A stretch of DNA of 64,000 bases from Chthoniobacteraceae bacterium (GTDB taxonomy: Bacteria; Verrucomicrobiota; Verrucomicrobiia; Chthoniobacterales; Chthoniobacteraceae): contig JBBCKI010000030.1 in the NCBI GenBank assembly GCA_037190965.1, positions 32,001 to 96,000 on the forward strand. The letters run 5' to 3'. The translations under genes were made by a program, and so were the position numbers. The notes beneath the pieces are model-generated. The model worked only from the letters and a program-made list of their open reading frames with translations. It was not told the origin of the DNA and did not search any database. Positions 1 through 64,000 of the stretch are shown here, piece by piece. How positions within the stretch are numbered: the stretch's first letter is position 1; each line of letters begins with the position of its first letter.

Positions 1-1
1 A

Positions 2-1177
2 GCGCTGATTGCCGCCCTCTGGAGCAATCCTGCGCGGGCGTTTGCCTCCGCGCGCTATGCAATCTGGGACGCCGGACGTATCGTTTTTCGGGCCACTCAT
101 CTCGCGGGCCTACGCTGCACGGTCGTCTCCGTGGACGATAAGTTTGATTGCGAAGCGCTGCTGCGCGATCTGGACGTTCTTTTCCCTCCCTCGAAAATTG
201 AGATTCGGCCCATGGAAAGGACCGATTGCCGGCCTTCCCTCGCCCGGCGTTTGAAGACAGGGTGGGGCGATTTCAAGCGATTCTTTCGCGGAGGCGTGCT
301 GCTGGAGAAACATACGGCATCGTCGGATTCCGAAGTCTCCTCCATCGCCGCGCGCATCGGCTTTCGCAAATGGGCGTATAATCATACGCAAACCATGGTC
401 CTCGATTACGGCGCCGCAGGCACCTTTGCGGTGAACACCGTCAACGGCTTTGGAGAATCGGTCTCCCGCAGGGAGGACGTCGCCCGGTTTCTCATTCGCG
501 CCATGGGGCAGAATCTTGCAGCGAGCCGCCGTAAATCCCGCCGAGGGCTTTTTTGCGTCCTGCTCGGGCTGGACGGTTCGGGAAAGACTTCTGTATCCCG
601 TGCTCTTTGCAACGAGACGGCAACGGAGATGCCTCTGGCGGGCGTGCGTTATTTGCATTGGATTCCCAAACCATGGGGCAAACCGGAGTTACCCCTACCC
701 ACCTTCCACAACTTCGCGCGGAATCCGGCGGAAAATCCCACCGCTGTCACGGCGATCCTTTCTGCGGCCCGCCTTCTCAAAAACCTGCTTTGTGCCCGCG
801 CGGCTTACGCGCTTCAACTGCGCCCGTGGATTTCGGGTGGCTTTCTGGTGCTGGTGGATCGGTATTACTATAACTATCTGATCGATCCCTCCTCGGTGCG
901 TTACACCGGTCCGGATTGGCTGCTTCGCGCGCTGCTGCCGCTGTTTCCACAACCCGACCTCCTGCTGGTTCTCCAAGCCGAGGCCTCTGTCCTCCTGCAA
1001 CGCAAACAGGAGATCTCCTTCGACCAGATCGTCGAGCAAACGGAGCGCCTTGCCTCCATCGGCAAACATCCCCGCGCCGTCCAAATCGACGCCAGCCAGC
1101 CGTTGAATCAGGTGGTCCAGGAGGCGCGAAGAGCCATCGCTAACGCCATGGCCCCGGGCCGAAACCCTTTATCATGA
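2..1177 (+). CDS. Thymidylate-kinase-like P-loop kinase of a polysaccharide locus (5'-truncated by the window edge)
   Basis: Frame is open from base 2, upstream of the called 131 start. P-loop GLDGSGKTS, DRYYY motif and PDLLLVL strand are typical of the TMK/NMP kinase fold. Stop overlaps the next gene (ATGA). Confidence 0.7.
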   Translation, partial: ALIAALWSNPARAFASARYAIWDAGRIVFRATHLAGLRCTVVSVDDKFDCEALLRDLDVLFPPSKIEIRPMERTDCRPSLARRLKTGWGDFKRFFRGGVLLEKHTASSDSEVSSIAARIGFRKWAYNHTQTMVLDYGAAGTFAVNTVNGFGESVSRREDVARFLIRAMGQNLAASRRKSRRGLFCVLLGLDGSGKTSVSRALCNETATEMPLAGVRYLHWIPKPWGKPELPLPTFHNFARNPAENPTAVTAILSAARLLKNLLCARAAYALQLRPWISGGFLVLVDRYYYNYLIDPSSVRYTGPDWLLRALLPLFPQPDLLLVLQAEASVLLQRKQEISFDQIVEQTERLASIGKHPRAVQIDASQPLNQVVQEARRAIANAMAPGRNPLS

Positions 1178-3516
1178 GATTGAAGGTTCTCATTTCCGCT
1201 TACGCTTGCGAGCCGGGTTGCGGTTCCGAGCCGGAAGTGGGCTGGCAGTGGGCGATCCACATGGCGCAACTGCATGACGTCACCGTCATCACTCGCCCCA
1301 ACAACCGCCCCGGCATCGAAGCCGAGCTTGCGAAGCTGCCCCAGCCGCACCCTCGGTTCATTTACCACGATCCCGCGCCGTTTTGGGTACGCCTCAAAAA
1401 GAAAGGGTTGCCGATTCCGCTCTTTTACCTGCTTTGGCAGATGAGCGTTCGCCTCTCTCTCGGCAATCGTCTGAACGAGTTCGACCTGATCCACCATATT
1501 ACCTTCAACTCGTTCCGGCAGCCTGGGTTCTGGTGGGCCTGCAAACGCCCGGTGGTTCTCGGCCCCCTGGGAGGAGGACAGATCGCGCCCTGGCAATTGC
1601 TTTCGATCTTCCCGCACACCCGGGTTTCAGAAACCGTCCGCTCTCTTTCCGTGATCGCAGCCCCGCTGCATCCTTTCATTCTCCTGAGCCTAGCCTCCGC
1701 CTCCGCGATTCTGGTGGCCAATGCCGATACCGAACGGCGCATTCCGCGCCGATGGCGGCAAAAAGTCCAGAAGATGTTGGAAACCGGCGTCCCCCCCTCG
1801 GAAGTTCGGGAGGTTGCCCCGAGCCGGGAAGAACGGGATGAAATCGGCGTCATCTGGGTGAGCCGGTTTGACGAAATCAAAGCCCCTCTGCTGGCCCTCC
1901 GGGCCTTCGCGGCGGCGGTGCAGCACGATCCCCGCCTCCGGCTCACGATGATCGGCAGCGGCCCCGACCACGAGGTCGCAAAGACAACGGCGGCAGACCT
2001 CCAGATCGCCGACAAAGTCACCTTTGCAGGCCGGATGCCTAAGGAGCAGATCCCCGCTGAGTTGGCGCGTCACGATTTTTTTCTCTTCACGAGCCTGCGG
2101 GATACTTCAGGCAATGTCCTGATCGAAGCGATGGCGGCGGGACTTCCCGCCATCTGCCTGCGACATCACGGCGCGGCGGAAATCAGCTCCGAGGAAACCG
2201 CCATCCGCGTCGAACCGGGGAACGTCGAGGAGACACTCCAGCGTCTTGCCTCGGCCATGGTGAAGCTCGCCGGCTCCGAAGAACTCCGACAGGCGATGGG
2301 CGCAAAAGCCGCCGAGCGCGTCGCCCATCATTTCCTGTGGCCCGGCAAAGCGAAACAAATGAGCGCTATCTACAATCAGGTGGTTACCGGCGTTGCTCCG
2401 ACCGGAGATATTTCCTCCGGCTCTGCTTCCAAGTTGAGCGCCCTTTTCGGCGGCCCCTCCCCGTCTTCCGCGCCCCGTAACCTCCGTATTCTAAACCGGG
2501 GCGGGATTCCGTTCCTCTTTCTTCCGCGGGAGCCCCGTGCGGCCATCACCGTGCTGGGTCTCTACCCGGCCCAACGGAGCGTGGCCCGTCTCGCCAAGAC
2601 CGCCATCGCAACCGCGTTGCAACTCCGGCTGCCGCTGCCTCTTCCCAACCTCTCAGTCTCCATTGATCCTGCCGCGCCTTTTGTACGCTTCATGGCGGGC
2701 CTCATCGGAGAGCCTCCCGGCGCGCTTCCCGTCTGGGGAATGCTCGCGGGAAACCCCAACGCCCCGGGGCAACGGCTGGTTTTCCTCGTTTTCGGCCCCG
2801 ATCTGAAACCGCGCGCCGTGGTGAAGGTGGGCCAGGGGGAGACGGCACGCCGCCTCATTACGCAGGAACTCGGCGCGCTCGCGGCGCTGCCAACCGGGCT
2901 CGCAGGAGCCCTGCGGCTGCTTGGCCAGTGGGGCGATGCCTCCACCGCCGCGCTCGCGCTGCCTTATGTTTCCGGCGAGGCTCCGTCCCCCGAAAGCCTC
3001 GACCGCGTTGCCGCCATTCTCAATGACTGGCTCCGTTTCGGAAGCGACGCGCCCCTCGATTCGCTAACCGGATGGCGAGCCATCCAGGCAACCGCCCAAG
3101 GCCGGGAGCTTTTGCCGCTCCTGCCCTCAACGCCCGCCGTCGTGCGCGCTCCGGTGACCCACGGCGATTTCGCGCCCTGGAACATCAAGGTTACCGATGG
3201 GAAAACCGGCGCCTGGACGGTGCTCGACTGGGAACGCGGCGAACTTTGCGGCGTCCCCGCCTGGGATTGGTTCCACTTCGTCCTTCAGCCTGCCGCGCTG
3301 GTGCAAAAGCTCCCCGCCGAAGCGATTGCGGAACGCGCCGAAGGGCTCCTCGCCTCCCCGGAGTTCCGCCAATACGCCGAAGCCGCGCGAATTACCGGGC
3401 TCGAACGCGTCCTCCTCCTCGGCTACCTCGTCCACTGCACCGAGGTGATCCGGCAGACCGAAGGAGCCCCGGCGCTCTCCGGAGCGCGCGACCTTTTGCT
3501 GAAACGCTGGCGGTAA
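1174..3516 (+). CDS. GT4-family glycosyltransferase fused to a C-terminal APH/choline-kinase-like phosphotransferase domain
   Basis: N-terminal KVLISAYACEPG-GSE and GT-B motif DTSGNVLIEAMAAGLP. C-terminal HGDFAPWNI and VLDWE kinase catalytic/metal motifs. Confidence 0.8.
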   Translation: MRLKVLISAYACEPGCGSEPEVGWQWAIHMAQLHDVTVITRPNNRPGIEAELAKLPQPHPRFIYHDPAPFWVRLKKKGLPIPLFYLLWQMSVRLSLGNRLNEFDLIHHITFNSFRQPGFWWACKRPVVLGPLGGGQIAPWQLLSIFPHTRVSETVRSLSVIAAPLHPFILLSLASASAILVANADTERRIPRRWRQKVQKMLETGVPPSEVREVAPSREERDEIGVIWVSRFDEIKAPLLALRAFAAAVQHDPRLRLTMIGSGPDHEVAKTTAADLQIADKVTFAGRMPKEQIPAELARHDFFLFTSLRDTSGNVLIEAMAAGLPAICLRHHGAAEISSEETAIRVEPGNVEETLQRLASAMVKLAGSEELRQAMGAKAAERVAHHFLWPGKAKQMSAIYNQVVTGVAPTGDISSGSASKLSALFGGPSPSSAPRNLRILNRGGIPFLFLPREPRAAITVLGLYPAQRSVARLAKTAIATALQLRLPLPLPNLSVSIDPAAPFVRFMAGLIGEPPGALPVWGMLAGNPNAPGQRLVFLVFGPDLKPRAVVKVGQGETARRLITQELGALAALPTGLAGALRLLGQWGDASTAALALPYVSGEAPSPESLDRVAAILNDWLRFGSDAPLDSLTGWRAIQATAQGRELLPLLPSTPAVVRAPVTHGDFAPWNIKVTDGKTGAWTVLDWERGELCGVPAWDWFHFVLQPAALVQKLPAEAIAERAEGLLASPEFRQYAEAARITGLERVLLLGYLVHCTEVIRQTEGAPALSGARDLLLKRWR

Positions 3517-3570
3517 AGTGAGTCCAACAAGCCCGGAGGGACGCTGAAAATTGGCCACAAGAATGGACAA

Positions 3571-3732
3571 GGTAGTCCGCTCGCGCCGTCGAGCGCGGGC
3601 ATCGGTGAAGAACCGCTTTTGGCGCTCATCCCCGCAAGACGGGCTGCCGGGATTGGGATGCGGCCCTCATGGAGCCACGGGAGCCGAACCCCGCGCTCGA
3701 CGGAGCGAGCGGGCTACCGGTGCTGCCGCACC
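3571..3732 (-). repeat. GTAG-tagged REP-doublet (REPIN/MITE-like) element, copy 1
   Basis: GGTAG-tagged imperfect palindromes in inverted orientation at both ends, internal CATCCC/GGGATG pair, terminal GGTGC-GGCA-GCACC hairpin on the minus strand. Lies between convergent genes. Confidence 0.9.
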
Positions 3733-3758
3733 GCCTAGTTTCTGATGGCCATGTTTTC

Positions 3759-4379
3759 TTATCGAGCTGGCTCCTTTCCCTGCTTTTCCTTGAGCCGATA
3801 ATACTCGTACCGCTTCAAGATCGTCTCCACATAGGCGCGGGTGGAAGGGAAGGCGATGCTCTCGCGGAATTCCCCGGCATTGACGGCGTCGCCCGATTTG
3901 CTGGCGGCGATCCAGCCGTTCACGCGCCGCTTTCCGGCGTTGTATTGCGCCAGGGCGAACGGAACGGGATCGTCCTTTCCCTTCCAGTGCCCGAGCGCGC
4001 GCTTGAGATACCATGCCCCGATTTCCAGATTCATCCGGGGCGAGAAAAGGTCAGTGGGGACGAAATTTTCGATCTTGTTCGCCTTCACCCAATCCGCAGC
4101 CGCCGCCTCGCCCACCTGCATGAGCCCCCGCTCGCCGCTGCTGCCTGTTTTATCAGGGTGAAACTCGCTCTCTCTCCAGACAACCGCTTTGACTAATAAT
4201 GGATCGAGCCCGTGTTTTGCCGCGACATCGGCGATCATCGCATCATAGCGATAAAACCGCCCCCAGCTTACCCATTCCGCGGCGAGATAGCGCGGATCCG
4301 GCGAACGATAGAGGGCCACGCCCACGCCCAAAACGGCGGCAAGCGACAGCAGGAAAACGACTTTGGCAACCCAACGCAT
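3759..4379 (-). CDS. Lytic transglycosylase (SLT domain), membrane anchored
   Basis: N-terminal TM; motifs AVVWRES (catalytic Glu), GLMQV, AQYNAG. Confidence 0.9.
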   Translation of the reverse strand: MRWVAKVVFLLSLAAVLGVGVALYRSPDPRYLAAEWVSWGRFYRYDAMIADVAAKHGLDPLLVKAVVWRESEFHPDKTGSSGERGLMQVGEAAAADWVKANKIENFVPTDLFSPRMNLEIGAWYLKRALGHWKGKDDPVPFALAQYNAGKRRVNGWIAASKSGDAVNAGEFRESIAFPSTRAYVETILKRYEYYRLKEKQGKEPAR

Positions 4380-4451
4380 ACAAAAGACTCCGCAGCATAC
4401 CTCATTTCAAAAAAACTTCACCTCCAACGGCAATCCGGCCACTCTTGAGCG

Positions 4452-6740
4452 ATGAAATTCGCGCGTGTGCTGGTCGATCAATCGGGGAGCACCGCGCTCG
4501 ATTACGCCGTCCCCCCGGATATGGAGGCGCAGGTGCAGATCGGCTCCCGCGTGGCCGTGCAAATCCGCCACCGCAAGGCGCTCGCCACCGTCATCGAACT
4601 CCTTGAGGAAAGCGACGTCCCCGGCTTGCGACCTCTGGACAAAGTGATCGGTCAACGCCCGGTCCTGAGCCCCAATCTCCTTCGGCTCGCCCGCTGGATG
4701 GCGGAGTACTACTGTTGCCCGGTGGAGACCGCCATGCGGGCCGTGCTACCGCAGGTGATCCGCAAGGGCGAAGTCGGCTTCAAGCAGCAGCTTGCCGCGA
4801 GGCTGGTCCGTCCGGTGGACGACGCGCTGCTCGCCGAACTCGAAAAACGCGCGCCGAAGCAGGCCGGCATTGTGGAAACCCTTCGAAGCATCCCCCCCTC
4901 CACCGAAGATCAACAGGCTCCGCCCCCCGGGTCCACACCACCGGCCTTCGGCTCCATGCACGTCTCCGCACTCCTTAAAAAGGCCGGGGCCGATCGCGCT
5001 TCGCTGGCCGCACTGGTACGCAAAGGGCTTGTTTCCACGGCAACGGAAACCGTCTCCCGCGATCCGCACGAGCGGGAAACTTTCGTCGCCGCCTCCCCGC
5101 ACCCTCTCAACGAAGAGCAGGTTGTCGTTTTTGAACAGGTCTGCCGGGCGTTGGACAAAGCCGACAGCCCCAATGCCGCGCCCAAACCGATCCTCCTCCT
5201 CGGTGTCACCGGCAGCGGCAAGACGGAGATTTATCTTCAGGCCATCCAGCGGGTGCTCGACCGTGGGGAAAGTGCCATCATGCTGGTGCCCGAGATCGCG
5301 CTGACCCCGCAAACGGTGGAACGCTTCAAGAGCCGGTTCGCCTCGATCCAGGGCGAAGTCGCCGTGCTCCATAGCCACCTCTCCGAGGGCGAACGCCACG
5401 ACGAATGGCACAAGATCAACGATGGCCGGGCAAAGATCGTCATCGGAGCGCGTAGCGCCATTTTCGCGCCGCTCGATCGCCTCGGCCTGATCGTCGTCGA
5501 TGAGGAGCACGAGAACTCCTACAAGCAGGAGGATGCCCCTCGCTATCATGCCCGCGATCTCGCCGTGCTGCGCGGGACCTTCGAGCAATGCGCCGTGCTG
5601 CTCGGGAGCGCCACGCCCTCATTGGAGAGCTTTCACAACGCCAGCACCGGCAAGTACCAGCTATTGCGCATGAACCTGCGCGTGGATGACCGCAAGCTCC
5701 CTTACTTCCGCATCATCGATATGCGGCTGGAAAAGCGCGGAGAAAAGGGCCCCTCCATCATCTCCGAGAAGATGAGACAAGCCATTGAGGCGCGCATCGC
5801 CCGCAAGGAACAGTCGATTTTGTTCCTCAACCGGCGTGGCTTCTCCACCTCGCTCTCCTGCAACGCCTGCGGCTTCGTGGCGCGATGTCCGAACTGCTCG
5901 GTCTCCCTCACGTTTCACCGCGCGGAGAACCGGATCGTCTGCCACATCTGCGGTCACCTTGCGCTCGCGCCCTCCAAGTGTCCCGACTGCAAAGACCCTG
6001 GGATCAAATACACCGGCATCGGCACCGAGAAAGTCGAGGAAGCCGTCGCGCGCCTCTTCCCGAAAGCCACCGTGCGCCGCATGGACGCCGACACGATGAC
6101 CCGCAAGGAGGCGTACCGGGAAACGCTCACCGCGTTCCGCAGCGGCAAGATCGATATTCTGCTCGGCACGCAGATGATCGCCAAAGGGCTGCACTTCCCC
6201 AACGTCACGCTGGTCGGCATCATCAACGCCGACCTCGGCCTGCACCTCCCGGACTTCCGGGCGGGCGAACGAACCTTCCAACTCCTCACGCAGGTGGCAG
6301 GCCGCGCGGGCCGTGGCGACATCGAGGGCGAAGTCTTCGTCCAGAGCTTCACGCCGCACCACCCGGCCATCCAGTTCGCGCGGCATCACGACTTCGACGG
6401 TTTCGCTGAACAGGAGATCGAATGGCGCAAGCAATGGGAATACCCGCCGTTCAGCAAGATGGTGCTGATCACCGCCCGCTCCCCGCATCAGGAACGCGGC
6501 AGCTTCTCCATGGAGACGCTCGCACGAAAACTGAAGGAGCTTCTCCCGCCCAACACCACCCTGAGCGATCCATCCCCCGCGCCACTGGAGAAAAGCCATG
6601 GCAATTTCCGCTTCCACCTGATGCTGCGTACCGGCTCGATCAAGAAGCTCTCGCGCGCGTTGAATGAAGTGCTGGGCAGGCTGACCTTTCCGGAGGAGGT
6701 GGTGGTGACAGTGGATGTGGATCCTTATCAGTTGCTCTGA
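4452..6740 (+). CDS. priA: Primosomal protein N' (replication restart helicase)
   Basis: GVTGSGKTE Walker A, DEEH, four CxxC Zn motifs, GTQMIAKGLHFP, QVAGRAGR, C-terminal DVDP. Confidence 0.97.
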   Translation: MKFARVLVDQSGSTALDYAVPPDMEAQVQIGSRVAVQIRHRKALATVIELLEESDVPGLRPLDKVIGQRPVLSPNLLRLARWMAEYYCCPVETAMRAVLPQVIRKGEVGFKQQLAARLVRPVDDALLAELEKRAPKQAGIVETLRSIPPSTEDQQAPPPGSTPPAFGSMHVSALLKKAGADRASLAALVRKGLVSTATETVSRDPHERETFVAASPHPLNEEQVVVFEQVCRALDKADSPNAAPKPILLLGVTGSGKTEIYLQAIQRVLDRGESAIMLVPEIALTPQTVERFKSRFASIQGEVAVLHSHLSEGERHDEWHKINDGRAKIVIGARSAIFAPLDRLGLIVVDEEHENSYKQEDAPRYHARDLAVLRGTFEQCAVLLGSATPSLESFHNASTGKYQLLRMNLRVDDRKLPYFRIIDMRLEKRGEKGPSIISEKMRQAIEARIARKEQSILFLNRRGFSTSLSCNACGFVARCPNCSVSLTFHRAENRIVCHICGHLALAPSKCPDCKDPGIKYTGIGTEKVEEAVARLFPKATVRRMDADTMTRKEAYRETLTAFRSGKIDILLGTQMIAKGLHFPNVTLVGIINADLGLHLPDFRAGERTFQLLTQVAGRAGRGDIEGEVFVQSFTPHHPAIQFARHHDFDGFAEQEIEWRKQWEYPPFSKMVLITARSPHQERGSFSMETLARKLKELLPPNTTLSDPSPAPLEKSHGNFRFHLMLRTGSIKKLSRALNEVLGRLTFPEEVVVTVDVDPYQLL

Positions 6741-6773
6741 CTACAGTACGCGCAGCAACCTACGCCGCCGCAA

Positions 6774-7349
6774 TCAGCGATAACCCTGTGGCACGAGTTT
6801 CGCCGCGAGGGGTTCGACGGCATGAGCAACCCGCCAGACCTCGTTGAACGAGGTACCTTCCTGACCACTCACATGGACGATTCGAGACCCTTTTCGATAA
6901 CTGATCCATCCGCCGTGGGTTTTGACTTTTTCACCCTTCCTTAGTGGTTTCCGACCGTGATACCTCTCGTCCTCGTAATTAAAGAACCGAGCCGCATCGC
7001 CCGGCATCTCTTTCTCATAAGTCGGCTCCGGAAAATACCATGCAGCGGGACGACGAAAAGCCCTCCATGCACTGAATCGGTTGCTATAGCGTTCTACCTC
7101 AATATTGAGTCCACCGTTAAAATGCCAGGAGACACCCCCATCGCTGTCATACCTTCTCGCCTTCCCAAAGTCGCGAATCTCCCCCAAGGCGCCCAACATC
7201 ACCGGTTCATATTTTTCCAAGCGGGCCGGTCCAAAGACATTATCTTCCAAGGTCCGGTAGCCGTGCACTACGGCAAGAATTCCAGCCAATGCCGATCCTA
7301 TAGTGACAATCCTCTGCCATCTCCGCTTCCAGAGGGATTTTTCGCTCAT
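6774..7349 (-). CDS. Hypothetical protein with a single N-terminal TM segment
   Basis: Only long ORF in the gap. Basic N-terminus followed by hydrophobic IVTIGSALAGILAVV. Start chosen at MSEKSL; visibly lower GC than neighbours. Confidence 0.6.
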   Translation of the reverse strand: MSEKSLWKRRWQRIVTIGSALAGILAVVHGYRTLEDNVFGPARLEKYEPVMLGALGEIRDFGKARRYDSDGGVSWHFNGGLNIEVERYSNRFSAWRAFRRPAAWYFPEPTYEKEMPGDAARFFNYEDERYHGRKPLRKGEKVKTHGGWISYRKGSRIVHVSGQEGTSFNEVWRVAHAVEPLAAKLVPQGYR

Positions 7350-7463
7350 GGATCGGCTGTATAACATCCGCATCCAGATACATCAAGCCACGCCATCCAT
7401 GGTGCAAAGAAGATAAAAAACCCGACAGGCAGAACCCAAAGGGAAAGCGCTCCCTGCCAAACT

Positions 7464-7624
7464 GGTGCGGCAGCACCGGTAGCCCGCTCGCGCCGTCGAG
7501 CGCGGGTATCGGCACCCGAAGCTTCACGAGGGCCGCATCCCAATACCAAGAACCCGTCCTCCGGGGATGGACACCAAACGCGACTCGTAAACCGATCCCG
7601 CGCTCTCGGCGAGCGCGGGCTACC
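7464..7624 (+). repeat. GTAG-tagged REP-doublet element, copy 2
   Basis: GGTGCGGCAGCACC + GGTAGCCCGCTCGCGCCGTCGAGCGCGGG ... CCCGCGCTCTCGGCGAGCGCGGGCTACC. Confidence 0.92.
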
Positions 7625-7754
7625 TCGCTGGCGGCCTCACTACCCGCTGGAGAAAGCGCTTGCCTCCGTGGCCCGGGGGCTTACCTTCCTCGCTCCATCC
7701 GGACCAAAACCCAAGGGGCATGATTGCGGTCCATATTTTGGGAATCCTACACCA

Positions 7755-8870
7755 TTGAAAATTTTTAAGACACTGGGAGTCCGGGACGATTTGATCCAGG
7801 GGCTGGAAGAACTCGGGATCACGACGCCGACGCCGATTCAGCGGGAGGCGATTCCATACCTGTTGACGAATGGCGGGGACTTCATCGCGCAGGCCCAGAC
7901 AGGCACCGGGAAAACGGCGGCCTTCGGCATCCCGCTGCTGATGGGACTCGACCCCAAGCTCAAACAAATTCAGGCCGTGGTGGTCTCTCCCACGCGCGAA
8001 CTTGCAAAGCAAATCGGCAAACAACTCTTCCGCTACACCAAATACTGCGCCGAGAAGATCTTCGTGGAAGTATTGACCGGCGGGGACAAGATCGATCGAC
8101 AAGCGGCGGCATTGCAACGCCCGACCCATGTGGTGGTCGTGACGCCGGGCCGACTGCTGGATTTGCTGGACCGGAAGGCACTGACTCTCGATGCGGTAAA
8201 GCTGCTGGTCCTCGATGAAGCCGATGAGCTGTTGAACCTCGGGTTCCGCAAGGAAGTGGCGGCGATTTGCACGCGAACCAACGGACGCAAGGCCACCTGG
8301 CTATTCTCCGCCACAATTCCGGCCGGGGTGCGGCAGTTGATCACAGACTATATGTCGCCTCAGGCCCACACGTTGAGGATCGATCAACGGCACGTCGTCA
8401 ACCGTGACATCTCCCACCGGTTCATGGTCTGCCAGATCAAAGAAAAAACATCACTGATCGCCAGTTTCCTCCGAAGCCAGGGCGATGAGCGCGGCGTGAT
8501 CTTTTGCCGGACCAAAGCGGGAGCGACCAAGCTATTCGACGAACTCACCGAGCGCGGGCTTTCGCTAGGCGTTTTGCAGGGCGACTTGATGCAGACAGAG
8601 CGGGACAAAGTGCTGCGCTCCTTCCGCAAAGGGAGGTTCCAGTTCCTGATCGCAACCGACGTCGCCGCGCGTGGGATCGATGTGGAAGGCCTTGCCTTTG
8701 TCCTCCACCATCAACTGCCGGACCAGGTCGATCACTACACACACCGTAGCGGCAGGACCGGACGTGCGGGACGTGAGGGCGTCTCCATCGCCTTGATCAC
8801 CCCTTCGGAAAAACGGGACATCGCCAAGCTGGGGCAAATCCTCGGGCTTCGCTTTGTGGAGATGAGGTAA
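7755..8870 (+). CDS. DEAD-box RNA helicase (core domains only)
   Basis: Q motif PTPIQ, AQTGTGKT, PTRELA, TPGRL, DEAD, SAT, ARGID, HRSGRTGRAG. Likely TTG start at 7755. Confidence 0.93.
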   Translation: MKIFKTLGVRDDLIQGLEELGITTPTPIQREAIPYLLTNGGDFIAQAQTGTGKTAAFGIPLLMGLDPKLKQIQAVVVSPTRELAKQIGKQLFRYTKYCAEKIFVEVLTGGDKIDRQAAALQRPTHVVVVTPGRLLDLLDRKALTLDAVKLLVLDEADELLNLGFRKEVAAICTRTNGRKATWLFSATIPAGVRQLITDYMSPQAHTLRIDQRHVVNRDISHRFMVCQIKEKTSLIASFLRSQGDERGVIFCRTKAGATKLFDELTERGLSLGVLQGDLMQTERDKVLRSFRKGRFQFLIATDVAARGIDVEGLAFVLHHQLPDQVDHYTHRSGRTGRAGREGVSIALITPSEKRDIAKLGQILGLRFVEMR

Positions 8871-8991
8871 CGGGCGAGCTGTTTTATCGGCTGCGAGACG
8901 GGCTGATGGTGTTGGGATGCAGCCGCAAGGGAGGAAGGGGAGCCGATACCCGCGCTCGGCGGCGCGAGCGGACTACCGGTGCTTCCGCACC
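8866..8991 (-). repeat. GTAG-tagged REP-doublet element, copy 3 (one end degenerate)
   Basis: CCCGCGCTCGGCGGCGCGAGCGGACTACC followed by GGTGCTTCCGCACC (GGAA loop on the minus strand). Lies between the convergent helicase and rlmH. Confidence 0.85.
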
Positions 8992-8999
8992 GTTGCGGA

Positions 9000-9440
9000 T
9001 CAATCGCGATGATAAGGCAAACCGGCCTTGATGGTATAGGCGCGATAGAGTTGCTCATAGAGAACCACGAGCGCCAGTTCATGCTGGAGTGTCAGCTTGC
9101 TCAAGCCCCACTTCCAATTCGCGGCACGTCGAAGCTCCTCGGTATGGCCGTCGGACCCGCCAATCAGCAACGCGACGGTTTTGACGCTTTGCTGCTCCCA
9201 CGCGGAGATCTTTTCCGCGAACGCTCGACTAGTCACCTGCTCGCCCCGCTCATCCAGGACGATCCGAAACATGCCTTCACTGCGTTGCAACAGCAGAGCG
9301 CTTTCCGCCTCGCGCGTGGAGGCCCTGAGGTATTCCGTCTTCACGTTGGCGAACCCCCGCAAACGCCCCGCGTACTCCTCGATTCCAGCCCGGGCAAAGC
9401 CCAACTTCGGTTTCCCGATGGCAAACACGACCCAGTTCAT
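9000..9440 (-). CDS. rlmH: 23S rRNA (pseudouridine-1915-N3)-methyltransferase
   Basis: LDERG, IGGSDG, LSKLTLQHELA..VLYEQLYRA..I..G.PYHR SPOUT motifs. Confidence 0.95.
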   Translation of the reverse strand: MNWVVFAIGKPKLGFARAGIEEYAGRLRGFANVKTEYLRASTREAESALLLQRSEGMFRIVLDERGEQVTSRAFAEKISAWEQQSVKTVALLIGGSDGHTEELRRAANWKWGLSKLTLQHELALVVLYEQLYRAYTIKAGLPYHRD

Positions 9441-9442
9441 CG

Positions 9443-10120
9443 CTATTTCCCGTAAAGCCGGCTATTCTCTTCGAGGTCTTTGACGACCGTGCAGAGATAG
9501 ACGGGCTCGGGATGCAGTTTTTCGTATTTGGAGATTCGCGCCTTGTTGATGACACGGAAGCCGTACCGCTCGAACATCTTTGAACCCCGTCGGCTTTCGT
9601 AGGTCACCATCTGCCCGTAAACACGCCGCTCGCCGCACTCATGCAAGTATTCGAGATAGGCGTCCATGATTGCCCGGGTCGTGGAGACATTGCGCGCATC
9701 GGGCAGCAGGTTGATGTGGAAGTGCGCGCAGCTTCGGGGCGCGGCGGGGACCTCCCGCCAGCCGTTGCAGAAGACCCATTTTACGAATGCGCGGGAGGCG
9801 GCGCTGTAGCCGGGATAGCGAACGATGCCCCGGAGAAAGATGCTAAGGTTCTGGTACAGGTTATAGAGCTGCTGCCGGAACGGAAAACGGGACCCGAGCA
9901 AATACCCCCGCACTTCGCCATTGACCTCCAGCACGAAGGAAGACTCCGGCTCCCAGTCGGTGTAGTAGGCGCTCAGGTAATCGGCAAACAACTCGCGGTC
10001 TTCGAAGACCGGGTCGATCGGGTTGCCTAAAAACCCGGTGTCGCAGCAGAGGCGGCGAACGCTTTCGCGGTCGTCCGGATGGTACTTGCGGATGTTGAAA
10101 TTTCGCCCGGCTTCATCCAT
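9443..10120 (-). CDS. GNAT-family N-acetyltransferase
   Basis: IRKYHPDD start, FVLEVNGEVRGYLLG, AHFHINLLP, MFERYGF. Start MDEAG overlaps the upstream GT stop. Confidence 0.8.
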   Translation of the reverse strand: MDEAGRNFNIRKYHPDDRESVRRLCCDTGFLGNPIDPVFEDRELFADYLSAYYTDWEPESSFVLEVNGEVRGYLLGSRFPFRQQLYNLYQNLSIFLRGIVRYPGYSAASRAFVKWVFCNGWREVPAAPRSCAHFHINLLPDARNVSTTRAIMDAYLEYLHECGERRVYGQMVTYESRRGSKMFERYGFRVINKARISKYEKLHPEPVYLCTVVKDLEENSRLYGK

Positions 10121-11297
10121 TGGCTTTGTTGTACGGCTCCGCGGCGGCGCGGTAAATCCCAAAGAGCCGGGAAAAAACCTGATTCCATGAATATCGGGAG
10201 TGAACCTCCCGGCTGACGGCGACTCCGACGGCGGGCAGATCGCCTCTCGCCGTTCGCACGATGGCGGCGGCCAGCGCCTCCGGGGTATTTTCCCTCGCCC
10301 AATGGTCCTGCCCACCGCAGATGATCCGGTCCATGTAACTCCCGGCAATCCCCACGACCGGCGTCCCGCACGCCTGGCTCTCCAGAGCCACCAGCCCGAA
10401 GGTCTCTTGTAACCCCGGGTGAACGAAAAGATCGGCGCAGCGATAAATACGGGCGAGTCTGGCGGAATCGTCGCAATACGGCAGCCAGGTCACCTCGCCC
10501 GTCGCCGCCCTCAATTGCGTCACCAGCCCCCGCTGCAACCCGTCGCCCACCACCAGCAGGTGAAAGCGCCCCAGGTGATCCCGATGCAGCCGCTCAAAGG
10601 TCTGAAACAGCGTCCGCGTGTTCTTCTCCGCCGCGAGACGCCCCGCGTAAAGGAGAAGCTGCCGCTCTTCGGCAGCCGGGATACAGAGTTCCCCCCGGGT
10701 CGCCGCGCGATCGTCCGGGCCTGGACAAAAAATGGCCGTATCAACCCCAAGATCAACGGCCTGCACGTTCGCAACGCCCCATTGCCTCAGCACCTCGGCC
10801 AACGCGGGCGACGGCACCAGGGTGGCATTAAACCGATTGTAGAGCGCGTGGACGTACCGCCGCGAGGCGGCCATCGCCCATTGCGCCGCCCGCGCCCCCA
10901 GCCACCGCGCCGCGCCGCGCAGGTAAGCCTCGGGGAAATGAGAATGGTAAAACCCGAGCACCGGGATGCCGAGCGCGCGCCCCGTCCCGACCGTCTTCCA
11001 GGCCACCTGGTAGGGATCGCCGCACTCGATCACATCGGGACGCTCGCGCTCCAGAATCTCATGCACGGCATCGAGCCGGACGAGCGCGCGATAGCGCGAC
11101 TTACGCGAGAGCAACGGGGAACGGATCGTGCAAACGACACTCCGCCCCTCCACCCGACGTTCATCGCGCTCGCCGGGAATGATCAGCAGATGAGAATCGT
11201 CCGTCTCCGCGTGCAGATACCGGACCTTCTCGGTGACGTACCGCTTCACCCCGCCGCTTACCGGGGAGTAAAACTGGGTGATGTCACAAATTCTCAT
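10113..11297 (-). CDS. GT4-family glycosyltransferase
   Basis: SGGVKRY, YAGRLAAEKN, ETFGLVALESQACGTPVV. Confidence 0.9.
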   Translation of the reverse strand: MRICDITQFYSPVSGGVKRYVTEKVRYLHAETDDSHLLIIPGERDERRVEGRSVVCTIRSPLLSRKSRYRALVRLDAVHEILERERPDVIECGDPYQVAWKTVGTGRALGIPVLGFYHSHFPEAYLRGAARWLGARAAQWAMAASRRYVHALYNRFNATLVPSPALAEVLRQWGVANVQAVDLGVDTAIFCPGPDDRAATRGELCIPAAEERQLLLYAGRLAAEKNTRTLFQTFERLHRDHLGRFHLLVVGDGLQRGLVTQLRAATGEVTWLPYCDDSARLARIYRCADLFVHPGLQETFGLVALESQACGTPVVGIAGSYMDRIICGGQDHWARENTPEALAAAIVRTARGDLPAVGVAVSREVHSRYSWNQVFSRLFGIYRAAAEPYNKANG

Positions 11298-11331
11298 CGC
11301 TTCGCGCCACGGCGCGGCAAAAAAGGGGAGA

Positions 11332-12255
11332 CTACGCTCCGAGGTTCGCTAGATACCGCTCCGCGTCGAGCGCGGCGGCGCACCCCTGCCCGGCGGCGGT
11401 GATCGCCTGCCGATAGACGTGATCCGCGACGTCGCCTGCCGCAAAGACGCCGGGGATGTTCGTCCGGGTGCCCCCGCATTGGAGCAGATACCCGTCGGAA
11501 TCCATATCGAGCTTCCCTTTGAAGGGGGCGGTGTTGGGCGTGTGGCCGATGGCGACGAAAACGCACTTCACTTCCAGTTCGCTCTCCTCGCCGCTCTTGA
11601 CGTTGGTGAGCTTTACGGCGCGCACCTCGCCCGCGTCATCGGTCAGGTACTCGGAAACCACGCTGTCCCAGACCGGCTCCACCTTCTCGTTGGCCAGAAC
11701 GCGGTCGGCCATGATCTTGGAGGCGCGCAGGGAATCGCGGCGATGAATGAGATACACCTTGGAGGCAAAGCGGGTCAGGAAGACGGCTTCCTCGGCGGCG
11801 GAGTCGCCACCGCCCACCACGCACACCGGCACGTTCCGGTAAAACGCGCCGTCGCAGGTGGCGCAGGAGGTCAACCCGTGGCCGATCAGTTCGCGCTCGC
11901 GCGGAATCCCGAGATAACGGGCGGAAGCGCCGCTGGCGACGATGAGCGTCTGCGTCTCGACCCATTCCCCGTCGACCTTCACGCGCAGGAACCCGTTGTC
12001 CTGCTCAAGATCCTCCACGGTGGCGTAGGAAAAACGGGCGCCGAAGCGTTCCGCCTGGGCCTTCATGTTCATGATCAGATTGGGGCCGTCGATCCCTTCG
12101 ACAAAGCCGGGAAAATTCTCAACAAGGGTCGTCGTTGAGAGCTGCCCCCCGGGCTCTTTACCTTCAAGAACTAACGGCGAAAAATTGGCGCGCGCGGCAT
12201 AGATGGCGGCGGTAAGCCCGGCGCAACCCGAGCCAACGATGATCACTTTTTCCAT
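11332..12255 (-). CDS. trxB: Thioredoxin-disulfide reductase
   Basis: GSGCAG FAD motif, CATCDG active site, GGGDSA, HRRD, AAGDV..YRQAITAA. Start MEKVII at 12255. Confidence 0.97.
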   Translation of the reverse strand: MEKVIIVGSGCAGLTAAIYAARANFSPLVLEGKEPGGQLSTTTLVENFPGFVEGIDGPNLIMNMKAQAERFGARFSYATVEDLEQDNGFLRVKVDGEWVETQTLIVASGASARYLGIPRERELIGHGLTSCATCDGAFYRNVPVCVVGGGDSAAEEAVFLTRFASKVYLIHRRDSLRASKIMADRVLANEKVEPVWDSVVSEYLTDDAGEVRAVKLTNVKSGEESELEVKCVFVAIGHTPNTAPFKGKLDMDSDGYLLQCGGTRTNIPGVFAAGDVADHVYRQAITAAGQGCAAALDAERYLANLGA

Positions 12256-12350
12256 AAGGCCGGGAGTAGAGCAGCAGCACGGGGCAATTTCCAGTAAAAG
12301 CTGCAAAAGGAAGCATCTCCAACCCTATTGACGGCATCCATTTACCCGCT

Positions 12351-12626
12351 CTATCGCTTATTCTTTACCGATCTTCCAAGCAGATGGGCTGCGATGGGAA
12401 GCGTGATGAATAGAAACGCGATCGCGGCAATCATTTTCACCCAAGCGGAGATCGTACCAAAGGACAAAGCGGCCGCCAAAGCGGTAAACCCGAGGCCGAA
12501 GGTGCTGGCTTTCGTCGCGGCATGAATCCGCGAATAAAAATCGGGAAAGCGAAACACCCCAAGCGCTGCGATCAGAGAAAAAAAACCTCCAACGAGGAGA
12601 AAAAAGGATGCGATGTAAGAGATCAT
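12351..12626 (-). CDS. mrpG: Mrp Na+/H+ antiporter subunit G
   Basis: RFPDFYSRIHAATKASTFG and TLPIAAHLL motifs; ATGA overlap with mrpF. Confidence 0.9.
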   Translation of the reverse strand: MISYIASFFLLVGGFFSLIAALGVFRFPDFYSRIHAATKASTFGLGFTALAAALSFGTISAWVKMIAAIAFLFITLPIAAHLLGRSVKNKR

Positions 12627-12907
12627 TTCGTGTTCGAAGTTTCGTCTCTTTCGCGCTGTAGAAAACGCGCCAAAGCCACGGTTCCAAAAAAAGCGATGAT
12701 AGAAAAGACCAGAACGACATCCAGCATGGCCTCGTCCTTGCTCCGGATGGCGTGGGAGATCATCAGGACGGCCACCAGCAGGCCCAGAAGGTCGATGGCA
12801 ACCATCCGATCCGCCGCAGTCGGACCAATCGTCATGCGACAAAGACACAAGACCATGGATACAATCAGCATGATTTCAAACACGGCATTAACACTCTCGG
12901 GTATCAT
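12623..12907 (-). CDS. mrpF: Mrp Na+/H+ antiporter subunit F
   Basis: GPTAADRMVAIDL and FFGTVALARF motifs. Confidence 0.92.
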   Translation of the reverse strand: MIPESVNAVFEIMLIVSMVLCLCRMTIGPTAADRMVAIDLLGLLVAVLMISHAIRSKDEAMLDVVLVFSIIAFFGTVALARFLQRERDETSNTK

Positions 12908-13272
12908 GATAATGATGGGTTGGGGTTTCCCAGTGCGTGGCGGAGCAAGGTTTCGAGCTCCATTCGAACTTTCAAGGGGTCTTCGAGATAGAGGGCGTGG
13001 ACCAGGAGATGATCGGACCCTTCTTCCAGATCAAGAGAGAGTGTGCCGGGGGTCATTGAAATCAGGCAGGCGGCCTCCCAACGTTGGATCGGATCATACC
13101 CTTTCAGATTGATCTCCACGAATCCGGGATGAAACTTCGGTTTGAAACGAAGGGCATCCATCGCGACCCGGATGTTGGATAGCGTCATCTCCCGGAGGTA
13201 AATCGGCAGAAAGCGGACCAGCCCCGGAAACCGGAACAACGTTCTCCTATAAATATTTTTGCTGATGCTCAT
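12904..13272 (-). CDS. mrpE: Mrp Na+/H+ antiporter subunit E (short form)
   Basis: SNIRVA, ISMTPGTLSLD, LLVHAL motifs; position between D and F. Confidence 0.88.
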   Translation of the reverse strand: MSISKNIYRRTLFRFPGLVRFLPIYLREMTLSNIRVAMDALRFKPKFHPGFVEINLKGYDPIQRWEAACLISMTPGTLSLDLEEGSDHLLVHALYLEDPLKVRMELETLLRHALGNPNPSLS

Positions 13273-14738
13273 GGGATGAGAAGTTGCCTGGATGCAATAT
13301 CGGCGAGTTCAAAAAGCCAGGTTGGATAAAAACTGATGAGCAGTGTAATTCCCGTGAGGATGACCATCGGAATCACATGAGCCGCATGGATGGGCCTCCT
13401 CTCTCCGGCATTCTCAGGGCGCTCCTTCCAAAAAGCCTCCGCCCATATCTTGGTCATGGAAAACAGGGTCAGAATCCCCACGGCCAAAGCGATGCCCGCG
13501 GCGAACCAGGCGTGAACACCAAAGATCGCCTCCAACAAGGCCAACTTGGCCCAAAAGCCCGACAGCGGCGGAATGCCGCCGAGCGAAAGCGCGGGGATAA
13601 GAAACAAGACCGCCAACCACGGCGCGGCGCGGTAGAGCCCACCGGTTCTTCGAAGATCTTCGCCGCCTCCAATCCGGTCAATCACTGACGCCGCGAGAAA
13701 CAGGTTCGACTTCACGACAATGTGATGGATCACGTAAAAGATCGTAGCCGAGATTGCTCCAGCCGTGCCAAGCGCGAGCCCCAAGGCCATGTAGCCGATC
13801 TGACTGATGATGTGGAACGAGAGAATTCGCCGAACATGAAACTGGCTGGCAGCTCCGAGGACGCCGATCACCATTGTAAGGAGAGCGACCCACCAGAGAA
13901 TCGGCAGAGTGAAGCTTTGATGTGCGGAAAAAGTCGACCCGAATGTACGAATCAAGGCATAAACCCCAACTTTGGTCAGCAACCCGGCGAAGACTGCCGA
14001 AACGGTATATCTCGGGGTATGGTATGAAGAGGGCAACCAGGCATAGAGGGGGAAGAGACCGGCCTTCACGGCAAACGCCAGCATCAGGAAAACGCCAGCA
14101 AGCCGGATTCCCGTGACGGAGCCTTGCCCTTGGGAAATCCGCAACGCGATATCGGCAAAATTCAGCGTGCCGAGGCTTGCATAGATGATTCCGGCCCCAA
14201 TCAAGAACACCGTCGAGGCGACGATGTTGAGCACCATATACTTCACCGTCCCCTCGAGCTGGCTTTTGCTCCCGCCCTGAGCCAACAGAACGAAAGAGGA
14301 GAGCAGCATCACCTCAAACCAGACATAGAGGTTGAAGAGGTCATTGGTCAGGAACGAACCGCAAACTCCAAAAAGGAGAAATTGATAGAGCGGGTGATAC
14401 CCTCGCCGCTCATCGCTGATCGGAACTTCAGCGAGCCCGTGAATGGCGCCACAAAAACCGATCACGCCGGTGATGGCGACCATCAAGGCTGAAAGCATGT
14501 CGGCCCGGAGCCGAATCCCAACCGGCGCGGCCCACCCTCCCACATCCAGAATCACCGGGCCGTGCGCCTTGACGGCGGCTACGAGCGCGAAGCTGAACGC
14601 CGTCAGAAGTGCGGTCGAACCCACCGCGACGACACGTTGGGCTTTGCTTTGCCCGAGCAAAAAAATCTGCACGATCGCCGCCCCCAGGGGGATGAGAAGG
14701 CAAAGGTACAAAGGAAACGGATTCATCAAATCAAACAT
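13269..14738 (-). CDS. mrpD: Mrp Na+/H+ antiporter subunit D
   Basis: GGWAAPVGI, DLFNLYVWFEVML, KAGLFPLYAWLP, GIPPLSGFWAK. Confidence 0.95.
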   Translation of the reverse strand: MFDLMNPFPLYLCLLIPLGAAIVQIFLLGQSKAQRVVAVGSTALLTAFSFALVAAVKAHGPVILDVGGWAAPVGIRLRADMLSALMVAITGVIGFCGAIHGLAEVPISDERRGYHPLYQFLLFGVCGSFLTNDLFNLYVWFEVMLLSSFVLLAQGGSKSQLEGTVKYMVLNIVASTVFLIGAGIIYASLGTLNFADIALRISQGQGSVTGIRLAGVFLMLAFAVKAGLFPLYAWLPSSYHTPRYTVSAVFAGLLTKVGVYALIRTFGSTFSAHQSFTLPILWWVALLTMVIGVLGAASQFHVRRILSFHIISQIGYMALGLALGTAGAISATIFYVIHHIVVKSNLFLAASVIDRIGGGEDLRRTGGLYRAAPWLAVLFLIPALSLGGIPPLSGFWAKLALLEAIFGVHAWFAAGIALAVGILTLFSMTKIWAEAFWKERPENAGERRPIHAAHVIPMVILTGITLLISFYPTWLFELADIASRQLLIP

Positions 14739-15078
14739 CGGTATTCTTCAAGCTATCGAGGTCGTCGGTGCCAAGATCGCGGTAGGCGTTCTTGAGAAGA
14801 ACAAGGGCAAAGGCGATGACTCCGAAGCCGATCACGATGGCGGTCAGGATCAAGGCTTGCGGCAGTGGATCGGGATAACCCGGAGGCGGCGCCGTTTGCC
14901 CCTCCTGAATAATGGGAGAGACGCCTGACCCAAGCCCTGGAAGCACGAGAATCACAAGATTTGCCGCTTGGCTAATAAACAAAATCCCCACGAGCAGACG
15001 GGTAATATTCCTCCGCAGAAGCAAATAAAAGCCGCAGGTAAAGAGGAATCCCGTGAGAAGAATAATGATGGTCTCCAT
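14731..15078 (-). CDS. mrpC: Mrp Na+/H+ antiporter subunit C
   Basis: DPLPQALILTAIVIGFG signature; start METIII. Confidence 0.93.
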   Translation of the reverse strand: METIIILLTGFLFTCGFYLLLRRNITRLLVGILFISQAANLVILVLPGLGSGVSPIIQEGQTAPPPGYPDPLPQALILTAIVIGFGVIAFALVLLKNAYRDLGTDDLDSLKNTDV

Positions 15079-15083
15079 GACGA

Positions 15084-17846
15084 CTATGGAAAAGAAAGCG
15101 ATTTGGGAGTCTCCGAGCGAATCAACCGGGTGAGAATCAACAGGCAAACGCCGATCACCACCAGGTAAACGCCGATATCAAAAAGGAACGGGGTTCCAAA
15201 CTTCGTGATCCCCACCAGGGGAAGCCACAGGGCCCCTACCCAGACACCCTTCATGAAAACCTCCGAGAGAAAGATCGAAGGAAGCGTGCTCAGGACGGCG
15301 ACAGCAATGCCGGTTCCGATGAAAAGCAACGGAGTCCGCGGGGCGTGAAATGGATGATCCGCATTCCCCATCCGCCGCAATAGCAGGCCACTTCCGGCGA
15401 CCAGCCCTCCGATAAAACCTCCGCCGGGTTCGTTATGGCCTCTGAAAAGAATGAAAACCGACAAGAAGAGCAATAGGGGTGTCAACCACGAGACGGCAGT
15501 TCTGAACAACGGCGTTGCAATGACCAGCTCGGCCTTCAGATTGCGCCGTCCCGATCCCAGAAGAAGACCAGCCACCCCAATGGCGGCAATCGCCAGAACA
15601 CAGATCTCCCCCATCGTGTCAAAAGCGCGAAAATCGACGAGGATCACGTTTACAATATTCTTCCCGTTTGCCTCCGGCAGGCTTCGGGCAGCCATCTCTG
15701 TCGAAATGCGCTGGGCTTCCGGTATCGGAGCACCTCGCACGGCCAGCAACGTCGCCGTAATCGCAAGCCCTCCGGCGAGCGCGATCAAGAAGTCAGTAAT
15801 TCTTCTCCGGCCCGAAGAACGAGTTTGGGATTCAATGGGAGGCAGCGCCCGCATGACCAGCGAGAACAGCACGAGCGTCAATGTTTCAACAAGCACCTGC
15901 GTTAAGGCCAGATCCGGCGCGCCGAAGAGCGCAAAGAGCAACGCCACGCCATACCCCACGCCGCCCATCGCCAACACCGCCATCACCGTACTGCGCGAGC
16001 GGATCGCCGCGATCCCCGAGAACACCGTCAGCAAAGAAATTCCCAACGGCACTAAACGCATCGGCCCACCTTGCGGCGGGCCACTCCAGCCGGTGCTTAC
16101 CAAAGAGGCAGTGATAATGGCGGAGAGAGAGACGATTACGACCGCAATATAAAGCCGAAGATTGCCATGCTGGAAAAACCGCGTGACCGAGGCGGCGACC
16201 GACACCATCCCTTGCACTCCGGCGTCGAAGGTCTTTGATGCCGTCGGGACTCGCTCAAGCAGAAGGTGCATGCCTGCACGGATCCGATTCTGAAAGAGGT
16301 AGAGCAAGACTCCAACAACGACCGTCACCCCGCTCAGCACCAACAGTAGATTCAAGCCATGCCAGAGCTTGAGATGGGATTCGATGGGCCGTTGAACAAT
16401 ATCCCGGACGGCCATATCAATCACCCCATGCCCAAGCAGGTTGGGAAAAAGACCAAACAATGCTCCGGCAAGCGCCAGCAACAGGGGTCCGGTTAAAAGA
16501 GCCGGTTTGCGAGCCTTGGGATTGATCTCAGGAATTGTGCCACGCCGTCGAAAAGGAGAAATGCCCACCTTCAGGGCTACGGTGACATTGATGGCATTCG
16601 CAGCAAAACCAAGGACGGTGATGAATACCGCATAGCTCGTCGCATTCAGTTGAGCCTCATAGAGGAGCTCCTTCCCGATAAATCCGACAAAAGGAGGCAA
16701 CCCGGACATTGAAAACGCCGCGAGGGCTGCCGCGAAGGCAAGCATAGGCATCGGCCGCCCCAAACCCTGAAGGAGGGTGATATTCCGCGTGCCGACAGCC
16801 TTATCCACCACCCCGGCGATCATGAACAAGGGAGCCTTGTAAAGCGCGTGAACGACAAGAAAGACCATCGCTGCCTTAATGGCCAGTTCCGTACCGAGCC
16901 CCAGCAGCATGACCAGCGTGCCAAGCGCGCTCATCGTCGAGTAGGCGAGCAGACGCTTGAGATCCACTTGAGCCAGAGCCAGCAATCCCCCCAACAGCAT
17001 GGTGACCGCTCCGGTAGTCGTCAGCACGTCATGCCATATCTCGGTCCCGCCAAGGATCGGAAGAAACTTGGCGAGCAAAAACACCCCGGCCTTCACCATC
17101 GTCGCCGAGTGAAGATAGGCACTGACCGGCGTCGGGGCGGCCATTGCATCGGGAAGCCAGAAATGCAGGGGAGCCTGAGCGGATTTACTGAACGCTCCCA
17201 GCACCACAAGAATGAAGATCGCGAGATAAAGCGAGCTGTTACGAATCAGGTCGCCACTATTCTGAAGCGCAACCAAGCTGTAGGTTCCGGCTTCCGCACC
17301 GAGTAACAGAATGCCTGCGAGCAGCGCGAGCCCTCCGGCACTAGTGACCAACAAGGCCCTTAGCGCTGCTTTCCTTGCCGCCGATTCCTGATGAGAAAGG
17401 CCGATAAGCAGATAACTCGCAAGGCTCGTCAGCTCCCAGAAAACAAATAACAAGAGCAAGTTATCGGAAGAGGCAATCCCCAGCATCGCCAGCATGAAGA
17501 GATGGACGAACGCAAAGAAAGGGGGAGCCTGCGGCGACCCCTTCAAATAACCGCCACCGTAGATCAAGATTAGCGAACCGATGCCGGTCACGAGAAGGGA
17601 AAGCAACAGCCCGACGCCATCGAGCCTGAACCCGAGCGTTACCCCCAATTGTGGAACCCACTCTACAGACCATTTGGGGAAACTCCCTGCTCCAATCGCG
17701 CCACCTTGCGTGAGCAGCCAGAGAAAGATGCCGAGCGGAACCATTGCCGAGCACCAGCCTGCCCAGACGCTGTTTCGCTTTGCAATGACGGGCCAAAACA
17801 GCGAACCGAATGCCACTGCCGCTAATCCAATCAGAAACCCTTCCAT
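15084..17846 (-). CDS. mrpA: Mrp Na+/H+ antiporter subunit A fused to the B domain (group-2 mrpA')
   Basis: [60 protein letters not shown], and C-terminal MrpB motif [14 protein letters not shown]. Start MEGFLI at 17846. Confidence 0.95.
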
Positions 17847-18009
17847 CGTGAATTTTGCTGAAAACGCCGCAGATACGACCGATCTAAACCGGCAATTTGA
17901 GAAATCTGACCGACTGACCGAAAGCCAGATCCAAAGGTGAAGCAAACATCAATGCCGGGGAAAGCGCGGCAAAGAAAGAAAGTTTAAATAAAAACATGGG
18001 CACGCAAAT

Positions 18010-18070
18010 TAACAGTGGCGACCCTACCACTGTCATTGACTATCACTGCCGGGATGCAGCGAAACCCTTA
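18010..18070 (-). ncRNA. Candidate cation-sensing riboswitch (nhaA-I / Li+-I-like) in the mrp leader
   Basis: Minus-strand RNA GGGUU-UCGCUGC(AUCCCG)GCAGUGA-UAGUCAAUG-ACAGUGG(UAGGGUCG)CCACUGU. It has two hairpins, begins at the predicted TSS and precedes a Na+/H+ antiporter. Family match is from recollection of the consensus, not a search. Confidence 0.55.
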
Positions 18071-18076
18071 ACCGTG

Positions 18077-18104
18077 AAGCTAGACGACTCTCCTTGATTG
18101 TCAA
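18077..18104 (-). promoter_or_regulatory. Sigma70-type promoter of the mrp operon
   Basis: TTGACA (18104-18099), 16 nt spacer, TAGCTT (18082-18077). Confidence 0.6.
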
Positions 18105-18207
18105 GAGAGTGAGAGTTGGATCGCCGCCGAAACCCCTCCTCTCCGATCTTTTTTGATCAGGATTCTCTTCTTTTCCAACCGGCGAGTGGTTTAAGATCCG
18201 TCCTCCT

Positions 18208-18804
18208 ATGTTCACCGGCCTTGTTGAAGAAACCGCTTCCGTTGTTGCGCTGACTCCCATTGCCCAAGGAGCCACCCTGACGGTGCAAGCTTCTCACGTG
18301 GTCGAGGGCACCCGCCTTGGCGATTCCATCGCGGTCAACGGCTGCTGCCTGACGGTCACCGCCATTTCGGAAGGGCGACTTGCATTCGATCTGCTGGCGG
18401 AAACGCTCGCACGGACGAATCTCGGCGCGTTGAACCCCGGCGCGCTCGTCAATCTGGAGCGCGCCCTCCCCGCCAACGGGCGGTTGGGAGGCCACTTCGT
18501 ACAAGGGCATATCGACTGCACCAGCCGCGTCATCGCGCTGGAGCCGCACGGGCAGGATCACCGCCTTGAAATCGCATTGCCCGCCGAGTTTGCGAAATAC
18601 GTCGTCTTCAAAGGCTCGATCGCCGTCAACGGAATCAGCCTCACCGTCGCGGAAGTCCGGGAAAACAGCTTTGTGCTCTGGATCATCCCGCATACCCTGG
18701 CGGTCACCAATCTGGGGACTTTGCGAGAAGGCGATGCGGCAAACCTCGAATTCGATCTCCTCGCCAAGTATTTGGAACGCATGATAACGCACAGGGAAGC
18801 CTAG
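18208..18804 (+). CDS. ribE: Riboflavin synthase (alpha chain)
   Basis: MFTGLVEE N-terminus, GDSIAVNGCCLTV, VNLERAL, GGHFVQGHID, KGSIAVNGISLTV. Confidence 0.96.
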   Translation: MFTGLVEETASVVALTPIAQGATLTVQASHVVEGTRLGDSIAVNGCCLTVTAISEGRLAFDLLAETLARTNLGALNPGALVNLERALPANGRLGGHFVQGHIDCTSRVIALEPHGQDHRLEIALPAEFAKYVVFKGSIAVNGISLTVAEVRENSFVLWIIPHTLAVTNLGTLREGDAANLEFDLLAKYLERMITHREA

Positions 18805-18899
18805 GGCGCGTCCGAATTCGGAGTTCGGGCGTCATTCCGTTGAGATTGATCCCCCCGAAAGATTGGATCAATCTGGCTCTCCTTCAAAGTCATCCCTCC

Positions 18900-21185
<2,286 letters not shown>

Positions 21186-21229
21186 AAAACCACCGGGTTC
21201 CATAGAAATCACCGAAGGAAGGAATCGCA

Positions 21230-21970
21230 ATGGATGTCATTGAAGCCGATCAGCTAACCCCCACGCAGGCGTTCGATCATTGGTACTACCGTTCGAAATT
21301 CGAACTGCTGAGCGATCACCTGGACAGGCTCGCGCTTCCTCCCGATGCCTCAGTGGCCGACGTCGGGTGCGGCATCGGGCTTTTTCTCACGTTGCTGGAA
21401 AAATCGAAACGTTTTGCCCCCCACCAGATGGTGGGAATCGACCTTGCCTATTCGGAACCGACTCTCGCGGTGCAGGGGCGAACGGTAATCAGACCCGATT
21501 GGCCCGCCGGTGACCTCTTCGATCTCATCCTGATGATGCATGTATTGGAGCACGTGGAGGACGACCGAGCCATGTTGGCTGATGCGGCGAATCGATTGTC
21601 TGACTCCGGCTACATTTTCATCGATGTCCCGGCCTTCCCGTTCCTCTACTCCGCGCATGACCGGTTTCTGGGCCACTACCGGCGATACACCACGCAGTCG
21701 CTGGAAGAACTCGTCCGTAGCACCGGCAACCTCGAGTTGGTGGGTGTCCATTATTTCTTCGCCGCGATCTTTCCCGCTGCCGCTCTTTGGCGTCTGCTCC
21801 GCGGCAACGAAGACGAAAAACGATCTTCCGATTTGAAGCCGCTCCCAGCCTGGTTGAACAAGCTGCTTATCAAGGCCCATCGGGTTGAACGAAGCTTCGC
21901 CCGCTTTAATAACCTGTTCGGCCTCTCGGCGCTCGCGATCGCGCGGAAGATCCCGGGGGCAGGAGTTTAA
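21230..21970 (+). CDS. Class I SAM-dependent methyltransferase
   Basis: HWYY, DVGCGIG motif I, HVLEHVEDD, VPAF..LYSAHD..LGHYRRY. Confidence 0.88.
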   Translation: MDVIEADQLTPTQAFDHWYYRSKFELLSDHLDRLALPPDASVADVGCGIGLFLTLLEKSKRFAPHQMVGIDLAYSEPTLAVQGRTVIRPDWPAGDLFDLILMMHVLEHVEDDRAMLADAANRLSDSGYIFIDVPAFPFLYSAHDRFLGHYRRYTTQSLEELVRSTGNLELVGVHYFFAAIFPAAALWRLLRGNEDEKRSSDLKPLPAWLNKLLIKAHRVERSFARFNNLFGLSALAIARKIPGAGV

Positions 21971-21995
21971 AACTCCAAAAGCACGGCCGCTTCCC

Positions 21996-22150
21996 CTCGT
22001 TACCAATCTCCAGATTGGTAATGCCCCTGTCTGCGAATCTCCGATTCGTAAACCTCGAGGAATCTCAAAGCACTGCTTGCACGACGAGGGGCGCTGACGA
22101 AACTGGAGTTTCGAAGACAATTGCATTCCCAATCAGAGATTGGGAACGAG
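21996..22150. repeat. Second palindromic REP-doublet/MITE-like element flanked by a 23-bp direct repeat
   Basis: Inverted terminal palindromes CTCGTTACCAATCTCCAGATTGGTAATGC / GCATTCCCAATCAGAGATTGGGAACGAG and two inner hairpins. TTTAAAACTCCAAAAGCACGGCC occurs at 21966-21988 and 22171-22193. Confidence 0.8.
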
Positions 22151-22183
22151 AGCAATTCAGAGATAACCGATTTAAAACTCCAA

Positions 22184-22212
22184 AAGCACGGCCCTTTTCG
22201 AGAGCCGTGCTT
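22184..22212 (-). terminator. Intrinsic terminator downstream of rpsT
   Basis: AAGCACGGC...GCCGTGCTT stem with a T-run on the minus strand. Confidence 0.65.
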
Positions 22213-22241
22213 CTGGAAAATAAAAAACGGAAAAAAACGGA

Positions 22242-22505
22242 CTAAGCGAGAGCGGCCAGCTTCTTCTGGAAGCGGCTCTTCTTGCGGTCGGCGAGGTTCT
22301 TGTGAACGCGGCCGGTTTTCACGGCTTTGTCGAGAGCGGAAGCGAGCGTCTGCAGACCGGCTTTGGCTTCGTCTTTCTTGCCGGCGGCGATAGCGGCGGA
22401 GAGGGCCTTAGTGTAGGTTTTGATCGCGCTCAAGGCGGCGCGGTTTTGCTCCGTACGGACGACAGTCTGACGGGCGCGTTTGGCAGCGGATTTGATGTTG
22501 GCCAT
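22242..22505 (-). CDS. rpsT: 30S ribosomal protein S20
   Basis: MANIKSAAKRARQ...HKNLADRKKSR. Confidence 0.97.
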   Translation of the reverse strand: MANIKSAAKRARQTVVRTEQNRAALSAIKTYTKALSAAIAAGKKDEAKAGLQTLASALDKAVKTGRVHKNLADRKKSRFQKKLAALA

Positions 22506-22647
22506 GGCTGATCTAGAAAATTAAAGGAGGCGGAAAATGAACGTTGATCGCAAATTTGTCAACACCATAGAGAGGAACCCGTTGACGTCAGGCGCTCATC
22601 CCGCCATATTCGCCCCCCTTCTGAAAGAGAAATCCACGAGTTTAGAT

Positions 22648-24471
22648 ATGGACCACATCCGCAACATCGCCATCATCGCGCACGTCGATCATGGCAAAAC
22701 CACACTGGTTGACCAGCTGCTCAAGCAGTCCGGCACATTCCGCGCCAACCAGGCCATCGCAAGCGAAGAGCGCATCATGGACTCGATGGACCTCGAGCGT
22801 GAGAAAGGAATTACGATCCGCGCAAAGAACGCCGCCTACAAGTGGCGCGACTACCACGTCAACATCATCGACACCCCTGGCCACGCCGACTTCGGCGGCG
22901 AAGTGGAGCGGATCATGAAAATGGTCGACGGCGTGCTCCTGGTGGTCGATTCCCACGACGGCCCGCAGGCCCAGACCAAGTTCGTTCTTAAAAAGGCGCT
23001 CGCCAACGGCGTCAAGCCGATCGTCGTCATCAACAAGATCGACCGCGAGAACGCCCGCCCTCACAAGGTGCTCGACATGGTGTTCGACCTTTTCGTCGAA
23101 CTCAACGCCAACGACGAGCAGCTCGACTTCCCTGTGATCTACGGCAGCGGCCGCGACGGCTACGCCATGAAGGAGCTCGGGCAATCCTCCGACAATTTCG
23201 AACCTCTCTATGAGGCGATCGTGGAGCACATCCCGCCGCCCCCGAAATCCGACGTGAGCTACTTCCAGATGATCGCGTCGAACCTCGACTACTCCGATTA
23301 TCTGGGCCGTATCGCTTACGGCCGCATCGTCAGCGGACGCGTTTCCGTCGGCGACTCGATCGTCTGCATCCACCAGGACGGACGCCGCGAACGCGCCAAC
23401 GTCACCGCGCTCTTCGGCCACCAGGGGCTCAACAAGATCGAGCTCAAGCATGCCAGCGCAGGCGACATCGTCGGTCTCTGCGGTTTTGAAGACGTCTTCA
23501 TCGGCGAAACGATCACCGACAGTGAAGAGCGCCTCCCGCTTCCTTTCGTCGACATCGATCCTCCGACGATCACGATGAAGATCTGCATCAACGACGGCCC
23601 GCTGGCCGGTCGCGAAGGCAAGCTCCTCACCGCCCGTCAGGTCCGCGAACGTCTCGTCCGCGAAACCCGCACGAACGTTTCCATCATTTTCAACGATACG
23701 GATACCGCCGGTCACTTCGAAGTGCAGGCGCGTGGCGAAATGCAGATCGCGATCATCGTGGAGCAGATGCGCCGCGAAGGGTTCGAAGTGCTCGTCTCCC
23801 GTCCCGAGGTCATCTTCCAACGCGACGAGCAGGGCAACCTGCTTGAACCGATGGAAACCCTCTACGTCGACGTGCCGAACGAGAACCTCGGCGATATCCT
23901 CCAGAGCCTCGCGGGCCGTAAGGCGGAAATCGTCAACATGGAGCACCAGACGCACAGCGTCACCGTGGAAGCCGTCCTCCCGACGCGCGGCTTGATCGGC
24001 TTCGAAACCGATCTCGTCAACTGCACTCGCGGTCACGGTATCGCTTCGCACCTCTTCAAGGAATACGCCCCGCACAAGGGCGAAATCCCGACCCGCAACA
24101 ACGGCGTGCTGATCTCCATGGAGAACGGCATCTCGACCTCCTACGCCCTGGAGACCATCCAGGAGCGTGGCCGCCTCTTCATCGGGCCACAGGAAGAAGT
24201 CTACGAAGGGATGATCATCGGCGAAAACGCCCGTCCGGACGACATGCCGGTGAACCCGACCCGCGCCAAGAAGCTCACCAACATGCGCTCGCAGGGTGAC
24301 GGCAAGGGGATCTCCCTCGCGCCGCCGCTCACGATGACGCTGGAACGCTCGCTCGAGTACATCGCCCCTGACGAATACGTCGAGGCGACCCCGAAGAGCC
24401 TCCGTCTGCGCAAGAAGATCCTCGACGCGAACGCCCGCAAGCGTGCCGGAAACACGCCGAAGGTCGGCTAA
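22648..24471 (+). CDS. typA: Translational GTPase TypA/BipA
   Basis: IRNIAIIAHVDHGKTTLVD, DTPGHADFGGEVER, NKID, GREGK, KKLTNMRS, EATPKSLRLRK. Confidence 0.97.
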   Translation: MDHIRNIAIIAHVDHGKTTLVDQLLKQSGTFRANQAIASEERIMDSMDLEREKGITIRAKNAAYKWRDYHVNIIDTPGHADFGGEVERIMKMVDGVLLVVDSHDGPQAQTKFVLKKALANGVKPIVVINKIDRENARPHKVLDMVFDLFVELNANDEQLDFPVIYGSGRDGYAMKELGQSSDNFEPLYEAIVEHIPPPPKSDVSYFQMIASNLDYSDYLGRIAYGRIVSGRVSVGDSIVCIHQDGRRERANVTALFGHQGLNKIELKHASAGDIVGLCGFEDVFIGETITDSEERLPLPFVDIDPPTITMKICINDGPLAGREGKLLTARQVRERLVRETRTNVSIIFNDTDTAGHFEVQARGEMQIAIIVEQMRREGFEVLVSRPEVIFQRDEQGNLLEPMETLYVDVPNENLGDILQSLAGRKAEIVNMEHQTHSVTVEAVLPTRGLIGFETDLVNCTRGHGIASHLFKEYAPHKGEIPTRNNGVLISMENGISTSYALETIQERGRLFIGPQEEVYEGMIIGENARPDDMPVNPTRAKKLTNMRSQGDGKGISLAPPLTMTLERSLEYIAPDEYVEATPKSLRLRKKILDANARKRAGNTPKVG

Positions 24472-24495
24472 GCGGCTTCTTCATTTCGACTTGAA

Positions 24496-24532
24496 ACCGT
24501 GCCCGGGCAACCCGCCCGGGCACGGTTGTTTT
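24496..24532 (+). terminator. Intrinsic terminator after typA
   Basis: AACCGTGCCCGG...CCGGGCACGGTT followed by GTTTT. Confidence 0.7.
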
Positions 24533-24679
24533 AAACCGTCCAAACCTTTTGGGCTCGAAGGCGCTTCCTGCTCACCAAAAGCTGCGGTCTCCGCAGCTTT
24601 CGCGCCTTTCCCTTCAACCTCCGTCACCCTCCTCAGGGCTGAGACGAACGATTCCCCAAAACGGCACGATACACGGGAG

Positions 24680-25399
24680 ATGAGTGCCTTTCAGGACGCC
24701 CCGGCCAATCCCTTGCCGCAACCGGAGTGGTTGAGCTATCTCCGTTCCGAGGAATGGACCGTTTTTTGCGAAATCTTCCGACGCACCCATGATGCAGGGA
24801 TTGAAATATTGCTTGGGGGCGGCCTTGCTCTTTCGGCCTATATGCCGCTCCGGCGCTGGACGAAGGACCTCGATTTTTACATCCGCCCCGCCGACCGGGA
24901 GCGGATGGTGGCGCTTCTGAACGAAGCCGGTTTCGCCGATTACCATGAGCAGCTCCCCTACGACCGGAGCTGGATTTACCGGGGAATTCGCAACGGGGTG
25001 ATCGTCGATGTCATCTGGAGCTTCGCCAACCACCTGACCGAGGTGGATGAAGAGTGGTTCCGGTTCAGCCGCAGCATCCGGTTCGACGGGTTCGACCTCC
25101 GCGTCATGCCGCCGGAAGAGTTAATCTGGGCAAAGCTCTTCGTCTTCCAGCGCGAACGGTGTGACTGGCCGGATATCCTCAATCTGCTTTACTACGCAGG
25201 GCCTGATCTTAACTGGGAGCGTCTTCGCGCCCGCCTTGGCCCCAATGAGCCGCTGTTCGAAGGCCTTCTCGCCGTGTTCCACTGGCTCTGCCCCACCCAT
25301 CTGCTGGAGAACCGGGACGCCGAGTGCCGGGCGGACCGCGTGAAGCTTCTCGACAGCCGCGACTGGTTCCTGCCCCAGTTCACCCCGCCATCGCCCTGA
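24680..25399 (+). CDS. Nucleotidyltransferase-superfamily protein
   Basis: LLGGGLALSAY...RWTKDLDF (GG + DxD NTase motif), PPEELIWAK, DWPDI. Confidence 0.8.
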   Translation: MSAFQDAPANPLPQPEWLSYLRSEEWTVFCEIFRRTHDAGIEILLGGGLALSAYMPLRRWTKDLDFYIRPADRERMVALLNEAGFADYHEQLPYDRSWIYRGIRNGVIVDVIWSFANHLTEVDEEWFRFSRSIRFDGFDLRVMPPEELIWAKLFVFQRERCDWPDILNLLYYAGPDLNWERLRARLGPNEPLFEGLLAVFHWLCPTHLLENRDAECRADRVKLLDSRDWFLPQFTPPSP

Positions 25400-25413
25400 T
25401 TGGCCTTGATCCC

Positions 25414-26190
25414 ATGCTCATCGGCGCCATGAACCATCCCCAGCGCGATCCTGTCCAGGAAATGGACTGGATGGGGCGGCTCGGGCTCGGTTTTGTGGAT
25501 TTGACGCTGGAGCCCCCTGCCGCCTCCTCCTCGCGAGTGGATGTCGCATCGCTTCGCGCCGGTCTGGAACACAACCGCCTGCGCGTGATCGGCCACACCC
25601 CGTTCTATCTCCCCATCGCCAGCCCCATTGAGGAACTCCGGCAGGCGGCCATCCTGGAGTTGAAACGCTGCATCGATGTCTTTGCGGCGCTCGGCGCGCT
25701 CTGGGTTAACGTCCATCCCGACTCCCATATGCATTTTTACCCCAAGGACGAAATGCGGGAGCAAAACCGCCGAAGCCTGCGCGAGCTTCTTGCCCATGCC
25801 TCCGAACGCGGAACCGGGCTGATGGTGGAGAACATCCCCAAAACGTTCAACTCCGTAACCCAGCTCGCGCCGCTGCTCGATCCCCTGCCGGAACTCGGGC
25901 TGCATCTCGACATCGGTCACGCCAACCTTCAGGTCGAAGAGAACACCACCGCGGAACTGGTGGCCCACTACGGCCCGCGCATCCGGCACGTTCATTTGCA
26001 CGACAACAAGGGAGGCTCCGCCGATCTTCATCTCCCCCTCGGCTCGGGCACCCTCGATCTTCGCCATGAACTGGCCGAACTGAAAGCCTCGGGCTACGAC
26101 GGGACGATCACCCTGGAAGTTTTCAGCCGCGATCCTCACTACTTCATCTACAGCCGGGACGTGCTGCGCACCCTCTGGGATGGGCTCTAA
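25414..26190 (+). CDS. Sugar-phosphate isomerase/epimerase (AP endonuclease 2 TIM-barrel family)
   Basis: VHP, MVEN, HLDIGHA, HVHLHDN, DLHLPLG.G, ITLEV metal-binding motifs. Confidence 0.85.
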   Translation: MLIGAMNHPQRDPVQEMDWMGRLGLGFVDLTLEPPAASSSRVDVASLRAGLEHNRLRVIGHTPFYLPIASPIEELRQAAILELKRCIDVFAALGALWVNVHPDSHMHFYPKDEMREQNRRSLRELLAHASERGTGLMVENIPKTFNSVTQLAPLLDPLPELGLHLDIGHANLQVEENTTAELVAHYGPRIRHVHLHDNKGGSADLHLPLGSGTLDLRHELAELKASGYDGTITLEVFSRDPHYFIYSRDVLRTLWDGL

Positions 26191-26258
26191 AAAAACCATG
26201 TTTCCACACCGAAAATGGTTTTCCACCCAGCCGGTTTGATGCATGTTCCCTTTTTCCC

Positions 26259-26765
26259 ATGTCGCAAAAAGTCATCACCTTCCATTACACGCTCACCGAT
26301 TCGGACGGGGTCGTCATCGAAAGCTCGCTGAACCGTGATCCCGTGACGTTCATGACCAGCGTCGGGATGATCGTGCCGGGCCTTGAAAAGGAGATCATCC
26401 ATTTCGCGGAGGGCGACAAGCGCCGCGTGGAAGTAAAGGCGGAAGAGGCTTACGGCCTGATCGATTTCAACAAGTTCGTCCAGGTGCCGCGCGAAGCGTT
26501 GCCCAAGCCGGACATCGCCGTTGGGGACGTCTTCAGTTCCAACGCCGCTCCCACCCCTTTTACGGTCAAGCAGGTGAATGACACCCACGTCGTCCTTGAC
26601 GGCAACCACCCGCTGGCAGGCGAAGACCTCACCTTCGACGTGGAACTCGTGGAAAGCCGCGAAGCCACTCCTGAAGAGATCGCGCAGCTTGAGGAACAGC
26701 TTGCCAAGATGAGAGAGGGCGGCATGCCTCCCCAGCAGCCAGAAGCGCCGCAGGAAAACGCGTAA
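26259..26765 (+). CDS. slyD: FKBP-type peptidyl-prolyl isomerase, SlyD-like (no His-rich tail)
   Basis: FHYTL, IVPGLE, EEAYG, LDGNHPLAGEDLTFDVE. Confidence 0.88.
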   Translation: MSQKVITFHYTLTDSDGVVIESSLNRDPVTFMTSVGMIVPGLEKEIIHFAEGDKRRVEVKAEEAYGLIDFNKFVQVPREALPKPDIAVGDVFSSNAAPTPFTVKQVNDTHVVLDGNHPLAGEDLTFDVELVESREATPEEIAQLEEQLAKMREGGMPPQQPEAPQENA

Positions 26766-26787
26766 GCGCCGTTATTTTTTGGCTTTT

Positions 26788-26820
26788 GGCCGCCGTGAAA
26801 TCTCGCGGCGGCCTTTTTTG
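26788..26820 (+). terminator. Intrinsic terminator after slyD
   Basis: GGCCGCCG...CGGCGGCC followed by TTTTTT. Confidence 0.75.
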
Positions 26821-26896
26821 TTCATCCCCCGCCAGTTCCCTCGCTTGATTTTCTGACGACTCTGCTAAGCTCACCAGCGTGCATTCGACCGCCGCA

Positions 26897-28678
26897 ATGG
26901 AAGAGACCCCCCTAAAATCCCGTGTTTCGCAGGACTTCGATATTCTAAGAGGTTACCTGCGCCCCTTCTGGAAACGCTTCACCACAGCGATGGTGGTCTC
27001 GAGTGTCTCGATGGGGTTCGGGCTCATGTTTCCCTTTCTGGTCGGCTTCCTGATCGACGCGGCGATTCCCTCGGTCAAAACGTTCCCGGCGGGGAGCTGG
27101 AATCCCTCCGTCAACGAGGTCGCTTTGCTCCTTTTCGGCTCCCTTGCCATCCAAGCCATCCTGACGTTTTTCAGCTCTTACTGGTTCAACCAGGTTGGCG
27201 AATCGGCCGTCGTCGGGCTGCGCCGCGATCTCTACGGGCGCCTCATTTCCCTGCCAATGAAGTTCTTCGGGGAACACCGGGTGGGTGAACTGGCCAACCG
27301 CGTCTCCAGCGACTGCGCCATTATTCAAGACACCCTTGTCGCCACCGTGCCGCAGTTCATTCGCCAAGGAGCCCTCCTCCTTGGCGGTCTTATTTTCATT
27401 GCCGTCACTTCTCTTAAACTCTCGCTGGCGATGATCTCCACCGTGCCGGTCGTGATCCTCGTTGCAATCCTCTTTGGTAAAAAAATCCGCCGTTATTCGC
27501 GGGTGGCGCAGGATCGGCTGGCCAGCAGCGCCACCGTGGTGGAAGAAACACTCCAGGGCATCGTCAACGTAAAGGCCTTCGGCAATGAAGGTTATGAGAC
27601 CAACCGTTACGGCGGCAACCTGAGCGCCTACCTCGTCACCGCGCTCAAATCCGCACGACTTCGCGCCGGGTTGATCTCGTTCGTCATCATCGGGGTCATC
27701 GGCTCGATCATCCTCGTTCTCTGGTACGGAGCTCATTTGATGCAACAAGGGCAATTGAGCCACGGCGAACTGACCCGCTTTGTGTTCTTCACGATGTTCG
27801 TGGGCGGCGCGGTCGCCTCCTTTGCCGAGGTCATCAGCCAGCTTCAACGCACTCTCGGAGCCACGGAACGGGTCCGCGAAATGCTCGAGGAACCGGCCGA
27901 GTCTCACATCGACATCACCGGCGAGGAAGATCGCCAGCCGAAAGGAGCGGTCGAGTTCGTGCAGGTTCACTTCAACTACCCGTCGCGTCCCGACATCACC
28001 GTCTTGCGCGGCGTCTCCATCCAGGCGGCCGCCGGAGAAAAAATCGCGATCGTCGGCCCGAGCGGCGCAGGGAAATCGACCTTGGCCGCACTGCTCCTCC
28101 GCTTTTACCAACCCAGGGAAGGTTGCCTGCTTTTCGACGGGCACGATGCCAACGAGTTCCGGCTCGCCGCCATTCGCAACAAAACCGCGCTCGTGCCCCA
28201 GGAAGTGATGCTTTTCGGCGGCTCGATCGGCGAGAACATCGCCTACGGCCGCCCCGGTGCGACCGAAGAGGAGATCCTGCAAGCCTCGCGCCAGGCTAAC
28301 TGCCACGAATTCGTGAGCCGCCTCCCCGAGGGATACAACACGGTGGTCGGGGATCGCGGCGTTCAGCTTTCCGGCGGCCAGCGGCAGCGCGTCGCCATCG
28401 CCCGGGCCTTACTCAGGGACCCGGCGATCCTGATTCTGGACGAAGCCACCAGCTCGCTCGACAGCGAAAGCGAAGCGCTCATTCAACAGGCGCTCGCAAC
28501 CCTGCTGGAGGGGCGCACCGCCTTTATCATCGCGCACCGGCTTTCCACCGTCCGCAACGCCGACCGCATCTACGTGCTGGAGGAAGGGATCGTCGCGGAG
28601 ACGGGCACCCATGCGGAGCTGATCGCGATGGATGGAATCTACCGGCGGCTTCACGACCTGCAGCTTGCCAATGAGTAA
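26897..28678 (+). CDS. ABC exporter, fused permease/ATPase (MsbA-like)
   Basis: TM domain plus GPSGAGKST, LSGGQRQR, ILILDEATS, IAHR. Confidence 0.93.
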   Translation: MEETPLKSRVSQDFDILRGYLRPFWKRFTTAMVVSSVSMGFGLMFPFLVGFLIDAAIPSVKTFPAGSWNPSVNEVALLLFGSLAIQAILTFFSSYWFNQVGESAVVGLRRDLYGRLISLPMKFFGEHRVGELANRVSSDCAIIQDTLVATVPQFIRQGALLLGGLIFIAVTSLKLSLAMISTVPVVILVAILFGKKIRRYSRVAQDRLASSATVVEETLQGIVNVKAFGNEGYETNRYGGNLSAYLVTALKSARLRAGLISFVIIGVIGSIILVLWYGAHLMQQGQLSHGELTRFVFFTMFVGGAVASFAEVISQLQRTLGATERVREMLEEPAESHIDITGEEDRQPKGAVEFVQVHFNYPSRPDITVLRGVSIQAAAGEKIAIVGPSGAGKSTLAALLLRFYQPREGCLLFDGHDANEFRLAAIRNKTALVPQEVMLFGGSIGENIAYGRPGATEEEILQASRQANCHEFVSRLPEGYNTVVGDRGVQLSGGQRQRVAIARALLRDPAILILDEATSSLDSESEALIQQALATLLEGRTAFIIAHRLSTVRNADRIYVLEEGIVAETGTHAELIAMDGIYRRLHDLQLANE

Positions 28679-28735
28679 CCCCTAAAAGTGATGAGGGGAA
28701 GGAATGAGGCATGCCTAGAGCCGACCGCTCTAGCC

Positions 28736-28895
28736 GGTGCGGCAGCACCGGTAGCCCGCTCGCGCCGTCGAGCGCGGGTATCGACTCTCCCTGGCTTGAT
28801 GAAGGCCGCATCCCAATCCCAGCAGCCCGCCCCACGAGGATGGACGCCAACGCGACTCTTCACCGATCCCGCGCTCGCGGCGCGAGCGGGCTACC
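28736..28895 (+). repeat. GTAG-tagged REP-doublet element, copy 4
   Basis: Same termini as copy 2; abuts the TAG stop of the MscS gene; lies between convergent genes. Confidence 0.92.
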
Positions 28896-31297
28896 TACTT
28901 CACCACCGCAGGAGTTGCCGGAGCCGGGGCCAACGCCACCCCCTCTTTGCGTAGCGCCTCGTGGAGCGCCACCGTCAGTTCGCTTCGGATCTGGAACCAC
29001 TCTTCGTAGGAATTGGTCCAGGCGCGCACCTCAAATTCGAAGGCCGCCGGGCTCATTTTCAGGAAATAGGCATTTGGCGCGGGATGGTCCGCCACGCGGG
29101 GATGCGCGGCGGCCACTTGCCTTAGCAAGTCGATCACGCACGCGGGATCGCATCCCGGCATGACATTGACGGCGATCTCCATCCCTCGCTGGCGGTTGGA
29201 GCGTGTCCAGTTGGTCACACGGTCGGAGAGGAGCGTTCCATTGGGTACGATGATTTCCGAGCCGCTGGATGTCCGGATCACGCTGGCGCGGATGCCGATC
29301 TGGTTGACGACGCCCGACGAATCGCCGATCTGCACCACATCACCGACGTTCACCGGGCGTTCGAAAAGCAGAATCAACCCCGAAACGAAGTTATTGACGA
29401 TGTTCTGAAGGCCGAAACCGAGGCCCACGCCAAACGCACCGGCGAGAATCGTCACTTTCGTCAGGTCAACCCCCAGCATGGCGACGGCCAGGAAGAAGCC
29501 CAGCAACAGGACCGCGTAGTGGAGTACCGTCGAGATCGCGTAAGGAAGCCCGCGAGAGAGGCGGACGCGGGGATAGACATCTTCCTCCAGCACAAAGCGA
29601 ATGAACTTCGAGAGCAGAAAGGTGGCCCAGACGGTCAACCCGAAATCGAGCACGTTCCGCAGCGAAGGGAGGAACGAATCCGCGCCGGGCTTGGCTTTGA
29701 GAATTTCGCCAATTTTTTCCGCCACGACGCCGTTGAGTGAAAGAAGCCGTATGGTCAGCCACCCCCAGAGCAGCACAATGGCCCAGCGAAGGATTCGGCG
29801 GGATCGCTCCCAAAGTAAAGGCCGGTAACGCCGAACCATCCCGAGCCCCTTCAAGGGAGGAACACAGAGCGCCCACATCAAAATACCGTCACCAATGGCC
29901 ACCAGACCGGAGAAGACGACCGCGAGATAAAAGCTCCCCAAAAGCGCGTTGCCCACCAGCATCGAAAGGCGCACATACCCGAACGCATTGGCGAGAAACG
30001 CCGCGGCAAACACCGCCAGCGCGATGCGCGCGCCGTAACGGACCGCGTGACGCAGAAACCCGTCCGCCTCAGGGGAACGTGCCGAACGCCGCAACAGCAA
30101 AAGCGCAAAGAGCAACCCCGCAAACATCTCCGAGAGAAACATCCCCCGCGACAACAATGGGAGCGCGGCCACGAGATCGCGGGCGGTGTCGAAGATGAAG
30201 AACCCGATCAGGACATTGAGAATCGGATAAAGCGACGGCACGATAAGCCTTCGCAAAATGAGAATGGCCGGAATGAGCGACGCCGCTCCGGCGAATGCCA
30301 GAAAAAGCCTTGGCGGCTGCAGGTAGATCCAAGGGCTTGCCAGCATGGAGAGCACCAGGGCGGTGGCAGCAGGCATCTCTGCCACGCTCCTGACGCGTTG
30401 CAGGGCCGGATCGTCCCCCATTCTCCCGGCCATTTTCTCCATCCCCTGTCGCGTCTGCAGAAGTACCCCGAAGAGTATGGCGAAGACCAGCGCGTGCAGG
30501 ACAAACCGCCCCGCGCTTTTTTCGACGTAAGCCTTCAATCCCGTGAATTGCGCGGAAAACGAGTTCTGCCCCTGCTGAGCCAGCGATTCCTCGGCAGCCG
30601 GGCGCAGTTCCACGCTCCAGATCGCCACCCCCTCCTTGACGAACAGGCTGCGAACCGCCTCGTTGCGAGCCTGCTTCAAGCGAGTGAGAACTTCGGCTAC
30701 CCGGGCGTCCTGCTCCGCCACGCGGGTTTGCAGCTTAAGCACTGCCTCGCGCTGTTTCCCCGCCTGTTTGCGGGTCTCCTTGATCGAGGTGATCAACTTA
30801 TCCACCCTCTGGAGCACTTCGGGCGGCGCGTCTGAACTCACGGCCTTGGTCCCGCTCCAAAGGGCCTCCATTTCGGAGAGGCGCGCAATCTCGGTATCGA
30901 GCCATTTTGCGCGCCCGGAGAGCCCGTCCTTCCAACCGGTGAGGGTCTCGGCGGTTTTCACCCACTGGGCCTCAAGGGCGGGGAGCATTTCCAAAGTGGG
31001 ACTTGGCAGCCCATCCCCACGCCCGGCGTCGATCTCCCGCGAAAGGGTGGATACCGCCGCATCCACCGTGGCGACAATCGGGTCGCCCAGCAACCCGGTC
31101 TCGATCTCGCGCCGCTTGGCCTCTGTCGCATCCCCCTGTGCCACGATTTCTGACAGCGGCACTGACGGGGGAGTGGGACTCGGAGCGGGTGTTTCCACCT
31201 TGGCCGGGGATGGAGAAGGCGTTGGAGCGCCCAGGCCCGGGAAGGCGGCTCCTCCCAAAAACACGATGAGAAGAAGAGTGCGGAAGAGAAACATCAT
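28895..31297 (-). CDS. Large MscS-family mechanosensitive channel (MscK-like)
   Basis: Signal peptide, coiled-coil periplasmic region, many TMs, GAFGVGLGFGLQNIVNNFVSGLILLFERP, IIVPN, VTNWT. Confidence 0.9.
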   Translation of the reverse strand: MMFLFRTLLLIVFLGGAAFPGLGAPTPSPSPAKVETPAPSPTPPSVPLSEIVAQGDATEAKRREIETGLLGDPIVATVDAAVSTLSREIDAGRGDGLPSPTLEMLPALEAQWVKTAETLTGWKDGLSGRAKWLDTEIARLSEMEALWSGTKAVSSDAPPEVLQRVDKLITSIKETRKQAGKQREAVLKLQTRVAEQDARVAEVLTRLKQARNEAVRSLFVKEGVAIWSVELRPAAEESLAQQGQNSFSAQFTGLKAYVEKSAGRFVLHALVFAILFGVLLQTRQGMEKMAGRMGDDPALQRVRSVAEMPAATALVLSMLASPWIYLQPPRLFLAFAGAASLIPAILILRRLIVPSLYPILNVLIGFFIFDTARDLVAALPLLSRGMFLSEMFAGLLFALLLLRRSARSPEADGFLRHAVRYGARIALAVFAAAFLANAFGYVRLSMLVGNALLGSFYLAVVFSGLVAIGDGILMWALCVPPLKGLGMVRRYRPLLWERSRRILRWAIVLLWGWLTIRLLSLNGVVAEKIGEILKAKPGADSFLPSLRNVLDFGLTVWATFLLSKFIRFVLEEDVYPRVRLSRGLPYAISTVLHYAVLLLGFFLAVAMLGVDLTKVTILAGAFGVGLGFGLQNIVNNFVSGLILLFERPVNVGDVVQIGDSSGVVNQIGIRASVIRTSSGSEIIVPNGTLLSDRVTNWTRSNRQRGMEIAVNVMPGCDPACVIDLLRQVAAAHPRVADHPAPNAYFLKMSPAAFEFEVRAWTNSYEEWFQIRSELTVALHEALRKEGVALAPAPATPAVVK

Positions 31298-31393
31298 GGC
31301 AGCCAGAGTGCGGCTATTGCCTGTATGCCCAATCCCGCTCCGGCGCAAGGATCGGATTTTCACCCCCGTTTGGCCAAAGTAAAAACCGCTTGA

Positions 31394-31412
31394 CCGAACA
31401 TGAAATGTTCGG
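31394..31412. promoter_or_regulatory. Palindromic operator candidate between the divergent mscS gene and the pilin-like cassette
   Basis: CCGAACAT-GAA-ATGTTCGG has perfect 8-bp arms and overlaps a TTGACC hexamer (31390-31395). Confidence 0.5.
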
Positions 31413-31483
31413 CATCTATTTTGTAAGGACAATGTAAATCTCACTCCTCGAACTTCGTCCGAAACCTCTCCCGGAATTTGGCC

Positions 31484-32194
31484 ATGCCCGAACTTCACCG
31501 TTGCCTCCCGAAACCGCGAGTCCGTCCTCCTGGGCCGCAAAGCGTGCTTGCGTTTACCTTGATCGAACTGCTCGCGGTGATCGCCATCATGGTCATGCTG
31601 TTGGCCTTCACGATCCCCATTATCCGGAGCGGCACGGACATGAACAAATCGGCGTGGGAGATAGCCGGCATCATCGAACAGGCCAGGGCCTACGCAATGG
31701 CGCAAAACACCTACGTCTGGGTTGGCTTCAATGAAGCCCAAGCCGTTGTGCCGGCAAACCAGACCAATACCGCCGTTTTCGTGGTGGCCTCCAAAGACGG
31801 AACGGCAACCTTCAATACGGCAAATCTATCGCAAATCGGGAAGACCACGATCTTTCAAAACCTGACGATTGGCGATTTCTCCGGCGCAACTTTCAACTAC
31901 GGAAACCGGCAGAGGAATTCCGGCGACGTCCAAGTCACGCAGCTTTCAGGAAAATCTCCTGTCACCATGGTCCTGCCCGGAAAGCTCTCGACCTACACCG
32001 CAAATAAGACCTTTCAGATTAATCCGGAGGGCTCGGTAAAAATCCCGACCGCCAATTCTCTGGCCGACCTGACGATGGTTCATTGGATTGAGCTGGGACT
32101 CCAGCCGATGAGAGGAACCACCAAGGGAACCGGCGACACGGCCGCCATCCAGATTGCCGGATTAACAGGCCAAACCCGCGTTTATCGGCCATGA
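31484..32194 (+). CDS. Verru_Chthon cassette protein D-like (prepilin-type N-terminus, FimT/GspH-like)
   Basis: A|FTLIELLAVIAI, ARAYAMAQNTYVWV, C-terminal IQIAGLTGQTRVYRP. Confidence 0.85.
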   Translation: MPELHRCLPKPRVRPPGPQSVLAFTLIELLAVIAIMVMLLAFTIPIIRSGTDMNKSAWEIAGIIEQARAYAMAQNTYVWVGFNEAQAVVPANQTNTAVFVVASKDGTATFNTANLSQIGKTTIFQNLTIGDFSGATFNYGNRQRNSGDVQVTQLSGKSPVTMVLPGKLSTYTANKTFQINPEGSVKIPTANSLADLTMVHWIELGLQPMRGTTKGTGDTAAIQIAGLTGQTRVYRP

Positions 32195-32631
32195 AGAAAA
32201 CACGCTCTACAAAACCGGGGGCTTTCACGCTCGTCGAAGTCACCCTCGCACTGGGGATCGCCGCCTTTTGCCTGATTGCTCTGCTGGGACTTTTGCCCGC
32301 GAGCGTCAATTCAAGCAATAACGCAACCGAGGAAACCGCGGCGATGAATGGGGTTGCGGGATTGGTCGCCGATCTGAAAACCACTCCGCCCACCGCGACC
32401 GGCAGCCCCCTTTATGGCATTCCGCTCACCTCCGGGACCCTATACTTCAACGATGCCTGGCAAAAGGTAACCACCGTTGCAGGCGCACGCTACCGCGTGA
32501 CTACCATCGCCACGCCTGCGGGAAGCGTCACGCCCGCGCGCGCCACCCTCCATGTCAGTTGGCCCGCGGCGGTAACTCCGCAAAACGCCACGGGTTCGGT
32601 CACCGTTTTTGCCGCCTACAACAGCCAATAG
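32191..32631 (+). CDS. Verru_Chthon cassette protein B-like (prepilin-type N-terminus)
   Basis: GA|FTLVEVTLALGIAAFCLIALLGLLP; ATGA overlap with the previous gene. Confidence 0.87.
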   Translation: MKKTRSTKPGAFTLVEVTLALGIAAFCLIALLGLLPASVNSSNNATEETAAMNGVAGLVADLKTTPPTATGSPLYGIPLTSGTLYFNDAWQKVTTVAGARYRVTTIATPAGSVTPARATLHVSWPAAVTPQNATGSVTVFAAYNSQ

Positions 32632-32634
32632 CCC

Positions 32635-33474
32635 ATGGCCCGCTCCATGAAATCTTATCTTCCTGCTGCCTGCTTCCGGCGCGGCTTTACGCTCGTCGAG
32701 CTTCTGGTCGCGATGGGTGTCATGTCGCTCGTCGTCGTGATGCTCACGAACCTCATCAACGGCGTCACGCTGACCACCGACCGCAGCCATCGGCGAATCG
32801 ACGCAGACGCGGGGGCTCGCGTGGCCCTGGACCGGCTGGGGCTCGACCTGGAGAAAATGCTCCAGCGTCCCGATGTCGATTACGCATTTCACAAATACGA
32901 CGGCAACGACACGATCTCCTTCTACGCCACTACGCAAGGCTACGGCACGGCAAGCCGCCCCCTCTCGGCGATCGCGTATCTGATCAATGGCAACTACCAG
33001 CTTGACCGCGGAGCCAGAACGATCGCCGGGGCCGATTGGCAAACGCCCGTCTTCGTTTCCGCGTCGACGCAGTCCCTCAACCGCACGGACATCGTCAACC
33101 ACGACACTTCCATTAGCGAAGCAAAAACCACGCTGGCGGCCATCGACTACCAAACCCTCTGCGAAGACATCCTGCGCCTGGAGTTTGCCTATCTCGTCAA
33201 GGACGCAGCCGGTGTCAGAATCGCCAAAGACGCGCCCTCGAAATTCGAGAATCTCCGCGGGCTCGTGGTGGGAGTCGCCGCCCTTGATGCAAGAAGCCGG
33301 GCGATGACAACCCCCGCCCAGTTGGCCCAGATCGCCGCGGGGCTGATCGACGCTCAGGACGGCAAGGACATCTTGAGCCTGTGGGATCCGGTTGCCGGAA
33401 AGCCGTTGGCCGGCGTTCCCGAGGCGGCCACTTCGAACGTGCGAATCTATCAACGCTACTATTTCCTCCAGTGA
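32635..33474 (+). CDS. Verru_Chthon cassette protein C-like (prepilin-type N-terminus, PilW/GspJ-like)
   Basis: RRG|FTLVELLVAMGV; C-terminal VRIYQRYYFL. Confidence 0.85.
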   Translation: MARSMKSYLPAACFRRGFTLVELLVAMGVMSLVVVMLTNLINGVTLTTDRSHRRIDADAGARVALDRLGLDLEKMLQRPDVDYAFHKYDGNDTISFYATTQGYGTASRPLSAIAYLINGNYQLDRGARTIAGADWQTPVFVSASTQSLNRTDIVNHDTSISEAKTTLAAIDYQTLCEDILRLEFAYLVKDAAGVRIAKDAPSKFENLRGLVVGVAALDARSRAMTTPAQLAQIAAGLIDAQDGKDILSLWDPVAGKPLAGVPEAATSNVRIYQRYYFLQ

Positions 33475-36400
33475 TCCCTCAAAACTCTCATCGCCGGGGC
33501 GTCGCCCTGATTCTTGTGCTGTCGTTTGTCGTTCTGGCGACGACATTGATTGTCGCTTTCTTTTCCCGCTCGATCCTGCACCGGCAAGTCGCTTCAACCA
33601 GCGGCAGCCAAACCCGGGTTGACATTCTGGCTCAAAGCGCGCTGGAAATCGTGATCGGCGACCTCAAGCAGGAAATCGCCGCAGGCTCGACGGCCAACAC
33701 GGTCGGAGGCATCACCATCTACACGCCGATCTCGAACAGAACGGTGGCGCCCTACGACGGAGACATCAATCGCACGCTCCAACCAAACCTTTTGAAAACC
33801 AGCGCTTTCAGCAAGGCGGTTTTCTCCGGAACTCCTTACGCCTCGGGCAGCACCGCCACCATCAGGGCCTCGAATGCCCTCACAACGGGAACCTCCGCCA
33901 ATCAACGATTCATCAGCCTCGGCCGATGGAATGCCCCGCTGCTCCTTTCCTCCACGGGAAGCCTATTCACTCCCACCAACTTCACGGCTCCGCACTGGAT
34001 CATCGTCACGCGCGGAAACGTCGGGATTCATTCCACCGGCCCTGTGATCAGCGGGACCACCTTTCTCGGGCGGAACACCGGCGATACCGGGCCCGCCGAC
34101 AAGGGAATTCACAATCCCGCCCCAAGCAACACAGACTATGCCATCGGCCGGTTTGCCTATACCGTCTACGACGAAGGCGGGTTGCTTGACGTCAACGTCG
34201 CGGGCAATCGGCTCGGGGCGACAGACAACGACAGGCGGGGCCGCCTGCATCAGGCTGACTTAAGCGTGATTCCCGGATTCACCACCACAGGCCCCACCGA
34301 TCTTCTTTCATGGAGAACCGCCGCCACCGGCACCAACACGGACGATGTTGCAGGCGAGGGAGGCCTTTTCGATCCCAAGCGGGATTTCATCGCCGTGCAA
34401 AAGACAGGCACCAACTCGGATCAAACCTTCTTCAACCGCCAGGATCTGATCGCCTACGTCAAGAACACTCCCTCACAATTCAGTGACACTCCCACCGGGC
34501 TTCGCTATCCGGCACTTCAATATCTATCCTCCTTCTCCCGCGAGAAGAACGCGCCGAGTTGGGCTCCGACAAGCCCGACGACCACCAACCCAAAGCTCGC
34601 GGACATTCGGGCGAAAAACAATACCCCGATGCTCAAGCAACGATTCCCCTTGAGCCGGATTGACTTGATCCGCCTTGAGACAGCAGCCGATGTCCTCAAA
34701 TACTTCGGGTTGGAGAAAGAGAGCTACTATTGGAAATATGTCCACGGCAGCGCGATCAACACCCTGGACCAGGTAAAGGATCTTGAGCGCGACCCGAACT
34801 TTTTCGAGCTCCTGAAGGCCGCAATCCTCGCGGGTTCGTTGGGCAAGAGCGGCAAGGCAGGCACCGCTTCGCTCCCTGAATCTGCTACCGGCGTGCTCTC
34901 CGACCTCCAGATCCTTCAAATTGGGGCAAACATCATCGACCAGTATGACATAGATAATCTTCCCACTGAAATTCGCCTGGGCAGCGAGGCGGTTTACGGT
35001 GTCGAGAATCTTCCATACCTCGTCCGGGTGTTTGGGGTTCACGCGGCAATTGATCCCGGCGATCCAAACAAGATCAACGGCTGGCTCCAGCCCGAACTCT
35101 GGAATCCGCATCAGCAGGCAACCACCTCGGGCACCATTCGTCTGCGGATGGTAGGACAGGCTCACACGCTTGTCGAAAATGATTCGCCCTCCCAGCCTCC
35201 GCCCAGCGCTCCGGCCCCATTGACTACAGCGGATGCGGAGATCACTTTTAACAACTCTTCCACCTTCGAAAATCCCACGGTGTTGACCGCAGTTCCGGGA
35301 ACGATCTATTCTTCGACCAATTCGATAATCTTAAGCGGGACTACTTATGTAGGATTCCAAACCGGTCAGGTGGACGCTCCCGCGAACCATACGCTCTACA
35401 AAATTGAGCCGGAGGTTAGTTACAGCTTTTATTTGGATTATGCCGTCGGCACCAGCGGCTACCGCCCTTACTCCGTCTGGAAGAATATCAATACTGCCCT
35501 CGAAAATCTTCCGGCAGCGGCAGGAAAGCACGGCGCCTTTTTTGTCAAAGCCGACCCCCGGACCGATCGTTTCGGGGCCTCGGTTGGCACGGTGTACAAT
35601 CTCGCAGCCGGCGCGGACGGTGAAATTGGTAAAACCATTCGAATGACGGGAGCCAATGGAATGACCATCGCCTCCCATGCCCCCACCTCCGGATTCACGT
35701 GGAACCCGGCAACGAACTTTTTTCTTGGCCTGTTGAGCGACAACTCATCGACCTCGGATGGCTACTATGCCGATCCTGATGGCGTCGTAAGAAGGGCGGA
35801 TGGCGCGAATTGGACAGGCGCCGAAGGGCTTCCCCTGAGCCCAGCCAGCGCGGGGCGGGCAATCGTCCTCAACCGCCCGTTCCGCTCGGTTGGAGAACTC
35901 AGCTATGCCTTCCGCGATCTTCCTTTCAAGAGCCTGGACTTCTTCACCGCACAAAGCGCGGACGCCGCATTGCTCGACGTCTTCTCGGTGGATGACAATG
36001 AAGTTGTCGCGGGGCGGATCAATCCAAACACCCGAAACAAGCAAGTGCTTCAGGCCATGCTCCTTGGCGCTTCGAAATCAGGAGCGGCTCCAACCCTTTC
36101 ATCCACCGAGGCGGACGCCCTCGCGCAAGCGATTGTCACCTGGACCGGGAACAGCGCGCCCACACAAGGCCCCCTCCTCAACCGGGCCGATCTGGTAACA
36201 AAACTGGAAACTGTTATCGGCGGCGCGTGGACCGCCGATGCAGACAAAGCCAACAAGACCCGTCGCGAGTCGGCAGTTCGCGCGCTGGCCGATGTGTCCA
36301 ATACCCGGACATGGAATCTGATGATCGATCTGATTGCCCAGACGGGGCGGTATCCCACCGGGGTCAGGCCCCAGCCCGCCGAAACGGACCCCTTGAATAA

Positions 36401-36503
36401 ATACTTCGTGGTCGAGGGAGAGCGCCGCTATTGGCTCCACCTCGCCATTGACCGGTACACCGGCGAAATCGTGGACAAACAATTGGAACTGGTGTCCCAA
36501 TAG
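33471..36503 (+). CDS. Verru_Chthon cassette protein A-like (large PilX/GspK-like protein)
   Basis: GTG start overlapping the previous stop; RRG|VALILVL, GRFAYTVYDEGG, LNRPFRSVGEL, GRINPNT; about 1010 aa. Confidence 0.85.
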   Translation: MIPQNSHRRGVALILVLSFVVLATTLIVAFFSRSILHRQVASTSGSQTRVDILAQSALEIVIGDLKQEIAAGSTANTVGGITIYTPISNRTVAPYDGDINRTLQPNLLKTSAFSKAVFSGTPYASGSTATIRASNALTTGTSANQRFISLGRWNAPLLLSSTGSLFTPTNFTAPHWIIVTRGNVGIHSTGPVISGTTFLGRNTGDTGPADKGIHNPAPSNTDYAIGRFAYTVYDEGGLLDVNVAGNRLGATDNDRRGRLHQADLSVIPGFTTTGPTDLLSWRTAATGTNTDDVAGEGGLFDPKRDFIAVQKTGTNSDQTFFNRQDLIAYVKNTPSQFSDTPTGLRYPALQYLSSFSREKNAPSWAPTSPTTTNPKLADIRAKNNTPMLKQRFPLSRIDLIRLETAADVLKYFGLEKESYYWKYVHGSAINTLDQVKDLERDPNFFELLKAAILAGSLGKSGKAGTASLPESATGVLSDLQILQIGANIIDQYDIDNLPTEIRLGSEAVYGVENLPYLVRVFGVHAAIDPGDPNKINGWLQPELWNPHQQATTSGTIRLRMVGQAHTLVENDSPSQPPPSAPAPLTTADAEITFNNSSTFENPTVLTAVPGTIYSSTNSIILSGTTYVGFQTGQVDAPANHTLYKIEPEVSYSFYLDYAVGTSGYRPYSVWKNINTALENLPAAAGKHGAFFVKADPRTDRFGASVGTVYNLAAGADGEIGKTIRMTGANGMTIASHAPTSGFTWNPATNFFLGLLSDNSSTSDGYYADPDGVVRRADGANWTGAEGLPLSPASAGRAIVLNRPFRSVGELSYAFRDLPFKSLDFFTAQSADAALLDVFSVDDNEVVAGRINPNTRNKQVLQAMLLGASKSGAAPTLSSTEADALAQAIVTWTGNSAPTQGPLLNRADLVTKLETVIGGAWTADADKANKTRRESAVRALADVSNTRTWNLMIDLIAQTGRYPTGVRPQPAETDPLNKYFVVEGERRYWLHLAIDRYTGEIVDKQLELVSQ

Positions 36504-36548
36504 CGGCTCTCCCGAATCGGAGCCGCACCCGCTAGCGAAAGTTTTCTC

Positions 36549-37187
36549 ATGAACAAGCGTCTTACCGCGTTCTCTATCTTAATGGGGCTCGGAGCTAGTC
36601 TGTGGGCGCAGAGCCCGGCAACAAAGCCGTCATCGTCAGCAGCCCCGCTCTTCAAATTTCCGGCGAGAGCCTCTTTCACCGTTGAGTTCGGACAGCAAAT
36701 GCAGGCTAAACCGGGCGGTGCCCCGGCACGTCAAAAAACGCTAGTCAAAGTCGATGTGACCAGCACCGAGAAAATGCGCCGGTTAACCAAACTTTGGGAC
36801 GACGGCAGCAGGACCGAAGATTGGTATATCGGAAACTATCGCATGATCGAGCATCCAAGCGGCCAATGGATCAACATGGTCGACGCTACAAAATCGTCCT
36901 ACGGCGGCAAACTGAGTTACGACGCCTCCGATTTTTCCTGGATCTCCATTCAGAACCGCAGCGGTGAGGCCACCTACAAGGGACGGCCCTGCCATCGTTT
37001 CCAAATGCAAGCGCCAGCGGCTTCGAGTGAATCCTGTGAAGCAGTCATCGACGATCAAACGTTGTTGCCGCTTATCCTGGTAAAAGGAAACACGACCGCA
37101 ACCTTCACATTCCGACAGGCTCCGCAGGGCGAATTGCAACTTCCGCCCCGTTTCGAGCAAAAATGGAAAGAGATTCAGCGCCGCTGA
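36549..37187 (+). CDS. Secreted hypothetical protein following the cassette
   Basis: Sec signal (MNKR...SLWA|Q), beta-rich mature part; 45 bp after cassette gene A. Confidence 0.75.
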   Translation: MNKRLTAFSILMGLGASLWAQSPATKPSSSAAPLFKFPARASFTVEFGQQMQAKPGGAPARQKTLVKVDVTSTEKMRRLTKLWDDGSRTEDWYIGNYRMIEHPSGQWINMVDATKSSYGGKLSYDASDFSWISIQNRSGEATYKGRPCHRFQMQAPAASSESCEAVIDDQTLLPLILVKGNTTATFTFRQAPQGELQLPPRFEQKWKEIQRR

Positions 37188-37261
37188 TTTTTCCTCTTTC
37201 CAATAGCTTGCAACGTCGGAAATTTGCTGCTCTCTAAGTTGCGCAATCCTTTGTACCGATT

Positions 37262-38515
37262 ATGCCCACAACCCCCTTCTCCTTCGCCAAAGAATCCTAC
37301 GCAGCCCTTGGCGTGGATGTTGAAGCCGCCTTACAGACACTCGCTTCGGTGCCGGTCTCCCTTCACTGTTGGCAAGGCGACGATGTGGGCGGATTTGAGA
37401 ACGCGGGAACAGGCCTGACCGGGGGCGGCATTCAGGCCACCGGTAATTATCCCGGCAAAGCGCGCACGCTGGAGGAGTTGCGCGGCGATCTGGAGAAGGC
37501 GCTTTCGCTCATTCCCGGCAAGCACCGGCTCAATCTCCATGCCTGCTACGCCGATCTTTCCGGCGGCAAGGTGGAGCGCAACGAATACACCGTCGCCCAG
37601 TTCCAAAGTTGGATCGACTGGGCGAAGGCGCAGGGGCTCGGGCTCGATTTCAACCCGACCTTTTTCTCTCACCCGCTCGCGAACGGCGGCCAGACGCTCT
37701 CACACCCCGACGACGGCGTCCGCCAGTTCTGGGTCGAGCACGGCATCGCCTCCCGCAAGATCGCGGCGGAGATGGGACGGCAACTCGGCACCACCACCGT
37801 GACCAACCACTGGATCCCGGACGGCTCCAAGGACCTTCCCTTTGACCGCAAAGGGCCGCGCGAGCGATTGGAAGCGTCGCTCGACGAAATGTTCGCGCCG
37901 GAGATCGATCCGGCCCTCAACCTCGACGCCGTGGAGTGCAAGCTCTTTGGAATCGGCTCGGAGTCGTACGTGGTGGGCTCGCACGAGTTTTACCTCGGTT
38001 ATGCGGTGAAGAACCAGAAGCTCGTTTGCCTCGACGCCGGGCATTTCCATCCGACGGAAGGGCTCGCCGACAAGATTTCCTCGGTGCTGCAATTTGTCCC
38101 CGAACTCCTCCTGCACGTGAGCCGCGGGGTACGCTGGGACAGCGATCACGTCGTCCTGCTCGATGATCCGACCCGCGCGATCATGGAAGAACTGGTGCGC
38201 GGCGACTACCTGGGTAGAACCCATATTGGGCTCGATTTCTTCGATGCCAGCATCAACCGCGTGGCCGCGTGGGTCATCGGCACCCGCAGCACGCTCAAGG
38301 CGCTCCTGCTCGCCCTGCTGGAACCGGCCGCACGCTTGCTGGAGGCGGAAAAGGCGGGCGACTTCACCGCCCGGCTCGCCCTGCTGGAGGAAGCCAAATC
38401 GCTCCCCTTCGGCGTGGTCTGGGACGAGTATTGCTGCCGCCAGAATGTCCCGGTCGGGGCTTGCTGGATCGACGAGGTGAAGGCGTACGAACGGAACGTG
38501 CTCGCTTCACGGTAG
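37262..38515 (+). CDS. rhaA: L-rhamnose isomerase
   Basis: [64 protein letters not shown]. Confidence 0.97.
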
Positions 38516-38524
38516 GGGTGCAAT

Positions 38525-38658
38525 GGCGCGGCAGCGCCGGTAGTCCGCTCTCGCGCCTTCATTGGACCCAAATCCAGCACCCTTCGCCCGTCTTGATGGG
38601 ATGAGCATCAAATGCGCCTCATCGTCGTTTCCCGCGCTCTCGGCGAGAGCGGGCTACC
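38525..38658 (+). repeat. GTAG-tagged REP-doublet element, copy 5 (internally deleted)
   Basis: GGCGC-GGCA-GCGCC hairpin + GGTAGTCCGCTCTCGC ... CCCGCGCTCTCGGCGAGAGCGGGCTACC. Confidence 0.87.
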
Positions 38659-38760
38659 TGCCGCCCCACCAAATCGGCAATTTTCCCCGGTACCCTTGAA
38701 AATTTTTTCATCGTCTTGTCGCGCGGGGAATTTTTTGTGCCATAGGTATTTCACAAACCT

Positions 38761-39210
38761 ATGTCCTACTCGAATCCCGACCTCACCATTCACCCTCCCC
38801 GCAGCGCCCGTGTCCGCCTTGGCGGCTTCGTTATCCTGCCGAGGATGCTCGATAAAGGCCGCGCTCTCCTCGCGGGAAAAAACGGCGACTACAAGTTCAA
38901 TTGTCCTCTCGACCAGCGCTTTACAAAGTTTGCGGGCATCGACGGCGACGCGTTGAAAGAACAACTTGCCGCGGGGAAGGGCGACGGGGAGATCCTCGAA
39001 TGGGTACTGGCCAACGCCGCCAACAAGCCCGACGAAACGGCCATTACCGCCTGGTCGGCCCTTCAGGAGCAGAGAGCGCCAACCGATGTGGACACCCGCA
39101 CCTACTTCAACAACCTCCACACCACCGCCGGTGCGCATCGCACGGACATCGCAACGTGGTTCGACCTGCTCGACCTCGACGACTACGCCAGCTACGGCGG
39201 AAAGGCCTAA
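38761..39210 (+). CDS. DUF5069-like conserved hypothetical protein
   Basis: PPRS.RVRLGGFVILPRMLDKGRA..AGKNGDY.FNCPLD...TWFDLLDLDD. Confidence 0.8.
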   Translation: MSYSNPDLTIHPPRSARVRLGGFVILPRMLDKGRALLAGKNGDYKFNCPLDQRFTKFAGIDGDALKEQLAAGKGDGEILEWVLANAANKPDETAITAWSALQEQRAPTDVDTRTYFNNLHTTAGAHRTDIATWFDLLDLDDYASYGGKA

Positions 39211-39374
39211 GAACCCCCTGGAAACGGCCCAAACACACGGGGTGGGTGACCCTCGGAGGCTCCCACCCCGCCCAGCCACGGGTTCCCCCGGATCCGAAAA
39301 ACGGTAGAAATCGTTCTTTTCCGCGTCGAACGAGCGGCTTTAGTATTTCGCGCTTTCCAAAAGATTATCCATCT

Positions 39375-40784
39375 ATGAGTCCTCTGTCTTTGACTGACGA
39401 GCACCTCGACAAACAGCATGTCGATCCACCATCCCCTGCGGAAGGCCAGGCTGACGAACCTCCGTCGCGACGCCTGCCTACTCCCCATGCGGAACACCGC
39501 GCCCTGCGCCAGGATGAATTCTGGCGGCATCTTCCCGGTTTCAAAACCATCACGGCGGCCGAATTCCAAACCCATACGTTTCAGGCTCGCAACTCCGTTA
39601 CCAATCTTCGCCAACTTCGCGAACTCGTAGGGACTCTCGCTCCCGACTCTTTCTTCGACGACCTCGCCGCAGGTCTCAAGCGCGCCCCAATGGCGCTGCG
39701 CATCTCGCCCTACCTCCTGAGCCTGATCGACTGGAGCAACCCGTTTCACGACCCGATCCGTACCCAATTCCTGCCGCTGGCCTCGCAGCAGATGCCCGAT
39801 CATCCGATGCTGCGGCTCGATTCGCTGAACGAGCAGGGAGATTCGCCCGTCCCGGGCTTGACCCACCGTTACCGCGACAAGGCGCTTTTTCTGGCCATCG
39901 ATTCCTGCCCGGTCTACTGCCGCTTCTGCACGCGCAGCTACGCCGTGGGCTCGGACACCGAGGAAGTGGAGAAGATCAAGCTGCACGCGAACCTCGCCCG
40001 CTGGGAGACGATGTTTGCCTACATCGCCTCGCGCCCGGAACTGGAGGACATCGTGATCAGCGGCGGGGATACTTACAATCTCCGGCCCGATCATGTCTCC
40101 CTCATCGGCGAACGGCTTCTCTCCCTGCCGAACATCCGGCGCATCCGCTTCGCCACGAAGGGCCTCGCGGTGATGCCGCAGAAGATCCTTTCCGACGACG
40201 CATGGGTGGACGCCCTGACCAGGGTGGTCGATCTCAGCCGCAAGCTCCACAAGGATGCGGTCGTGCATACCCATTTCAATCACCCCAACGAGATTACCGC
40301 CGTGACCCAGGCCGCGATGAACCGACTGACGGAACGCGGGATCACCGTTCGCTGCCAGACGGTATTGCAACGCACCGTCAACGATTCGCCGGAGGTGATG
40401 CAGCTTCTGGTGAAGCGCCTCGGGTTTATCAATGTCCACCCGTACTACGTCTATTTTCACGACCTGGTGCCGGGCGTGGAAGACCTCCGCACTTCGCTGG
40501 CCGCAGGGCTGGCGGTGGAGAAGGCGGTGCGCGGATCCACCGCCGGGTTCAACACCCCGACCTTCGTGGTCGACACCATGGGCGGTGGCGGCAAGCGCGA
40601 CGGCCATTCGTTTGAGCATTACAACCGCGAAAACGGCATCGCCGTTTTCACCAGCCCGAGCGTCAAGCCCGGAGCGCGGTTCCTTTACTTCGACCCGCTC
40701 CGCTCGCTGGGCGACGCCGCCCGCGCCCGTTGGGCCGACGCAAACGAGCGCCGCAGAATGATCGACGACGCGCTGCAATCCTGA
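39375..40784 (+). CDS. KamA-family radical SAM aminomutase (lysine 2,3-aminomutase-like)
   Basis: DPIRTQF, LTHRYRDKAL, CPVYCRFC, ISGGD, HTHFNHPNE, PLP-lysine motif GGGGK. Confidence 0.9.
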   Translation: MSPLSLTDEHLDKQHVDPPSPAEGQADEPPSRRLPTPHAEHRALRQDEFWRHLPGFKTITAAEFQTHTFQARNSVTNLRQLRELVGTLAPDSFFDDLAAGLKRAPMALRISPYLLSLIDWSNPFHDPIRTQFLPLASQQMPDHPMLRLDSLNEQGDSPVPGLTHRYRDKALFLAIDSCPVYCRFCTRSYAVGSDTEEVEKIKLHANLARWETMFAYIASRPELEDIVISGGDTYNLRPDHVSLIGERLLSLPNIRRIRFATKGLAVMPQKILSDDAWVDALTRVVDLSRKLHKDAVVHTHFNHPNEITAVTQAAMNRLTERGITVRCQTVLQRTVNDSPEVMQLLVKRLGFINVHPYYVYFHDLVPGVEDLRTSLAAGLAVEKAVRGSTAGFNTPTFVVDTMGGGGKRDGHSFEHYNRENGIAVFTSPSVKPGARFLYFDPLRSLGDAARARWADANERRRMIDDALQS

Positions 40785-40807
40785 TAGGATCGCCCTCCTT
40801 TATCCCC

Positions 40808-41788
40808 ATGAATTACCGCACGCTTGGCAAATCGGATCTCAAGGTTTCGGAAATCTCCTTTGGCTGTTGGACGATGGGCGGCCTGAACTGGGTCAACGGC
40901 ATCGCGAATGGCTGGGCCAACGTCGATGAAGCCGAAGTGACCGCCGGGATCAAGGCGGGGCTCGACGCCGGGGTGAACCATTTCGACAACGCCGATGTCT
41001 ACGGCAATGGCCGTGCGGAGCGGATGCTGGCGCGGGTGCTGGACCGCCTGGGAGTGCGAAGCGACACGGTGGTGATCGCCTCCAAGGTGGGCCACTTCCC
41101 GGGGACCGCCGCGCATGCCTATGAGCCGCTGCATATCCGCCACCAGTGCGAACAATCGCTAAAGAACCTGAAGCGCGATTACCTCGACGTTTACTACCTT
41201 CACCACGGCGATTTCGGCCCGGACTCCGAATACCTGCAAGGCGCGGCGGAAACGCTCGACGCGTTGGTCAAGGAAGGGAAAGTCCGGGTAAAAGGGCAGT
41301 CGGCCTACTCGGTGGAGGATTTCGAGAAAACCATCCCGGTGGTTCGCCCGCAGGTTCTGCAAAGCTGGGCGCACGCGCTCGACGACCGGTTCATCCGGGA
41401 GGGGTCGCGGCTTCAGGAATTGATGACGGAACACGGCTTGTCGTTTGTCGCCTTCAGCCCGTTGGCGCAGGGGCGACTTCTCGACAAGTACGACCCGGCA
41501 AACCCGCCCGCGTTCGAACCGGGCGACACCCGCAAGGCCAATGCGGCGTTCACCGCCGGGGAGATCGCGAAACTCAAGCCGAAGCTCGAAAAATTGAAGC
41601 GGCACTTCGGCTGCGGCGTGGAAACACTGGCCGCCGTGGCGCTCAACTACGTGCTCTCGCACCCCAACGTGGCGTGCGTCATCCCCGGGTTCCGCAACGA
41701 ACGGCAGGCCTGCTGCAACCTCGCCGCCACCCGGCGCAAACTCTCGGAAGACGACCTGCGGTTTATTCGCGATGCTCTGGCGGAGTAA
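40808..41788 (+). CDS. Aldo/keto reductase
   Basis: MNYRTLGKSDLKVSEISFG, FDNADVYG, SKVG, SLKNLKRDYLDVYYLH, SPLAQG. Confidence 0.93.
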   Translation: MNYRTLGKSDLKVSEISFGCWTMGGLNWVNGIANGWANVDEAEVTAGIKAGLDAGVNHFDNADVYGNGRAERMLARVLDRLGVRSDTVVIASKVGHFPGTAAHAYEPLHIRHQCEQSLKNLKRDYLDVYYLHHGDFGPDSEYLQGAAETLDALVKEGKVRVKGQSAYSVEDFEKTIPVVRPQVLQSWAHALDDRFIREGSRLQELMTEHGLSFVAFSPLAQGRLLDKYDPANPPAFEPGDTRKANAAFTAGEIAKLKPKLEKLKRHFGCGVETLAAVALNYVLSHPNVACVIPGFRNERQACCNLAATRRKLSEDDLRFIRDALAE

Positions 41789-43081
41789 TCAGGCGGGCTG
41801 CTCCTTGGAGCAGTTCTCGCAGTCATCGTGACGGGATTCCTCCTGGACCATCGCCGCCGTATCGCGCACCAGCGCCTTCATGCTCGAAAGCCAGATAACC
41901 CCTGCCACGAGAATGACCAGCGAAATGGTCAGAAACGCGACGTTCCAGTTGGAATGATCCCTGATCAAGCCAATGAGCGGCGGGGAAATCGCGTCCCCCA
42001 ACGCGTGGATCACCAGGATGCTCAGGGCAAACGCGGAAGCACGAATGGCCGGAGGAGTCACATTGGCGATGGCGGTGTTCGATGGCCCCGTGTTCAGGAA
42101 CACGAAGAAGATCGTGATGAAGACGAAAATCCACGCATAGGGAAACGGCGTATAAACAATCGCCACCGTGGACGGAAACCCAAGGAGCATTCCCCAGCCC
42201 GATACCAGAAAATAGGAACCGGGGAATCGGGTGCGGAGGCGGTCCGCCAATAAGCCGCCCAGCAAAGTGGAGATCAACCCGGCAATGACCACGATCCCCC
42301 CAAAGAACAAAGTCGACTGCGATTGCGGCACTCCACGCGCCTCGGAGAGATATGTCGGCACCCAGAAGGAGAGGCCTCCGATCGAGAACGTCAGGGCCGT
42401 TTGTGCCGCGACGTTGAGAAGGTAGGAAGGAATTCGAAACAGCCGCCGATAATCATCCAGGGCGGACCGTTTGGCGGCTTTGGAAGCAGGCTTGCGAGGG
42501 TCCTTCATCATGAATGACCACGCCGCGAGCGCCAGCCCGGGCGGCACCACAAGGTAAAAGGCCCACCGCCAGTCGAGATGGTGAACCGCCAGGCCGCCCC
42601 ACATATAGCCCAGCGCGCTCCCCACGGGAATCGCGACATAGAACCACGATAACACCTGCCCCCGTTTTTCCACCGGGAAAAGATCGCTGATGATGGTGGG
42701 CGCAGCCGGGCCGTAACCCGCCTCGCCGATCCCCAGAAAGACGCGGGTGAGCAGGATCGCCACAAAACTCCCCGCCAACCCCGATGCTCCGCACGCCATC
42801 GTCCAAAGCCCGACACTGAAGGCAATCAGCTTCCAGCGGGAATACCGGTCTGCCAACCAGCCGAAGATTGGAGCCGTGAGCATGTAGGAAATCAGGAATC
42901 CGGTACCCAGCAATCCGGCCTTGAAATTCTCCTTGGGGTCGCCCGCCAGAAACTCCAGCTTGATCTGGGGGAGGACCGCCGTGATCAGGTAGCGGTCGAG
43001 GTAACAAAAAAGGTTGATGGCCAGCAGGAGCGCGACCGACATCTTCGCGCTGGAGCCGGTTTGGGAAGGTGGCTGATTCAT
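41789..43081 (-). CDS. MFS transporter (spinster-like)
   Basis: CYLDR, GWLADRYSR, RVFLGIGEA, ISDLFP..KRG, HALGDAISP. Confidence 0.9.
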   Translation of the reverse strand: MNQPPSQTGSSAKMSVALLLAINLFCYLDRYLITAVLPQIKLEFLAGDPKENFKAGLLGTGFLISYMLTAPIFGWLADRYSRWKLIAFSVGLWTMACGASGLAGSFVAILLTRVFLGIGEAGYGPAAPTIISDLFPVEKRGQVLSWFYVAIPVGSALGYMWGGLAVHHLDWRWAFYLVVPPGLALAAWSFMMKDPRKPASKAAKRSALDDYRRLFRIPSYLLNVAAQTALTFSIGGLSFWVPTYLSEARGVPQSQSTLFFGGIVVIAGLISTLLGGLLADRLRTRFPGSYFLVSGWGMLLGFPSTVAIVYTPFPYAWIFVFITIFFVFLNTGPSNTAIANVTPPAIRASAFALSILVIHALGDAISPPLIGLIRDHSNWNVAFLTISLVILVAGVIWLSSMKALVRDTAAMVQEESRHDDCENCSKEQPA

Positions 43082-43158
43082 GCGAACGCAGGTCGCATCC
43101 CGCGCCTTTGGAGGGCGAAATGCAAGACGATTTTTCCGGGATGGCTCGGGCTCCTCTT

Positions 43159-43320
43159 GGTGCGGCAGCACCGGTAGCACGCTCGCGCCGTCGAGCGTGG
43201 ATATCGACTCCCGTGACTTCACGAGCGCTGCATCCCAATCACCAGAAGCCCATCCTGCGGGGATGGACGTCAAACGCGACTCGGAAACCGATCCCGCGCT
43301 CTCGGCGAGAGCGGACTACC
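43159..43320 (+). repeat. GTAG-tagged REP-doublet element, copy 6
   Basis: Same termini and CATCCC/GGGATG core; lies between the divergent MFS gene and purH. Confidence 0.92.
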
Positions 43321-43398
43321 TGCGGCGGGGCGGCCCTTTTCGCGCCCTTTACGGAAGATTGACCCGGGCGTGAGGCTCCACTAGGTTTTAAGTTTCGC

Positions 43399-44928
43399 AT
43401 GAAGATCAAGCGCGCTCTCATTTCTGTTTCGGACAAAACCGGTCTCCTGGAGTTTGCCCGGGAACTTTCGACCCTCGGGGTCGAAATCATTTCCACCGGC
43501 GGCACCGCCAAGCTCCTCCAGAGGGAGGGAATCGCCTGCACGGAAATCTCCTCCTTCACCGGCTTCCCCGAGATCATGGACGGCCGGGTAAAGACCCTTC
43601 ACCCGAAGGTGCACGGCGGCCTGCTTTTCCTGCGGGGCAACGAGGATCACGAAGCCCAGGCGAAAGCCAACGGCATCGAGCCGATCGACCTCGTGGTGGT
43701 GAACCTTTACCCGTTCGAATCGACCGTGGCGAAGGAAGGAGTCACGCTGGAGGAAGCCATCGAGCAGATCGACATCGGCGGCCCTTCCATGCTCCGGAGC
43801 GCGGCGAAGAATTACCGCTCCGTCACGGTGGTGGTCGACCCCGCCGATTACGAAGACGTCCTCACCAGCATCCGCGATAACGAAGGCGGCACCACGCTGA
43901 AGCTGCGCGAGCGGCTCGCCATCAAGGTCTTCGTCACCACCTCCAAGTACGACGGCGCCATTGCGAACTACCTTAACAAAGAACAGGAGACCACCTGCTC
44001 GTTCGCCGTCTCCATGCCGATCGCCGCCCGTCTCCGTTACGGTGAAAACCCTCACCAGCACGCGGCGCTTTACGGCAACTTTGACGACTACTTCCAGAAG
44101 CTCCACGGCAAGGAACTCTCCTTCAACAACATCCTCGACATCACGGCGGCGTCGCAGTTGATCAGCGAGTTTTCCGAGCCGACGGTGGCGATCCTCAAGC
44201 ACACCAACCCGTGCGGCGTTGGCAGCGATGCGGACCTGCGGGCGGCTTGGGACAAGGCGTTTGCCACCGACAAGCAGGCTCCCTTCGGCGGCATCATTAT
44301 CTGCAACCGCCCGTTGACGGAATCGCTCGCCCGGGCGATCAGCGAGATTTTCTCCGAGGTGATCATCGCGCCCGATTTCGACGCGGACGCACGCGCTCTC
44401 CTGCAAAAGAAGAAGAACCTGCGCCTGATGAAGCGCCTGATCGCTCCCGCCAAGGAAGAGCAGGAACTCGACATCCGTTCGGTCGTCGGCGGCCTGCTCG
44501 TGCAGGACCGCGACCGCGAGGAGCTCAAGGACCTCGAAAGCAAGGTCGTCTCGCAGCGCCCCCCGACGGCGGACGAAATGCGCGCGATGATGTTCGGCTG
44601 GAAAGTCGTCAAGCACGTCAAATCCAACGCCATCGTTTACGCGGGCAAAGACCGCACGCTCGGCATCGGTGCGGGCCAAATGTCGCGCGTGGACGCCTCG
44701 CGCATCGCCATCTGGAAGGCCAAGGACGCCGGGCTTTCGCTGACGGGCAGCGTGGTGGCCAGCGACGCCTTCTTCCCCTTCCCCGATGGCCTGATCGCCG
44801 CCGCCGAAGCGGGAGCAACGGCAGCCATCCAGCCCGGCGGCTCCGTTCGCGATCCCGAAGTCATCGCCGCCGCCGACGAGCGGAAACTGGCGATGGTCTT
44901 CACCGGCGTCCGGCACTTCAAACACTAG
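43399..44928 (+). CDS. purH: Bifunctional AICAR transformylase/IMP cyclohydrolase
   Basis: [53 protein letters not shown]. Confidence 0.98.
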
Positions 44929-44944
44929 CCTCCGACCTCCTGAA

Positions 44945-45685
44945 ATGAACACCTTGCGCCTCGGCGTCAATATCGACCACGTTGCCACGTTGCGGCAGGC
45001 GCGCTATGCGGGTGCCTACGGCACGCATAACTGCGAACCCGATCTCGTGGATGCCGCCGCGATCTGCGAACGCGCCGGGGCGGAGGGGATCACGATCCAC
45101 CTTCGCGCCGACCGGCGGCATGTGGTGGACGAGGATGTTTACCTGCTCCGCAAGAGCCTGACGACGAAGCTCAACCTCGAAATGGGGAACACGCCGGAGA
45201 TCCTCGACATTGCCCTCCGCGTGCGGCCCGAGGATGTCTGCCTGGTTCCCGAGAACCGGCAGGAAGTGACGACCGAAGGAGGGCTCGATGTCGTCTCGCA
45301 AGCCGCCGCGCTGGAACCAACCATCCGGCAGCTCAAGGAAGCGGGCATCCGCATCAGCATGTTTATCGAGCCCGACGCGGCGCAGATCGACGCCACCGTG
45401 AAATTGGGTGCAGAGGTTGTGGAACTCCACACCGGCGCGTTTGCCAACGCCACCGGCGAGGCGCAGCTTGCCCAGGTGGAACGGATTCGGGAAGCGGCGG
45501 CCTACGCCCACCAGCGGGGGCTGCAAGTCAACGCCGGGCATGGCATCAACTACACCAATATCGCGCTGATCCGCCCAATTCCGTTTCTGGAGGAACTCAA
45601 CATCGGCCACTCCATCGTTTCCCGCGCGGTCTTCGTCGGGTTGGAGAACGCAGTGGCGGAGATGCTTGCGGCCATGCGGGGCTAG
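44945..45685 (+). CDS. pdxJ: Pyridoxine 5'-phosphate synthase
   Basis: LGVNIDHVATLRQAR, HLRADRRH, TTEGGLD, ELHTG, NAGHG, ELNIGHSI. Confidence 0.97.
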   Translation: MNTLRLGVNIDHVATLRQARYAGAYGTHNCEPDLVDAAAICERAGAEGITIHLRADRRHVVDEDVYLLRKSLTTKLNLEMGNTPEILDIALRVRPEDVCLVPENRQEVTTEGGLDVVSQAAALEPTIRQLKEAGIRISMFIEPDAAQIDATVKLGAEVVELHTGAFANATGEAQLAQVERIREAAAYAHQRGLQVNAGHGINYTNIALIRPIPFLEELNIGHSIVSRAVFVGLENAVAEMLAAMRG

Positions 45686-45760
45686 CCATGAAGGCGCAGA
45701 CTTCCCGATGAGTTCCGATTCCATGACGATTTCGCAGGAAGCCCTGGAACAGCCCTTCAC

Positions 45761-45832
45761 GGCGTCGCGGAGCTCCGCCCTCCGGGTGGAACGCTGCATT
45801 ACCTCTGACGGAGGGCGGAGCTCCGCGACGCC
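45761..45832. repeat. Perfect 24-bp inverted repeat (GGAG-tagged REP-like pair)
   Basis: GGCGTCGCGGAGCTCCGCCCTCCG, 24 nt spacer, CGGAGGGCGGAGCTCCGCGACGCC. Confidence 0.8.
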
Positions 45833-45864
45833 TCCCCCCTTCGCAATCGCCTGCTGAGCGCCCC

Positions 45865-46257
45865 ATGGAAATCCTCGGCACCGGCATCGATCTGGTCGAA
45901 AACGCGCGAATCGCGGCGTCGATTGAAAAATTCGGCGACCGTTTTCTAAACCGCGTCTTTCGCCCCGAAGAGCTGGCGTATTGCCGAACGATGCGGCACC
46001 CCACTCCGCATTACGCAGCCCGGTTCGCGGCCAAGGAAGCCGTGGCCAAGGCATTCGGCTGCGGCATCTCGGAGCGAATGGGCTTTCTCGACATCGAAGT
46101 GACCCGCAACGAGGCGGGCGCGCCCTCCATCGTCCTGCATGGCCCGGCTCGGGAACTGGCGACGGAACGCGAGGTCACGAAGATCTTCCTTAGCCTGAGC
46201 CACACCGACAATTACTCGGTGGCCAACGTGATCTTGAGCGGTTCTACCGGGAAATAA
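45865..46257 (+). CDS. acpS: Holo-[acyl-carrier-protein] synthase
   Basis: GTGIDLVE, ARFAAKEAVAKAFG, LSLSH. Confidence 0.96.
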   Translation: MEILGTGIDLVENARIAASIEKFGDRFLNRVFRPEELAYCRTMRHPTPHYAARFAAKEAVAKAFGCGISERMGFLDIEVTRNEAGAPSIVLHGPARELATEREVTKIFLSLSHTDNYSVANVILSGSTGK

Positions 46258-46302
46258 ACGGATTAGACAGCGCGACGACAATCGCCGGCTGCCGTCTACG
46301 GC

Positions 46303-46673
46303 TCAATTATTGGATTTAGGTTCTCTGGTGAATTCCTTGGTCTCGATTAAAACCCAAATCTCCTTCGGATCCTGCCCCTTCTCTACGCTCATTGAAAGGT
46401 TGTGTTTGCGGGCATAGGCACGGAAGCCGGAAATGAGGTCGGCGGAGTTGCGACACCAAAATGAGACCGACTCGGTCACCCGTTCGTCTGCAATCTCCTG
46501 AGAATAGACAGCCCCTCCCCATCTAAAGTCCTTGGCAGGCGGCAGCGGAAGGTTTCGAATGGCTGTTGAAAGCGGTCGATGAAAGCAATCTGCCGACTCA
46601 CTTCTACGTGCCCAATGCTGTAACACCTGGGAGTAAGACAGCCAACACTGCGTGCAAATAATAGAGTTCTCAT
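46303..46673 (-). pseudogene. Probable frameshifted lipoprotein-like gene
   Basis: Pieces in three frames join into MRTLLFA/AVLAVLLPG/CYSIGHVEVSRQIAFIDR/..AIRNLPLPPAKDFRW...; reconstruction is by eye. Confidence 0.4.
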
Positions 46674-46728
46674 CGAAGAGCAGATTGCCGCGGATGCTGC
46701 GATTCCAGACGCAGAGGTTCTTGCTTGG

Positions 46729-46814
46729 CTGAGCTACCGTGCCAGCGCCGGTGGCAACGAATCCAAAACCAAACGTGATCGCTGGCACGGTTGGCTCCAG
46801 CGTTCTGGGTAGGC
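46729..46814 (-). other. Degenerate integron attC-like site
   Basis: Minus strand GCCTACC-CAGAACG-CTGGAGCCAACCGTGCCAGCG...CGCTGGCACGGTAGCTCAG, 7 nt after an ORF stop. Perfect 12-bp inner stem with unpaired bases on one arm; distal GTTRRRY box missing. Confidence 0.5.
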
Positions 46815-46821
46815 TGCATGC

Positions 46822-47298
46822 TCATCGGAATAGATCGATGACTGGCCGATAAACACGCCCAAGAGGTTCGAACACTCCGACACGCCTGCAAAGCTCCTCG
46901 AAGTGATCGCTCCCAAACATGAAATACTCACCTGCCGCGATTCCGAGTGGAAGAAAAACGAGAACGGGAATCATAACGGCAAGCCACGCGATTACAGGCA
47001 TTCCCCGGCAAGATTCTGGATGTTTCCGGGTCACGACGTGTGACAGTTCAACCATTCATTTGAATGTGTTTTGAAGAAGAATTTTGAATTGCGCGGGCAA
47101 ATCATCGTAATGCCCAAATCCCTCCGTCATTCGTGTCAGGGAGGATGAAGAACCCCTTCCTTCAAGAGTTATCTTTTGAAGATACTTCAGCCCAGCGAAC
47201 CAGAAAGTATGAGAAACATCAGCGAACGCCATGTATGGAAGAAGAAGGATCAAAAACGAGTGCCGCATAATTTCTACCGAATGTTCAAGGCGAAGCAT
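46822..47298 (-). pseudogene. Small hypothetical ORFs in one frame, separated by a single TGA (possible cassette remnant)
   Basis: 47298-47056 and 47055-46822 are contiguous and in frame; the second has a TM-like stretch and ends just before the attC-like site. Confidence 0.35.
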
Positions 47299-47761
47299 GA
47301 CCCTTTCGAGAGATCCGGTTCGGTTAGCCTTCGAAGATTGCCGCCCATACTGAATCGTATCCTCCTTCTTCTCTTCTTGCCTTCATAATTGAAACCGATG
47401 CGTAAACCGAACTTGTCTCGCTAAAATTCTACCGATTGGCTTCGCGCTGTTTGCAATGAGCATGGTGACTGATGAGGCAAGTCGCGTTTTCATTTCCTTA
47501 CGGAACGTTTTGCAGGTAGAAAAATATCTTTTGCATTTCTGTAGAACAATTAAAAATTTGGTCGAAACACCGACAGCCACTCAGCAGCCAATGTAATGCT
47601 CGCCGGTTTGTCCGGGCCATGAAGTCAGCCAGATCAGAGAATTCTGAAAACCTGGCCATGCTCCGCAACTTTTTGGGCGCTTTTTGGTTCATTCCCGAGA
47701 AGATAAACGGCAGTAGACAACGTAACGACAATCGGTAACGTAGACGGCACCCCACCCCCAA

Positions 47762-49027
47762 ATGCCAGAGTTTACCTACGTTGCACGCGGTTCGGACGGC
47801 AATCTTGCCCAGGGGACGATCCATGCCAATGACCGGTCGGCGGCGATCCGGCAGATTGAAGCGCTCAAGCGCATCCCCATCAGGATCGACGTGGCAGGCG
47901 CGGCTCCCGCCTCGCCCTCCGCCACCAAAGTCGCGACGACCGCTTCATCTTCCTCGTCCGCTTCGGCAGAGCCCACCCAGGGGGTTCCGCTGGCCCAGCT
48001 TTTTCTTTTCACCGAACAGTTGGCCCATCTTCTCTCGGCCGGGATGACGCTCGATGAGGCGCTTGGCATTCTCGTCCGCCGCCTCCAGCAGCCAAAACTC
48101 CAGGGCCTCTGCCGCTCGCTGCACCAGGGTTTGGTGGACGGGCGAAGCCTCTCGCTGTCGATGCGCGACTTTCCGAAAGTCTTCTCGCCGCTCTACGTCA
48201 ACATGGTCTCGGCGGGCGAGGCGTCGGGGGCGCTTTCGCAGATCCTTCGGCGGCTGGTCACCCATCTCGCCGGGGTCAAAGCCTTGCGCGAACGGGTGCA
48301 ACAGGCGCTGGTTTATCCTGCCGTCCTCGTCGTGGTGGGGATTGCGTTGATCATTGTGTTCATGACGGTGATGGTCCCGCAACTCACCGGTTTCTTCACC
48401 TCCACAGGCCAGAAGCTCCCGCTGCCGACGGAGATCCTCCTCAAAGCCAATCACCTCCTGACCGGTTACTGGTGGCTAGCCGTGCTCGCGGGAGGCGCGC
48501 TCTTTGGCGGCTGGAAGGCTTTTACGCGCAACCCGGAAGGCAGGCTCTCGTGGGACCGCTTCGTCTGGAAGCTCCCGGCCATCGGGCGGATCCCCCGCTA
48601 CCGGTTCTACGCGCAGTTTGCACGGACGCTGGGAACGCTGGTCGAGAACGGCGTCACGCTGCTCAAGGCGTTAGAACTGCTGGAGGACATCTCCGGCAAC
48701 GAATGGGTGCGGCTCCAGATGGTGGAAGTGCGCAAGGCGGTGATGGACGGGGCGAGCCTTTCCAACGCGTTGCGCCAGCAGGCGCTCTTCCCGGAATTGT
48801 TTCTCGACATGATGGCGGTCGGCGAGCAAACCGGCCGGTTTGCGGACACGATGCAAATGATCGCCGACGTCCACGAACGCGAACTCGACAAGCAGGTGCA
48901 ATTTGTCTCCTCCCTGGTGCCGCCCGTGGTCATCGTCATGATCGCCGCCGTCGTCGGCCTCGTCGTCTTCGGCATTTTGGCCGCCGTATTCAACCTCACT
49001 TCGGGACTGCACCAAAATGTTCGCTAA
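47762..49027 (+). CDS. gspF: Type II secretion / type IV pilus inner-membrane platform protein (GspF/PilC)
   Basis: MPEFTYVA, FTEQLAHLLSAG, MVSAGEASG, ALVYP, FARTLGTLVENGV, MMAVGEQTG. Confidence 0.92.
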   Translation: MPEFTYVARGSDGNLAQGTIHANDRSAAIRQIEALKRIPIRIDVAGAAPASPSATKVATTASSSSSASAEPTQGVPLAQLFLFTEQLAHLLSAGMTLDEALGILVRRLQQPKLQGLCRSLHQGLVDGRSLSLSMRDFPKVFSPLYVNMVSAGEASGALSQILRRLVTHLAGVKALRERVQQALVYPAVLVVVGIALIIVFMTVMVPQLTGFFTSTGQKLPLPTEILLKANHLLTGYWWLAVLAGGALFGGWKAFTRNPEGRLSWDRFVWKLPAIGRIPRYRFYAQFARTLGTLVENGVTLLKALELLEDISGNEWVRLQMVEVRKAVMDGASLSNALRQQALFPELFLDMMAVGEQTGRFADTMQMIADVHERELDKQVQFVSSLVPPVVIVMIAAVVGLVVFGILAAVFNLTSGLHQNVR

Positions 49028-49034
49028 ATCCCTC

Positions 49035-50111
49035 ATGAGAGCCAAAGCGGCACAAGCCCTCTTCGCCCTCCTTTTCCTCGGCGCGGAGCCCGCCGTCCGC
49101 GCGCAGTCCCTGGAGATCACGCCGACCCCGTTCAGCACCCTGATTGATTTCGACCAGCTCCGGCATCCCGCAGGCAAATCGCTGGAAGCGGCGCGGAGCC
49201 AGCCGATCTGGCTGGAAACCGTGCAGATCGTCGAGGGCGAGCAGGAGGCAGCGGACCGGCAAACCGTTTTTCGCATCCGGCTGCGCGCCCTTCCCGGGCT
49301 GAACGACTCCCTTCTGCTGCGGCTTTTTTTCCAGGACAAACCGAACGCGCATCCCATCGTGACCGGCTGGTCGGAAACCGGCGACCGGCGCTATGCCACC
49401 CCACCCCTCGGGGCGGGACTGGAACTGACGGCTTCGGAATCGCTCGTCATTCCCACACAGGGGATTGATTATCTGGAGATTGCCGTTCCCGGGGATGGCT
49501 CCACGCTCCGGCAGGCGTTCCTGACCTCCCTGCGCAAGACGGAGACGAACGCCTCGTTCGACTTTGCGCCCCCCGCGCCCGTGAGCGACCCTTTTGAAGG
49601 CGGAGTCGATGGGTTGCCCGCGCTTCCCGCCGAGAACGACACGTTCCTTTTTGGCAGGACCCGGGCGACGCTGGAGGCCGGGACGGTCAAGCTTTTGCCC
49701 CCAGATCACGGCGACTCCGAGGAGGATGATTCGCATACCGTCCATTTCGAGTTCAACCTGGAGAGCGCGCCGCTCATCGCCATGGTCACCTTCCATGTGA
49801 TCGGCGCGGACCCCGCCGCGCCGCTGCTGGCCTGGGCCAATGGGGACCCGGTGGGAGCCGTTGCGATGCAGCTTCCGGACCTTGCGGATCCCGGGTACAG
49901 CGGTGTGGCCCGCCCTCTGGAGAGAATGCGTTTCCAGTACGCCGGGTGGGTGCGTTGCCAGAAGGTCATCCCTGCCCGATCCTTGCGAGCGGGAAAGAAT
50001 ACGTTCACCTTGCAACTCCCGCCAAACTCCGCTCCAGTGGCCCTGCGCAAAATCGAGTTGCAGCTCAAGCATCACTGGCAGAAACTTGATTATACCCTCA
50101 TCCCTTTCTGA
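49035..50111 (+). CDS. Secreted hypothetical protein between gspF and gspG
   Basis: Signal peptide ending AVRA|Q; GC-rich codon bias; tightly packed with its neighbours. Confidence 0.75.
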   Translation: MRAKAAQALFALLFLGAEPAVRAQSLEITPTPFSTLIDFDQLRHPAGKSLEAARSQPIWLETVQIVEGEQEAADRQTVFRIRLRALPGLNDSLLLRLFFQDKPNAHPIVTGWSETGDRRYATPPLGAGLELTASESLVIPTQGIDYLEIAVPGDGSTLRQAFLTSLRKTETNASFDFAPPAPVSDPFEGGVDGLPALPAENDTFLFGRTRATLEAGTVKLLPPDHGDSEEDDSHTVHFEFNLESAPLIAMVTFHVIGADPAAPLLAWANGDPVGAVAMQLPDLADPGYSGVARPLERMRFQYAGWVRCQKVIPARSLRAGKNTFTLQLPPNSAPVALRKIELQLKHHWQKLDYTLIPF

Positions 50112-50112
50112 A

Positions 50113-50643
50113 ATGACGTCGCACTCCACCCCTCGCCGACCTTCCGAAACCCAGCCGATCGTTCTCCGCCCCGCAAAGGCCCAGCCCCGGCAGGGTCCAC
50201 GCCGCCAGGGCCGCCACGCGACAAAGCCGGCCCGGGGAAAAACCAAGGGCGGCTTTACGCTGCTGGAGATCATGCTGGTGGTGATGATTATCGCCCTCCT
50301 CGGCGGCGCCGCCGTTTACTACATGGGCGGAAACATCGGCGTGGCCCAGGAAACCCGCGTCCGCAGCGATATTCAGGCCATCTCGACCCAGCTCAAGCTC
50401 TACCAGGCGCTCAACGGCTTCCTGCCGACCTCCGAGCAGGGGCTCAAGGCGCTGGTCACCCAGCCGACCACGGAGCCGAAGCCAAAAAGCTGGCGCGTGC
50501 TCTTCGACAAGATGCCGCAGGATCCTTGGAGCAACGACTACAACTACGCGGCTCCCGGGAAGCACAACCCGAACTCCTTCGATCTCTTCTCCGCCGGCGC
50601 GGACCGCAAGCCCGGCACCCCCGACGATATCGGGAACTGGTAA
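50113..50643 (+). CDS. gspG: Type II secretion major pseudopilin
   Basis: G|FTLLEIMLVVMII, PTSEQGLKALV, DPWSNDY.Y..PG, DLFSAGAD...GTPDDIGNW. Confidence 0.93.
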   Translation: MTSHSTPRRPSETQPIVLRPAKAQPRQGPRRQGRHATKPARGKTKGGFTLLEIMLVVMIIALLGGAAVYYMGGNIGVAQETRVRSDIQAISTQLKLYQALNGFLPTSEQGLKALVTQPTTEPKPKSWRVLFDKMPQDPWSNDYNYAAPGKHNPNSFDLFSAGADRKPGTPDDIGNW

Positions 50644-50657
50644 TAGGGGGATGACCG

Positions 50658-50803
50658 GGTAGACCGCTCTCGCCGAGAGCGCGGGCATCGACTCCCGTAG
50701 CTCCATGAGAGCTTCATCCCAGTACCGAGAGCTTATCCTGCGGGGATGAGTACCAAGCGCGACTCGCAAACCTATCCCGCGCTCTTGGCGAGAACGGTCT
50801 ACC
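50658..50803 (+). repeat. GTAG-tagged REP-doublet element, copy 7 (lacks the GNRA hairpin)
   Basis: GGTAGACCGCTCTCGCCGAGAGCGCGGG ... CCCGCGCTCTTGGCGAGAACGGTCTACC. Confidence 0.88.
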
Positions 50804-50890
50804 AAGGGCCTCTCCAATCGGGTGCTTTTCCGTGCATCCAGGAATAGGGAATCTGTTGGAATGAGAGGGCATGGGAGGTAGGTTGAATCA

Positions 50891-52369
50891 ATGCCAACCT
50901 CTTCCAAAGCGATCTCCCCACTGCTGAACGCACCGGGCGGATTCGTCGGCAGGCGATGGATTCGCGATGCGGCCCGCTTTTTCGCGGTACGCAACCCCGC
51001 TACCGGAGAACTGCTCGCGCGGCTTCCCGCGCTGGGAGCCAAAGAGACGGAAGCCGCCATTGCGGCGGCGGATGAAAACATGCACCACGCACGGCTCTCG
51101 CCGTCATCCCCGGAAACCCGGGCGCAATGGCTTCGATCCATCGCCGGGCTTCTCCTCGAAAACCGCGAAGAGCTGGCCCGCATCATCACGATGGAACAAG
51201 GCAAACCTCTGGAGGAAGCCCGCACGGAGGTCGACTACGGCGCGGGGTTTTTCCAGTTCTTTGGCGACCCGCTCAATGGACGCGAACTCGCCCCCCGGCG
51301 ATTGAAGGGGAAGATCCGCGGCTGCGGCTGGACGGTGCATCACCGCCCGACGGGCGTCGCGGCGCTCATCACCCCGTGGAACTTCCCGCTCGCGATGCTG
51401 GCTAAAAAACTGGCGGCCGCGCTGGCGGCCGGATGTGCCGTCGTCGTCAAACCCTCCGAGTTGACCCCACTGACCAGCGTCGCTCTCTGGAAATTGCTGG
51501 AGAAGGTGGATCTTCCCACAGGCCAGGCCAATTTCCTGGTCGGCCCGCCTGCCGCGATCGGCGGCGCGCTCTGCCGCGACGAACGGGTGCGGCTATTGAG
51601 CTTTACCGGCTCCACCGCCGTGGGGCGGCTTCTCTATCGCCAATCCGCCGGGACGCTCAAGAGACTGGCTTTGGAACTGGGCGGGAATGCGCCGTTCATC
51701 GTTTTCGAAGACGCCGATCTCGACGCTGCCGTTGACGCCCTGGTGGCCAATAAGTTCCGGTGCGCGGGGCAAACCTGCGTCTGCACCAACCGCGTCTACC
51801 TGCACCGCCGCATCCACCCGCCGTTTGTGGAAGCACTGACAGAGCGGGTCCGCGCGCTGAAGGTGGGCAATGGGCTTGAGCCAGGCACCCAGATCGGCCC
51901 GCTCATTAACCGGGAGGGGTTTCGCAAGGTTTCCGCGCATGTCGCCGACGCCCTGCGCCGGGGGGCAAAGCGGGTAACCGGGGCCGCTCCGAAAGCCCAC
52001 GAAAAGGAGTGGGGACTCTATTTTCCGCCCACGGTGCTCACCGGAGCGACCTCGGAAATGCGGGTGTTCCGGGAGGAGACGTTCGGGCCCGTGATTTCCA
52101 TCGCCTCGTTCGCGACGGAGGCCGAGGTGATCCGGGCAGCCAATAGCACCCCCTATGGTCTGGCGGCTTACTGCTTCACTCAGGATGCCGCCCGCGCCGA
52201 ACGTATCGCCCCGGCGCTTGCCTTTGGGCATCTCGCGATCAATAGCGGCACCGGCCCGACGCCGGAGGCACCTTTCGGTGGATGCAAACAATCGGGCTTT
52301 GGGCGCGAAGGCGGACTGGAAGGGTTGCTGGAGTTTTGCGAGACGCAATCCGTAGCGACGGCTGGCTAA
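50891..52369 (+). CDS. gabD: NAD(P)-dependent succinate-semialdehyde dehydrogenase-like aldehyde dehydrogenase
   Basis: ITPWNFP, SFTGST, LELGGNAPF, GQTCVC, EETFGP, PFGGCKQSGFGREG. Confidence 0.85.
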   Translation: MPTSSKAISPLLNAPGGFVGRRWIRDAARFFAVRNPATGELLARLPALGAKETEAAIAAADENMHHARLSPSSPETRAQWLRSIAGLLLENREELARIITMEQGKPLEEARTEVDYGAGFFQFFGDPLNGRELAPRRLKGKIRGCGWTVHHRPTGVAALITPWNFPLAMLAKKLAAALAAGCAVVVKPSELTPLTSVALWKLLEKVDLPTGQANFLVGPPAAIGGALCRDERVRLLSFTGSTAVGRLLYRQSAGTLKRLALELGGNAPFIVFEDADLDAAVDALVANKFRCAGQTCVCTNRVYLHRRIHPPFVEALTERVRALKVGNGLEPGTQIGPLINREGFRKVSAHVADALRRGAKRVTGAAPKAHEKEWGLYFPPTVLTGATSEMRVFREETFGPVISIASFATEAEVIRAANSTPYGLAAYCFTQDAARAERIAPALAFGHLAINSGTGPTPEAPFGGCKQSGFGREGGLEGLLEFCETQSVATAG

Positions 52370-52537
52370 TTTTAGCCAACACGCTGGCCTGAATGGCTAA
52401 ATTCTCACCCGCAATCGACCATGGGTCTGGGAGGTTGAAGAGGGGTTCTTCAGAAAATCTAAAATTATAAGTCGTTTATTACAAGCGACTTATAAAATAT
52501 TCATTTTATTTCCACATCAGTTGGCAAGGGGGCTGCT
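52363..52537 (+). promoter_or_regulatory. Sigma54-type promoter with upstream palindromes
   Basis: TGGCAAGGGGGCTGC (GG-N10-GC, 52522-52536); 31-bp palindrome at 52465-52495; TGGCTAA-TT-TTAGCCA at 52363-52378 plus a half-copy at 52394. Confidence 0.6.
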
Positions 52538-52572
52538 AAAGGCCGGAATCGCAAGATTCAACCATCCCTTAT

Positions 52573-53475
52573 ATGCTCCAACACACACAGTCCAAATTCC
52601 TCCTTTGTGCAAGCATTGCAGCGGCGACGCTTTCCTCCTCTCTGTTTGCCGGGACCACGATTCAGAGCAAGGAAACGACAGCACCGCTCGTCGACGAATT
52701 AAAGAAGTCGGCCATCACCGGTGACCTCGGCGTCAACTTCGTCTCCCAGTATGTGCTGCGCGGCCTTGTCTACGAAAACCAGGGAGTGATCGCCCAGCCG
52801 TACCTCAACCTTTACTTCAACCTCTATGAAGGGGACGGCTTCATCAACAAGGTGAGCCTGATCGCGGGAATCTGGTCCAGTATTCACTCCCGGCACACCG
52901 ATGCCCACCCCGGGAGCACGGTGCCAGCCTGGTTTGAATTCGACTACACGCCGGGCATTGCCGTGACGTTTGCCAAGAACTTCACGCTGACCTCCAGCTT
53001 CTTCTCCTATACCAGCCCGAACGGCGGATTCGACACCTTCTATGGGCTCAACTTCCAGCTCAACTACGACGACACCGACCTGCTGGGAGCCTTCGCTTTG
53101 CACCCGCACGTGACTTACCTGCGCGAGTTGGAAGGCAAGGCGGGCAGCGGTTCCTCGGAAGGCAACTACTATGAAATCGGCATCGCTCCGGCCCTCCCGG
53201 CCTGGGGCCCTCTGACGGTCACTCTCCCGATGAACGTCGGGTTCGGCTCGCACCAGTTCTACGCCGCGAATACCGGCTTCGGGTACTTCTCAGGCGGAGT
53301 CAATGCCGCCATCGCGCTCGGCTTCATTCCCGAGCAATACGGCTCCTGGGCTCTCACCACCAGCGCGACGTACTACTATCTCAACGGCTCGCTCGCGGAC
53401 TTCAACAACCCGAATGTCCGCCCCTCCCGGCACAACGAGTTTGTGTTCAGTGGCGGCATCGGGCTGACCTTCTAG
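52573..53475 (+). CDS. Outer-membrane beta-barrel protein, TorF/Gcw_chp-like putative porin (paralog 1)
   Basis: Signal peptide, SQYVLRG motif, aromatic-rich amphipathic strands, C-terminal Phe. Confidence 0.75.
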   Translation: MLQHTQSKFLLCASIAAATLSSSLFAGTTIQSKETTAPLVDELKKSAITGDLGVNFVSQYVLRGLVYENQGVIAQPYLNLYFNLYEGDGFINKVSLIAGIWSSIHSRHTDAHPGSTVPAWFEFDYTPGIAVTFAKNFTLTSSFFSYTSPNGGFDTFYGLNFQLNYDDTDLLGAFALHPHVTYLRELEGKAGSGSSEGNYYEIGIAPALPAWGPLTVTLPMNVGFGSHQFYAANTGFGYFSGGVNAAIALGFIPEQYGSWALTTSATYYYLNGSLADFNNPNVRPSRHNEFVFSGGIGLTF

Positions 53476-53545
53476 TCCAAAGGTAAGAAAAAACCTTACA
53501 CAAAAAGTTCCCTCCTCAACCGACCTTGTCCCAAGCCAGGTCGCA

Positions 53546-53587
53546 GGCCTCTCTCGCTTACTCCGGGCGAGAGAGGCCCATTTTTTT
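53546..53587 (+). terminator. Intrinsic terminator after porin paralog 1
   Basis: GGCCTCTCTCGC...GCGAGAGAGGCC followed by a T-run. Confidence 0.8.
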
Positions 53588-53837
53588 AAAAGCTCGTAAG
53601 TCGCTCATAATAAACACGATACAGGAGATCCAACAGCTTGACGGTCGACACATTCCCCTAGGTGTCTACGGCAACAATCCCTTATAATGGACTAGAAAAA
53701 ATCCTGAGCGCCCGATTGGGACTTCCCCCTAGGAAAAAAGTTCCTTTCCTCGGTCTGCCGAGTTTGGTAAATGGCTCGTTAACCCGGGCTAAGCCTAGCC
53801 TCCGGTTCCAACAGCAACAAACCAACACACACACACA

Positions 53838-54737
53838 ATGGTTAAATCCAACAACCTCAAACTGACGCTCTGCGCCAGCATCGCTTTGGCTGGCTCGGTC
53901 CTCCCGGTTCTCGCTGGTCCTACGGTGACCGCTTCCGCCAAGGAGACCCAGACGTTGGTCGAAGAAAGCCAGAAGTCGGCCATCTCGGGCGACCTCGGGT
54001 TCAACATCACCTCCCAATACATCAATCGTGGTGTCGTCCGGGAGAACCAGGGTGTCATCGGTCAGCCGTACATCGACCTCTACTTCAATGTGTACGAGGG
54101 CGAAGGTTTCCTGAACCGTGTCAGCTTCGTTCTCGGCGCCTGGGGGAGCCTCCACTCCGCCAAGACCCACGCCATCGCCGGCAGCACGACCTCCGGCTGG
54201 TATGAGTTCGACTATTCCGCCGGCATTGCCTTCACGGTTGCCCGGAATCTGACGATCACCCCGAGCTATGCGGAATTCAACAGCCCGAACGACGCGTTCA
54301 GCGCCTCGCGGAACCTGAACGTCCGTTTGGACTACAACGATTCCGAACTCCTCGGCGCGTTCGCTCTGCACCCGCACTTCACCTACCTGCGTGAGCTGGA
54401 AGGTAAAGTCGGCAATGGCAAGAGCCAGGGTAACTACTACGAAGTCGGCGTGGCCCCAGCCCTCCCTGCCTTCGGTCCTGTGACGGTCACCATCCCGCTC
54501 ACCACCGCCTTCGGTTCCAACCGCTTCTACGCGGGCAACCAAGGCTTCGGTTACTTCTCGGGTGGCGTGAACGCCGCCGTGGCGCTCGACTTCATCCCGG
54601 CTGCCTACGGCTCCTGGACGGTCAACGCCGGCGCGACCTACTACTACCTGAATGGCTCGCTCTCCAAGGCGAACAGCATTCAGGCCCAAGGAAACAACAC
54701 GTTTGTTTTCAACGGTGGTCTGAACCTCGCGTTCTAA
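53838..54737 (+). CDS. Outer-membrane beta-barrel protein, TorF/Gcw_chp-like putative porin (paralog 2)
   Basis: Colinear with paralog 1 (KSAISGDLG, ENQGVI.QPY, LLGAFALHPH.TYLRELEGK); C-terminal Phe. Confidence 0.75.
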   Translation: MVKSNNLKLTLCASIALAGSVLPVLAGPTVTASAKETQTLVEESQKSAISGDLGFNITSQYINRGVVRENQGVIGQPYIDLYFNVYEGEGFLNRVSFVLGAWGSLHSAKTHAIAGSTTSGWYEFDYSAGIAFTVARNLTITPSYAEFNSPNDAFSASRNLNVRLDYNDSELLGAFALHPHFTYLRELEGKVGNGKSQGNYYEVGVAPALPAFGPVTVTIPLTTAFGSNRFYAGNQGFGYFSGGVNAAVALDFIPAAYGSWTVNAGATYYYLNGSLSKANSIQAQGNNTFVFNGGLNLAF

Positions 54738-54756
54738 GGAACCCTGTTCCTTCATG

Positions 54757-54792
54757 GGTTTCCCCGGTTCATTCCGGGGAAACCTTTTTTTT
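54757..54792 (+). terminator. Intrinsic terminator after porin paralog 2
   Basis: GGTTTCCCCGG-TTCATT-CCGGGGAAACC followed by a T8 run. Confidence 0.85.
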
Positions 54793-54944
54793 GGCCTTTT
54801 TTTGGCTCAGCCGATTTTCAACCTGAACTCCGATTTTGGAGCGGAAGAGATTGCGTAAAATCTTGGAGCAGAAACGGTTGAGGAGATGCGAAAGCGTATC
54901 TTTAGATACGGTGAGCTTCGACGATACCGTTTATGCCCAAGAGG

Positions 54945-55721
54945 TTACGCAAGACCGCAGCGATCAACTTCGGAGTTCAGGTTCAACTCTTGAAACCGCT
55001 CTTTGAGCAACTCCGCCGGCCACTGCCCGGGAACCTGAGGCTTGTCGAGATAGCCGTAGTTCAGCACCGACCCCGCCGCGCCCAATGCCACCCGGGAGAT
55101 CTTCCCGAATTCCCCCATCCCCATCACCGCGAGTTGCAGATTCGCCCGACGCCGCGGCCCCCGGCCGTCCCGACGCTCGATATACTGGGTCAGAAATTGA
55201 AGCAACGTGGAGAAATCACCCGCCGTCTTCGCCGTCGTCGCGACCTTGAAAACCGTGGCTCCCGCCGCTTCCGCCCTTCCGGCAAGCTCCTGAAGACGCC
55301 CGAGCGACGGCGTCGCACGAAAGTCGTGATGCGAGAGAATGACGCCCACTTCCTGTTCGCGCACCTCCTCAAGAAGACTGACAAACCCGGAGGCCAGGGC
55401 CGAGCGAAGCTCCACATCAACCAAACTGGCATAGGGCAAAAACTCGCGCATCAATGCGAGCCGACGCGGCGCAGGGAGAGCGTTTGCCCCCCCCTCCTTC
55501 GGATCGCGCACGGTCACGACCAGAGGCGCAGGCAATTTGTCCGCCGCCTTTTTCAATTGAGTGAGCAGAGATTCACTTTCCGCGAATCCATCCACCCTCA
55601 ATTCAAGAAAATCGACAGCTCCCTTTCGCAGTTTTTGAGCGGCTTTCAGGGAAGCCGGGCTGTGAATTGTTCCAATAACCGACCCTGAATGCAGAGCATT
55701 GGTTGTTTTTCTCAAAGACAT
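54945..55721 (-). CDS. aroD: Type I 3-dehydroquinate dehydratase
   Basis: DFLELRVD, TVRDPKEGG, VDVEL, ILSHHDF..TP, FKVA, MGMGEFGKISR, PGQ. Confidence 0.9.
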   Translation of the reverse strand: MSLRKTTNALHSGSVIGTIHSPASLKAAQKLRKGAVDFLELRVDGFAESESLLTQLKKAADKLPAPLVVTVRDPKEGGANALPAPRRLALMREFLPYASLVDVELRSALASGFVSLLEEVREQEVGVILSHHDFRATPSLGRLQELAGRAEAAGATVFKVATTAKTAGDFSTLLQFLTQYIERRDGRGPRRRANLQLAVMGMGEFGKISRVALGAAGSVLNYGYLDKPQVPGQWPAELLKERFQELNLNSEVDRCGLA

Positions 55722-55897
55722 AATGTTATGGTCGAAGGCTTCTGTTGTTCCAACAGGCCTTTTAGAAGACGCCATTCCACGAAACATGCAGCCAACAGGT
55801 TACTTTCATCAAGGATTTACGGTTCCTTTCGGGCCGCGAGTCCCCCTGATCCCCCCCGGATGGTTGGTTGATTGGGCGCAGTAACTTCTCTCCCGCA

Positions 55898-57289
55898 ATG
55901 ATCGGTCGCAAACAAGAAATCAACCTTCAGTTCCAGCAAATCGTCGATGGCGCGCTTCTGGTAATCGCTTTTTGGGGAGGGCACCTCCTTCGTTATTTCG
56001 CCACCGACTGGTTCGGCCTCGATTGGCAGATTCCAAAATTCGACCAGTTCCGCTGGCTCCTTTTCATCATCATGCCGTTCGGCCCCATTCTTTTGGAGCT
56101 TCAAGGGTATTACACTCACGCGCTTCAAAAGACGCTTTGGCGCTCATTCTCCCAGATGGCTCGCGCAGCGTTCTGGCTGAGTCTGATCATCGCCGGGTGC
56201 GTGATCTTTTTCCGCCTGGAGGTCCCTAGCCGCGCAGTCATTCTCCTTTTCGGCCTGTTCGCCATGGTCCTTCTGCTCCTTCGGGAGCAATTGACGATCC
56301 TCATCATCCGCACCCGCGCCCGAAGCGGCCACTACCGCGAGCCGGTGCTCCTGGCGGGAACTCCGGAAGACATGAAGGCGCTGCGGAAGACATTCACCCC
56401 GGAGCAACTGCTGGAAATGGAGATTACCGGGGAAATCGACATCGAGAAACAGCCGGTGGGCGATCTGGTCGAAATGCTGCACAAGCACTCGATCAGCCGC
56501 GTGATCTTCGCGGGCAACCATTCCCACGTCAACCGGCTCCAGGAAGCCATCGGCGCGTGCGAGATCGAAGGGGTGGAGGCATGGCTGGTGGCGGACTTCA
56601 TCAAGACCTCCATTGCACGCCCCGCTTTTGACGTGCTCGGGGGACGCGCCATGCTGGTCTTCCGCACGACTCCCGAGGTCTCCTGGGCCCTGATGGTGAA
56701 AGGAATGATCGATCGCGTGGGCGCATTCCTGATTCTGCTCGCCGCCTCCCCCGTGCTCCTGGCGGCAGCGATCGGCATCAAACTCACCTCGCCGGGCCCC
56801 ATCATTTTCTGTCAACAGCGCGGCGGCAAACATGGGCGGCCCTTCAAGATGTATAAATTCCGCACCATGAACACCAACGCCGAGATGCTCCGGGCGGAAC
56901 TCGCCGCGCAGAACGAGATGAGTGGCCCGGTTTTCAAGGTCGGCAACGACCCGCGCATTACCAAACTGGGGCGCTGGCTGCGCAAAACCAGTATCGACGA
57001 GCTCCCCCAGCTCGTAAACGTTCTGAAGGGCCAGATGAGCCTCGTCGGCCCAAGGCCGCTGCCTCTCTACGAGGTTGAGCAATTCGAAAACTCCGCACAA
57101 CGGCGCCGCCTGAGCGTCAAGCCGGGCCTCACCTGCCTCTGGCAGATCAGCGGACGCAGCAATGTAACCTCTTTTGAGGATTGGGTGAAACTCGACCTCG
57201 CCTACATCGACAACTGGTCCATCTGGCTGGACCTGAAGATTCTGCTAAAAACCGTTCCGGCCGTACTTTTTGGAATGGGCGCGCGATAA
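55898..57289 (+). CDS. Polyprenyl-phosphate glycosyl-1-phosphate transferase (WcaJ/CpsE-type priming sugar transferase)
   Basis: YKFRTM, DPRIT..GRWLRKTSIDELPQLVNVLKGQMSLVGPRP, KPGLTCLWQISGR, YIDNWSIWLD. Confidence 0.93.
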   Translation: MIGRKQEINLQFQQIVDGALLVIAFWGGHLLRYFATDWFGLDWQIPKFDQFRWLLFIIMPFGPILLELQGYYTHALQKTLWRSFSQMARAAFWLSLIIAGCVIFFRLEVPSRAVILLFGLFAMVLLLLREQLTILIIRTRARSGHYREPVLLAGTPEDMKALRKTFTPEQLLEMEITGEIDIEKQPVGDLVEMLHKHSISRVIFAGNHSHVNRLQEAIGACEIEGVEAWLVADFIKTSIARPAFDVLGGRAMLVFRTTPEVSWALMVKGMIDRVGAFLILLAASPVLLAAAIGIKLTSPGPIIFCQQRGGKHGRPFKMYKFRTMNTNAEMLRAELAAQNEMSGPVFKVGNDPRITKLGRWLRKTSIDELPQLVNVLKGQMSLVGPRPLPLYEVEQFENSAQRRRLSVKPGLTCLWQISGRSNVTSFEDWVKLDLAYIDNWSIWLDLKILLKTVPAVLFGMGAR

Positions 57290-57337
57290 AAGCAAAAGCC
57301 CTTGCGTGTTTCAGCGGCAGGCGTTAATATCTGGTCC

Positions 57338-57523
57338 AGATGAGGGTTGTGCCCCGGCCACCCGACATCCCGCCGAACCAAAATGTTGGCCAATATTAAG
57401 AATAATAATATTTTTTATTGCCACCCCAAAAGTTCGCGGGTATTTTCATCACAGATTTAAGAATTGTTCTGGGGGGAACATGAGCCCTTCGCGACCACTC
57501 GGTCGCGGGGGGCTCAATTTTTT
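57338..57523 (+). ncRNA. Candidate structured small RNA or attenuator leader (about 185 nt)
   Basis: Upstream TTGCGT-17-TAATAT (57302-57330), nested long-range complementarity, 16-bp terminator stem at 57481-57516 plus T-run, and no convincing ORF. Confidence 0.45.
57481..57523 (+). terminator. Strong intrinsic terminator
   Basis: TGAGCCCTTCGCGACC-ACTC-GGTCGCGGGGGGCTCA followed by ATTTTTT. Confidence 0.85.
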
Positions 57524-57557
57524 GCCCTGAAACCGAGGGACCCCTCATCGATTTTTC

Positions 57558-58313
57558 ATGGATTTCTTCCATCTCACCCTGGAGCAGTGGCTCCTCGCGA
57601 TTCTCGCCGCGCTCTTTGTGGGAATCTCGAAGGCTGGATTCGGCGGGTTCGGAATGCTGACGGTCGCCCTGATGGCCACCCTCATGAAGGGGCACGAGCT
57701 TGAATCAACCGGCATCGTGCTTCCCATGCTGATCTGTGGCGATCTTCTCGCGGTCCGGGCGTTCCGCGGGCACGTTCGATGGCCGATCCTTCTGGGCCTT
57801 CTTCCTCCCGCGGTGGCGGGAGTGCTTGCCGGTTTTTTCTGGATGAGCGGCTTGAGCAATGTGGGGTTCAAGCCGGTGATCGGCTGGATTGTCCTCGCCC
57901 TCGTTGGGCTGCAACTCTTCCGACAATTCCGCCCCGTCCTTTTTCAGCATGTCCCCCACACCCGGACCTTTGCCTGGCTGGCGGGGACAAGCGCGGGATT
58001 CACCACCATGGTCGCCAATGCCGCCGGACCGATCATGACGCTTTACCTTCTGGCGGTCCAGTTGCCGAAGCTCGCCTTTGTCGGCACAGGAGCCTGGTAT
58101 TTCCTGATCGTGAACCTCATCAAGGTCCCTTTCAGCGCAAGCCTCGGCTTCATCACCCCCAACTCCCTCCTCTTCAACGCCGCCCTCATTCCCGCCGTCG
58201 CCGCGGGGCTTTTCACCGGGCGATACTTCCTCCACCGGATCGACCAGACGTTTTTCGAACGCCTCCTCCTTGCCCTCACCGCTCTCACGGCGCTCCATTT
58301 GATTATTTTTTAA
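57558..58313 (+). CDS. Sulfite exporter TauE/SafE-family membrane protein
   Basis: GISKAGFGGFG, LPMLICGD, GFTTMVANAAGP, NLIKVPF; about 8 TMs. Confidence 0.88.
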   Translation: MDFFHLTLEQWLLAILAALFVGISKAGFGGFGMLTVALMATLMKGHELESTGIVLPMLICGDLLAVRAFRGHVRWPILLGLLPPAVAGVLAGFFWMSGLSNVGFKPVIGWIVLALVGLQLFRQFRPVLFQHVPHTRTFAWLAGTSAGFTTMVANAAGPIMTLYLLAVQLPKLAFVGTGAWYFLIVNLIKVPFSASLGFITPNSLLFNAALIPAVAAGLFTGRYFLHRIDQTFFERLLLALTALTALHLIIF

Positions 58314-58372
58314 GAAACCGCGCGAAAGCTCTTGCTTCCCCGCGGTTTCCGGCTACCTTGCAAAGACCAGAT

Positions 58373-58449
58373 CGCGGGGTGGAGCAGCCTGGTAGCTCGT
58401 CAGGCTCATAACCTGAAGGCCGCGGGTTCAAATCCCGCCCCCGCAACCA
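58373..58449 (+). tRNA. Initiator tRNA-Met (CAT)
   Basis: 77-nt cloverleaf CGCGGGG...CCCGCAACCA, C1:A72 mismatch, anticodon loop CTCATAA, T-loop TTCAAAT, encoded CCA. Confidence 0.97.
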
Positions 58450-58454
58450 CTTTC

Positions 58455-58488
58455 AAAGCCCGTAGAACCCCGTTTCTACGGGCTTTTT
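58455..58488. terminator. Likely bidirectional terminator between the tRNA and the convergent gene
   Basis: AAAGCCCGTAGAA...TTCTACGGGCTTTTT. Confidence 0.8.
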
Positions 58489-58507
58489 AGTTCCCCTCAT
58501 TTCCTGG

Positions 58508-59092
58508 TTAGTGCTTCCCCTTGGCTTCCGCGGCAGTAGCCGTGGATATTTTGTCCGTCAACGCCAGGAAAAGCGCGGAGGCCACGAAGGTGACATGAAG
58601 CACCACCTGCCAGAGGACGGCGTTGTCCGGCACCGGCTTCGAGCCGATTTCGATGAAGGTCTTGAGCAAATGAATCGATGAGATCCCGATGAGCGCGGTG
58701 GCCAGCTTGACCTTGAGCACTCCGGCGTTCACGTGCGAGAGCCATTCGGGCTGATCGGGATGCCCCTCAAGTTTGAGCCGCGAGACAAAGGTTTCATACC
58801 CGCCGACGATCACCATGATGAGGAGGTTGGCGATCATGACGACGTCGATTAACCCCAGCACGGTGAGCATGATCTGTTTCTCGTCGATCTTATGCGCGCC
58901 CATGAGGAGGTGCGAAAGCTCGAGGAAAAAGTGATAAACGTAGACCCCCTGCGCCACGATGAGGCCGACGTATAGCGGTGCCTGAAGCCACCGGCTCAGG
59001 AAGATGAAGTTCCCCAAAAGCCGAAGCGACTGCTGTTGCTGAGATGATACCATAGAATTGACTAGTGCTTTGCCACTAGGAGAATTGCTCAT
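58508..59092 (-). CDS. UPF0114/YqhA-family membrane protein
   Basis: SRWLQAPLYVGL, LGLIDVVMIANLLIMVIVGGYETFVS, LKVKLA.ALIGISSIHLLKTF. Confidence 0.9.
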   Translation of the reverse strand: MSNSPSGKALVNSMVSSQQQQSLRLLGNFIFLSRWLQAPLYVGLIVAQGVYVYHFFLELSHLLMGAHKIDEKQIMLTVLGLIDVVMIANLLIMVIVGGYETFVSRLKLEGHPDQPEWLSHVNAGVLKVKLATALIGISSIHLLKTFIEIGSKPVPDNAVLWQVVLHVTFVASALFLALTDKISTATAAEAKGKH

Positions 59093-59132
59093 ATAGCGTT
59101 GGATTTCTGGTTCAGGGCTCTAGTTCACGGCA

Positions 59133-61028
59133 CTAGTCCAAGACCACCTGCTGCCCGGCACGGACAGCCTCGATCACTTCGTCCGGCTCGGTGGCCTTCC
59201 GCAGTCGCTCGGTGACGTATTCGCTCTCGATGATGCCGACGATATCGGCCAGCAATCGGGGCTGGATTCGCGCCATCCCTATCGGCGTGAGAAGGAGGAA
59301 GATCAGTTCAACGCGATCGCTGCTATCCAGCATCGGCACCCCTTCGTCGGAGCGCGCGAAGATGAGCACCGGCTGCTCGATGCCGTCAAGGCGGCAGTGC
59401 GGGATCGCGAGGCCGCTGCCGAGATAGGTATTCATTACCTGCTCGCGCTGGCGCACCGCCTGGACAATCTTACGAGGATCGCCCGGGAGGCTTTGTCGCG
59501 GGATCTGGCTGATGATCGTCTCGATGGCCTCGTTCATGGAGCGCGCGCTAAGCTCGAAAATCACCCGCTCGGGTGTCAGCGCGTCGGCCAATGATACGAA
59601 CTGCCCGCTGCGGGCGACGTCGAATTCGTCGCCGATCTTGCCCACCAGCTCTTCCAGAACGTCTTCAATCGTGATGATACCGGTCCACTCGCCCTGCGCG
59701 TTGGAGACGATCGCCATCTGGTTGAAGGCGCTCTGGAACTTGGTCAATGCTTCCTCCAGCGGGAGGTCTTCGCGCATCTCCAAAGAGGGCCGGGCAATCT
59801 CCGCAATGACGGCGTTGGAAACCGGCGACGCTTTATCCCAGAGCACGATGTCCTTGAGGTGCAACACGCGCGTGGGCCGTGTCTCGCCATTTTCCACCAT
59901 CGGGTAACGGGAGAACCGCGTTTCCCGCAGCAACTTGAGGTTTTCCTCCCACGGCAGGTCCATGTGCACCACGCGCACGCCACTGCGCATTCGCATGGCG
60001 TCGCGCACGGTCAGATCGGCCATGTCGACGATGTTTTCGATCAGCAACAACCGCCGGAACGGCATGAGGCCGAGCCGCTGAGGCCGCTCGAACATGGTCT
60101 TCAAATCCGCCCGGCGCGGACGCAGCAGCGAAACAATCACGCAGAGCAGAAGGATCACCATGATCAACACCAGCGAGACCGCCACGGGGACCTTATAGAA
60201 CTCCGAGAGGAGCATCTTGATGCCAAGGATCAGGATGATCGAGGCGAAGCCATAATGCAGCAGGTGGAACATCCGCATGAACCCGGCGACGCCGAAATAC
60301 AGGGCGCGCAAACCGAGCATGGCGAAGATGTTCGAGGTGTAGACGATGAACGGATCTGACGTGATCGAGAAGATCGCCGGAATGGAATCGACGGCGAAAA
60401 TGATGTCCGACGACTCCACCGCGAGGAGAACGAGGAGGAGCGGAGTGGCCAGGCGTTTCCCGTCAACCCGGGTGAAGAAACGGTTGCCGTCGTACCGGGT
60501 GGCAACCGGAAAGTGACGGCGAAAGAAGCGGATCAGCCAGCTCTGCTCCGGGTCAAAATCGACATCCTTCTTGTACAACATGCCGATGCCGGTAATCAGC
60601 AGGAACCCGCCGAAGAGATAAATCATCCAGTGGAACCGCTCCAGCAGGGACAGCCCCGCGACGATGAAAATGATCCGCAAAAAAATCGCGCCGACGATCC
60701 CCCAGAACAGCACCTTGTGCTGATAAGGCTGCGGGACGCGGAAGAAATTGAAGATGAGGATGAAGACGAAGATGTTGTCGACGCTCAGCGACTTCTCGAC
60801 AATGAACCCCGTAAAGAACTCCAGCCCGGCCGTCGTCCCCCGCTCATGGAACAGAATGATGCCGACATTGAAAAGGAGGGCAAGGCCGGTCCATACGCCG
60901 AACCAGACCATCGCCTCCTTCATGGTGATGGTGTGAGATTTCCTCTGGAAGACGCCCAGATCGAGCGCCAGCATGCCAAAGATGAAAAGGGTGAACCCGA
61001 CCCAAAGGGGCCATTGTTCGGTAATCAT
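59133..61028 (-). CDS. TerC/Alx-family membrane protein fused to a CBS pair and a PTS EIIA domain
   Basis: EKSLSVDN, DIIFAVDSIPA, SNIFAMLGLRALYF; FSRYP and GIITIEDVLEELVG (CBS); REQVMNT.LGSGLAIPH (EIIA). Confidence 0.88.
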   Translation of the reverse strand: MITEQWPLWVGFTLFIFGMLALDLGVFQRKSHTITMKEAMVWFGVWTGLALLFNVGIILFHERGTTAGLEFFTGFIVEKSLSVDNIFVFILIFNFFRVPQPYQHKVLFWGIVGAIFLRIIFIVAGLSLLERFHWMIYLFGGFLLITGIGMLYKKDVDFDPEQSWLIRFFRRHFPVATRYDGNRFFTRVDGKRLATPLLLVLLAVESSDIIFAVDSIPAIFSITSDPFIVYTSNIFAMLGLRALYFGVAGFMRMFHLLHYGFASIILILGIKMLLSEFYKVPVAVSLVLIMVILLLCVIVSLLRPRRADLKTMFERPQRLGLMPFRRLLLIENIVDMADLTVRDAMRMRSGVRVVHMDLPWEENLKLLRETRFSRYPMVENGETRPTRVLHLKDIVLWDKASPVSNAVIAEIARPSLEMREDLPLEEALTKFQSAFNQMAIVSNAQGEWTGIITIEDVLEELVGKIGDEFDVARSGQFVSLADALTPERVIFELSARSMNEAIETIISQIPRQSLPGDPRKIVQAVRQREQVMNTYLGSGLAIPHCRLDGIEQPVLIFARSDEGVPMLDSSDRVELIFLLLTPIGMARIQPRLLADIVGIIESEYVTERLRKATEPDEVIEAVRAGQQVVLD

Positions 61029-61103
61029 AGATAATGATTTGCGGGCTGAAAGAGGCAGCCTACGGGAACACCGCAGGCCTTTCAATCATTGCGTGGCCCG
61101 TCG

Positions 61104-61799
61104 TTATTCCTCGTCACGCCCGCCCATCAGCAGGGGCAGGAGATGCCAGAGCATGTAGGCAAACGAGGTGATGAAGGCCGCCACATAGGTCCAGGCGGCA
61201 GCGTCGAGGACCTTGCGCACGGCGGTCATCTGGTCGGGGGTGGCCACATGCCCCATTCCCCCGAGTATCTGCTTGGCGCGGCGCGAGGCATCGAATTCCA
61301 CCGGCAATGTGATGAGATTGAAGAGCATGATAACGCCCCAGGCGGCCGCCATGATCATTGCGCCCGTCCACATCTGGATAATTCCGGTAAACATGCCGAT
61401 GAGCGGCAGCCAGAGCACCACCTGGTTGGCATAGGTCGTCACGCCCACCGAAGCCATGCGCCAGCGGAGCGGAGCAAAGGCAATTTTATCCTGAATGGCA
61501 TGGCCGCACTCGTGGGCGGCAACACCCAGCGCGGCACAGGAAGTGCCATGATAATTTTGCGACGAAAGAACCAGCCGTTTGTTGATCGGGTCGTAGTGGT
61601 CGCCAAGCATCTCGTCGTGCTCCACAATATCGACGTTATGGATGCCCGCGCGGTCGAGAATCTGCGCGGCCACCTCGGCGCCCGTCTCTCCGGAGGCGGC
61701 GGGCACTTCGCTATAGCGAGCGTACGCTGCCTTCACCCGCCACGTGGCCAGGAGCGAAAGGAGCATGGTGCCGACAAAGAGAAAAATGGGTAGGATCAT
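61104..61799 (-). CDS. Neutral zinc metallopeptidase (YugP-like)
   Basis: DHYDP, VAAHECGHAIQ, LITLPVEFDASRRA, VLDAAAWTYVA. Confidence 0.92.
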   Translation of the reverse strand: MILPIFLFVGTMLLSLLATWRVKAAYARYSEVPAASGETGAEVAAQILDRAGIHNVDIVEHDEMLGDHYDPINKRLVLSSQNYHGTSCAALGVAAHECGHAIQDKIAFAPLRWRMASVGVTTYANQVVLWLPLIGMFTGIIQMWTGAMIMAAAWGVIMLFNLITLPVEFDASRRAKQILGGMGHVATPDQMTAVRKVLDAAAWTYVAAFITSFAYMLWHLLPLLMGGRDEE

Positions 61800-62770
61800 A
61801 TCGCTAGAAGAAGTTCTAACGAATCAGTTAGCACCACCGGAAAAAGTGACAACTCGGCCACCGCCGACTTGGCTTTGCCGGAGAGTTTTTTGAGCCGGGC
61901 GTAAACGTTGCTGCGGCGGCGGCGCACCATTTCCCGGGGCAGTTCACTCACGGAATGGAGTGACTCCTTCAACTTGCCCATCGCCCGCTCGCCGATCTTG
62001 CGGATCCACTCGCGGCTTTTGCCGAAGCGTTGCGCCATGGCTCGGTACGACTCGGGCTCTTCATCAAAAAAGCCGAAGCGAAGCCCCAGAATCCGGAGTT
62101 CCGTGTCATCGAGCCCCTGAAGACAGGCGGCGATTTCCTCCAGCAACTCCTCGCGGGAAAGCTGCTCCAGAGGGTGCTCCGTTTCGCTCGCGGCTTTTCC
62201 GGCCAGGGCCCGCTCGAAATCGTCGGCGGTCTCGAAGCCGGTTACGGAAATCCGGTCGGCGGCGATGGAGGCAAGATCGTCCTCGGGAATGCCAATGCGT
62301 TCCGCGAGTTCGGAAAGCTCGGCATCGCGGCCCAACTCCGTATTCAAACCCTCATGCAGCCGCGCCAGTTTGCGGAGCCGTTGGGAGCGCCAAACGGGGA
62401 TGCGAACGACGCGCGCCTGCGCGGTGATGGCCCGGTGCATCCGTTGTTTGATCCAAACGCCCGCATAGGTGGAGAAATCGACACCGAACTTCGGATTGAA
62501 AAGCTCCGCCGCACGAAGCAGGCCGATATTCCCTTCCGAAATGAGATCAGCCAGCGGCAGTCCATAACCGCCATACTGGCAGGCGATTTTGACCACAAGC
62601 TGGAGATGAACCAGCACCAGTCTTTCGCGCGACTCGACGCAACCGCCGGCGGCGGCGGTGTAGATGGCGGCAGCTTCGGTTTCCGAAAGCGGAGCGATCC
62701 CGGCAAGTTCGGCCAGGTACGGCTCCAGCCCTTCGGCGTGAGGTGAGCGGAATGAGGTTGTTGCAGGCAC
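61796..62770 (-). CDS. Alternative sigma-70 family factor (RpoD/RpoS-like regions 1.2-4)
   Basis: HLQLVVKIA..Y...GLPLADLISEGNIGL..AAELFNP..G..FSTYA..WI, RVVRIP, HTH SREWIRKI. Confidence 0.88.
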   Translation of the reverse strand: MPATTSFRSPHAEGLEPYLAELAGIAPLSETEAAAIYTAAAGGCVESRERLVLVHLQLVVKIACQYGGYGLPLADLISEGNIGLLRAAELFNPKFGVDFSTYAGVWIKQRMHRAITAQARVVRIPVWRSQRLRKLARLHEGLNTELGRDAELSELAERIGIPEDDLASIAADRISVTGFETADDFERALAGKAASETEHPLEQLSREELLEEIAACLQGLDDTELRILGLRFGFFDEEPESYRAMAQRFGKSREWIRKIGERAMGKLKESLHSVSELPREMVRRRRSNVYARLKKLSGKAKSAVAELSLFPVVLTDSLELLLAI

Positions 62771-62779
62771 TAAGAAAAA

Positions 62780-63664
62780 CTAACTGGGACGGGAACGGGA
62801 ACGTGATTGCGGACTTCCGCCTTCGCGTTTGGGGCGAAAGGGGCGGCGTGGTTTTGCGGTTTCGGAGGGCTTTCGGGCCTTAGGAGCGCTGAAGCGTCTG
62901 GCTCCCGGCGCTTTTCCCTCTTTCGGGACGTTCTTCGGCTGCGGGCGATGGATCTCCTTCTCCTCCGGCACGGTTCCGGCGCGGAGCAGCGCTTCGATCT
63001 CGCGGCGTGTGAGCACGCGGCACGTCCCGATCGGCATTTCCCCAATCTGGATTGGGCCGATGCGGGTGCGAGTGAGCTTGATGACCTCGTACCCAAGCTC
63101 ATGGAACATGAGCCGGATCTGCCGCTTGAGCCCCTGCCGGAGCACGACCTTGATCTTGTTGTTGGCGAGCTTATGAGCCGACTCCGCCTTGGCCCACCCT
63201 TCCGGGGTGTTGATGCCGTGCAGAAGTTTGGGCGACAGCGAGAAGTCGAAGGCCTTGTCGACGACCACCTCGTACTCCTTCTCCACCTTGTAGCGCGGGT
63301 GCGTCAGCTTGAGCGAAAGGTCGCCGTCATTGGTCAAAATGAGCAGCCCTTCGCTCTCCTTATCGAGACGGCCGACATGAAAGAGCCTCGGATAGTTCGG
63401 CGGCAGGAGATCAAAAATCGTGCGGCGACCGTGGGTGTCGGAGGCGGTGCAGACGAACCCCGGCGGCTTGTAAAGCAAGAGCGTCACCTCATGGGCGGCA
63501 TGCATCACCTTATTGCCCACTTTCACCACGTCCTCAGGCGTCACCTGGGTGGCGAGATTGGAGCACAGCACGCCGTTGATCGTCACCTGTCCGGTGCGGA
63601 TCAACTCTTCACAGCTCCGGCGGGAGCCCTGCCCGGCGGCAGCCAAAAAACGGTTCAGTCGCAT
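62780..63664 (-). CDS. rluB: rRNA pseudouridine synthase (RsuA/RluB family, S4 domain)
   Basis: [46 protein letters not shown]; basic low-complexity tail. Confidence 0.88.
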
Positions 63665-63853
63665 TTCCAAGACGTTCGATGGTTATCCGGGGAATGTCGA
63701 GAGCGCGTTACGAATTGCGAATTACAGCGTTTCTAGAAAAATAATAAGAGACGCTCTACCCCCTCGGGGAATCCCGCATCTGAAGCCCCACAACGGCAAA
63801 CCATTTGACCCGGTGGATTAAAACATTATTTTCAACGCACTTTTTCACAAAAA

Positions 63854-64000
63854 ATGGCGAAACAGGAAATTCCACGCAAAGCGGTCTACCGACTCTCGCT
63901 CTACCTGCGCGTGCTCCATCAGTTGAACCGCAATGAAATCGAAACGGTCTCCTCCGACGCGCTCGCAAAGGCGGCGGGGGTCAAACCGACCCAACTCCGC
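63854..64000 (+). CDS. rex: Redox-sensing transcriptional repressor Rex (5' part, truncated by the window edge)
   Basis: Not in the ORF track. Translates MAKQEIPRKAVYRLSLYLRVL...ETVSSDALAKAAGVKPTQLR, matching the Rex winged-helix N-terminus. Confidence 0.88.
   Translation, partial: MAKQEIPRKAVYRLSLYLRVLHQLNRNEIETVSSDALAKAAGVKPTQLR

Follow-up and report, generated by a model that had tools for sequence, protein, structure and literature searches.

The window, the whole 64,000-nt stretch of Chthoniobacteraceae DNA that was analyzed, carries on its minus strand an mrp operon that is preceded by a promoter-like sequence and a two-hairpin leader. The features of this region are listed below, with window positions; conservation is given for the ten copies of the element described in the next section.

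18099..18104, minus strand: -35 box TTGACA, found 37-46 nt before GGGU in 10/10 copies
18077..18082, minus strand: -10-like box TAGCTT, after a 16-nt spacer; TA at +16 in 7/10 copies
18064..18069, minus strand: 5' AAGGGU of the putative aptamer, at the base of P1; kept in 10/10 copies and matching the nhaA-I consensus GGGU
18043..18062, minus strand: P1 hairpin, UCGCUGC (18062-18056) with GCAGUGA (18049-18043) around a variable loop; from folding and covariation
18039..18041, minus strand: junction AGU after P1 (AGG in canonical nhaA-I); AGU in 10/10 variants
18010..18035, minus strand: P2 hairpin, UGACAGUGG (18035-18027) with CCACUGUUA (18018-18010); from folding and covariation
18026-18019, minus strand: P2 loop UAGGGUCG (canonical nhaA-I loop, UCGGGCCG)
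17998..18005, minus strand: GCGUGCCC, candidate anti-aptamer strand just 5' of the first AUG, from predicted pairing
17884..17997, minus strand: 37-codon ORF, beginning at the first AUG (17997) past the aptamer, in the position of the relatives' leader membrane-protein gene
15084..17846, minus strand: mrpA, 920 aa, a fusion of the A and B parts; NCBIfam PRK12647/PRK12648, E 1e-258 / 1e-230, under the curated cut-offs
14731..15099, minus strand: mrpC
13269..14738, minus strand: mrpD
12904..13272, minus strand: mrpE
12623..12907, minus strand: mrpF
12351..12623, minus strand: mrpG, start approximate; PF03334, E 5e-26
18208..18804, plus strand: ribE (riboflavin synthase), a divergent neighbour outside the system

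The initial annotation had described TTGACA-16-TAGCTT, a transcript beginning (AA)GGGUU and two hairpins, all of which were confirmed on the minus strand, the boxes at 18104-18099 and 18082-18077, AAGGGUU from 18069 and the hairpins both by the letters and by folding; it had overlooked the conserved AGU junction and the AUG at 17997; the distance to mrpA, which it had put at about 165 nt, is 164 nt from the end of P2 to the ATG at 17846. Transcription would be expected to start near 18070-18069. A promoter scanner found no promoter at the element, and TAGCTT matches 3/6 consensus letters. The segment 18068-18010 is predicted to fold into exactly the two hairpins (-25.6 kcal/mol, z -3.59), with 0/200 shuffles equally stable; the plus strand of 18010-18104 has a z of only -1.46. 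On the minus strand UAGUC lies between P1 and P2, and the top of P2 is an invariant GG-UAGGGUCG-CC. The strand GCGUGCCC has two potential pairing partners, the 5' GGGU and the P2 loop (p 0.05-0.07, non-significant by itself). The AUG at 17997 sits 14 nt past P2, and the ORF that it opens stops 38 nt short of mrpA. No intrinsic or U-tract terminator was found in the window leader after the element.

Copies in other genomes and their downstream genes

Ten copies of the element, the window copy and nine others, were found in ten genomes. MrpA-related loci, 80 from genomes and 80 from metagenomes, included four carriers, namely L123 (a Luteolibacter MAG), L124 (Verrucomicrobia LW23), L125 (a 6-kb contig of a Pirellula MAG, host uncertain) and L127 (JB024); the 80 metagenome mrpA loci gave 0 matches. 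A covariance model built from these four copies and the window copy, R1, recovered a further copy, L263, out of sample at 53.6 bits, the single new one in 16 genomes, as well as four copies at 27-31 bits among 151 genomes of the order of genome G453, three of them preceding genes for PF07399 antiporters and one preceding nhaA. These scores barely exceed those of chance hits (up to 26.7 bits), and the four copies were accepted because they have the exact loop, the promoter and the gene context. Overall, the genes downstream are mrp in six cases, PF07399 antiporter genes in three and nhaA (PF06965) in one; mrp is thus only one of the kinds of partner gene. On the upstream side, the other copies have genes that differ from the ribE of the window.

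Other searches, in genome samples that overlap, added no member. The sequence pattern found the own copy and 3 loop-only matches in 401 genomes of the phylum, and in 361 order relatives of G733 it found 2 known copies and 5 genomes with partial matches. R1 found the own copy and 5 weak matches inside ORFs in 151 genomes of the own family. No new member was found in relatives of G453 (151 from its family, 151 from its genus), in 67 genus relatives of G455 or in 151 genomes of the own order, and the single match (23.9 bits) in 101 order relatives of G454 was rejected, as its loop differs. Viral contigs gave 36 pattern matches, the best at 26 bits and without P1, and no member was found on plasmids. 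The subclass is therefore rare and patchy.

The six mrp-type copies all fall in a single nine-row clade of MrpA (SH-aLRT 100) in a quick tree of 33 rows. Two of the nine mrp operons of this clade, L043 and L126, do not carry the element, and a third has at most a decayed trace of it, indicating that the element is dispensable. In this third operon (L128:2300-2400) TTGACA is followed by a look-alike, GGGU...AGGU...UGGGGCCG, which scores 7.9 bits with R2, a model of canonical nhaA-I RNAs described below, in another register and nothing with R3, and was not counted as a copy; it is possibly a lost switch or another variant. In the window, the G+C content of the mrp operon (12000-18000) is 0.54-0.57, compared to 0.65 in the 2 kb on the trxB side, and this, together with the scatter of the clade across distant lineages, hints at horizontal transfer of the operon.

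The mrpA genes of L123, L124, L127 and L263 are separated from the RNA by a gene whose product is an unnamed, hydrophobic protein of about 160 aa. This gene is missing in the window and in its genome, where tblastn found no homolog of the leader protein. An origin of the 37-codon ORF as a remnant of this gene was considered and found unsupported, as 555/876 reported shuffles scored equally high. Seven proteins of the family were found (among them L123:1928-2419, L124:1960-2439, L127:1894-2400, L043:1988-2479 and L263:1583-2089), encoded by the first gene of this type of mrp operon, directly under the putative riboswitch. They match no Pfam family and have no Atlas match at 0.9; one of them (P0005) is attributed by its source to a cultured species. 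The protein may be an accessory subunit of Mrp or act in ion stress. At L125:183-209, mrpA continues in frame from the initial seven codons of the leader gene, apparently through a clean deletion that put mrpA directly under the switch.

Relationship to nhaA-I RNAs

Recognition by the Rfam models for nhaA-I, nhaA-II and DUF1646, suggested in the initial annotation as a check, did not occur, an outcome that it had listed among those that would count against its reading. An Rfam scan of the window found no family at cut-off except one tRNA, and scans ranked by E-value returned weak, unrelated matches only. Within 801 or 81 bases around the element, the nhaA-I and Sodium models gave no match with an E of 10 or less, nor any match at the element among the 150 candidates scored in a whole-genome search. 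The nhaA-II (Li+-II) model was absent from the cmscan hits. The element stays below the cut-offs of RF03057 (37 bits) and RF03071 (40.5 bits); RF03071 had no match at these loci, and RF03057 detected none of the other nine at an E of 5 or less. None of the ten copies is matched by an Rfam model, because three substitutions are fixed at conserved positions. The best RF03057 match of the genome (C28, 28.8 bits) lacks P1, lies antisense inside a gene and was attributed to chance. The same applies to a match of the Acido-1 RNA (RF01686) at 18070-18011, which has a similar GAGGGU-like loop and scores 18.3 bits with a cut-off of 50; the Acido-1 model does not match the copy in L303, and this RNA is listed as probably not cis-regulatory in PMC2864571.

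For comparison with canonical RNAs, RF03057 hits above cut-off were collected from the class, where 15 of 151 genomes gave 20 hits. Sixteen of the 20 were aligned, and 11 of these, after removal of four rows misaligned in P1 by MAFFT and one near-duplicate, were used to build model R2. With filters off, R2 ranked the six mrp-type copies 1-6 in 93,634 bases, with scores of 22.0-13.2 bits and E-values, which are rough for the models built here, of 3e-5 to 0.022; the next match had an E of 0.68. The window copy scored highest (22.0 bits, E 3e-5). On the four other copies, R2 gave E-values of 3e-6, 9e-5, 6e-4 and 0.19. Conversely R1, built from variants only, recovered 15/16 canonical RNAs at E up to 0.09. 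Judged by these reciprocal matches, the element is a homolog of the nhaA-I / Li+-I riboswitches. The genome's own nhaA has no match to R2 or R3.

The Rfam nhaA-I consensus reads GGGU-P1-AGGU...GGUCGGGCCGCC. The element shares with it the two-hairpin architecture with a 5' GGGU and covarying P1 and P2, and the location in the 5' leader of cation/H+ antiporter genes. It lacks the AGG(U/C) that follows P1 in the consensus, and at the top of P2 all ten copies carry GGUAGGGUCGCC, with 10/12 letters the same, in place of GGUCGGGCCGCC. The three fixed changes are AGG to AGU in the junction, C2 to A in the loop and C6 to U in the loop; AGG and loop C2 were found in 20/20 canonical matches, and AGU and A2 in 10/10 variants.

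AAGGGU, AGU and GGUAGGGUCGCC are invariant in 10/10 copies. In the alignment of the ten copies to R1, which leans to that model, 86.5% of cells are paired and 11/16 pairs have changes on both sides (7/8 in P1), a level reached by 0/500 shuffles; slid controls have 29-62% paired. The first five copies, aligned without fitting to a model, have 88.6% paired, again with 0/500 shuffles reaching this value. The hairpins are conserved and covary in other antiporter leaders, a comparison that the initial annotation had suggested for mrpA leaders, and its reading as a variant nhaA-I RNA has gained support from covariation in antiporter leaders, reciprocal covariance-model homology and the presence of an antiporter gene downstream in 10/10 copies. 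On this evidence the element appears to be a real, conserved and Rfam-invisible variant of the nhaA-I cation riboswitch, with its own sequence subclass, GGGU-P1-AGU-linker-P2 with UAGGGUCG.

Canonical nhaA-I RNAs themselves (L268-L288) occur above the Rfam cut-off in 15/151 Verrucomicrobiae genomes, while PMC9646797 lists nhaA-I in proteobacterial classes only. The ORFs that follow these canonical RNAs include a glycosyltransferase (L274) and small unnamed proteins, and two Verrucomicrobiae genomes have two canonical copies 1 kb apart.

Like Li+-I (RF03057), as characterized in PMC9646797 and PMC5737381, the element has GGGU, P1, an AG junction, a short linker and a P2 top of GG-U.GGG.CG-CC; it also shares with Li+-I a length of about 60 nt, U at loop position 1, the lack of a terminator and a location before nhaA and PF07399 genes (PMC9646797). 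Unlike Li+-I, it has AGU rather than AGG and UAGGGUCG rather than UCGGGCCG, and 6/10 copies precede mrp operons, which are not named in Supplementary Table I of PMC9646797. NhaA (PF06965) and PF07399 are the families that this source names for NhaA-type genes under these switches. Na+-II, the D. propionicus nhaA-I variant, offers in the same text a precedent for a change of the P2 loop that shifts selectivity, and is described there with loop C1, an AGG junction and an intrinsic terminator, in Deltaproteobacteria only. In contrast, the element keeps U1, is changed at loop 2, loop 6 and the junction, and has no detected terminator, so that both C at loop position 1 and the intrinsic terminator of Na+-II are missing from it. 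With Na+-I (DUF1646, RF03071), as presented in PMC9337991, it shares two hairpins, a purine-GGGU loop core and sodium-transport genes, and the phyla with Na+-I listed there include Verrucomicrobia. The loop core is AGGGU in the element and gGGGU in the Na+-I consensus (full loop ugGGGUGg), with differences at positions 7-8. Na+-I is described in that text as having GGUU...AAGA at the base of P1, purines at loop 7-8 and usually a terminator; the element does not have GGUU...AAGA. Overall, the variant loop has purine 2 and U6 as in Na+-I, and U1, C7 and G8 as in Li+-I.

As the canonical RNAs have G-C and the variants U-A at the junction and loop position 2, these two changes are proposed to represent one compensatory G-C to U-A tertiary pair. 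Such a pair would fit the docking model, although it rests on a single evolutionary event. Double mutants M2 and M3 of a Na+-II construct, which span the junction and loop-2 sites, lost their response according to PMC9646797; Na+-I constructs have no Watson-Crick pair at these sites.

Proposed switching mechanism and ligand

The element probably works as a monovalent-cation ON switch, a reading to which we assign a probability of about 0.8. Docking of the P1 base and the P2 loop on Na+ has been proposed for Na+-I in PMC9337991, and by analogy with the validated relatives a cation would here help to keep the P2 loop docked against the P1 base. Without the cation, GGGU, AGU or the loop letters would instead be base-paired to the region around the start codon of the first ORF, preventing its translation; in the presence of the cation, the conserved letters would be tied up, translation would start and the antiporter would be made. 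In this genome, control of mrpA-G would pass through the 37-codon ORF by translational coupling or Rho polarity, the weakest step of the model. Rho is present in the genome, which has two rho-like genes (G000:C18:22723-23922 and C9:35520-36611).

In the mrp leaders, 14-30 nt separate P2 from the first AUG. Folding predictions set conserved letters opposite the start region: in the window, GCCC is the partner of the 5' GGGU; in L123 and L125, the AGU strand meets a complementary stretch immediately 5' of the AUG; and in L124 and L127, codons past the AUG are paired with the loop or the 5' end. Compared to shuffled downstream sequences, start-region pairing had p values of 0.070, 0.033, 0.023, 0.086, 0.080 and 0.130 in the six mrp leaders, with that of the window leader only 0.07; the Fisher combination, of tests that are non-independent, is 0.0008. 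In the four PF07399/NhaA leaders, the pairing was non-significant (p 0.17-0.51). When the aptamer was imposed on the window leader, the surroundings of the AUG became more open (mean unpaired probability 0.82, compared to 0.48 before), and accessibility of the start region barely shifted in L127 and L263. The layout of the A. caulinodans Li+-I construct, read by eye, is the same, with conserved letters set against the start region, and Li+-I RNAs are ON switches thought mostly to act at the ribosome-binding site (PMC9646797). The predicted pairing of conserved letters with the start region gives moderate support to a translational ON switch.

It is unlikely that the subclass is functional elsewhere and that the window copy is a relic or acts only on the 37-codon ORF, with mrp no longer controlled. 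The leader gene of about 160 aa found in L123, L124, L127 and L263 is gone here and mrpA is 164 nt away, the element has been lost in L043 and L126 and has decayed in L128, and P2 is more stable than the hairpin that competes with it (-13.2 vs -8.4 kcal/mol). However, the window copy has lost none of the invariant letters, retains both stems as well as the promoter, has the highest score among the six mrp-type copies with the canonical-only R2, and has a complementary strand immediately 5' of the AUG.

Mrp complexes function in alkaline pH homeostasis, and some of them transport K+. These roles, along with the three fixed changes in the conserved core, are points in favor of an RNA of the same fold and ancestry whose input is K+, NH4+, alkaline pH or a protein, with antiporters induced for pH homeostasis, an explanation that we regard as quite unlikely. 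One change in the loop of Na+-II, C to U, widened its response to Li+, Na+ and NH4+ (PMC9646797), which lends this explanation some further weight, but the validated members of both related motifs described in PMC9646797 and PMC9337991 all answer Li+ or Na+, and NhaA and PF07399, found with four copies, usually accompany Li+-I.

Chance hairpins or a DNA element such as an operator or terminator unrelated to nhaA-I, compatible with the lack of an Rfam match and with a relaxed post-hoc descriptor that finds 3 genome sites vs 2 in a reversed control, are very improbable and largely refuted by covariation that includes G-U pairs, the invariant loop, the fixed orientation behind a promoter, the reciprocal model matches, the presence before three unrelated antiporter families and the lack of a detectable U-tract terminator.

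If the element is a monovalent-cation switch, Na+ would be the leading if tentative candidate ligand, followed by Li+ as a possible one; a response to both ions, or to another cation or pH, would each be rather unlikely. It is conceivable, at clearly less than even odds, that the AGU/UAGGGUCG subclass represents a fourth specificity type, combining a Li+-I scaffold with a Na+-I-like loop, sensing Na+ (or another cation, or pH) and acting on translation.

Implications for the nhaA-I family and Mrp antiporters

A full-text search, with most subscription papers outside its coverage, found no paper that combines an mrp operon, a riboswitch and an antiporter. Neither a description of the subclass nor the 12-nt loop sequence was found in the searchable literature, and existing alignments of 944 nhaA-I and 308 DUF1646 members may already hold such rows; no paper on a Na+-II crystal structure or aptamer structure was found in the literature searched. 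With ten copies and 0 detected, Rfam undercounts the nhaA-I family. How these RNAs build ion-selective pockets is called unclear in PMC9337991. If the proposed tertiary pair is correct, the natural swap from G-C to U-A would pinpoint where the P1 junction and the P2 loop touch in the folded aptamer. The three fixed substitutions provide a short list of reciprocal mutants to probe both this pair and the determinant of Li+/Na+ selectivity. If the switch reading is correct, this would be the first riboswitch that these searches found tied to mrp operons, and riboswitch control would be extended to the Mrp antiporter.
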